Source: Candidatus Woesearchaeota archaeon (GTDB lineage Archaea; Nanobdellota; Nanobdellia; Woesearchaeales; B72-G16). From it: DNA of 41,119 bases. Location: positions 1 to 41,119 of the forward strand of contig QMQO01000008.1 of assembly GCA_003650545.1 (NCBI GenBank), written 5' to 3'. Positions 1 to 41,119 of this stretch are shown here, piece after piece. The notes beneath the pieces were generated by a model. It did no database searches, was not told the DNA's origin, and saw nothing but the letters and a program-made list of their open reading frames with translations. Numbering within the stretch: the first letter of the stretch is position 1; each line of letters starts with the position of its first letter. The translations under genes and the position numbers were made by a program.

Positions 1-3000
1 CTTGTTACATCATCGCCTATATCAAAACCATCTGGATTCCAGCTACATTGATCATTCATACCATTAGCACCCGGCACATAAGAATTCTCACACTGGCTTT
101 GATCAAATATTTCAAAGCAGTCATTCACGATTTGTTTATTGTCACAAATTCCTTCTGGAACTGCGTAAACATCTATTGGTCCATCACATACACCATCGCC
201 ATCACAATCAGGATTATCAGGGCATGGATCGCAAACATCTCCTACAGCATCACCATCAAAATCTGATTGATCTGGGTTTGGTGTGTAAACACAATTATCA
301 TCAGAATCTAGTATACCATCATCATCTGAGTCTATCGCAGGTATGTTAAAAATTTCTTGACAAGCATCTCCTATGCCATCATCTACTCCATACAATATAA
401 TATCTGAATTGTTCTGATCAGGGTTGTACACATCTGGACAGTTATCAAATATGTCTGGTAAACCATCTCCATCAAAATCTGGTTGTACATAATATGTTGT
501 GTTTGTTTCAGGGTTATATTGTTCCTGATTGTTGTAAGGCGAGTCTTCATCACACCTGTCACCAATGCCATCACTATCTGTATCCAATTGGTCTGGGTTG
601 TATGCGTACAAACAATTATCTATAATATCGTACACACCATCACTGTCATAGTCTACAAAATTTGGTGAGTCTGCTTGACCTATTTCATTAGGTGCTATAT
701 TGCCGTTTGCATAATAGTTGTTTTGATAACTATTAGCTCCGTATGGATCATCAACACCGCAATCAAAATTATTGTTTTCAATGTTGTTATCTTGGGTGTC
801 AGAATCTATGATTTGTAAATCATATCCTCCACCACAAACTTCAAATTTATTGTATGTAAAGTTATTTCCAGTTGAAGGATCAACACAGACATGGCTTCCT
901 GCAAGGCAACCTGGTGCAGAAGCATCTACATTAACAATGTTAACACCGTTGAAATAATTATAACTTACATCCATGTTTGCCACTGTTTTTAAATAAAGAT
1001 TTAATCCACCATTTGTCGTAAAATTGTTATAGCTCGTAGACACTTCATTTATACCCATCAAATAAGCGCCTATTTTACCATTATTAATTATTTTATTATC
1101 ATTAATGTATACTGCTCCAGAGCTGACCACAATAATTCCTGATCCTTTGTTGTCTGAGATTATGTTTTGTTTAGCACCAAAATCAACAGATGCAGAATTT
1201 ATTATGGTTGCGCCTGTGTTTCCGTTGTTAGTAAATCTGGATAGACCTACCTGCATGTTAGAAACTCCATCAGCAAACATTCCATCTTGTGTGTTCTCTG
1301 TGAACTCTGAACTATCTATCATTACATCGCCTGTTCTTAATAAGAATATTCCATAATTATTATTTCTTGCTTGTGTATTTTTAACAGACACTGTAGAAGC
1401 ATCTATTGCATCTATTCCAACATTAAAGTTTTCAATGTCACAATTCGATATCAAAACATTTCTTCTCAAAGGCATTATCTTTATGCCTATGCCAGTTTTA
1501 TCTGTTCCGGTTAACATAAATCCTGAGCAATCTATTGTAACATCATTTGCATCAATTATGATGCCATCTCTTGCACAATTATAATCCTGATCTAGAGTGA
1601 TCTTTGCACCATCCTCTGTTATTGTAATACCACAACCTATTTCAAAATCTGACTTTACCATTTTATTGCGTGTTGCTGCACCGAAGAAAACACCACTATC
1701 CTTCTGTATTAGGTATCTAACTTTGTTGCTTGACAATGCTGGCAGTGAAGCCTCGTTTATCAACACATCCATCTGTGTTTCTCCTGCATTTTTTGTGTAC
1801 AACTTGCCAATCCCAGCATCTGAAAATCCTATCATCACTGAATCACGACTATCGCCATAATCTAACTCTGTTGTTGACAATGCTTCAACATTTGGACTTG
1901 GTAATATTGGATATTCATAATCTTTTACTGATCTGAATGCTCTTGATCCTGCGCTGACAAACAATTGTTTTCTGATTCCTTTTCGCACAATCGTTGGTGC
2001 GGAACAAGTTGTTGCGCCATAGATATCACTGCATTTCAACTCAATTTTGTACCCATCAGGACTTGTGGAATCAAACCAATTTATGCCGTCTTCTGAAGTT
2101 GCTGAATGGATGTTTCGATGTTCCCATCCAGATCCTGTATAATAATCATATTTCGAGAAATACATTTTGTATAACCCGTTTTCCTTAACAACCCAAGGAT
2201 CGAATGCTCCACGGCCATAACCAAACGAATTGTAAGGCAGGACTGATCCACGATCTCCATTTCCTTGAACCTTTGTCCATGTTATCCCATCTGTCGATGT
2301 TAGATAATAAACATACGTTCTAGTAAATGGTTGAGGATCTGTGGTACGATAAGCAGCAACCCACATTCTGTAGATTCCTTTTTGATAATCAAGCATCACA
2401 AAAGGCTTGCCAAAGAAGACTGCGTTTGGGTCTGCATCCAAGATGTTGACATCAACAACTGGTGATATTTTATATCCCCAATAATTAATTCCATCTGGCG
2501 ATGAAGCATGCCAGACAACACCATAGTCATTCGTCGATGTGTTGTAAGCAGTGAAGTACATATGATAATTTCGCTGTTTTGGGTTTTTAAGTACAACTAA
2601 TCCTTGTTTATAATAAGCATATTGCATCTCCAAACCATAATCTCGTGGTGCAAACACTTGACGAGGTTGATCCCAATCATACCCATCATCAGATGTTGTG
2701 TACATTATCACAGCAGAACCATCGATATATGTAATGTACCACATTTTGTATTTAGCATCATCAAAATCATACAGCACACTCTGACCACGATAATAAGTGT
2801 TCTGGTTTAGATTGATGTCGAATGGCTTTGGCCATGCTCCTACACTAGAATTTTTCGTAGACAATACGTTAGCCTGCGCAAACTCTTCACGCTGTGGGGT
2901 GAACTTTAAAACACCGACTCCTTTGTCTGACGCAAGCATGTAATTCACGAACAAAGGAGTTTCTTCTGCTTTTATGACTTGTGCTTCACAAATCGCCAAA

Positions 3001-6000
3001 CCATGATGCCTAACATGCTGACCACCGCCATATAGAGATTCAACAGCATATATTTTCACGTACCTTGCTGGTGTTTTTTCAAAAGGAAAATCTATCCATC
3101 CTGTTTTCCAACTGCCATAATCGCTTCTATAATATTGTCTTACACGAGTATAATTAACACCATCCACAGATGTATATATAGCTATGGTTTTAGGAGTTGC
3201 GAATGATTTGTAGCAACCATTCGCACCGACAAAAAGCCTTACTTTGCTTATGTTGATGATGTCCTCTAAATCAATAATCAAATTAACTGATCCAACTTCT
3301 TCATAGTACAACTGATCTTTGCATGGCCGATTTACATAAGTACAATAAGGAGGTGGAGTAGGATGTATATCTATGTAAGTATAATTGCTTATATGATATT
3401 TAGCACAGCCAAGCTCACCATCTGTTAGTTTTGTGTTCTGAGGATCAGTTAGTTTAAAATCAGTACTTGTCCAGTATCCTGATATACCACCGAATTTGCT
3501 TTGTTTTATGTAAGGTTTTCCAAGAGCAACATTTAAATTATCATCTCCAATCAAGCCGCCAGCTGTCAATGGTTTGCTAGAAAAGAAACCTTTGCTACCT
3601 GATGCAATTAAATTTACAGGAACATGCTTACTCGCCACTGGAAAAGGACCAAAAGAAACATCTTTTTCAAAACTATCCAGACCTGTTTCTCTGTCATAAG
3701 AAGAATCATAAGTAGCAGCAAATATCCTATCAGTACCCACCCATCCAAATCTATCCACATTATCTTTGAACAAAGCACGCAACCCATTGTACGATGCTAC
3801 CAAGGAATTACGCCTGTTCCACAAAACAATAGTTGGAATTAATTTTTTGTATCCATCTGAACTTTTATGAACAAATTGTATGTTTGACGTGAACGGAATG
3901 TCTGGACAATTATTTCCTGCTATCATTAAAATGGCTTTCCTGAATCTATAAGCTTCTGGATCTGAGCCAGCTGGTCCACGACCATTGTCAGGATTCCATC
4001 CGTATGTGCTGAATTCAGGAACCTTTGCAAAGCTATCAGACAAATCCATCAGTATCATTGAATCTTTTGCACCTATTGCAAGAACTGGTTTTATCCCTTT
4101 TCCAACAGGTATTCCGTCAACAGGCGAACCAGTTGCTTCAACTTCGCAAAGCCAGAGATATTGATTATCGAATATTGAATACCTAATGTATCTTATGTTG
4201 TTTGCATTGTTTAATTGGCCAAAGATAATCCAATCGTTTTTATTAATCGGCACATTAATACCATAACTACCTTCATTTTTTTCTTGCATCAAGTGCCAAT
4301 TAACACCATCCAAAGAGCCCCAAACTTGTATCTTGTCTGGAAGAATATCACCATATTGACCACCGCCTATATTTATTCTTGTTCCACTAACATCATGAGG
4401 TTTTTCAAGGTCAAATGTTATGTTTATAACTCCATTTGCATTTGCCATGTCAGTTCCATCCCATCGCAACCCTATACATCCTTCAACTATTCCTGATTCA
4501 ATTTTACCGTTTGTCAATGAAGGAACATCCAGATCATTTCTATGATCTGTTAATGGAGGCAGTTTATCTTGTGTATTGTATGCCCACCAAGGAAGAACTG
4601 GTTCAATTGTGTAACCACTTCTAGCTAATATATTTTGAGTGCTCTTACCTTCAAAATCATAGTATCCTGTATCAATATCATAAACAACATGCCTGCCTGG
4701 GTTAACATTTCGGTCGCACGCCCATCCCCATAACTGCATGTTGCTGTTGTAATGCCCGTAATAACCTTTTTTATCATTTCTCTCAGTTATTGTGCCGTTG
4801 TATAGCATTATGCTTGGCTCATTATTCCAAGGGAAAGTAGCCATTATCCAGCCAGCATTGTCTCTTTTAAAATCTACAAAGAAAACTCCATTCCCACCGC
4901 GCACTATTCCAAACAAATAACCATCAATCATCTTCACTTCATTAAGAAAACTCACACTCGTGCCTTGAGAATATGGATTAAAGATGCTATCTCTAGATAG
5001 ATTAAACCTCATCCACATTTCATCTGTTTCTGCATCGATTATGTCAACATAACCCTGATTTTCAGAAGAGTTGAATGATGCTACAACATAAACTTCATCA
5101 GGGAAACACCTTTTGCTTCCTCTTGTAGCGGTGTTCAATGGTTCATTGTACCATGACTTTGTCGTATCACAGCGATTCCACGATTCTGCATCTGTATGTT
5201 CATAGATCTCGACTTCATCCAAATCACCAGAAGTACTCCTTACCCAAATAGAATCAGTTACAATATACGGAACATTGTTTGGAGTATTTGGAAGTTTTAT
5301 ATCAGTATAGTATAGCATACATTTATAATACTTGAATGTGTTGTATTTTAAGCAATGGTAATAACCAGGAGCAGATTCTGCACCCATGAGTTCATAGCCA
5401 CCTCCAGGAGCTTTGTAATAAATCTTTACTGTTGGATTTATTCCGCCTAAAAAAGTTTTTACTTCGTCTATAGCTTTCATCTCGTCAAAATTAAAAACAA
5501 TATCAACAACATCATAGGGAGGCTTGCCGGGACTTCTTATTGTTACTTCTGAACAAGTTTCTGTTCTGTACATTCCACCAACCCAAAATTTTCTTATAGC
5601 AGCACAATAACTTTTGTCTGTAAGTTGGTCTCCTAAAGGAATAGGTTTGATTAAATTTCCATACACTATAGATACACTTGCTTCAGGCGCAATATTCTTG
5701 CGGTGTTCAGCAGGCGCGTATCTTGTGATTGCATAGACATCATTGCCTCCAATTACTGGTGTCCCAATCTCTTTTAAAACCATTCCTTCACAAGCAGGGT
5801 CTGTGCAGACATCTGTTCTGCAAATCCCAGAAACACAGTTGCCAATGCAATCATTATTGCTTGTACATGAACTGCCGTCTTCACAAGGAGGACATGGTCC
5901 ACCGCAGTCAACATCGCTCTCGCCATTATTCTGGTATCCGTCTAGGCATGTCAACGCAACTGGTCCACAAACACCATTGTCGCAGTTAAAACTTCTGCAG

Positions 6001-9000
6001 TCAGAATCAACCAAACAAGATTGTTGTTCAGTACACCTCAAACCAAAATATTGTGAACATGTTGCTCCACAATCTACATCTGTTTCAAGAGCAGGGTCTA
6101 AGATTTTTTCATCAGTACAATCTGCTATAGGGACTATACAGACTCCATAATCACCTCCTGCTGATTTATCGCACCTCAAACCAGTTTCACAATCAGTATC
6201 ATCATAGCAGCCTTCACCGCCAGGACACCTATCTGGACATATATCACCGCCGCAATCAATGCCAGTTTCATCCTGGTTTTGAATACCATCGCTACAAGTT
6301 TCTTGTATCTCAAAACTATGGGTTACACCATCTGCATCAATCCATGTCTCTGCTGGTCCAGAAACACCGAATGATGGAGTGTCACCAACATCTATGTCAA
6401 TTGTTTTGGCAACATAATTAGGATCTTTATAACCTAAACTTATGTCAACATCTTTCATACCTAAACAAGTTCCAGTTGGTTGTAAAAATTTCAGCTTAAC
6501 AGGACCCAGATTATTATTCAAGGTTCCATCATAAAACTTAGGCGAAGGAAATCCTGTTGTAAAATAAGCGTACATATCAGTTACGCCTGGGAATAACTCA
6601 CTCCTAACCTCTACTTTCCAATTTGCACATCCTGCCAGAGGATTGCCTGCTATCTGTCCTTTTGTGACATCTTTCACCCACAATGCCCTGCCTGGTCCAC
6701 CTGCACCAACACCAAATTGAGTAAAATGTGTTGTTGTAAATTTAAGCTGGCCTGGGACGCTTCTGTCAATTGGTGATTCAAACCATTCTTTCCATTCTCC
6801 TGCAACAGGATCATACACAAGAATAGTCAATTGGTTTGGATCAGGATAAGCATTGGTATCATAATACAACACTATCTCAACAGGGCTGTTGAAGTCTGTT
6901 TCAACAGGTCCGAATGAATATGTATTAATCGGTGTTATGTCAACAGCACCTAGTGAAAATGTTGGCTCGCTGCCTGTGTATTCTGCTGTTATAGGAGTAT
7001 CATAAGACAAAGCATTTGCTGGGATGTTAACATCTGCCTGTGCAGTTGTATCGCCTGACTTAAGCGTAATTGTACCTCCTGTGCTGGCCTCAACATAATC
7101 CTGCGCACTATCGCCAGTGGACACACTACAATCACCAAAGCAAATATCACAAGCATCTCCTATGCCATCATTATCAGAATCTGCTTGATCAAAATTGCTT
7201 TCTTTAGGGCAGTTATCATCCACATCCAAAACACCATCATTATCATCATCTGGATCGCACTTGTCTCCTGCTGTGTCTATTGCTATTTCTTCAGGGGTTA
7301 AAGCCTTTTTCAGGATTCTTACTTCGTCTATATAATAGCTATGGTTGCAAGATAAACCCGTAGTATATTCTGTTCTTCCGATTGTAAGAGGTTCATTCAT
7401 AGAAACATAGCAAGTTGTTATTCCTGTGCTCGTTGCAACTTCATTGCCATCTACATAAAGCTTTAACTCTCCTGTTGCAACATTTCTGACAACAGCTATA
7501 TGATACCACCTATTCGTTTCAGTTATGATATCAAGAGCATCCACCACAGCGCTGCAGGTACCTGCAGATATTTGAAATTCTATTTCTCCTCCGCTTGTAC
7601 CAGTTACCGTACCCCAACGAGCAATTTGCCATCCGTCTCCTCCTGTTCCTTTGTAGATAAGAATTAGATCTTCTTCAAGATCTTCAAACTTTGCCCAAAA
7701 TTCAAGAGTGAAGTTACCATCTTCAGGATCAAACAACGGACTCGTAGATCCCTCTGCATACACATCACCAATGAATGAAAGTGCTGATCCAAACTTTCCT
7801 TGTGTCCATGTTGCTCCATTAATTGTAAGATCGCTGTTCTGTGCTTCATCTTTAGAAATCGAACCTGCTCCTTCGTTTAGGTGCCACAATCCTGTTGTAT
7901 AACTTGTTACCCCTCGCTCGCCGCCATCTGTATCGATCTGTGATGGATTATATACATAGGGACAGTTATCAACACTATATTCAAAGCCATCACAATCATT
8001 ATCATCAGAACAATCCGGACCTGTAGAAGCAGAGGTCAAGAAGGGTGTGTAATCAACCTGGCCTGTATTTTCGATGATTCCTGCTTCAATCTGCACTGGG
8101 TCTGTTGTGCCCCACCAATTATATTCTGCGACAATAGTATCATGTTGGTCATTTTTTAAATTAGCGTATGAGTTGCTGTATATGTTATTATAGGATATAA
8201 CATTGTCTGTTGAACCTCCACTCAAAGAAACTCCTACTGTTAAACCAGTCATGTCATTATAATCTATAATATTATTATTTGCACCTGACATACCAATTCC
8301 AAAAGAATTTGTCCAAGTACTGGAAAAACTATTGTGTCTGACAAGATTATTATCTCCATACAACATTAAGCCTGTTGAAACATCTCCAAGAATTATATTA
8401 TTAATAATTTTATTATGATCACTATTTGGATTTTTAAAGTCTCCTATTGACATGCCCCATCCTTGATCAGCTATTCTTATATAATTTCCATCGATTGTGT
8501 TATAATATGAATCGTACATCCGGACGCCTTTTCCAAAATTATATATCTTATTGTTTGATATTTCTGCATAATTGTTCGCAAATATATCAATGCCTGGAGA
8601 ACCATAGTTTATTCCTGAATAATAAAATTCATTTCCAGAAATTTTATTATCAACAACTTGCGGATGGCCTGTATAAGCCCTTATGAATACTCCTGTATAT
8701 TTAATATTCGTGAAATTATTATTAATGATTGAATTTGAATTTGCATTTATTATATCTACACCTGCATTAAAATTATCTATGTTGCAATTTTTCAAGATGA
8801 AATTATCATTGTACACTAATATTCCTTTTGAATATGTTGTCCCAGGACCTGTTATTTTATGTCCTTGACAATCTATAGTAATTTTATCAGCATGTACCTC
8901 AAAACAATAATCCCCAGAAGTAGAGATATCGCTTGTTAAAACATACTCAGTATTGCTGGTTGTTAAAGTAATACCACAGCTTGATAAAATAATAGGACAA

Positions 9001-9356
9001 CCATTGCCTGGATAGATGTTTGGATTGTTATCATCGCAATCTTCAGCAGCACAATCATAAGTTGGATTTGCAGAATCTTTATAGTTTCCTTCGTAGCCAT
9101 CACCATCTTGATCACACTGCTGGCATGTTCCACTATCACAATATTCAGGATTTTTCGGATCAGTCCATCCTGCAACTTCACAATCAGAACCATCTAAACA
9201 AGGATCACCAACTGCTTTGCCTGTTATGTTTCCTTTTGGGATTAAAAAGAAGAGAGCTAACGCTATTGCAAGAACCAAAACAACGAGGAAAGCTGGAAAT
9301 AATCTTGATGATGATGTAAACGCTTTTTTATACAATGCTCTCTCCTCTTTTTTCAT
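1..9356 (-). CDS. Giant multidomain membrane-anchored surface protein (>=3118 aa, 3' end outside window): TM anchor, beta-helix x2, TSP3 repeats, LamG, ZU5-like, Cys-rich repeats, three F5/8 type C-like domains, five-bladed beta-propeller
   Basis: ATG at 9356 preceded by GGAGG (9366-9370, minus strand). Manual translation starts MKKEERALYKKAFTSSSRLFPAFLVVLVLAIALALFFLIPKGNITGKAV and the same frame reads ...PDGFDIGDDVT at the left edge. The ORF track lists no ORF in this frame, consistent with no stop codon inside the window. Motifs: NWWG (beta-helix end), GLWHLNEG/FTLEFW/WYHIAVV/LYVDG (LamG), DNC..NPDQ.D.D.DGIGD.C (TSP3), TTHFTQF (ZU5-like), SxDGxxW-type x4. Confidence 0.92.
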   Translation of the reverse strand, partial: MKKEERALYKKAFTSSSRLFPAFLVVLVLAIALALFFLIPKGNITGKAVGDPCLDGSDCEVAGWTDPKNPEYCDSGTCQQCDQDGDGYEGNYKDSANPTYDCAAEDCDDNNPNIYPGNGCPIILSSCGITLTTSNTEYVLTSDISTSGDYCFEVHADKITIDCQGHKITGPGTTYSKGILVYNDNFILKNCNIDNFNAGVDIINANSNSIINNNFTNIKYTGVFIRAYTGHPQVVDNKISGNEFYYSGINYGSPGIDIFANNYAEISNNKIYNFGKGVRMYDSYYNTIDGNYIRIADQGWGMSIGDFKNPNSDHNKIINNIILGDVSTGLMLYGDNNLVRHNSFSSTWTNSFGIGMSGANNNIIDYNDMTGLTVGVSLSGGSTDNVISYNNIYSNSYANLKNDQHDTIVAEYNWWGTTDPVQIEAGIIENTGQVDYTPFLTSASTGPDCSDDNDCDGFEYSVDNCPYVYNPSQIDTDGGERGVTSYTTGLWHLNEGAGSISKDEAQNSDLTINGATWTQGKFGSALSFIGDVYAEGSTSPLFDPEDGNFTLEFWAKFEDLEEDLILIYKGTGGDGWQIARWGTVTGTSGGEIEFQISAGTCSAVVDALDIITETNRWYHIAVVRNVATGELKLYVDGNEVATSTGITTCYVSMNEPLTIGRTEYTTGLSCNHSYYIDEVRILKKALTPEEIAIDTAGDKCDPDDDNDGVLDVDDNCPKESNFDQADSDNDGIGDACDICFGDCSVSTGDSAQDYVEASTGGTITLKSGDTTAQADVNIPANALSYDTPITAEYTGSEPTFSLGAVDITPINTYSFGPVETDFNSPVEIVLYYDTNAYPDPNQLTILVYDPVAGEWKEWFESPIDRSVPGQLKFTTTHFTQFGVGAGGPGRALWVKDVTKGQIAGNPLAGCANWKVEVRSELFPGVTDMYAYFTTGFPSPKFYDGTLNNNLGPVKLKFLQPTGTCLGMKDVDISLGYKDPNYVAKTIDIDVGDTPSFGVSGPAETWIDADGVTHSFEIQETCSDGIQNQDETGIDCGGDICPDRCPGGEGCYDDTDCETGLRCDKSAGGDYGVCIVPIADCTDEKILDPALETDVDCGATCSQYFGLRCTEQQSCLVDSDCRSFNCDNGVCGPVALTCLDGYQNNGESDVDCGGPCPPCEDGSSCTSNNDCIGNCVSGICRTDVCTDPACEGMVLKEIGTPVIGGNDVYAITRYAPAEHRKNIAPEASVSIVYGNLIKPIPLGDQLTDKSYCAAIRKFWVGGMYRTETCSEVTIRSPGKPPYDVVDIVFNFDEMKAIDEVKTFLGGINPTVKIYYKAPGGGYELMGAESAPGYYHCLKYNTFKYYKCMLYYTDIKLPNTPNNVPYIVTDSIWVRSTSGDLDEVEIYEHTDAESWNRCDTTKSWYNEPLNTATRGSKRCFPDEVYVVASFNSSENQGYVDIIDAETDEMWMRFNLSRDSIFNPYSQGTSVSFLNEVKMIDGYLFGIVRGGNGVFFVDFKRDNAGWIMATFPWNNEPSIMLYNGTITERNDKKGYYGHYNSNMQLWGWACDRNVNPGRHVVYDIDTGYYDFEGKSTQNILARSGYTIEPVLPWWAYNTQDKLPPLTDHRNDLDVPSLTNGKIESGIVEGCIGLRWDGTDMANANGVINITFDLEKPHDVSGTRINIGGGQYGDILPDKIQVWGSLDGVNWHLMQEKNEGSYGINVPINKNDWIIFGQLNNANNIRYIRYSIFDNQYLWLCEVEATGSPVDGIPVGKGIKPVLAIGAKDSMILMDLSDSFAKVPEFSTYGWNPDNGRGPAGSDPEAYRFRKAILMIAGNNCPDIPFTSNIQFVHKSSDGYKKLIPTIVLWNRRNSLVASYNGLRALFKDNVDRFGWVGTDRIFAATYDSSYDRETGLDSFEKDVSFGPFPVASKHVPVNLIASGSKGFFSSKPLTAGGLIGDDNLNVALGKPYIKQSKFGGISGYWTSTDFKLTDPQNTKLTDGELGCAKYHISNYTYIDIHPTPPPYCTYVNRPCKDQLYYEEVGSVNLIIDLEDIINISKVRLFVGANGCYKSFATPKTIAIYTSVDGVNYTRVRQYYRSDYGSWKTGWIDFPFEKTPARYVKIYAVESLYGGGQHVRHHGLAICEAQVIKAEETPLFVNYMLASDKGVGVLKFTPQREEFAQANVLSTKNSSVGAWPKPFDINLNQNTYYRGQSVLYDFDDAKYKMWYITYIDGSAVIMYTTSDDGYDWDQPRQVFAPRDYGLEMQYAYYKQGLVVLKNPKQRNYHMYFTAYNTSTNDYGVVWHASSPDGINYWGYKISPVVDVNILDADPNAVFFGKPFVMLDYQKGIYRMWVAAYRTTDPQPFTRTYVYYLTSTDGITWTKVQGNGDRGSVLPYNSFGYGRGAFDPWVVKENGLYKMYFSKYDYYTGSGWEHRNIHSATSEDGINWFDSTSPDGYKIELKCSDIYGATTCSAPTIVRKGIRKQLFVSAGSRAFRSVKDYEYPILPSPNVEALSTTELDYGDSRDSVMIGFSDAGIGKLYTKNAGETQMDVLINEASLPALSSNKVRYLIQKDSGVFFGAATRNKMVKSDFEIGCGITITEDGAKITLDQDYNCARDGIIIDANDVTIDCSGFMLTGTDKTGIGIKIMPLRRNVLISNCDIENFNVGIDAIDASTVSVKNTQARNNNYGIFLLRTGDVMIDSSEFTENTQDGMFADGVSNMQVGLSRFTNNGNTGATIINSASVDFGAKQNIISDNKGSGIIVVSSGAVYINDNKIINNGKIGAYLMGINEVSTSYNNFTTNGGLNLYLKTVANMDVSYNYFNGVNIVNVDASAPGCLAGSHVCVDPSTGNNFTYNKFEVCGGGYDLQIIDSDTQDNNIENNNFDCGVDDPYGANSYQNNYYANGNIAPNEIGQADSPNFVDYDSDGVYDIIDNCLYAYNPDQLDTDSDGIGDRCDEDSPYNNQEQYNPETNTTYYVQPDFDGDGLPDIFDNCPDVYNPDQNNSDIILYGVDDGIGDACQEIFNIPAIDSDDDGILDSDDNCVYTPNPDQSDFDGDAVGDVCDPCPDNPDCDGDGVCDGPIDVYAVPEGICDNKQIVNDCFEIFDQSQCENSYVPGANGMNDQCSWNPDGFDIGDDVT

Positions 9357-9562
9357 GATATCAAACCTCCTAGAACTAGAAATATTAAAGTTATTTTATT
9401 GGGTTCCCTCTTTTTTCCTTCCATTTTTCTCTATTAACTCACAAAGAAGTCCCCAACACAAAGATACGGTCTGGTATCTTTACTTCTTTTGACTAGGATA
9501 AAATAAATTCATATAAATAACTTTCGCTTTTTTTACTATGAAAAAATATAAGTTTAATAGGT

Positions 9563-9877
9563 TTAACTTCTAAATAGAATGAACCAAACAACTATTACTA
9601 TAATAACTATGATTATCATCAATAAGAGCAGATTATGTTTTTTTTTGGCTGGAGGTGTTAATTTTGTACCATGGTATTCTGCTGCTTTTCCTTGCTGCTT
9701 AGACCTTTTTTTTATAAATTTTTGTTTCACAAGTTCTTTTTTTTGTTTTTCTATTTTAGATGCTTTTTTTGCAGCAGCAAATTGTCTTTTTATTTCAGCC
9801 TTTGCATAAAATCCTTTACGAATGCCTTGGTTGATCTCTTGCATCTTTTCTTTATAAGCTTTTGTTTGTTTGTTCAT
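9563..9877 (-). CDS. Lys-rich hypothetical protein with C-terminal TM anchor
   Basis: ORF ending LLLLMIIIVIIVIVVWFILFRS. Probable start ATG 9877 (MNKQTK); overlaps the upstream gene. Confidence 0.7.
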   Translation of the reverse strand: MNKQTKAYKEKMQEINQGIRKGFYAKAEIKRQFAAAKKASKIEKQKKELVKQKFIKKRSKQQGKAAEYHGTKLTPPAKKKHNLLLLMIIIVIIVIVVWFILFRS

Positions 9878-10241
9878 TTTTCTCACTTTTATTCTTTTGG
9901 TATATTAAGACCAAAATAATCACTAATATATATATTATAGTAAAAATTGCAATAGAAGTTGGATTTATAATAGCTCTCATGTTTTCTTTTGTTTTGTAGA
10001 TAAATATATAGATAAAGTGTATAACTATCAATGGAGAAAGCACTAGTAGATTCTTTAGAAAGGTTTGTATGGTTACATCTCTTTTTTTAATGACAGGGAT
10101 TGTTATTTCGTGTTTCATAAAACATTTTTCTAGAGAATTTATTCTAGATTCGTGATTATCTAATGTAAATTTTATTTGCTCATTCCTGTTCTTAAAGAAG
10201 TTTATCCAGCCAATAATACGTTGCTCAGTTTTTTTATCCAT
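9852..10241 (-). CDS. Hypothetical membrane protein (N-terminal coiled coil, two TM helices)
   Basis: Probable ATG at 10241 (MDKKTEQ) with a TATA-like TTTATATA about 20-27 nt upstream; two hydrophobic segments. Confidence 0.7.
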   Translation of the reverse strand: MDKKTEQRIIGWINFFKNRNEQIKFTLDNHESRINSLEKCFMKHEITIPVIKKRDVTIQTFLKNLLVLSPLIVIHFIYIFIYKTKENMRAIINPTSIAIFTIIYILVIILVLIYQKNKSEKNEQTNKSL

Positions 10242-10451
10242 TAGTGACAAGAATGAATAAATATATAAAAAGATTGTTTAGTATCGTATAGTGTACATTA
10301 TTTGTATTGAGGATTATGATTGAGGAACTTTTAATGTTTTTTATTCTTTCCTCTAACAAACATCTTCAAAGACATCACGACATAGACTGTGACGTTCAGT
10401 CTTTGTTCACAACATTCTTGGCTTGAGTGCTGTGAGATGTATTCTTACCAG

Positions 10452-10694
10452 TTACATAAATACACTTGTAACTGCGCTTAGAACTGCAACTTTGGACGCT
10501 GGTTGCAGCTCAATCTTCTCGATATTAGATCTTACATCCATCTGATGTTTAAGAGTTTTTAACATCAGGTTAATCTCACGAAGGGCGCCATATAACTGTT
10601 GGAGCTCATTAGGATGAAGCTCGTCCGAACGTTTTTTTATTATACTTAGTATTCTATCGCGCCTATGCTCAAATATGTTAAATATTTCTTTCAT
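10452..10694 (-). CDS. Small helical hypothetical protein
   Basis: 80-aa ORF with AGGTG SD-like motif upstream and amphipathic helical composition. Confidence 0.7.
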   Translation of the reverse strand: MKEIFNIFEHRRDRILSIIKKRSDELHPNELQQLYGALREINLMLKTLKHQMDVRSNIEKIELQPASKVAVLSAVTSVFM

Positions 10695-10922
10695 TTTTTC
10701 ACCTTGAATAAGAGAGTAGTGTCAAATTATATATAGATAACCAATAGAAAGTACGACAGATACGACAACAAGGTAAAATCTAATTCTTGATAGTATCATG
10801 TCCAAATCAGAGAGGCGAGACTCTTTCTTTTAGAAATTTATATTTAGAAATGTATAAAACTATATAATTAATGCTGAAATGTCGATCCATGTAGAGTGAA
10901 GCTTTTCTCTGTGAGGAGGAGA

Positions 10923-11861
10923 CTAGATTTTTCTTATCTTTGCTACAAAAAATCCTCCTGTGTTATTGTCTTGCGGCCAAATCCTTAAACAATGTTTGAC
11001 TCCTTTATTATAACTCTCTCCTTCAAACCCCATTACAGCTGGACTGTGATTTATATTAAGTTTGATTTTCTCTATCCTAGCTTCTTGATGGTTATCTAAT
11101 AAATAAGATATAACTCCTTCATCTTCTTCTGGCTCTAATGAACATGTAGAATAGACAAGAGTCCCGCCTTTTTTTAGATTTTTGCAGAAAACTGTCTCTA
11201 GAATAGATTTCTGGTTTCTAGATAATCTTTTTATTAAAGCTGGATTCCACATACTAACTGTTTTTAGTGATTTTCTTATAGTACCTGTACCTGAACATGG
11301 AGCATCGACTAAAATCTTATTGAACTGTTGCTTAAAGCTGCGGGCATCCATTTGGGTAACTATTACATTTGTACAACCACATCGCTGAAGGTTAATACCA
11401 AGAGCTGCAAGACGTTTGCCTGTCAGGTCATTTGCAACTATGATGCCTCTGTTCTTCATTATAGCAGAGAGTTGTGTTGTCTTGCTTCCTGGTGCTGCAC
11501 AACAGTCTAAAACTATATCAGTTGGTTTTGGGTTAAGAACAACTGGAGGGATCATGCTAACTGCTTCTTGAACATAGATATAACCGAGAGAATGCTCGGC
11601 AGTGTTACCAATATCGCGTCTACCAGTTTCATGGGAAAAGTAAAATCCTTCCTTACACCAAGGTATCTGCTTTAGGTGCCAGTCTTTCATCCTTCCTTTT
11701 ATCCTATTGACACTAATTTTGATTGTGTTAATTCTTATCGATCTATCGAGGTAGCTTAAAGAATATTGTTTGAATTTTTCAAACTCTGTCAATTTGGAGT
11801 AACGTTCTATAAATGTGGGTTTAAACTCTAGTTCTGCTGCGTTAGGGTTGATTTTAGGCAT
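10923..11861 (-). CDS. NOL1/NOP2/Sun (RsmB/RsmF family) RNA cytosine-C5 methyltransferase
   Basis: Motifs YVQE, LDCCAAPGSKT, LVDAPCSGTG, LVYSTCS..PEEDE and GFFVA; both catalytic Cys present. Confidence 0.96.
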   Translation of the reverse strand: MPKINPNAAELEFKPTFIERYSKLTEFEKFKQYSLSYLDRSIRINTIKISVNRIKGRMKDWHLKQIPWCKEGFYFSHETGRRDIGNTAEHSLGYIYVQEAVSMIPPVVLNPKPTDIVLDCCAAPGSKTTQLSAIMKNRGIIVANDLTGKRLAALGINLQRCGCTNVIVTQMDARSFKQQFNKILVDAPCSGTGTIRKSLKTVSMWNPALIKRLSRNQKSILETVFCKNLKKGGTLVYSTCSLEPEEDEGVISYLLDNHQEARIEKIKLNINHSPAVMGFEGESYNKGVKHCLRIWPQDNNTGGFFVAKIRKI

Positions 11862-12226
11862 GCTACTATGGTTATTACATATATTAATATATGTTGTGGT
11901 TAATGAAATTAATAAAAGCTAGAAGCACTAACTATAACATTATATATAACATAGGAAAATATAACATAGAGAAAGATCTTAGCTAGATGATTATAAACAA
12001 AACTAGACACAATAATAAACAGGTTATAAAATTATAATAAATAAGTAAATAATTGAAAAATAAATAAAACAGGTAGATGATAGACAGAGTAACAGGAAAT
12101 TATTAATTTGCATTTTAAGGGTGAAGACTCTAAGTGTTACATCTTGGCAAACATTACAAATAATAATTTTTGATTTAAATAACCTTTAGAGTTATTTCTA
12201 AGAATTTAACAGTATTGCTTATTCCA

Positions 12227-13894
12227 CTAAACTTTCTTGACCATATAAGGTCCCTGTTTTTTATACTTTTGTTTGCGATAATATTCCCGCACACCAACAC
12301 CAGAAATAATGACAATCTTATCCTTATCATGCAGCTTTGCAATTTTCTCTGCTAGCTTTAACAACCTCTTACCAAGACCACGGTGTTGAATATAGGCTTT
12401 CTTTCCAAGAGCAGCAGGTTCACCGTAAACATGTAACTCTCGTATTAATGCTGTTCCTTTAGTTATCTCTTTTCTTAACTGAACTGATGGGAAACGCATC
12501 CTGCAAAAGCCAAGCAAAGATTCGCCACTTATAGCTTCAATAAAAAATTCTCTACCATGGCTAGCTTCATATTCTATAGTATTATAGGTTATCTTTCCTA
12601 ATGTCTTTAAAGTTCTGCCAACCTCTCTACATCTGATGCAACTACATTTAATATTGCGAAGCTTCATTAACGAATGAATGTACTGACGGAGATTCGTCTT
12701 ATTAACACCTGCTACAATTTTATAACTTGGGATATCACGCTGCACTCGCATGATTCTGCAATATTTAGGAACAAATTTTTTGAAGTCTGCAATTAAAGAA
12801 GCAGCTTGTTTTGTTGTTAATGGTTTAAATTTGCCTTTCTTGTAAAGCTGATATAACTTTGTACCTTTTATTACTATACACGGATAAATTTTTAGCATAT
12901 CTGGACGATAGTCTGAGTCAGAAAAAAGCAGTTTCATTCCAGCCAAATCATAACTTCTATTCACAAATAAGCCAGGCATGTAATGAAAATTGAGTTTAAA
13001 CCCAAGATCTTTCAAGGTTCGGATAGAGTCTATATTATCTTGTACTGTGTGACCTCGTTTAATCTTTTTTAGAACCTCGTCATAGACAGATTGTATGCCT
13101 AGTTCAATGCGGGTACAACCTAGATTCAATAAAAAATTACCGTGCTCAAGTGTTCCGTAGTCTGCACGGGTTTCAATTGTTAAGCCGACACATTTCACAA
13201 CCGATGTTTCATTTAGTTTTTGTTCTCGCTTAAGAGATTTTTTATTTTTATTTTTTTCTTTCAGAGCTTTTTTATGGATGGACGCAACCCTTTCTTCTGA
13301 ACTTACTTTTCCCGGAAGTTCAAAAAATTGCTTGAATTTTTTTATATTAATAACACCGTTTTTAAAGAAGATTCTTGAGAAATCATTCATCGCTTTAAAA
13401 CAGTTTTTTATAAATTCTTGTTGGTAATTTCTAGGAAAGCTCGGAAATGTTCCCCCCATTATTATTAACTCAATTTTCTCAGGTAAGTGTCCTGTGACAA
13501 TGTATTGCTCCAATCTATTAAAGATTTGCAAGTAAGGATCAAATTTATTTCTTAAAGCACGCATTGTTGCTGGTTCATAACCAGTGTAAGATTTTGGGAT
13601 CCCTTTTTTAGTATAGCTAGGGCACATTATGCAGCTACCATGGGGACACTCGTATGGGGCTGACATAACTGCGATGATTGCGACTCCAGAAATTGTACGA
13701 GTTGGTTTTGTTAATAGTTGTTTTTTTAGTTTTGGTATATCTTTTTCAGAGGCATTAAGAAGGATCTCAACATCTGTTGGAGGATATTTCAGATTATATT
13801 TTTTACAAAGTTTTAACTTTAGTCTGTTGATTTTGTCTTTGCTGAGTTTTTTTGATTTTATTTCTTCTATCAGTTCATTGTAATAGGATTGCAT
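12227..13894 (-). CDS. elp3: Elp3 tRNA U34 carboxymethyltransferase (radical SAM + GNAT)
   Basis: RTISGVA, CPHGSCIMCP, PKSYTG.EP, MGGTF, RVQRDIP, C.CIRCRE, RELHVYG, QHRGLG, ISGVGVREYY. Confidence 0.97.
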   Translation of the reverse strand: MQSYYNELIEEIKSKKLSKDKINRLKLKLCKKYNLKYPPTDVEILLNASEKDIPKLKKQLLTKPTRTISGVAIIAVMSAPYECPHGSCIMCPSYTKKGIPKSYTGYEPATMRALRNKFDPYLQIFNRLEQYIVTGHLPEKIELIIMGGTFPSFPRNYQQEFIKNCFKAMNDFSRIFFKNGVINIKKFKQFFELPGKVSSEERVASIHKKALKEKNKNKKSLKREQKLNETSVVKCVGLTIETRADYGTLEHGNFLLNLGCTRIELGIQSVYDEVLKKIKRGHTVQDNIDSIRTLKDLGFKLNFHYMPGLFVNRSYDLAGMKLLFSDSDYRPDMLKIYPCIVIKGTKLYQLYKKGKFKPLTTKQAASLIADFKKFVPKYCRIMRVQRDIPSYKIVAGVNKTNLRQYIHSLMKLRNIKCSCIRCREVGRTLKTLGKITYNTIEYEASHGREFFIEAISGESLLGFCRMRFPSVQLRKEITKGTALIRELHVYGEPAALGKKAYIQHRGLGKRLLKLAEKIAKLHDKDKIVIISGVGVREYYRKQKYKKQGPYMVKKV

Positions 13895-13915
13895 AATATA
13901 AAGAATAAAAGAAGA

Positions 13916-13923
13916 TTTATAAA
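13916..13923 (-). promoter_or_regulatory. Archaeal TATA box for elp3 (probably a leaderless mRNA)
   Basis: TTTATAAA 22-29 nt upstream of the ATG at 13894; no SD motif. Confidence 0.65.
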
Positions 13924-14232
13924 GTTATTCAAACTAGTTTGAAATATTTTTATTTTATTTATTTGTGTTTTTCTTCAAAGTACAATCTTGTGATTGGACA
14001 CAACATCTGATTGTTATTGATTCTATTTTGTTATAAGGATTTTAATGCTGAAGGAGTAGAGGAAAGATATTGAAAGGAATATTAAGAATATTTTTGAGAA
14101 GAAAATATTGAGCACTAATATTCAAATACATGTTCAAATATATTTTCTGTTTCCTAAAAAGATTAACGAGATCATTAAGTTACAATTTTTTAATCTCTGA
14201 TGACTTGTTATAGTCTCTGAGAATTAAATTTT

Positions 14233-16179
14233 TCATATCACAGGCACTTCGATGTGGCGTTTACCGATCTTGAAGCCATAGATATAAATGTATTGCCAGA
14301 ATAAGCCCCACTTACGCTCTACCTTGACTGCAAAACCTGCTTTTCTAAAAAAAGACGCGATCTTCTCGTCAGTCTCGAGCCACTCGACATTCCTGATTAG
14401 ATGGAAGAATCTATCATATTCGACAACAAAGATCTTACCACCTATTGGAAGACGTTTATACCAACCTTGCATAACAGCGTCTATATTCTGCACGGTGCTT
14501 AATGTTCCAACAGATACTACAGCGTCTATTTCAGGGATAACTGGGTGTACACGCTTGTGATGCTGCTCGTCATATAAAAACTTCACGTGTGTATGACCTT
14601 TTTTGGTAACTCGGTGATGTGCTATCTTTATCTGACCCATTGAGTGACTAGTTGCATAAACCTTACCACTTGGCAACACAGCTTTAGCTAGATGCAATGT
14701 GAGCGTTCCAACATTACAACCATATTCTAGTATCTTTTTTCCACGAATAGAACCAATCAAAGTGATTAGTTTTTTTCTCATTCCCCATGGAAATAAAACG
14801 TTTTCAAGCAGATAAGTTAAAAACGCAAGCCTGTCGCTAAATGCTCTTATAACACTGGGGTTATAATATACATTAACCAAAAGATAGATTGGCAAACAAA
14901 AACCGATCAAAGAGATTGTTACAAGGAAAACGAATAACGCGTGCTCTACAATTTTAACCCAGAGGAATATTAAAACAATATTTATCATTACAATCAAGAC
15001 AGGGATTATTTTTCCTAGAGGTGCTTTATAATGACGAGGATGATCTGGCATCTTATAGCGCAATATGGTTACAGATAAAATGACCAAAGAGTACATTGTA
15101 AGCTCTATAGGAACTAACATTTCAACCAATGTCCTTATCGAACCTATACCTAATATGACTATGCCACAAGTAAGAACAGCCATGAAGAGTATCGCCTTAT
15201 ACGGGGTTTTGTATTTCTGGTGTATGTTTGAAAATGTTCTTGGAAAAAGTTTATCGCGAGCAAGCGCTAGTACCAAGCGAGGAGAAGAAACTGCCTGGCT
15301 TGCTAGGCCACCTATTAATGCGACATATACTATTAATGAAAATATTATTAAAAGTAGACCAGAATAACCAATACTTGTTGCAACAGTTTTGAGAGGAGCT
15401 GCTGCCTCACCAAGGACCTTTGGGTGTATTACAGTTAAAAGAATAAAACTAAAAACTAACGAGAAGATAATGCTGATAACAGTACCCAATATAATCGCCT
15501 TTGGGATAACCTTTTCTGCATTTTCTGTTTCTTCTGCTAAAAAAGTTATGTCTTCCCAGCCAAAGAACATCTCTGAGATAAAAAATATTGTGACAAATAA
15601 TGTTCCAATAGAAAATACTGGGGGAAAGAAAGGAACTAGATTTCTTAGATTTACATGGAATGCTCCAGGTAAAATTATCATAAGGAGCGTGCCAAGCATT
15701 ATAAAAGAGAAGATATTAACTAGCCATGCGCTTTCCTTGACTCCTTTATAAACGATGCTATAAAACCCGATTATGAACATTATGCTTATAGCCATAACAA
15801 TCAAGTTCGCTGTAAGCGTCTCGAAAGGAATTATGTATTTGATTGCTGCAACTATCAATAACGAAGATGTTACTCCATAAGCTAAAATAGCAGTCCAGCC
15901 AATTATAAAACTTGGGAAGCGACCATAAGCTTGCTTACAATACTCGTATGTTCCACCAACCTTAGGAAACATGCTAACTAGTTCTGCAAAACACATCGAT
16001 ATATATATTGATAAAAAGCCAACAATACCTAAAGCTAATAGAGATGCACCCCAAGAAAGTCTGGCAGCTATAGGTGGCAGGAACAGCACCGAGCCTCCTA
16101 TAAGAGAGTTCAAAGTCATAAAGAGTACCATTCTAAAACTAAGTGCTCTCTTCAATTTTGGCTGTTGCTTTTCTTCCAT
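14233..16179 (-). CDS. APC-family amino acid permease fused to a C-terminal class I SAM-dependent methyltransferase-like domain
   Basis: LKRALS, IGGSVLFLP, FAELVSMFPKVGGTYEY, GWE...LAEE, R...ALARD.LFP, TPY.AI with about 12 TMs, followed by soluble KKILEYGCNVG (MTase motif I) and LPIGGKIFVVE. Confidence 0.9.
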   Translation of the reverse strand: MEEKQQPKLKRALSFRMVLFMTLNSLIGGSVLFLPPIAARLSWGASLLALGIVGFLSIYISMCFAELVSMFPKVGGTYEYCKQAYGRFPSFIIGWTAILAYGVTSSLLIVAAIKYIIPFETLTANLIVMAISIMFIIGFYSIVYKGVKESAWLVNIFSFIMLGTLLMIILPGAFHVNLRNLVPFFPPVFSIGTLFVTIFFISEMFFGWEDITFLAEETENAEKVIPKAIILGTVISIIFSLVFSFILLTVIHPKVLGEAAAPLKTVATSIGYSGLLLIIFSLIVYVALIGGLASQAVSSPRLVLALARDKLFPRTFSNIHQKYKTPYKAILFMAVLTCGIVILGIGSIRTLVEMLVPIELTMYSLVILSVTILRYKMPDHPRHYKAPLGKIIPVLIVMINIVLIFLWVKIVEHALFVFLVTISLIGFCLPIYLLVNVYYNPSVIRAFSDRLAFLTYLLENVLFPWGMRKKLITLIGSIRGKKILEYGCNVGTLTLHLAKAVLPSGKVYATSHSMGQIKIAHHRVTKKGHTHVKFLYDEQHHKRVHPVIPEIDAVVSVGTLSTVQNIDAVMQGWYKRLPIGGKIFVVEYDRFFHLIRNVEWLETDEKIASFFRKAGFAVKVERKWGLFWQYIYIYGFKIGKRHIEVPVI

Positions 16180-18806
16180 TTTAACCTTGCCATTAATCTA
16201 TAAAGTTCACCATAGATCAAAACTGTTGAGCTAAGCAATATAACTACAATCCAATCAAAAGCCTGAAGTTGGGTAGTTTTGAAAGCCACATTTAATGGTG
16301 TGTAGATAACGATTAACTGTAGAGTGATTGAGCTTGTGACAGCTAACAAAAGCCAATTGTTACGCTTTACCTTAAAGATAGTACTCTTTTCAGAGCGACA
16401 GTTAAATACATTAAACATTTGATAAAATACTAGTGTGCAGAAAGCTATTGTTGTTGCATAGACATAGTTTGTTCTCATGCCATAGTTAAACGCTATTAGT
16501 GTGCCAGCAGCCATTATTATACCAATAAAAAAGAGATCTAATCCACGACTTTTTGTAATTATTGGTTCTGACTTCTTGCTAGGCTTACGCTGCATTACAT
16601 CTTTTGAAATAGGATCAACTGATAATGAAATTGCAGGAGCACCATCTGTAACGATATTTATCCAAAGCAAATGTAAAGCTAAGAGTGGTAATAATGTTTT
16701 ACCTCCTGCTTTTAAAGTTAGTATTCCAATGAACATTGTGAGGACTTCGCCCGTATTTGAGCTTAGCAAGTACTTCAAGAACTTTTTTATATTATCATAG
16801 ATGCCGCGACCCTCTTCAATAGCATTAACTATGCTTGCAAAGTTGTCGTCTGTTAATATCATGTCACTCGCTTCTTTGGAAACGTCGGTTCCAGTAATGC
16901 CCATTGCAATACCAATATCAGCTCTCTTTAATGCTGGGGCATCATTGACACCATCTCCCGTCATAGCGACAACATGATTGTGTTTCTGAAATGCTGTAAC
17001 AATCTTTTGTTTATGCTCTGGATTGACTCTAGCATAAATACCAATTTCCTTAACATAGTCCTCCAGGTTTTTAATTTTGGCTAGATCTTGACCTGTCATT
17101 GCCTTTCCTTCTATGCCAAGTTCACGAGCAATTGCAATAGCTGTTGTTAAATGATCGCCTGTGATCATCACAACTTTAATACCCGCAGATTTGCATTTAG
17201 CAATAGCTTCTCTGACTTCTTGACGTGGAGGATCGATCATTGCTTGTAAGCCAACAAAAACTAGATTATCTTCTGTTTTTGGGCCATCCAAGTAACGGTA
17301 GGCAAATCCTAAAACGCGTAATGCCTTACATGCAAATTCTTCATTCTGCTTAATAATCTTTTTTTGATATTCAACAGTCATCTTCTGTTCTTTTCCATTG
17401 ATTAGAACTTTTGTGCAACGCTGCAGCAAGATATCAGGAGCACCTTTTGTAAGCATTAAACATTTTCCTTCATCATCGTGTATTGTTGACATCATTTTTC
17501 TTGAAGATTCAAAAGGAATCTCATCTATTCTTGGAAATGTTGTATTAAGAGTTTTTTGTGAATACTCTGCTTTTTGTGCAGAAATTATTAACGCAGCTTC
17601 TGTTGGATCACCTATGACTTTTTCATTTTCAATCTTAGCGTCATTACAAAGAGCGCCAATTCTTAAAAGTATGTCGTAATCTTTAGGGTCAGCCAGTTTG
17701 CCATTTATTAAGAATTCTCCTTCTGGCTTATAACCTGAACCAGTAACATCAATCACTTTGTTGTTAACAAATAATTTTTTGACTGTCATCTGATTGTGTG
17801 TCAAAGTACCTGTCTTATCTGCACAGATAACAGTTGTAGAACCTAGTGTCTCTACACTAGGCAGTTTTCTTATTAGTGCGTTTCTTTTTATCAATCTTCT
17901 TACGCCTAATGAGAGCGAAATAGTAACAACAGCCGGTAAACCTTCAGGAACGGCAGCAACTGCTAGGCCTATTGCGGCCAGAAACATTATCTTAATTGAA
18001 TTTCCTGAAAGAATCCCTGTAAAGAAAACAATTAAACAAATGCCAATGACTGCAATGCTCAATAATTTTCCGAGTTGTTTGAGTTTCTGTTGCAAAGGAG
18101 TTACGATTTCTTCTGTTTCTTGTATCATTGTTGCAATCTTGCCGATTTCGGATTTCATACCTGTAGCAGTTACAACAGCTAAACCTTTCCCACGCGTTAT
18201 AATAGTACTAGAGAATACCATGTTGCTTTGTTCTGCAATTGGTTTATTCTCAAGATAGCAAACATGTTTCTCGACAGGTGTGCTCTCACCGGTTAGGCTT
18301 GCTTCTTGTGTTTCTAGGTTAATTGCTCTAATTAAACGAGCATCTGCTGGAACCTTGTCTCCTTCTGCTAAAACGAGAATATCTCCAGGAACTACTTCTT
18401 TAGCATCTATTTTTTGTTCTTTACCATCTCTAATGACACGGGCTTTGAGGCTTGCTAATTTTTTTAATGCTTCAATAGATTTCTCTGCTTTATATTCTTG
18501 GAAAAAACCAAGCAAGGCATTTAAGATTAGGATGGCAAATATCACTGCGGCATCTATTATCTCTTCTCTGGAATGTTCTACTAATCCTATAATTATAGAG
18601 ACAAAAAATGCAAATATCAGAATGTAGATTATGAAACTTTTAAATTGTGAAAAGAAAATCTTAAGTTTTGATATTTTTTTCTCACGTATGATCTCGTTTA
18701 ACCCATACTTCTCTATTCTGATTGCAGCTTCCTCGCTAGTTAAACCATGCTTATTTGTTCCAAGTAATAGGAACACATCTCTTAGTGGTTTATCGTAGTA
18801 TGTCAT
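16152..18806 (-). CDS. P-type IIA cation (Ca2+/Mn2+-type) transporting ATPase
   Basis: LTGES, PEGL, DKTGTLT, KGAPD, DPPR, MITGD, TGDGVNDAPALK, WINIVTDG. Overlaps the downstream permease by 28 nt. Confidence 0.96.
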   Translation of the reverse strand: MTYYDKPLRDVFLLLGTNKHGLTSEEAAIRIEKYGLNEIIREKKISKLKIFFSQFKSFIIYILIFAFFVSIIIGLVEHSREEIIDAAVIFAILILNALLGFFQEYKAEKSIEALKKLASLKARVIRDGKEQKIDAKEVVPGDILVLAEGDKVPADARLIRAINLETQEASLTGESTPVEKHVCYLENKPIAEQSNMVFSSTIITRGKGLAVVTATGMKSEIGKIATMIQETEEIVTPLQQKLKQLGKLLSIAVIGICLIVFFTGILSGNSIKIMFLAAIGLAVAAVPEGLPAVVTISLSLGVRRLIKRNALIRKLPSVETLGSTTVICADKTGTLTHNQMTVKKLFVNNKVIDVTGSGYKPEGEFLINGKLADPKDYDILLRIGALCNDAKIENEKVIGDPTEAALIISAQKAEYSQKTLNTTFPRIDEIPFESSRKMMSTIHDDEGKCLMLTKGAPDILLQRCTKVLINGKEQKMTVEYQKKIIKQNEEFACKALRVLGFAYRYLDGPKTEDNLVFVGLQAMIDPPRQEVREAIAKCKSAGIKVVMITGDHLTTAIAIARELGIEGKAMTGQDLAKIKNLEDYVKEIGIYARVNPEHKQKIVTAFQKHNHVVAMTGDGVNDAPALKRADIGIAMGITGTDVSKEASDMILTDDNFASIVNAIEEGRGIYDNIKKFLKYLLSSNTGEVLTMFIGILTLKAGGKTLLPLLALHLLWINIVTDGAPAISLSVDPISKDVMQRKPSKKSEPIITKSRGLDLFFIGIIMAAGTLIAFNYGMRTNYVYATTIAFCTLVFYQMFNVFNCRSEKSTIFKVKRNNWLLLAVTSSITLQLIVIYTPLNVAFKTTQLQAFDWIVVILLSSTVLIYGELYRLMARLKWKKSNSQN

Positions 18807-18833
18807 TTTTTATCAGATAGGATAGCATTTATC

Positions 18834-18914
18834 AGGGAAGATAGACAGCAGAATTCCAGACAATTCTTGGGGGTCGAATTGAGAAAGAAGGTTACTGCTG
18901 TCCAACCCTTCCCT
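18834..18914 (-). promoter_or_regulatory. Candidate structured RNA element upstream of the P-type ATPase
   Basis: Minus strand: AGGGAAGG/TCTTCCCT and TGGACAGCAG/CTGCTGTCTA stems enclosing a CAATTC/GAATTG hairpin. G-U pairs favour the minus strand. Confidence 0.5.
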
Positions 18915-18930
18915 TGAATGTAAGTTTTAA

Positions 18931-19197
18931 TCATAAAAGGAGCACCTCTTTTCTTTTGTAAGGAATATTCCATTTTGCAAATACTTCCTGCATCTCTTCA
19001 TCATTCCTAATTGGAATTATGAAACAGCCAGGAACTAGAAAATCTCCGCACATTTTCTTGACTAACCCTTTCTCGCGTTTTCTACCCTTCAAAAGATAGA
19101 CAAATCTTACTTTTTTTGACTTGGAGGATGTTTTTGTTAAGTCATAAGTATAGATAACATAATGCCTCGGGCTTTCGACTCTTTTCTGTTTTTTCAT
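18931..19197 (-). CDS. Small basic protein, Cas2/VapD-like ferredoxin fold (standalone)
   Basis: Probable start MKKQKR at 19197 (88 aa). YVIYTYDL strand ending in Asp, followed by a basic helix and LVPGCFII, resembles the Cas2/VapD pattern. Confidence 0.55.
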   Translation of the reverse strand: MKKQKRVESPRHYVIYTYDLTKTSSKSKKVRFVYLLKGRKREKGLVKKMCGDFLVPGCFIIPIRNDEEMQEVFAKWNIPYKRKEVLLL

Positions 19198-19321
19198 GAT
19201 AAATCGTTTAGGCGTAGCCAAAAGTTTTGAACAAAGAAAATCTGATAAATCAGATTTTATTTGCATTGCTAAATAAAAAAAGAAGTGCGATATATGGCAA
19301 ATATCAAACATGGCAAATATT

Positions 19322-19409
19322 GTTAATAGGTTAACTTTTTTCTACTTTATAAAGTTTACGGTTAATATATTAACTTCATATCAAAAATATTAAAGGTTAA
19401 TATGTTAAC
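19322..19409. promoter_or_regulatory. Three palindromic GTTAA-N4-TTAAC sites in a divergent promoter region
   Basis: GTTAATAGGTTAAC 19322-19335, GTTAATATATTAAC 19361-19374 and GTTAATATGTTAAC 19396-19409; TTTATAAA at 19346-19353. Confidence 0.65.
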
Positions 19410-19470
19410 CAAAAATAGACTTTATAGAATTTATAGAAAGATTTATCTTTATTAGAAAATAACAGGAAGT

Positions 19471-20310
19471 ATGATTAGGAGACCTGTTGTTGCTGGAATG
19501 TTCTATGAGGAAAATTCTGAAGCCTTGATAGAACAGATAAAGGAATGCTTCCTCGGAAAGTTTGGACCAGGTAAATTGCCTGATGGAAATGGTAATAAAC
19601 TAAGAGCTGTTATAGCTCCGCATGCTGGCTATAACTTCTCAGGGAGTTGTGCTGCTTGGTCATACAGAGAAATAGCAGAAGCAGAGTTTCCAGAAGTGTT
19701 TGTTATCCTTGGAACAAATCATCAATCACCTGCGAGCAGCGTCTCGTTGAAGGATTTTGAAACTCCACTCGGTGTTGTTAAAAATGATGTTGAACTTACT
19801 AAGAAATTGGGCGTTGAGGTAGATGAGGTTGTGCATGCGAACGAGCATAGTATTGAGGTTCAATTACCGTTTTTACAGTTTGTGTTTCGTGAAAAAAGTG
19901 AAAAATTAAAAATAGTGCCAATTTTAGTAGGAGAAGATAATAAGATTGTTGCCAAAAGACTAGTAGAGGTTATTGGAAAGAAAAGGGTTGTGTTTATTGT
20001 AAGCGCTGATTTTACACATTATGGAATACATTACGGCTATATTCCGTTTAAGCCAGATAAGATAAAGTTAAGAGAGCTCGATCTGGGTGCTGTAAAAGCG
20101 ATTCAAAAAATTGATAGCTTTGCTTTTGAAAATTATTTAGATGAGACGCAGGCCACAATCTGTGGGAAGAGTGTTATTCTATGCTTATTGAAGTTCTTTG
20201 AACTAAAAAAGGAAAAGGTTAGAGCTGAATTGCTTGAATACTATTCTAGTGGTGATATATCAGGAGATTATACTAATTCTGTGGGTTACGCTGCTATCGC
20301 ATTTAGATGA
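19471..20310 (+). CDS. amrB: MEMO1 family protein / AmmeMemoRadiSam system protein B
   Basis: R.PVVAGMFY, IAPHAGY.FSG, GTNH, EHSIEVQLPFLQ, SADFTHYG, TICG, SVGYAAI. Confidence 0.95.
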   Translation: MIRRPVVAGMFYEENSEALIEQIKECFLGKFGPGKLPDGNGNKLRAVIAPHAGYNFSGSCAAWSYREIAEAEFPEVFVILGTNHQSPASSVSLKDFETPLGVVKNDVELTKKLGVEVDEVVHANEHSIEVQLPFLQFVFREKSEKLKIVPILVGEDNKIVAKRLVEVIGKKRVVFIVSADFTHYGIHYGYIPFKPDKIKLRELDLGAVKAIQKIDSFAFENYLDETQATICGKSVILCLLKFFELKKEKVRAELLEYYSSGDISGDYTNSVGYAAIAFR

Positions 20311-20314
20311 AAAA

Positions 20315-20659
20315 ATGCTATTGAACAAAACAAAAGATAGGAGAATTGTAAATGAAGTTAAGCATTGCAGGAACCTGGTTAGTAAGGTTCGAGGACTAAT
20401 GTTTAGGAAGAAAGTTAACTGTCGTGGCTTAGTGTTTCATTTTGCTAAAGAAAGGGTAAATTCTTTACATACACTGTTTGTGTTTCATCCTATTGATATT
20501 CTGTTTTTAGATAAACATAAAAAAGTAGTTGAAATTAAAAAAAACTTGCAACCATTTAGATGTTACAGACCAAAGAAAAAAAGTAAATATGTTGTAGAGT
20601 TGGTTGCAGGGGTTGTTAGAAGAAGTGATACAAATATAGGAGACATAATTATATGGTGA
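20315..20659 (+). CDS. DUF192 family protein
   Basis: RGLMFRK, LHTLFVFHPIDILFLD, YVVELVAG, IGD. Probable ATG at 20315, just after the amrB stop. Confidence 0.88.
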   Translation: MLLNKTKDRRIVNEVKHCRNLVSKVRGLMFRKKVNCRGLVFHFAKERVNSLHTLFVFHPIDILFLDKHKKVVEIKKNLQPFRCYRPKKKSKYVVELVAGVVRRSDTNIGDIIIW

Positions 20660-20755
20660 TTAAATAAAAACTCTAATTTTTCAAAACAGAAATGTTGTAT
20701 TAGAAAAATTAGCAAAAAAGGTTTTAAACATCACATCAATACACCAATAGAAATC

Positions 20756-20763
20756 TTTATAAA
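20756..20763 (+). promoter_or_regulatory. TATA box (with purine-rich BRE-like AGAAA upstream) of the tRNA-Trp gene
   Basis: TTTATAAA 25-32 nt upstream of tRNA G1 (20788). Confidence 0.75.
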
Positions 20764-20802
20764 GCCACAATTATTAATTCGGATTAAGGGGCTGTAGTAT
20801 AA

Positions 20803-20823
20803 ACCTTAATAAATAGGGTACAA
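20803..20823 (+). other. tRNA intron 1 (position ~15/16, 21 nt)
   Basis: Central helix GTAT/GTAC, bulges AA|A and AA|T, inner helix CCT/AGG. Confidence 0.7.
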
Positions 20824-20833
20824 TCTGGCTAGA

Positions 20834-20866
20834 AGGAATAGGAGCGACATGCTCTCTTCCGAGTTG
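20834..20866 (+). other. tRNA intron 2 (position ~23/24, 33 nt)
   Basis: Inner hairpin GGAA..GGAGC/GCTCT..TTCC; relaxed central helix GCTA/GAGT. Exact boundary uncertain by 1-2 nt. Confidence 0.6.
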
Positions 20867-20880
20867 ATGGGTGGCTCCAG

Positions 20881-20956
20881 GATTGGAGCGAGGAGCTACA
20901 GTCTACTGTAGCTGTGACTTTAGCTATGGTCTGTTGAAGCTTGCTTCAATGAAGAG
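20881..20956 (+). ncRNA. tRNA intron 3 (canonical 37/38, 76 nt) with degenerate box C/D guide features
   Basis: Central helix CTCC/GAAG (one mismatch), inner helix ATTGGAGC/GCTTCAAT. C-like GCGAGGA 20888-20894; D-like TTGA 20934-20937 preceded by TGGTCTG, which is complementary to tRNA positions 35-41. Confidence 0.8.
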
Positions 20957-20964
20957 ACCACCAG

Positions 20965-20995
20965 ATGTTAACACAACCCTGTGTTAATAGGCGTA
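20965..20995 (+). other. tRNA intron 4 (position 45/46, 31 nt)
   Basis: 10-bp inner helix TGTTAACACA/TGTGTTAATA; central helix CACC/GGCG (one mismatch); bulges AG|A and TA|A. Confidence 0.78.
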
Positions 20996-21008
20996 ATCTG
21001 GGTTCAAA

Positions 21009-21042
21009 ATTGGTAAAGTGTTATTCATTTTGCTTGTGAAAG
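21009..21042 (+). other. tRNA intron 5 (position 59/60, 34 nt)
   Basis: Perfect central helix TTCA/TGAA, bulges AA|A and AG|T, inner helix GGTAAAGTG/CATTTTGCT, outer helix formed by the T stem. Confidence 0.85.
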
Positions 21043-21080
21043 TCCCAGCAGCCCCATTACACCCCTTAATTTAAAAGAGG

Positions 21081-22265
21081 TTGAAATTGGTTTTCATTAA
21101 AGGAAAACGCAAAAGTAAAAGTCCATTAGGAGCTATTGCCACATTAATAGGTACAACAATTGGAGCTGGAATTTTAGGAATACCTTATGTTGTAGCAAAA
21201 TCAGGCTTACTTTATGGCTTATTCCTTATTATTTTTATTGGGGTAATAATACTGTTTGTCAATCTATTTTTTGGTGAAATTGTTTTAAGGACTAAAGGCA
21301 ATCATCAAGTACCGGGATATGCTGAAAAATATACTGGAAAATTTGGAAAATTCTTTATCGTGCTTTCGTTTATTATTGGTGTATATGGCGCAGTCATTGC
21401 TTATACAATCAAAAGCGGAGAGTTTCTTATGTATGTTTTTAATGGATCTAACTCGTTTCCATACAGCCTTGCGTTCTTTGCTGTTATGTCTGTTGTAATC
21501 TATTTTGGCATAAGGGCTGTTGAACACTCCGAACTCGTCCTTGTCGGTTCATTCATATTAGTTATTCTAATCGTTTTCTTTTTAGGGCTCAAATCAGTTG
21601 ACCTCAGCAATTTTGACCTTGTTCATCCAAAGTATCTTTTCCTGCCTTATGGTGTTATTCTATTCGCCTTTTTAGCTACAGGTTCTATCCCTGAGATGAA
21701 GGAACAGCTAACTCATTATAGAAAGAAGATTAAAAATGCTATTATCTTAGGAACCATCGTACCAATCATAGTCTATCTTGCTTTTGCAATCGTTGTAGTG
21801 GGTATTACTGGAAAAGATACGACAACAGGAGCAATTGAAGGTCTTGCGAATGTCATCAAGAATCCTACGGTTATTAAAGGAGCATTTATTTTTGGTATAC
21901 TTGCTATGGCAACTAGTTTTATTGCTCTTGGCAGAGCACTCAAAGAAATGTACATGTTTGATTTTGGTTTTAAAAAATTTCATTCTTATCTTTTTACAGT
22001 TATGATACCTGCATTGTTGTTTTTGTTGCTTTATTTTACTGGCAATAGCAGCTTTATAAATATTTTGGGGATAGCGGGGGCTATATCTGGTGGGATTGCA
22101 GGAGCAATTATTGTATGGATGTATATAAGAGCTAAAAGGTTAGGTGATAGACAGCCAGAGTTTAGTATAAAGTTAAATAAGCCATTTGCTTGGTTTATCA
22201 TTCTGGTTTTTATTATTGGGGTTATATTAAAACTCTTAGAAGTGTTTGGAGTTTTGAGGTTTTAG
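21081..22265 (+). CDS. Aromatic amino acid permease family (TyrP/Mtr-like, HAAAP) transporter
   Basis: LIGTTIGAGILGIPY, LPYGVILFAF, IPEMKE, ATSFI and about 11 TMs. True start may be TTG 21087 after GAGGT. Confidence 0.85.
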   Translation: MKLVFIKGKRKSKSPLGAIATLIGTTIGAGILGIPYVVAKSGLLYGLFLIIFIGVIILFVNLFFGEIVLRTKGNHQVPGYAEKYTGKFGKFFIVLSFIIGVYGAVIAYTIKSGEFLMYVFNGSNSFPYSLAFFAVMSVVIYFGIRAVEHSELVLVGSFILVILIVFFLGLKSVDLSNFDLVHPKYLFLPYGVILFAFLATGSIPEMKEQLTHYRKKIKNAIILGTIVPIIVYLAFAIVVVGITGKDTTTGAIEGLANVIKNPTVIKGAFIFGILAMATSFIALGRALKEMYMFDFGFKKFHSYLFTVMIPALLFLLLYFTGNSSFINILGIAGAISGGIAGAIIVWMYIRAKRLGDRQPEFSIKLNKPFAWFIILVFIIGVILKLLEVFGVLRF

Positions 22266-22316
22266 AAAGAAAACTAAATTTTCATTGTTACACTAAATTA
22301 TATTAAGAGCAATTTT

Positions 22317-22886
22317 TTATTTACTAACATAATAGAAAGGATCCTGTTTCTTAAATAATTCCTTGTGACTATTTATATAATTATTTATCTTACTAATATC
22401 CCAGCCCTTTTCAGCAAGCATTTGTTTGATCTCCCACAATGATTTACCTTGCTTTACAGACGCCTTAATAAAATCATCCAAGCTTTTGATTGCCAACTGC
22501 TCCAACTGCTTTGCTGCTTTTTTAGATAGCGATGCTTCTGGTATATATTTTGGTTCTTTAAAAAAGCCTTTTACCTTATGTCTTGGCTTTAGTTGTTGTT
22601 TCAGAAATTCAGTTTTAGATTTTTGCTTTAATGGAATTGCTTCCTTTTCTTCTTCTTTTTTAATGTATTTTCTAAACACAGTGATGACCATCCAAATTAA
22701 AGCTATTACAATTATAATAATTAATGTGATCAAAGCGATTGTACTAGTAGATAGCGATAACTCGCCTGTTACATTTCCTGTAATCTGATTTTGGTTCGAG
22801 TTTAGATTCATCAAGGACGAGTAAGAAAATATTCCTGTAAATATAAGAATTAAAAACAACATCTGCCCCTTTTTTGTATCCATCAC
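22317..22886 (-). CDS. Hypothetical membrane protein with N-terminal KKGQ (class III signal peptide-like) motif
   Basis: MMDTKKG|QMLFLILIF, ITGNV, a second TM, and C-terminal GKS..EIKQML.EKGW....I helical motif. Confidence 0.75.
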   Translation of the reverse strand: MMDTKKGQMLFLILIFTGIFSYSSLMNLNSNQNQITGNVTGELSLSTSTIALITLIIIIVIALIWMVITVFRKYIKKEEEKEAIPLKQKSKTEFLKQQLKPRHKVKGFFKEPKYIPEASLSKKAAKQLEQLAIKSLDDFIKASVKQGKSLWEIKQMLAEKGWDISKINNYINSHKELFKKQDPFYYVSK

Positions 22887-22959
22887 AATTAAGAAATAGA
22901 AAAGAGATTTATAAGTTTTTTGCTTATTTTTATTTTTATTTGCTTATTCTTATTCTGCT

Positions 22960-24414
22960 TTATTCGCTCTTTGGCGTTACTATCAACCAAACATCCCCTG
23001 TGTTTAGTTGTGACTGTCCGTCATCGACTATAAATTGGATTGTTCTAACACCAATAAAACCCTTATCTGGAAAAAATTTGACATAGCCAGACTTTTCGTC
23101 CAATTCATAATAAATATTTTTTATTTTGCTTTCTGAATAAAAAGTTAATGGGTCTCCATCAGGATCTCTGATATATCTGCTGAGATTGAGTGCATGCGGC
23201 TTATCTTGTTCCCAAACCTGATAGCGGAATTTATCTTTCTTGTCTTCTATTTCCTTAAGTTTTTGTTCTACCTCTTCTATTTCTTGGATAGGTTTGTAAT
23301 CTACAGACTCAAAATCTTTCTTGAGTCTAATGTAGTTTTGATATTCTTTTTCTAGTAAAGACAACTCTACAGATTCTTCTTCTTTTTCGGTTTTGTCTTC
23401 GGTTCTATTATGTTCTTTTGTTGATGTCTGTTCTTTGACAGACTTATCTGCTGGCTCGTGTTTGAATATGTTGAGGATTGAAGCAATCCTATCAAAGATG
23501 CCTGTTTTGTTCTCTAACTGTTTAGTCTGTTTTCCTTCAGCTATGGAAGATGTGGAAGAAGGTGTAGCAGCTAAAGGTGGCTTTTCTTTTCCCATCTCAT
23601 CTCCTTTAATCGTCACAATTTTTATTGATAAGATCCATATACCAAACAACAGAACTGCTATTAAAATCACTATTATAGGAGTAAACCACCATTTTATTTT
23701 TTTCTTTGATTCTACTTCTTTAACAAACTCTTTCTTGATTTTTTTCTTTGGCTCTTTTATAACAGCCGGTAAAATTTTTAATGGAACAATTGCAAATATG
23801 CCTAGCCCAGGGCTTACCGCTTTGAAGTAATGGTATAATTCGTCTGATTTAATTCTGTTTGTTTTAAGTGTGAACCAGCGGCCATTTGTATAGTATTTCA
23901 GTACAATATCATTAGTGTTTATATTATGTTTTAATAAATAAGAACGCTCGAGCCTGAAGCGTATTATCACTTCCTTGATAGCATACTCTCCTAGATTACG
24001 AGTAGTGAATTTAAAATACTTATAGCAGTCTTTGAGCTTCTTTGCACCAAAACTGCTGTAGCCTTGTTCTGCTTTTACTATTACAGCGTCAACATCTTCT
24101 TTTAAGGAAACTTCGGCTGTTAGTATATCTAAGTTGTCAGTCTCAAAGATTAGTTTCTCTTTGCTAGAAATGAACGGAAAATACTTGAGATTAGGTTTTC
24201 TTTTATCTTGTGTTAGATGTCTAAGCTTAACCTCCTGTGATGCTATAACTAATAGTAATATAATTAATAACAGTACTACAACAAAGGTTATTCCAATAAT
24301 AAGAATAATAGCTAGACTGGTATTAATGGCCTCATTTTTAGCCTGGTTGCCTAATGCATAAGCAGAACTGATTAGAACAAAAACGAATGTTAGTAATAAT
24401 AGTCTTGCCTTCAT
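22960..24414 (-). CDS. PGF-pre-PGF domain membrane protein with C-terminal cadherin/Ig-like domain
   Basis: YKYFKF, IIRFRLERSY, GRW..L.T, YFKAVSPGLGIFAI (PGF-pre-PGF pattern); DPDGDPLTF...FIVDDG; three hydrophobic segments. Confidence 0.85.
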   Translation of the reverse strand: MKARLLLLTFVFVLISSAYALGNQAKNEAINTSLAIILIIGITFVVVLLLIILLLVIASQEVKLRHLTQDKRKPNLKYFPFISSKEKLIFETDNLDILTAEVSLKEDVDAVIVKAEQGYSSFGAKKLKDCYKYFKFTTRNLGEYAIKEVIIRFRLERSYLLKHNINTNDIVLKYYTNGRWFTLKTNRIKSDELYHYFKAVSPGLGIFAIVPLKILPAVIKEPKKKIKKEFVKEVESKKKIKWWFTPIIVILIAVLLFGIWILSIKIVTIKGDEMGKEKPPLAATPSSTSSIAEGKQTKQLENKTGIFDRIASILNIFKHEPADKSVKEQTSTKEHNRTEDKTEKEEESVELSLLEKEYQNYIRLKKDFESVDYKPIQEIEEVEQKLKEIEDKKDKFRYQVWEQDKPHALNLSRYIRDPDGDPLTFYSESKIKNIYYELDEKSGYVKFFPDKGFIGVRTIQFIVDDGQSQLNTGDVWLIVTPKSE

Positions 24415-24478
24415 TCTATCATTCTATGCCCCTTTTATTAAACACTTTTATTAAAAATAGATTAAAAAAAGAAAAAAT

Positions 24479-25735
24479 TTAATAGTATGTTTGGCTCTCC
24501 TCAAAGCCTTCTTCTTCGTTACCTTTTAGCTTACTGAAACCGATTACTAAGCCCAAGATAACTAAGATAACTACTAATACGATCAAGGCTATGATCAAGC
24601 CAGTCTTCCAACCACTGCTTAGGCCTCCCTTTTCTCCAGCAGTTATGTTTGCACTTAAAGTAACAAGTTCTGAAACATCGTCTCCAGACTCAACTTTGAC
24701 TGCAAAGTCCTGTAGGCCTTCAACAGCATCCTTATCTGCTGTCACATAAACAAGTACGCTTTTGGTTGCACCACTAGCTATACTTATAACATTCTCTGGG
24801 CGTACTTGGATGGTGCCCCATTCAATATCGTCAGCTGAAATCACAAATGTACGAGTTTCAGCAGCACCATTAGTGATGGCTATCTCATAAAGAGCTCCAC
24901 CTTCGCCTTTAACGATTGTCTTTGTGTTTGTTCTAGAAACAACACTCGTTGCAGGAAGCTCTTTCTGTACTTCAGCACCAATAACCTGGACTGTAGCTTT
25001 TTCAGATGTTTCTCTTCTACCATCAAAGTACTTTGCAGTTACAACCAGATCATAACTGCCTGATTCAGCATCTGCTGGAATCCTCAAGTATAACTCTTCT
25101 GAAGTTGTCTTTTCCTTGGCATCTAGCTCGTCTATGTAATCTGACGCACTAACACCTAGCTCAGGAATCGAAGCTGTTACTTTAATACCATCTGAGTCTT
25201 CTTCGCCAACGTTCTCAATCCTTACAGTTGTAAGCAATGACCTACCAGCCTTAACAGAATTCATTGGGCTGAGGATAATGTCACGGATTAAAATGCGTTC
25301 ATCACCATCTTCATCTCCTACTAAGTGCAGGTTGTATGTATACTCTTCTAAACTTCCTTCTTTACCGTAGATCAAAATCCTTAAGTCATAATATTCGTCA
25401 CTGTCCATTAAATCTGGAAGCTCAATCTCAAGCTCTTTTGTTACTGTGTCGCCTTCGTCTAGGTCGAAACGTCTTGTGGTGTCAGTTAGATCTCCGTGCT
25501 TGTAGCCGCCGATCTCTGCTCTGATCTTTAAATCCTCATAATCCTGATCGTCAGCTTCTAACTCTATTGAGATATCAAGCTTATCGCTTAATTCAACAAG
25601 CTTAGTCTCATCACCAAAAGGATCAATCTCCTTGTTGTTTATCTCTAAGCTCTCTATTCTTGGCAAAGCACTTGCCATGCCAACCACTAATATTCCTATT
25701 AGGAATACCAACAAAATGCTAAATTTAGCCTTCAT
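24479..25735 (-). CDS. Acidic S-layer-associated protein with CARDB/Ig-like domains and C-terminal TM anchor
   Basis: Signal peptide MKAKF...ASA (ATG 25735 after GGGGGT), VRIENVG, LRIPADAESGSYDL, C-terminal TM and EESQTYY tail. Confidence 0.85.
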   Translation of the reverse strand: MKAKFSILLVFLIGILVVGMASALPRIESLEINNKEIDPFGDETKLVELSDKLDISIELEADDQDYEDLKIRAEIGGYKHGDLTDTTRRFDLDEGDTVTKELEIELPDLMDSDEYYDLRILIYGKEGSLEEYTYNLHLVGDEDGDERILIRDIILSPMNSVKAGRSLLTTVRIENVGEEDSDGIKVTASIPELGVSASDYIDELDAKEKTTSEELYLRIPADAESGSYDLVVTAKYFDGRRETSEKATVQVIGAEVQKELPATSVVSRTNTKTIVKGEGGALYEIAITNGAAETRTFVISADDIEWGTIQVRPENVISIASGATKSVLVYVTADKDAVEGLQDFAVKVESGDDVSELVTLSANITAGEKGGLSSGWKTGLIIALIVLVVILVILGLVIGFSKLKGNEEEGFEESQTYY

Positions 25736-25852
25736 TTTATTTACCCCCACTAAGTTGGTTTTTAACTATTACATTTCGAATGTTTGTAACTATTCGAAAG
25801 TAATCACAACTTATATATAAACATTACTGTGTTCGAGTATATGTTTATTTTA

Positions 25853-28708
25853 TTATTTTACTGTAATCTGTCTATATTTAATGCGATGTAGGCTATCGTC
25901 TTCCTTGCCGTTTATTGTTATGCGGATATCATAAGTTCCTAGCTTAGCATCCGCAGGAATAACAAACAAGATATTTTTGCTAACTACATCGTCTTTCTTT
26001 AGTCTGAATGGACCGATCTTGTTCCTTAGACCTAGTTCGTCTATAATTGCTGTTACTTCAACATCTTTTAGGCTGTTGTGCTCATCTGTATTCTCGAGAG
26101 AGATAGACAACACAAACTCATCTCCTGGACTAACAACTTCATTGTCTAGCTCTAAGCTCTTCACTAAAAGTCTACGTCGTGGTAGAGTGATCTCGCTATC
26201 GCGTTCCTCATCAGGATCGATTACAGTAAGCGTGAAAGTCTTACAAACGTCATGTTCGAGATCTGCTACACATACCTCTATTTCATTATCTCCAAGGTAC
26301 TTTTTACTTGGAACCCATCTAAACAAGCCTGATTCTTTATCAATAGTCATTTTGTTGTTTATTGGGTTTACTAAATAGAAGTATATAGATTCGCCTTCAG
26401 GATCTGCAGCCTCAAACTTAAACTTGTACTGCTGATTAACATAAGCATCTGGCATAGCTGTTGTTATTATATATGGCGCATTATTTGTGATTGTGATTAC
26501 GTGTGTTGCTGTGCCTGTCAAGCCTTGGTTGTCTGTTACTGTTAGTGTTACAGTGTATTCACCAGATTCTTCATAAATATGGGTTACTATTGAACCTGTT
26601 TTTAATTGTGTTAATTCCATAGCACAGTATCTTTGGTTGCCAGAATAAATAATTTCATTAAGGCTGACCTTAAGATCGCCAATTGTTGTTGAATGTTCAT
26701 TTAAAATCGTTGTTTGTATATTGTTAACATTTAACTGACATGCGTTATCATTTATTTCAACAATTTCAATTTGGTACTCTACCCCATTAATGGTGTATAT
26801 TCTATTTTCCCCCTCTTCAAACCATCCGTAATAGTCTGGCTCACCAAAGTCCCACAGATAACTAACTATCGTTATCGTACCACCATCAGGATCAGAGCTG
26901 CCAGAACCATCAAATGTAATCTCTTCTAGGACAGAGCCTGTTGAGGGTGCTAAGATGACAGCAGTTGGTGGATACATGCTTTGAATTATTACTTCTGCTG
27001 TATCTATACCAATTGCACCATTGTTATCAGTTACTATTAATTTTGCTGTATATGTACCTGTAGAAGTGTAGGTGTGTGTTGGATTTGCTAGATTAGAGGT
27101 AGCACCATCACCAAAGTCCCAAAAGTAACTTACTATCTGACCATCTGGATCATAACTTCCTAATGAAGTAAAGCTAACAGGGATGTTAACCAAGCCAGAG
27201 TAAGGACCATTTGCTTCTGCTACTGGTGGCTCTGTTACACCTTCTTGGATTCTAGCCAATGTTGAGTCTGTACCTTCCAAACCATCGTTATCTGTAACAG
27301 TTAATACAATAGTGTAGTTTCCAGCTTCTTGATATGTGTGTGTTGGATTTGCTAGGTTAGAGGTAGCACCATCACCAAAGTCCCACAAGTAACTTACTAT
27401 CTGACCATCTGGATCATAACTTCCTGATGAAGTAAAACTAACAGGGAGATTAACCAAGCCAGAGTAAGGACCATTTGCTTCTGCTACTGGTGATTCTTCA
27501 CAACTATAAACCGTAGCTGTTGTTGTTGTCATGTTATCATAGCCATCATTGTCTGTAACCATAAGTGTCACCAAGAATGTTCCTGTTTGGGTGTATGTGT
27601 GCTGGACAATAACATTTTTTGTTGAGCCACTTGAATCCCCAAATGTCCAGCTATATGTAACAATATTACCATCTGGATCATAACTATTAGAGCCATCAAA
27701 AGTGATTGGTTGGTTGACGCAACCTGTGTATGGTCCAGTTGTTAAAGCCACGGGAATATTGTTATCTGGGATTGGAACTATTGCGTCTAGAAAATTAACA
27801 GTTCGGATTGCACCAGTTCTCCTATCTAAATTATAGGCGCTAACAAGCTGGTTGTTTAAACTAACTTCGCAATAGAATAGCTGATCATTCGTGTTTAAAG
27901 AACAGCTTGTATGGAAATTGCGACCATATTGATCCTTGCTATCAAGCTCGCATCTAGCAGAGTTACAAAAATTTTGATTTGTGATATCACCATCTACAAA
28001 TAGATTGTCTGTATCAGGAATGTAATTCGTTGCAGAATGTGTTACTTTATAATAATAGTCGGTTGCAATATAAAAGCTCACTACTGTGCCACTTCTTGTT
28101 TCCTCTCTCCTGTATTGCTCTTCTGGATGTGTGTTATTAACAAGAACACTTATTTGTTCAATATAATCACCTGCTTCCTTATCTTTCGCTGCTGTCTGAA
28201 ATAACATATGTTGGGAAGCAGCATTTTTCTTTAGGAAATTTACACGAGCCACATAATCTTTAGATGGGTAGTAGATAAAAGCAGTTAATGGCGCGCCATT
28301 TTTATAAACCTCACAATAGCGATTTGTTTGCTTGAGCACGTCAGGGCGACAGGTTGTTGTATAGACATTATTGTTAGATGTTTTTGATAGAGTACAATCG
28401 AGATTATTTCCTGCGCATGTGCTAAGTTGAGAATCAATAAATAGATAGTCAACATCTGACTGATAACCATTGCTACCATATACTATATAGTACAAAGTAT
28501 CGGCATTAATGTTTTGAAATTTCGCAAGATCGTCAACAGGCTGCATCACGCTGACTGTTGGTTCTGCAGTGTTTTCACTTATCAAACTTGTATATGTTTG
28601 TATTGAATCCTTTGTGTCATAGTCACGAGTTTCTGTTGCGAAGTTATAAGCTGAAACCGTTGCTATCATGAGCAAGGCAAAGATGATTAATGTGACCAGC
28701 TTCTTCAT
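25853..28708 (-). CDS. Secreted PKD-domain protein (4 PKD, Ig/cadherin-like, CARDB-like, duplicated N-terminal domain)
   Basis: Signal peptide; four S.DPDG..V.Y.W.FG / LTVTDN.G repeats; AADPEG; C-terminal IPADAKLGTYDIRI. Confidence 0.92.
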   Translation of the reverse strand: MKKLVTLIIFALLMIATVSAYNFATETRDYDTKDSIQTYTSLISENTAEPTVSVMQPVDDLAKFQNINADTLYYIVYGSNGYQSDVDYLFIDSQLSTCAGNNLDCTLSKTSNNNVYTTTCRPDVLKQTNRYCEVYKNGAPLTAFIYYPSKDYVARVNFLKKNAASQHMLFQTAAKDKEAGDYIEQISVLVNNTHPEEQYRREETRSGTVVSFYIATDYYYKVTHSATNYIPDTDNLFVDGDITNQNFCNSARCELDSKDQYGRNFHTSCSLNTNDQLFYCEVSLNNQLVSAYNLDRRTGAIRTVNFLDAIVPIPDNNIPVALTTGPYTGCVNQPITFDGSNSYDPDGNIVTYSWTFGDSSGSTKNVIVQHTYTQTGTFLVTLMVTDNDGYDNMTTTTATVYSCEESPVAEANGPYSGLVNLPVSFTSSGSYDPDGQIVSYLWDFGDGATSNLANPTHTYQEAGNYTIVLTVTDNDGLEGTDSTLARIQEGVTEPPVAEANGPYSGLVNIPVSFTSLGSYDPDGQIVSYFWDFGDGATSNLANPTHTYTSTGTYTAKLIVTDNNGAIGIDTAEVIIQSMYPPTAVILAPSTGSVLEEITFDGSGSSDPDGGTITIVSYLWDFGEPDYYGWFEEGENRIYTINGVEYQIEIVEINDNACQLNVNNIQTTILNEHSTTIGDLKVSLNEIIYSGNQRYCAMELTQLKTGSIVTHIYEESGEYTVTLTVTDNQGLTGTATHVITITNNAPYIITTAMPDAYVNQQYKFKFEAADPEGESIYFYLVNPINNKMTIDKESGLFRWVPSKKYLGDNEIEVCVADLEHDVCKTFTLTVIDPDEERDSEITLPRRRLLVKSLELDNEVVSPGDEFVLSISLENTDEHNSLKDVEVTAIIDELGLRNKIGPFRLKKDDVVSKNILFVIPADAKLGTYDIRITINGKEDDSLHRIKYRQITVK
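27072..27492. repeat. Tandem intragenic duplication (157-nt cores, 264-nt period) of PKD2/PKD3
   Basis: 27072-27228 versus 27336-27492 differ at 6 positions by manual comparison. Confidence 0.9.
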
Positions 28709-28769
28709 TTTTTAACCCCCTATTGTTTATCGTTCACCTGTTAAATTAATAACCAAAATAAGTAAAAAA

Positions 28770-30341
28770 TTATGGTAATTTATCCTCTATTCCAGCACTA
28801 CATGTTCCATCGGATAGGCAATTAAATTCTTCTATTTCTACACCTGCCATTGATGGTGGTGCAACAGATCCTTGGCTACCTTGTATGATTGTTTCTTCGC
28901 CGCTCTCTTTACCTAATAAATAAAAGATAAGGGCGATTCCTCCACGTTCTAACCATTGGCGTTTCTTAATTTTCTCATATTTGACTTGTACATTATTAAG
29001 ACTAGCTTGCTTGTCGGCTAAAGCTTTTTTTACATCCTCAATTGTGGTATTTGCTGTGTTCAGTTCGTTTTCTAGGTTGTCTATTTTTTTATGTGCCTTG
29101 TTCAAGTCGTTATTTGTAGCTATTAACTCACCTATGATTTTTCTTCCCCCAAGCTTATCACCAAAAAGCCACATATCAAAGTAAAAGTAATTGTCAAACA
29201 TAGCATCCCATAATGGAAGATCTACTTGATCTCTGTTATTTTGGTTGAAATAACGACCGTTTTGATCTACCATTGCTTGTAATGTTGGTGCTCCTGTGTT
29301 CTGTACTATGTCGCCAGTGCTTGATTTTAGACCACGAACATAAATAACTCCCTCCGGTGTGTTAATCCAACCTCCATTTGTTAAGCCTGTTCTGTCAGCA
29401 AGACCTATTTCTGTATCGTCTGTGCGAACAGCATCTTCAAGCCTGAAATAGTAGATGCTGTTTGGTTGAGTTTCATTTGTCATGTGGTAAAGGATCATTG
29501 CTAGATCATCATTGCTTATTTCTTCTGGTTCTAATGTACCGTTTCCATCTTTGTCTTTCACAAAAGGTTCCCTAGTACCATCTTTAGTCTCGTAAAAACG
29601 ATTGAGGTCAAATCCATGAAAACCTGTTGCATCATTCAATAAACTTGTCAATGCAAATAATTTTTCACGATAGAGTTCTGCAGGAGTGTTAAATCTCTTT
29701 GGGACTAAATCGTTTGGTATGCTTGGATCTGCATAGGTAGTCTCTGTTTTAAGATAATCGACAAAGTCTAGAAGTAATGCATCCTCATTAATAGGTGGAT
29801 GATAGAGCTTATCTATACCTGTTATCTGAGCTACTTCTTCGCTTATCTCTCCTAACTGATACAATGCCGCTGCATAAGATCCACCAAGCCCTTCTATACC
29901 TAAATCATAAACACTGGTAGTTGAGTACTCTGCAACATAAACATTTCCATCTGGTTTTTCTATTGCTTTTGCATCCAAGATGTAGGCTTTTTTGCCCAAA
30001 ATATACGGATCTAGATTACATACGTTGATCAGATTATCGTCAATCCGACCTGCGTTTTTAAGTTTTATAACATCTTCAGCAGGCATATAGAGCTTTTCAC
30101 CCTCGTTACTGAATGGGACAGGGATTGTGTATTCACCAGTATCATCTTGTTTGAATAGACCGCATTTTTTTTGATATTCTTCAAGTGTTTGGTATTTGAG
30201 TGGCTGACCACGTAAAGTTTCGCGAAAATCTTTTGCTAATGCTGGAGCTGCGATACCTGCTGTTAAAAAAGTACCTAGAATTGTTGTTGCAATTGCTTTT
30301 TTAACATATTTAACAGAATCCAAAATTGAATATTTTTTCAT
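28770..30341 (-). CDS. Secreted/membrane hypothetical protein with EF-hand-like loop and C-terminal coiled coil
   Basis: Probable ATG 30341 after GGGGG; signal peptide ...APALA; DKDGNGTLEPEE; heptad region LNKAHKKIDNLENELN...; short hydrophobic GGIALIFYLLG. Confidence 0.8.
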   Translation of the reverse strand: MKKYSILDSVKYVKKAIATTILGTFLTAGIAAPALAKDFRETLRGQPLKYQTLEEYQKKCGLFKQDDTGEYTIPVPFSNEGEKLYMPAEDVIKLKNAGRIDDNLINVCNLDPYILGKKAYILDAKAIEKPDGNVYVAEYSTTSVYDLGIEGLGGSYAAALYQLGEISEEVAQITGIDKLYHPPINEDALLLDFVDYLKTETTYADPSIPNDLVPKRFNTPAELYREKLFALTSLLNDATGFHGFDLNRFYETKDGTREPFVKDKDGNGTLEPEEISNDDLAMILYHMTNETQPNSIYYFRLEDAVRTDDTEIGLADRTGLTNGGWINTPEGVIYVRGLKSSTGDIVQNTGAPTLQAMVDQNGRYFNQNNRDQVDLPLWDAMFDNYFYFDMWLFGDKLGGRKIIGELIATNNDLNKAHKKIDNLENELNTANTTIEDVKKALADKQASLNNVQVKYEKIKKRQWLERGGIALIFYLLGKESGEETIIQGSQGSVAPPSMAGVEIEEFNCLSDGTCSAGIEDKLP

Positions 30342-30500
30342 TTTAATTTCCCCCATTTGTTTTATTAATCTCTGGATAGTAATGAACATTAATCCCCCTT
30401 TAACCTAGTGAAGAATGTGTTACTTATAAAGTTTTCGGTTATGTTGCCATTCTTCAATGGGTACAAAACCAATAAATATGGCCTCTTTTTATATTTTTCT

Positions 30501-31589
30501 ATGATTGTGAATATAATTGGTGGAGGTCCTGCTGGCAATTATCTTGCTTACCTTCTAGCAGAAAAAGGAGTTAATGTTAAGATTTTCGAAGAGCATGAAA
30601 CTATAGGAATGCCTGTCCAATGTACAGGAGTTGTAACAAAAGATCTTTTTGATCTCATCCCTAAAGATAAAAAATTCGTCACAAATGAAATAAATAAAGT
30701 AGAGGTATTTCTTGACGAGGAAAAGGCTGCTGAGTTTGAAGTAGAAAACTATGTTATCGATAGAACAAGGTTTGATGGATATATTGCTAACATGGCGAAA
30801 AAAGCTGGTGCAAGGTTTTTTCTCGGACATTCTTATTTATCGGGAGATGAAAAAGAAATATGTGTAAAAAAAGGTGGAAAGATTAAAACCTTCAGGGGGG
30901 ATATTCTTGTTGGAGCTGACGGACCATTAAGCAGGGTTGCTCGAGAGAATAGTATGGTAAAATCTAGGATTTTTTATCATGTGATACAAGCTGTCGTGAA
31001 AAAGAAGAATAATGAACACTCGTATAGAGCATATTTTGGAAAATTCGCTCCAAGGTTTTTTGCATGGAAAGTTCCGAAGGACAAGAATACATTCCTTATC
31101 GGAATTGGCGAATTGTGCGACTCGAAAAAAAAATTTGAAGAGTTTATGGAATTTCAAAAAATAAAGCCTGCGGAAATTCAGTCTGGGATGATACCTGTTT
31201 ATAACCCAAACTATCAGGTTAGAAAAGATAATATTTTTCTGTTGGGGGATGCAGCTGCGCAAATAAAAGCTTCCACTGGTGGAGGAATTATTCCTGGATT
31301 GAGGTTTGCTTTACGCTTGAAAGATGCGATTTTATATGGAAAATGTTATAATAATAAAGATAAGAGTTTGATGATGAATCTTAGATTTAGAAAAGTTCTG
31401 AACAGAATGAGTAAGCGAGATTACGAATTATTATTGAAAATTATGAAAAGAAAAAAGATTAGAAAAATAATTAAGGAGTATGATAGAGATAATGCAGCAA
31501 AAACATATTTTAAGTCTGCTATTGCAGATCCAAGAGTGTTGTGGTTCCCAATAAAATTTTGGTGGTGTCTGTTAAGTGATAAATTTTAA
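30501..31589 (+). CDS. Geranylgeranyl reductase family FAD-dependent oxidoreductase
   Basis: Start ATG 30501: IIGGGPAG, PVQCTG, IDRTRFD, VGADG, FAWKVP, LGDAA...STGGGI. Confidence 0.9.
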   Translation: MIVNIIGGGPAGNYLAYLLAEKGVNVKIFEEHETIGMPVQCTGVVTKDLFDLIPKDKKFVTNEINKVEVFLDEEKAAEFEVENYVIDRTRFDGYIANMAKKAGARFFLGHSYLSGDEKEICVKKGGKIKTFRGDILVGADGPLSRVARENSMVKSRIFYHVIQAVVKKKNNEHSYRAYFGKFAPRFFAWKVPKDKNTFLIGIGELCDSKKKFEEFMEFQKIKPAEIQSGMIPVYNPNYQVRKDNIFLLGDAAAQIKASTGGGIIPGLRFALRLKDAILYGKCYNNKDKSLMMNLRFRKVLNRMSKRDYELLLKIMKRKKIRKIIKEYDRDNAAKTYFKSAIADPRVLWFPIKFWWCLLSDKF

Positions 31590-31772
31590 AATAACTAAAT
31601 AGAAAAAGTCAAAGTTTACTCGGCTAAAAAAATATCATTCGTATATGTCTGTCTGAGCAAACTCAACACCAACCAGAACAATGATGGCACATATTTTGTC
31701 TAACTTAGGATAACGCTTTATTATTCACAAATTTTATATAATAGACGTATTATTCAACAAGAAGGGTTTTTA

Positions 31773-32345
31773 ATGAAAAGATCAGACAAACTCGAAAAAC
31801 GTAAGAGAAGGAATACTATTCTTATTGGCATCATAGTTGTAGCTGTCATGGTTGGAGGGATGTTTTTTGTTCCATTTGGTCAAGAAAACAAACAAGAAGA
31901 ACTAAAATATAATGGTTACCAGTTTGCGTTGACACAATATGGTTTTGCAGTAGATGTTAATGGACAGACATTTTATTTTAGTAACTTTCCAAAGGAACTT
32001 GAAAACATAACCAACATAACCACAAATGAACAGTTTGTTTTTACTCATGATAAGATATATTTTGCAAGAAATGAGTCTGAATTGAAAGATGATAGAAATG
32101 TCAAGTCTGTTGTTTTTCAGCTTTACAGAGATAGAATTTTTCAAGACGCAACTTACGACCCTTTAGATACAAGAGACGTTCCTTTGGTTAGTTGTGATGA
32201 GAATCGCGATATTGTGATGTTAAAAATAGGAGAGAATAAAATATATAAAGACAAAAACTGTTTGGTAATAGAAGGAAAGGATTATAATGAGATTACAAAA
32301 CTCGCAGAATATCTATTGTATAGAACAATAGGAATTATGAGTTGA
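31773..32345 (+). CDS. Hypothetical protein with N-terminal TM anchor, probably co-operonic with aglB
   Basis: Basic N-terminus, single TM, KYNGYQF, paired Cys; ends 4 nt before aglB. Confidence 0.82.
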   Translation: MKRSDKLEKRKRRNTILIGIIVVAVMVGGMFFVPFGQENKQEELKYNGYQFALTQYGFAVDVNGQTFYFSNFPKELENITNITTNEQFVFTHDKIYFARNESELKDDRNVKSVVFQLYRDRIFQDATYDPLDTRDVPLVSCDENRDIVMLKIGENKIYKDKNCLVIEGKDYNEITKLAEYLLYRTIGIMS

Positions 32346-32349
32346 CAAG

Positions 32350-35300
32350 ATGGAAGAAAAAAAGGAAAGCAAAGAAAAAACAATAGAGGAAAATAAAGAA
32401 GAAAAAAATGAAAAAGTAGAGATAGAGATTAAACAGGCAGAGGATGAAGGGGAAGCTATAATTAATTTCATCAGAAAGCATAAAAAAGGTATTCTTAAGT
32501 TTTGGCCATATGTGCTATGCGCAATTGTGATCGCAATTGGATTTTTGGTTAACTTCATAGGAACTGTAACATATCTGAAGATTACGGCGTTGATTGTTAT
32601 TCCAATAATTATTATTCCTTTAATCGCATTTAAGAGATATACATGGATATTACTACTTTACATAATTTCCTTTACAACTTCAATTAGAATAAAAAACCTA
32701 CATTTATTGAAGGTTGGCGAAAGGTATATACCTTTAGCTTTGGACCCACATGTTTTTTTGAGATACGCTGAATATATCTCTCAGCACGGAAGTTTGTACG
32801 CTATTGATATGATGAGGTATGTACCTCTTGGTTTCGATATCGCAAAAGAGGGTGTGTTTTTATCTTATTTTGTAACCTACTTGTACAGGTTCCTTAGTAT
32901 ATTTGTAAATGTAACTCTCGACTTTGTTCATGTGATATACCCAGTTATTGCATTTGGGATAGCATTAATATTCTTCTTTTTGCTTATCAAGAGATTATTC
33001 AACAACGAAAAAATTGCATTGCTAGCAACGTTCCTTTTAGGTATAGCGCCTGCATTCTTATACAGAACAACTGCTGGATTTGCAGATAAAGAGAGCCTCG
33101 CAACAATGTTCATGTTTATGGCTTTGTATTTCTTTGTTGAAGGTTTTAAAACTAAAAAATATTGGCAGAATATATTATTTGGTGTTCTTGCTGGCATGTT
33201 CACGGCAACAATGGGTTTAGTATGGGGTGGCGTCAAATTTGTATTTTTGATTGTTGGTGGAGGAGCACTTGTTATCTATCTTCTCAACAAGTATGACAGA
33301 AAATTTGTATATACTTATATTTCATGGTTTATTGTAAGTGTATTGATGCTCGGATTGCTGAAAGGCACTAAATATGGAGGATTACAAGGAATATTGACAT
33401 CTACAACAGGAGGGATTGCTTCGTTGTCTTTATTGTTAATCGTTGTTCATTACATATTATACAGATGTGAAAAAACTGCTAAAATAGTTAAGTTAAAAGA
33501 GAAAATAAATTTTCCGTCAACGGTTGTGATTTTTATTACACTTTTAACGGTGATTATTGTTCTTTTAGCTATAATAAATTTTCCACTTCTGAAACTTCAG
33601 TTTTCTGGTGTATATAGTCAGGTTTCAACTGGTTTATCTGGAAGTAGATTAGGACAGACAGTGGCAGAGAATAGACAACCTTATTTTGCAGGGGAATGGA
33701 AACAAAGTTTCGGGCCTACCATCATAGGAATTCCTATTTATTTTTTTCTGTTCTTTATAGGTTCTATATTGTTGTTTTATAATCTTGTAGAGAAAATTAA
33801 AAAATATAAATGGGCCTTAACTTTCGGGTATGGCATTGCGATATTCGGTTTGATTTTCAGCAAATACTCAAGGGACTCTATTCTAAATGGAGAAAACGGA
33901 TTTTCTATCTTTGTTTATCTAGGTTTACTTGGGTTCTTCTTGATATTTGTTGCATTCGTGTATATCTTTACATACTTCAAAGATAAAAAAACATTTAAGA
34001 TGTTTAGAGAGATAGATACGGGCTTAATTTTTGTTTTTATATGGTTCTTGTTGATGATAATTGCTGCTAGAGGAGCTTCTAGACTGATGTTTGTTTTTGT
34101 ACCAATAACTGCTATTTTAGCAAGCTATCTTGTTGTACAAGCAATAAAAATCATACTAGGAAAATTCGAGAACAAGTATGTATTTTATGCAATTACAACA
34201 TGTATTATTATATTTTCACTTTTCGCCTACAAAAAGGTTTTTGGCTTGAAGAGTAATCCTACATTTGTTCTTGTTGCATTGATAATGGTAATGCTTGTTG
34301 TATTGGTACTGCCTATGATAAAAAATTACGATAGTAAAGGTATCATGGGGCATATCGTAGAGCGAACTCTTTGTTTTATTTTGATAGTAAGTATATTAAT
34401 ATTCTCCATTTATGGAGCAACATTGATCTCTACATCAAGTGCAAGAAGCACTGGATTAAGCTTTAATTCACAATGGCAACAATCAATGAACTGGGTAAAG
34501 AATAACACTCCAAAGAATGCAGTGTTTGCACATTGGTGGGACTATGGATACTGGATTCAAACACAGGCTGAACGTGCAACAATATTAGATGGCGGCAATC
34601 ATATTGCATATTGGAATTATCTAATGGGAAGAGAGGTCTTAACAACACCAGATGAAAAAACTGCTTTGAAATTTTTGAGAACCCATAACGCTACTCATTT
34701 GCTGATTATAAAGGATGAAATAGGTAAATACACTGCTTATTCCTCTATTGGCTCTGATGAAAATTATGACAGATATTCTTGGATAAACACATTTGTCAAA
34801 AACAACAAACTGACACAAGAATCGAGAAACGGAACAACATATTATTACACAGGGCAATATGCGCTAGACGGGGATTTTATTTATAAAGGCAGAGTTTATC
34901 CTGGTGCTGCAAAGTTTGGCTATAATTTTAATTTTCAGAATACGCCTGTTGCTGTGGTTGTTGCTGTCGAACTGCCAACAGAAAACATTCGCGTTCTTGT
35001 TCCAAACAGTACAAACTATTCTGTAACAGAGCAAATCAAACAGCCAAACATGATTATATCATACAATGGCCAACAAACTAAGATACCATTGGAGTGTATA
35101 TACATTGGAGATAAGATGTTGACTGAATTCTACGGGGGACAAAAAGAAGGTTATAAAGGTTGTTTGCGTATAATTCCTGTTTTTAAGAGGACTAGTAATG
35201 GTTATCAGTTAGCTGATCCTATTGGAGCTGGTTTGTTTTTAAGTGAGCGTGGTGTAAAAGCATTGTGGGTACAATTATATCTACTAAATAAAAAAAGTGA

Positions 35301-35511
35301 TTATTTTAAATTAGTTTATGATGATAGCGATCCTCTATTGCCAGGAGGAAGTGCTGCTCCTCTAGGGATACTTGAAGGTGTTGGTCTTTGGGGACCTTTG
35401 AAAATATGGGAAATAAACTATCCCGATGATCTAAGAATCGAACCAGAGCTGGCAGAACGTTACTTAATGACACAATTCCCGGAGGATATTTCTAGTAGAT
35501 TTACTCCGTAA
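32350..35511 (+). CDS. aglB: Oligosaccharyltransferase AglB (STT3 family)
   Basis: LDPH, RT.AGFADKE, TVAE (TIXE-like), WWDYG, DGGN and DEIGK motifs; many TMs. Confidence 0.96.
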   Translation: MEEKKESKEKTIEENKEEKNEKVEIEIKQAEDEGEAIINFIRKHKKGILKFWPYVLCAIVIAIGFLVNFIGTVTYLKITALIVIPIIIIPLIAFKRYTWILLLYIISFTTSIRIKNLHLLKVGERYIPLALDPHVFLRYAEYISQHGSLYAIDMMRYVPLGFDIAKEGVFLSYFVTYLYRFLSIFVNVTLDFVHVIYPVIAFGIALIFFFLLIKRLFNNEKIALLATFLLGIAPAFLYRTTAGFADKESLATMFMFMALYFFVEGFKTKKYWQNILFGVLAGMFTATMGLVWGGVKFVFLIVGGGALVIYLLNKYDRKFVYTYISWFIVSVLMLGLLKGTKYGGLQGILTSTTGGIASLSLLLIVVHYILYRCEKTAKIVKLKEKINFPSTVVIFITLLTVIIVLLAIINFPLLKLQFSGVYSQVSTGLSGSRLGQTVAENRQPYFAGEWKQSFGPTIIGIPIYFFLFFIGSILLFYNLVEKIKKYKWALTFGYGIAIFGLIFSKYSRDSILNGENGFSIFVYLGLLGFFLIFVAFVYIFTYFKDKKTFKMFREIDTGLIFVFIWFLLMIIAARGASRLMFVFVPITAILASYLVVQAIKIILGKFENKYVFYAITTCIIIFSLFAYKKVFGLKSNPTFVLVALIMVMLVVLVLPMIKNYDSKGIMGHIVERTLCFILIVSILIFSIYGATLISTSSARSTGLSFNSQWQQSMNWVKNNTPKNAVFAHWWDYGYWIQTQAERATILDGGNHIAYWNYLMGREVLTTPDEKTALKFLRTHNATHLLIIKDEIGKYTAYSSIGSDENYDRYSWINTFVKNNKLTQESRNGTTYYYTGQYALDGDFIYKGRVYPGAAKFGYNFNFQNTPVAVVVAVELPTENIRVLVPNSTNYSVTEQIKQPNMIISYNGQQTKIPLECIYIGDKMLTEFYGGQKEGYKGCLRIIPVFKRTSNGYQLADPIGAGLFLSERGVKALWVQLYLLNKKSDYFKLVYDDSDPLLPGGSAAPLGILEGVGLWGPLKIWEINYPDDLRIEPELAERYLMTQFPEDISSRFTP

Positions 35512-35519
35512 TTCTAAAA

Positions 35520-37040
35520 ATGTCAGAAGCACAAAAAACATTTAGAAAAATTGTCAAGGGAGCTGGAATAATATTTATTGGATTAACATTCAGCAAGTTA
35601 TTTTCTTATATATATAAGTTTGTGATTGGTCGCATGTTAGGAGTAGAGATCTTTGGTGTGCTAGCATTTGCCTTGATGTTGCTTGGTTTTGCTTGCACAA
35701 TTTCAGGGTTAGCGATTAAAGAAGGCACACTTAGGTATGTCTCATTTTTCAAGGGGAAGAGAAAATGGGACAAAATAAAAGGTACGGTTGTTAGCTCATT
35801 TCAGATAGTAGTTCCTATATCTGTGCTAATGTTCGTCGCATTATTTTTTATGAGCAACTATATTTCTCAACTCTTCTTACAACCTGATCTAGCGTTATTG
35901 TTAAAACTGCTAAGTTTTTCTTTACCGTTAATCATTATAACCGAAATTCTATCCTCGATAACACTTGGATTGCAGAACGTCAAATATTATGTTTTATTTC
36001 CCTTGTTTCTGAATAATTTTCTAAAATTGGTATTAACAATAATATTGATTGTCTTCGGTTTAAGACTGGTTGCTTTGGGTGCTGGTTACACAATTTCCTT
36101 TTTAATAGTCACAATCGCATTTGGTTATTTGACTTTTAAGAAAATACATAAAATATGGATCAAGTATAAGCCAAGATATAATAGGATGGAACTGATTAAA
36201 TTTTCTTGGCCGCTGTTGCCTTATACAATAATTTGGTCTGTGATGGGTTGGATTGATACATTTATGATCAGTTACTTCTATAAAGATTTTTCTCTCGTAG
36301 GGAGTTATAATGCGGCTTTGACTATAGCAACTATTTTAATGATCGTTCCAATGATCTTTATGACAATTTTTAGTCCTATCATCACAGAATTATACGCTAG
36401 ACATAAAAAGAAAAATATAAAACTATTAAATAGACAGATTAATAAACTAATTTTCCTAGCTAATTTTCCATTACTATTAATCTTTACAGTATTTCCAGTT
36501 GTGATTATAAGGATGCTCTTTGGTCAAGATTTCTTAACAGGTGCGAATTCTCTTATAGTGTTAGGCATTGGTTTTTTTATTTTTGGTATTGCAAATTCAT
36601 CAATTGTTCTTTTAAAAACTATAAAGAAAACTAAAATCAACTTAATAAATTCTATTATTACAATTGTTATTAACATTACTTTGAATTATTTTTTAATTCA
36701 AGCTTATGGAATAATCGGTGCAGCAATTGCTACTGCTATTTCTTATATCATCTACAGTTTATTGGACATAATACAAGCACACCATTATATGAAAATGCAA
36801 CCAATCAGCAAACCGACTATTAAAGCAATTTTTGCAGGAGTGATTCCTTTCATAGCATTAATCTATTTGAAAATGCTTTACACATTTAATAGTATACTTC
36901 TAGTAATAACGATTGGTATAGTATTTTTAGCAACTTACTTAACAATGTTATTACTACTGAAGTTTTTTGAAGAAGATGATATTCAGCTAATAAGAGCAAT
37001 ATTCCAAAAAGTTAAACTATCTAAATCTAAAAGAACATAA
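35520..37040 (+). CDS. Wzx/MOP-family oligosaccharide flippase
   Basis: About 14 TMs; FSWPL, WIDTFMI, VGSYNAA, LNYFLI..YGIIGAAIAT. Confidence 0.93.
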   Translation: MSEAQKTFRKIVKGAGIIFIGLTFSKLFSYIYKFVIGRMLGVEIFGVLAFALMLLGFACTISGLAIKEGTLRYVSFFKGKRKWDKIKGTVVSSFQIVVPISVLMFVALFFMSNYISQLFLQPDLALLLKLLSFSLPLIIITEILSSITLGLQNVKYYVLFPLFLNNFLKLVLTIILIVFGLRLVALGAGYTISFLIVTIAFGYLTFKKIHKIWIKYKPRYNRMELIKFSWPLLPYTIIWSVMGWIDTFMISYFYKDFSLVGSYNAALTIATILMIVPMIFMTIFSPIITELYARHKKKNIKLLNRQINKLIFLANFPLLLIFTVFPVVIIRMLFGQDFLTGANSLIVLGIGFFIFGIANSSIVLLKTIKKTKINLINSIITIVINITLNYFLIQAYGIIGAAIATAISYIIYSLLDIIQAHHYMKMQPISKPTIKAIFAGVIPFIALIYLKMLYTFNSILLVITIGIVFLATYLTMLLLLKFFEEDDIQLIRAIFQKVKLSKSKRT

Positions 37041-37242
37041 ACTATTCTAATCTAAAAATAACTTTAAGTTAATAGTTACTTCTTACAATCTACACTCGTT
37101 ATTAAACTGCTCCTAAAATGAGTGTGCCTGATTGTACTAACTTTGTACGTATGGTACAAACTGAATGGCAGTCTGCTTTAAATAAAAAAAACAGAAAAAT
37201 ATTTAAAACAACAAACAGTAATCTCTTTAAGGGGGGAGAAAC

Positions 37243-38283
37243 ATGGCAAAAAAAGCACTTATAACTGGCATAACTGGGCAGGATGGATCATACTTAGCAG
37301 AATTTTTGTTAAAAAAAAAATATGAAGTATATGGCATCATAAGGAGGTCTAGTTCTTTTAATACAAGTAGAATTGACCATATATATCAAGATCCACATGA
37401 AAAAAAATATAAACTTAAATTAGTGTACGGTGATTTGTCTGATGCAAGCTGCGTCGCTAAAATCATCAGAAAGGTAAAGCCTGATGAAGTGTATAATCTA
37501 GGAGCGCAGAGTCACGTTAGGGTTAGCTTTGACATTCCAGAGTATACTGCAGACGTTGTAGGTTTGGGAGCATTGAGAATTTTAGAAGCAATAAAAGAAT
37601 TTTCTCCGCGGACAAAATATTATCAAGCATCTAGTAGTGAGATGTTCGGTAAAGTAAAAGAGATACCACAGACTGAAAACACGCCGTTTCATCCTATGAG
37701 TCCTTATGGGTGTGCAAAGGTCTTTGCATATTGGATCACTAAGAATTATAGAGAAAGTTATGGTATATTTGCATGTAATGGTATTTTATTCAACCACGAA
37801 TCACCAAGAAGGGGTGGAACATTTGTAACAAAGAAGATAACGCGGGCTCTTGTTAACATAAAACTTGGAAAGCAAGAAAAACTTTATCTTGGAAATCTAG
37901 ATGCTAAAAGAGATTGGGGTTATGCAAAAGATTATGTTGAAGCAATGTGGTTGATGCTCCAACAGGATAAACCTGATGATTATGTTATTGCAACTGGTGA
38001 AACGCACTCGGTTAGAGAGTTTGTTGAAGAAGCATGTAAAATTCTCGGTTTTGATCTTGAGTGGCAAGGAAATGGCCTAGAAGAAAAGGGAATCGATAAA
38101 AAAACTAGGAAGGTAATTATAGAGATTGACCCTAGATATTTTAGACCCGCTGAAGTTGATCTGCTTTTAGGCGACCCAAGCAAAGCATTAAATCAGCTTG
38201 GGTGGAAAATAAACACTAAATTTAAAGAACTTGTTAAGCTTATGATTGAAGCTGATCTAAAAGAAGCACGGGATAAGGGTTGA
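37243..38283 (+). CDS. gmd: GDP-mannose 4,6-dehydratase
   Basis: [61 protein letters not shown] upstream. Confidence 0.97.
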
Positions 38284-39219
<936 letters not shown>

Positions 39220-39223
39220 TAGA

Positions 39224-40168
39224 ATGTCTAACAAATGTGTTCTTTGTAATTCTGAAAAATCGATTTTGTTAAAGACTGGAAACAAAAAAATTAATAATTT
39301 TATATGTAAAAAGTGTGGATTAGTCTACGTATGGCCAACTGTTAATGAAAATCGTATTTTCTCTTACTATAAAAATGGTCATTATGATTCTAGTCACAAT
39401 GTCAAAATTAGATTCTCGAAAAAAAGATTGGAAGGGATATTCCTGGGTGCTAACGATAAATATAACTATATCTATAAATACATTAAAAAACACATTAAAA
39501 ATAAAACTGTATTAGAAATTGGTTGTGCTACAGGACATATTTTAAACATATTTAAACTAAAAGGATTTGATGTCTTGGGTGTTGAACCTTCAGAGAAACT
39601 TGCTGAATTTGCAAAAATTAATTATAATGTGAATGTAGTAAATGACATGTTTGAAAATGTGAAGATTAATAAGAGCTATGACTTAGTCTTATGTTTACAT
39701 ACATTAGAACATGTGATTAATCCAAGAAGATTTCTTTTAAAAATAAACAAACTAATGTCAAATAATTCTATTTTATTTATAGAAGTTCCAAATATTTACA
39801 AACCTCAGAATAGCCTCAAAAAATTTTTCGATTGTTCACATTTTTACACTTATTCGCCTAAAACATTGTGGAATATGTTAGCTCTAAATAAATTTAAAAT
39901 AATTTATTTGGATACAAAAAATTCACAGATAAAAGCTTTTTGTATTAAAGACAAAGACATAAAGCCGATTATTGATCCTAACGAATATAAACGAGAGATT
40001 ACTTTTCTTAATAGATACAAAAAGAATTACATCATTAAGGGATATTTCATTTCTAGTTTTTTTAGATTTCTGAAATATAAATCCACAATTTTATTGCCAA
40101 TTAGTTTGCTAAAAAAAATAAAAAGATTTAAAAAATACAAAAAGATCAAATTCAACATTGTTTTATAA
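39224..40168 (+). CDS. Class I SAM-dependent methyltransferase with N-terminal Zn-ribbon (glycan modification)
   Basis: Probable ATG 39224; CVLC...CKKCGL, VLEIGCATG, GVEPS, HTLEHV..P, IEVPN. Confidence 0.9.
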   Translation: MSNKCVLCNSEKSILLKTGNKKINNFICKKCGLVYVWPTVNENRIFSYYKNGHYDSSHNVKIRFSKKRLEGIFLGANDKYNYIYKYIKKHIKNKTVLEIGCATGHILNIFKLKGFDVLGVEPSEKLAEFAKINYNVNVVNDMFENVKINKSYDLVLCLHTLEHVINPRRFLLKINKLMSNNSILFIEVPNIYKPQNSLKKFFDCSHFYTYSPKTLWNMLALNKFKIIYLDTKNSQIKAFCIKDKDIKPIIDPNEYKREITFLNRYKKNYIIKGYFISSFFRFLKYKSTILLPISLLKKIKRFKKYKKIKFNIVL

Positions 40169-40195
40169 AAATAAAGGGAGTAAGGGGTTATCATT

Positions 40196-40972
40196 TTGAA
40201 AGTATCAAAAAATAAATTAAAAAATTTTGCATCTTTAATATATAGATTAAGTGAACCTCTTTTTAATCCAAAAAAAACCATAAAGGGAGTACCTTTATAT
40301 ATAAACTACATAAAAGATTGGATAAGGTATTCACAATTAGAGAACAACGAAAAGCTTAGAATAAAAAATGCGTTTCCTTGTATTTATGATAAGACTAAAA
40401 CCACTTCGATTGACACACATTATTTTTATCAAGATATATGGGCATTTAAAAAGATTCTAAAATCAAAAGCTAAGAAACATATTGATGTTGGTTCGAGAAT
40501 TTATTTTGTGGGGGTATTAACGGCAATAACAAAAGTTATTTTTATAGATATCCGTCCTTTGGTTACAAATTTGAATAATTTCGAATCAAGGAAAGGTAAT
40601 ATTCTTACACTACCATTTGAGGATAATAGTATTAAATCTCTATCATGTTTACATGTTGCAGAACATATTGGTTTAGGAAGGTATGGTGATACGCTAGATC
40701 CGCGTGGGTCTATCAAGGCATGTGAAGAATTACAGAGAGTGCTTGCCAAAAAAGGAAATCTGTATTTTTCTTTACCTGTTGGGAAACCGCGCACATGTTT
40801 TAATGCTCACAGGGTGCACTCCCCAAGACAGATCCTTAGGTATTTCGATGAACTTAAACTTATAGAATTTTCGGGTATTGATGATAATGGTCGTTATATA
40901 GAAAACATAGACACAGATGTTTTAGAGAAGTCGAATTATGCATGCGGATTATTCCACTTTAGAAAGGAATAA
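40196..40972 (+). CDS. DUF268-like methyltransferase-fold protein
   Basis: HYFYQD.WA, HIDVGSR, DIRP, SLSCLHVAEHIGLGRYGD.LDP, FNAHRV; TTG start. Confidence 0.82.
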   Translation: MKVSKNKLKNFASLIYRLSEPLFNPKKTIKGVPLYINYIKDWIRYSQLENNEKLRIKNAFPCIYDKTKTTSIDTHYFYQDIWAFKKILKSKAKKHIDVGSRIYFVGVLTAITKVIFIDIRPLVTNLNNFESRKGNILTLPFEDNSIKSLSCLHVAEHIGLGRYGDTLDPRGSIKACEELQRVLAKKGNLYFSLPVGKPRTCFNAHRVHSPRQILRYFDELKLIEFSGIDDNGRYIENIDTDVLEKSNYACGLFHFRKE

Positions 40973-41002
40973 CAACACTAGAAAACAAATAAAAATCTAA
41001 AA

Positions 41003-41119
41003 GTAAACAACTGTGGGCTGAAGCCCACAGCATTTCGCTTGGGTAGCGTGGCTATTCAAGCTTAGGCACAAAAACCTACCAATGATTTTTGTGCACGCAT
41101 ACGCTGTTGCTTAAGTCGA
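41003..41119. mobile_element. Possible IS200/IS605-family end or derived structured element, truncated by the window edge
   Basis: GTAAACAA followed by hairpin CTGTGGGCT-GA-AGCCCACAG and two further hairpins; no transposase in the window. Confidence 0.45.

Follow-up and report, generated by a model that had tools for sequence, protein, structure and literature searches.

The window (the whole 41,119-nt stretch of DNA analysed here) contains on its + strand, between positions 20788 and 21056, a tRNA-Trp(CCA) gene of 269 nt that is divided into six exons by five introns. The introns (21, 33, 76, 31 and 34 nt) are located at Sprinzl positions 15/16, 23/24, 37/38, 45/46 and 59/60 and account for 195 of the 269 nt (72%), while the exons (15, 10, 14, 8, 13 and 14 nt) sum to 74 nt. 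The five-intron structure is a confirmed observation, and we estimate at roughly 85% the probability that the gene is functional, represents the sole tRNA-Trp(CCA) gene found in this Woesearchaeota-like DPANN genome, and is spliced by the EndA and RtcB enzymes. The number of introns exceeds the maximum of three for one tRNA gene given in PMC8450103 and PMC4033280. The identity of the gene, the five positions and lengths, the exon sizes and the intron share had been proposed in an earlier note on this DNA, and all of them are borne out by the sequence and by the ARAGORN analysis of the spliced product. The gene comprises the following parts:

20756..20763, + strand: TATA-like box TTTATAAA, read from the sequence, with its centre some 28 nt before the first nucleotide of the mature tRNA
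20788..20802, + strand: exon 1 (positions 1-15), 5' acceptor strand, D-stem 5' strand and the start of the D loop
20803..20823, + strand: intron 1 (15/16, 21 nt), central helix GTAT/GTAC 4/4, inner helix 3 bp, outer helix absent
20824..20833, + strand: exon 2 (positions 16-23, 10 nt), remainder of the D loop and start of the D-stem 3' strand, collinear with the one-intron orthologues
20834..20866, + strand: intron 2 (23/24, 33 nt), central helix GCTA/GAGT 3/4, inner helix GGAA/TTCC, outer helix up to 5 bp with wobbles counted
20867..20880, + strand: exon 3 (positions 24-37), anticodon stem 5' strand and anticodon CCA
20881..20956, + strand: intron 3 (canonical 37/38 site, 76 nt), central helix CTCC/GAAG 3/4, inner helix of at least 8 bp, outer helix formed by the anticodon stem
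20927..20937, + strand: TGGTCTG element followed by the D-box-like TTGA, within intron 3, from the alignment of 24 introns
20957..20964, + strand: exon 4 (positions 38-45), 8-nt micro-exon, anticodon stem 3' strand
20965..20995, + strand: intron 4 (45/46, 31 nt), central helix CACC/GGCG 3/4 on positions 40-43, inner helix 9-10 bp, outer helix absent
20996..21008, + strand: exon 5 (positions 46-59), variable region, T-stem 5' strand and most of the T loop
21009..21042, + strand: intron 5 (59/60, 34 nt), central helix TTCA/TGAA 4/4, outer helix formed by the 5-bp T stem, inner helix of 1 bp by strict count, followed by a mismatch and then a longer stem
21043..21056, + strand: exon 6 (positions 60-73), T-stem 3' strand, 3' acceptor strand and discriminator A

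The product spliced by a script was recognized by ARAGORN as a 74-nt tRNA-Trp(cca) and aligns without gaps to the spliced tRNA-Trp of a relative (G018), with 63 of the 74 positions identical. All four stems are intact, and the anticodon CCA, the discriminator A and the T loop are retained. The acceptor stem is formed by 7/7 pairs between the 5' strand in exon 1 and positions 21049-21055, and both the acceptor and the anticodon stem exhibit compensatory changes relative to G018. The D stem consists of one Watson-Crick pair and two G-U pairs, as in all 29 genes compared, and the CCA tail is absent from the gene-encoded 3' end. Placing the cuts by plain counting along the 74-mer was tried as well and yielded a poorer D arm and an altered variable region, so the standard tRNA numbering was preferred. 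Since the gene is cut by five small introns into six short pieces, standard gene finders overlook it: as the earlier note had anticipated, neither ARAGORN run on the window nor Rfam at the gathering threshold returned any match to the unspliced locus, and the Rfam search of positions 20700-21150 with E-values up to 10 revealed three chance-level matches, none of them to a tRNA. The locus is free of overlapping ORFs of 80 aa or more. The scan of the genome by spliced alignment with the Trp core gave a score of 59 at this locus, compared with 42 for the next best place and 36-37 for the reversed-query control; the recommended check for another tRNA-Trp thus revealed no second locus above the background in this assembly, which is 85% complete.

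The strongest evidence for the predicted five-intron structure is provided by comparison with relatives, a survey of which had also been advised. The 37/38 intron used as a probe matched 28 of the 400 other genomes of the order that were searched, and introns in these orthologues were counted by spliced alignment with a query devoid of the acceptor stem; a full-length query had produced false 'introns' beside acceptor stems unlike the reference and was replaced. All 28 genes align without gaps to the six exons and carry one (13 genes), two (10 genes) or three (5 genes) introns, located at the same recurrent sites. The acceptor stems, lying outside the query, are 7/7 paired in 28 out of 29 genes, and their sequences differ and covary. 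ARAGORN identified tRNA-Trp in 28 of the 29 spliced products, the exception being L008, in which the T-loop intron is misplaced in the alignment. Site 15/16 is occupied by an intron with the helix GTAT/GTAC in 6 relatives (L004, L019, L021, L024, L027 and L029), and two of these, L019 and L029, possess also an intron at 23/24 with a perfect GCTA/TAGC helix. At 45/46, L003 has a 31-nt intron with a 4/4 helix CAGC/GCTG, and its differences from CACC/GGCG of the gene studied include one compensatory pair change. Five relatives have an intron at 59/60, where TTCA/TGAA is replaced by TTCG/CGAA in L004 and by TCCG/CGGA in L026, and the central helix at a further site, 53/54, covaries as well (TCTG/CAGG versus TCAG/CTGG). 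Inserts at the same positions are present in independently assembled genomes of other families.

The bulge-helix-bulge (BHB) geometry was scored as a 4-bp helix H followed on each strand by a 3-nt bulge cut after the second base, and it fits all five introns, with H paired 4/4 in introns 1 and 5 and 3/4 in introns 2, 3 and 4, in agreement with the earlier description of central helices with 0-1 mismatches. Both flanking helices are present in introns 2 and 3, and the inner helix alone in introns 1 and 4. The central helices of the introns at 23/24 and 45/46, perfect in relatives, contain one mismatch each in the gene studied. At random places of the genome H is paired 4/4 in 71 of 1405 cases and at least 3/4 in 421 of 1405, as against 4/4 in 21 of the 72 candidate tRNA introns of the genome. 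The strict motif scan (4/4 helix, both flanks of at least 2 bp) gave 13 candidates that included 0 of the 5 introns, and a relaxed scan gave far too many candidates to be informative by itself; the intron boundaries were set by homology. Slides of the boundaries by 1-3 nt leave the spliced product unchanged. The anticodon-stem helix of intron 3 and the central helix of intron 4 both need positions 40-43, so the two motifs are mutually exclusive and the precursor would have to refold between the cuts.

The genome encodes one EndA protein of 176 aa, in which PF01974 (111 bits) and PF02778 are combined, and a search at E-values up to 10 identified neither a paralogue nor a second subunit in the genome. 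The residues Y112, H122 and K153, the presumed catalytic triad as assigned after the M. jannaschii enzyme, do not vary among the 6 genomes compared. The alignment with the M. jannaschii enzyme (1a79 in the PDB) is ungapped over residues 5-176 and reveals no extra loop, and in comparison with the catalytic subunit from N. equitans the protein has 6 residues fewer before the catalytic His. EndA is thus predicted to be a single-subunit enzyme of the homotetramer type, a type described in part of PMC5829648 as unable to cut non-canonical introns. As the sole EndA is plain and has no additional loop, the broad specificity that the earlier note had thought to be required is not apparent from its sequence. 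The ligase RtcB is also encoded in the genome (456.7 bits).

The gene structure, the conservation, the motifs and the presence of these enzymes are observed, whereas the course of transcription, of cutting and ligation, the sequence of splicing events and the methylation are predicted as follows. The TATA-like box is a probable archaeal promoter; A/T-rich TATA-like runs occur at comparable distances upstream of the genes of relatives, and in contrast to the relatives no T run is found directly 3' of the gene. Transcription would probably start from this box, about 28 nt upstream, and yield a precursor of roughly 270 nt. EndA would then excise the five introns, each pair of splice sites lying in two 3-nt bulges that flank a 4-bp helix whose strands are two 4-nt segments, one ending two bases ahead of the 5' cut and the other two bases ahead of the 3' cut, with a presumed refolding of the precursor between the removal of introns 3 and 4. 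RtcB would ligate the six exons of 8-15 nt into the 74-nt tRNA, to which CCA would be added later. The 37/38 intron is probably ancestral in the order, and the other four are probably later gains at repeatedly used sites.

The 37/38 intron is conserved across the order (75-84% identity in relatives) and resembles a guide RNA of the box C/D type: the sequence GGTCTGTTG is found in 24/24 aligned introns, TTGA in 23/24 and GATGAG in 22/24, with a second GATGA-like box in most of them and no evident D' box. The 7-nt element TGGTCTG (20927-20933) is complementary to tRNA positions 35-41, and position 39 is the partner of the fifth base before TTGA (the N+5 rule), so the element would direct 2'-O-methylation of position 39; seven pairs are short for a guide. 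In the gene studied both GATGA boxes are altered, one reading GAGGAG instead of GATGAG and the second one TGTGAC. A guide for position 34 is not recognisable in this intron, and the Rfam C/D families matched it, both here and in G018, with E-values of 1 or worse. Fibrillarin is encoded in the genome.

The multi-intron structure is the rule among the tRNAs of this genome and not a peculiarity of tRNA-Trp. RF00005 finds 7 standard tRNAs, whereas the spliced-alignment scan revealed 37 candidate loci, including 19 further tRNA genes with a product accepted by ARAGORN, 14 of which have two or more introns. These numbers support the suggestion made in the earlier note that tRNAs 'missing' from such genomes are hidden by introns. 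Across the order, the number of RF00005 matches per genome ranges from 1 to 32, and the plain covariance model found 10 of 11 tRNA-Trp genes with one intron and 0 of 12 with several. The comparison of the five introns with the genome by blastn-short gave only self matches at E<0.01, i.e. neither an intron family nor a signal of recent transposition.

Could the gene be a decaying pseudogene, with a working tRNA-Trp located in the unassembled 15% of the genome? The incomplete assembly leaves room for a second gene, and signs of decay might be seen in the mismatches in three of the five central helices (at 23/24 and 45/46 the relatives are perfect), in the changes to boxes C and C' of intron 3 and in the absent T-run terminator. 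However, all four stems are intact, the anticodon, the discriminator and the T loop are kept, and the acceptor and anticodon stems carry changes that are compensatory relative to G018; moreover, no other Trp locus rises above the background, and multi-intron tRNAs are usual in this genome, so we regard a pseudogene as very unlikely. The possibility that the inserts are chimeric joins, a product of assembly or binning, derives from the source, a metagenome-assembled genome of 133 contigs, and is effectively refuted: 651 nt of the locus are identical, with 0 differences, in an 8.4-kb contig of a public run (depth about 42, possibly the same sample), and the independently assembled genomes of other families carry inserts at the same positions.

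A functional gene might alternatively be processed in a different way, with the inserts at 15/16, 23/24 and 45/46 cut elsewhere, or only after other introns, or with a helper factor. Several features point in this direction, namely the lack of an outer helix at 15/16 and 45/46, the 3/4 central helices at 23/24 and 45/46, the freedom of the boundaries to slide by 1-3 nt with the product unchanged, the mutually exclusive motifs of introns 3 and 4, and an EndA that, compared with the strict enzyme of M. jannaschii, has no added specificity loop. On the other hand, identical cut positions give 4/4 helices in relatives, the product must be a collinear 74-mer to match the one-intron orthologues, and no other pathway is known to remove inserts of 20-35 nt from archaeal tRNAs. 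Such a departure appears to us very improbable, and splicing by EndA and RtcB at the five listed sites is the reading that we prefer.

The gene raises the observed ceiling per tRNA gene from three introns to five, and its shortest exon measures 8 nt. The earlier note had put the described maximum at about three introns, in agreement with passages of PMC8450103 and PMC4033280, which give three as the largest number per gene. Our literature search on archaeal tRNA genes with many introns and on tRNA introns in DPANN, with most subscription journals outside its range, found no description of a gene with four or five. tRNAscan-SE iterates over 'two or three introns' (according to part of PMC8450103); five introns and 8-nt exons imply that the limits of tRNA finders are too low for the Woesearchaeota-like group. 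A 2026 preprint on 123 complete Woesearchaeales genomes failed to detect tRNA-Trp in 30 of them, with loss, split genes and failure of detection being indistinguishable, and a multi-intron tRNA-Trp offers a concrete, testable answer. As tRNA counts serve both as quality criteria for metagenome-assembled genomes and in arguments about the host dependence of DPANN, both would be biased if most tRNAs are hidden. A heavy load of non-canonical introns here coexists with a type of EndA regarded as strict, which makes this protein a good enzyme for studies of specificity. Perhaps some Woesearchaeota-like lineages (this genome and G035 among them) possess the most fragmented tRNA sets known, in which genes have a mean of more than 2 introns and a maximum of five, the smallest exons measure 8 nt, and a plain single-subunit EndA with none of the loops associated to date with broad specificity does all the processing; we put this forward only tentatively. 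If true, relaxed and mutually exclusive BHB motifs would have to be dealt with by a mechanism not yet described, for instance refolding in a set order or the action of a helper factor, and the tRNA-Trp 'missing' from the 30 genomes of the preprint would be accounted for.

Among known systems, the 37/38 intron is closest to the Haloferax tRNA-Trp intron, whose guides target C34 and U39, and which, according to part of PMC11408192, is likewise a long 37/38 intron with conserved boxes of the GAUGA type and a guide that targets position 39 by the N+5 rule. In the intron studied, however, the D box is UUGA and not CUGA, a short hairpin takes the place of the D' guide, the C34 guide is not recognisable and both GAUGA boxes are altered. 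The gene as a whole resembles those of Thermoproteales (Pyrobaculum, Thermofilum and Caldivirga), which, as described in passages of PMC8450103, have several BHB or relaxed-BHB introns per gene at canonical and non-canonical sites (D loop, variable region and T loop), removed by EndA and RtcB, missed by standard finders and, where motifs are adjacent, possibly requiring ordered removal. It differs in having five introns as against the maximum of three stated there (PMC8450103 and PMC4033280, in part), in its DPANN (Woesearchaeota-like) rather than crenarchaeal host, and in the EndA, which has one kind of subunit of 176 aa, lacks the crenarchaeal loop and is not of the heterotetramer type; families of transposed introns are reported for Thermoproteales in part of PMC4033280, whereas this genome has no intron paralogues. 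In Atabeyarchaeia and Freyarchaeia (Asgard), which belong to another superphylum, introns interrupt 92-95% of the tRNA genes, many at non-canonical sites and several per gene in over half (PMC11291895, in part). In the red alga Cyanidioschyzon merolae, one and the same tRNA gene can likewise have several BHB-type introns (D arm, 37/38 and T loop), which RT-PCR showed to be removed in order, but there, according to sections of PMC3728597, the genes are nuclear and eukaryotic, have at most three introns and are in some cases also permuted. Disrupted tRNA genes are shared with other members of the same superphylum, Nanoarchaeum equitans with its split tRNAs and ARMAN-2 with its three-unit EndA, and the incomplete tRNA sets of new DPANN genomes have been taken to point to unidentified disrupted genes (PMC5829648, in part). 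In contrast to these, the gene described here is contiguous and would be spliced in cis rather than in trans, by an EndA that is a single short subunit and not of the three-unit type.

The tRNA-Trp(CCA) gene lies within a 421-nt gap between ORFs, and an ORF search of the locus revealed no reading frame of at least 80 aa overlapping its span (20788-21056). It is composed of six exons and five introns, which account for 195 of its 269 nt:

Exons and introns of the tRNA-Trp(CCA) gene, with predicted splice motifs
20788-20802 (+), exon 1, 15 nt
20803-20823 (+), intron 1, site 15/16, 21 nt; central helix GTAT/GTAC, 4/4 pairs; inner flanking helix only, 3 bp
20824-20833 (+), exon 2, 10 nt
20834-20866 (+), intron 2, site 23/24, 33 nt; central helix GCTA/GAGT, 3/4; inner helix GGAA/TTCC, outer helix weak
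20867-20880 (+), exon 3, 14 nt
20881-20956 (+), intron 3, site 37/38, 76 nt; central helix CTCC/GAAG, 3/4; outer helix is the anticodon stem, inner helix of at least 8 bp
20957-20964 (+), exon 4, 8 nt
20965-20995 (+), intron 4, site 45/46, 31 nt; central helix CACC/GGCG, 3/4; inner flanking helix only, 9-10 bp
20996-21008 (+), exon 5, 13 nt
21009-21042 (+), intron 5, site 59/60, 34 nt; central helix TTCA/TGAA, 4/4; outer helix is the T stem
21043-21056 (+), exon 6, 14 nt

The 74-nt product obtained by joining the exons in silico is identified by ARAGORN as tRNA-Trp(cca), and the five sites and sizes proposed in the earlier note are right in standard tRNA numbering; reading the cuts as plain counts along the 74-mer shifts the borders slightly and worsens the D arm. 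Neither ARAGORN nor Rfam at its gathering threshold, run on the whole window, matched the unspliced locus, and a permissive Rfam search of 20700-21150 returned only chance-level matches. An identical contig is present in a public run, possibly from the same sample. No T run directly follows the gene (21057-21085), unlike in three relatives. The next ORF, 21081-22265 (+), starts 25 nt 3' of the gene, and read-through into it, or co-transcription with it, is possible judging from this arrangement.

In the canonical archaeal bulge-helix-bulge (BHB) motif each strand contributes 4 nt to the central helix and then forms a 3-nt bulge, which is cut after its second base; the geometry used here was checked against the A-I pair rule that applies to canonical pre-tRNAs. 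All five central helices show the 0-1 mismatches given in the earlier note (two are 4/4, three 3/4). Of 1405 random places in the genome, 71 gave a 4/4 central helix and 421 gave 3/4 or better. The C34-A mismatch of the intron 3 helix recurs in 24 of 29 tRNA-Trp genes, including one-intron genes, in which splicing is obligatory. Sequence covariation supports the central helices at 59/60 (TTCA/TGAA in four genes, TTCG/CGAA, TCCG/CGGA), 53/54 (TCTG/CAGG, TCAG/CTGG) and 45/46 (CAGC/GCTG, CACC/GGCG). Folded at minimum energy, the full-length precursor contains the acceptor stem, the T stem including the intron 5 motif, the anticodon stem with the intron 3 helix, and the intron 1 and intron 4 hairpins. 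The intron 4 central helix occupies positions 40-43, i.e. the 3' strand of the anticodon stem, which is part of the outer helix of intron 3. Since both motifs need these positions they are mutually exclusive, and the precursor, if transcribed, cleaved and ligated as its sequence suggests, would therefore have to refold between cuts. The same pair of introns (37/38 and 45/46) is found in tRNA-Trp of another genome of the order (G005).

A search of 40 same-order relatives with the whole locus gave matches limited to the 37/38 intron and its flanks, with 75-80% identity, in three genomes; in one of them (G018) the region belongs to a tRNA-Trp gene interrupted by one 79-nt intron (Rfam score 42.7 bits). 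With the conserved 37/38 intron as a probe, 28 of 400 other genomes of the order were matched, and the spliced G018 tRNA without its acceptor stem was aligned to these loci and to the gene under study, with long gaps allowed. The survey of relatives called for by the earlier note thus found one to three introns in each of their 28 tRNA-Trp genes: among all 29 genes there is one intron in 13, two in 10, three in 5, and five in ours alone. The 7 nt flanking the aligned core on each side, which lay outside the search query, pair 7/7 in 28 of the 29 genes, and the acceptor-stem pairs covary (e.g. GGGGACA/TGTCCCC, GGGGCTG/CAGCCCC, GGGGTCG/CGACCCC). ARAGORN identified 28 of the 29 spliced products as tRNA-Trp; the exception is L008, whose T-loop intron was misplaced in this alignment and was located, with a length of 30 nt, by a separate one. 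Introns occur at 15/16 in six relatives, at 23/24 in two, at 45/46 in one and at 59/60 in five, counts that include unpublished L029 (genome G209) once at 15/16 and once at 23/24. Further sites are 53/54 (three relatives, one being unpublished L023 of genome G374), together with isolated occurrences near 17/18, 49 and 56/57; the remaining claims rest on public genomes.

Alignment of 24 of the 37/38 introns revealed a common order of elements:

Elements of the 37/38 intron, 5' to 3'
TGGAGC, pairing with GCTTCA close to the 3' end
GATGAG box, in 22/24 genomes
short covarying hairpin
second box, GATGA-like
variable stretch
GGTCTGTTG (24/24) and TTGA (23/24)

The TGGTCTG of this intron is complementary to tRNA positions 35-41, and if TTGA is taken as a D-like box, position 39 is the base in the fifth pair. 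A fibrillarin gene is present in the genome. We propose with moderate confidence, from these sequence features, that the intron is a box C/D-like guide directed at position 39, the predicted outcome being methylation, even though its D-like box departs from the consensus and Rfam C/D families gave no significant match to the intron. According to PMC11408192, the tRNA-Trp intron of Haloferax and other Euryarchaeota contains a box C/D RNA guiding methylation of C34 and U39, whereas here only the position-39 guide is recognizable, with neither a C34 guide nor a D' box seen in the 24-intron alignment. In our gene GAGGAG (20890-20895) stands in place of GATGAG and TGTGAC (20913-20919) replaces the second box, which may reflect decay of the guide function in this lineage. 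Within the intron, 33 nt are enclosed by a second, nested BHB-like motif at 20904-20936 (+), which has a 4/4 central helix (ACAG/CTGT), a 5-bp outer helix and a 10-bp inner helix. This motif shares sequence with the C/D-like boxes and may represent either the guide RNA in its folded state or a further site of endonuclease cleavage.

In the incomplete assembly of this genome (1.64 Mb, 85% complete) RF00005, the Rfam tRNA model, finds 7 tRNAs, and so does ARAGORN with its intron option. Both strands were scanned by spliced alignment with 59 reference tRNAs from G131 and G018, two genomes of the same order, reversed-query controls scoring 34-39. The Trp core matched a single locus, at 59; all else scored 42 or less, so that no other tRNA-Trp was found in the assembly. 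Of the 37 candidate loci with scores of 47 or more, 19 yield spliced products that pass ARAGORN, in agreement with the earlier suggestion that introns may hide some 'missing' DPANN tRNAs; 14 of these 19 have two or more intron-sized gaps (41 gaps in total; e.g. C1:~54110-54272, C49:~7060-7299, C12:~20920-21075 and C1:~87090-87251). With tRNA-Trp this amounts to 46 introns in 20 genes, a count in which borders were not curated singly and some 11-14-nt gaps may be alignment artefacts. The genes for Leu(UAG), Ser(GCU) and Gly(UCC) are well supported: each has three introns, and every central helix is 4/4. Three introns were also counted in Ile(GAU), Ala(UGC), Val(UAC) and Arg(UCU), and two in several other genes. 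The maximum among complete genomes assessed in PMC8450103 is 71 introns in 46 tRNA genes.

The genome encodes one splicing endonuclease (EndA) of 176 aa with both Pfam domains and no paralogue at E-values up to 10. Its residues 5-176 align without gaps to the homotetrameric M. jannaschii enzyme (1a79), and among single-domain matches the N. equitans catalytic subunit ranks first. Five relatives (two with complete genomes) each have a single EndA of the same length, and the sequences compared differ by one single-residue gap, although RF00005 counts of these relatives span 1-32. PMC5829648 states that only heterotetrameric and three-unit EndA types cut non-canonical introns, and associates DPANN single-subunit EndAs with more tRNA disruption. 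Among the 80 EndA loci closest to this one, record titles name Woesearchaeota (35), Nanoarchaeota/Nanoarchaeia (11), 'uncultured Methanosarcinales' (27) and 'archaeon' (7); the 27 are third-party assemblies whose labels look wrong, because their EndA is 60-72% identical to the Woesearchaeota-like enzyme studied here. The ligase RtcB (C10:11502-14324 (-)) is one 1008-aa open frame, in which an in-frame insert of ~1.5 kb, resembling an intein, lies between the parts matching Pfam RtcB positions 1-50 and 45-426.

RF00005 recovered tRNA-Trp in 10 of 11 one-intron genes and in none of 12 with at least two introns, in line with the earlier statement that standard finders often miss such genes. Its total hits are 1 in G035 (1.5 Mb, 81% complete), 14 in G016 (complete, single contig), 10 in G042, and 28-32 in G018 and G131. 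Hidden tRNA genes seem common but uneven across the order. According to a 2026 preprint (10.64898/2026.05.13.725050), tRNA-Trp could not be detected in 30 of 123 complete Woesearchaeales genomes, for a reason on which its authors do not decide; multi-intron tRNA-Trp genes may be a ready explanation.

The ceiling of about three introns given in the earlier note agrees with PMC8450103 and with the 'maximum of three introns' per gene in PMC4033280. The literature searched, which excluded most subscription journals, contained no report of a tRNA gene with four or more introns, and as far as it could be read five in one gene are not in print. Asgard tRNA sets are described as very intron-rich in PMC11291895. 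In a red alga, tRNA genes have at most three introns each according to PMC3728597, whereas the tRNA-Trp described here has five: multi-intron tRNA genes are a known kind, of which the present one is an extreme case.
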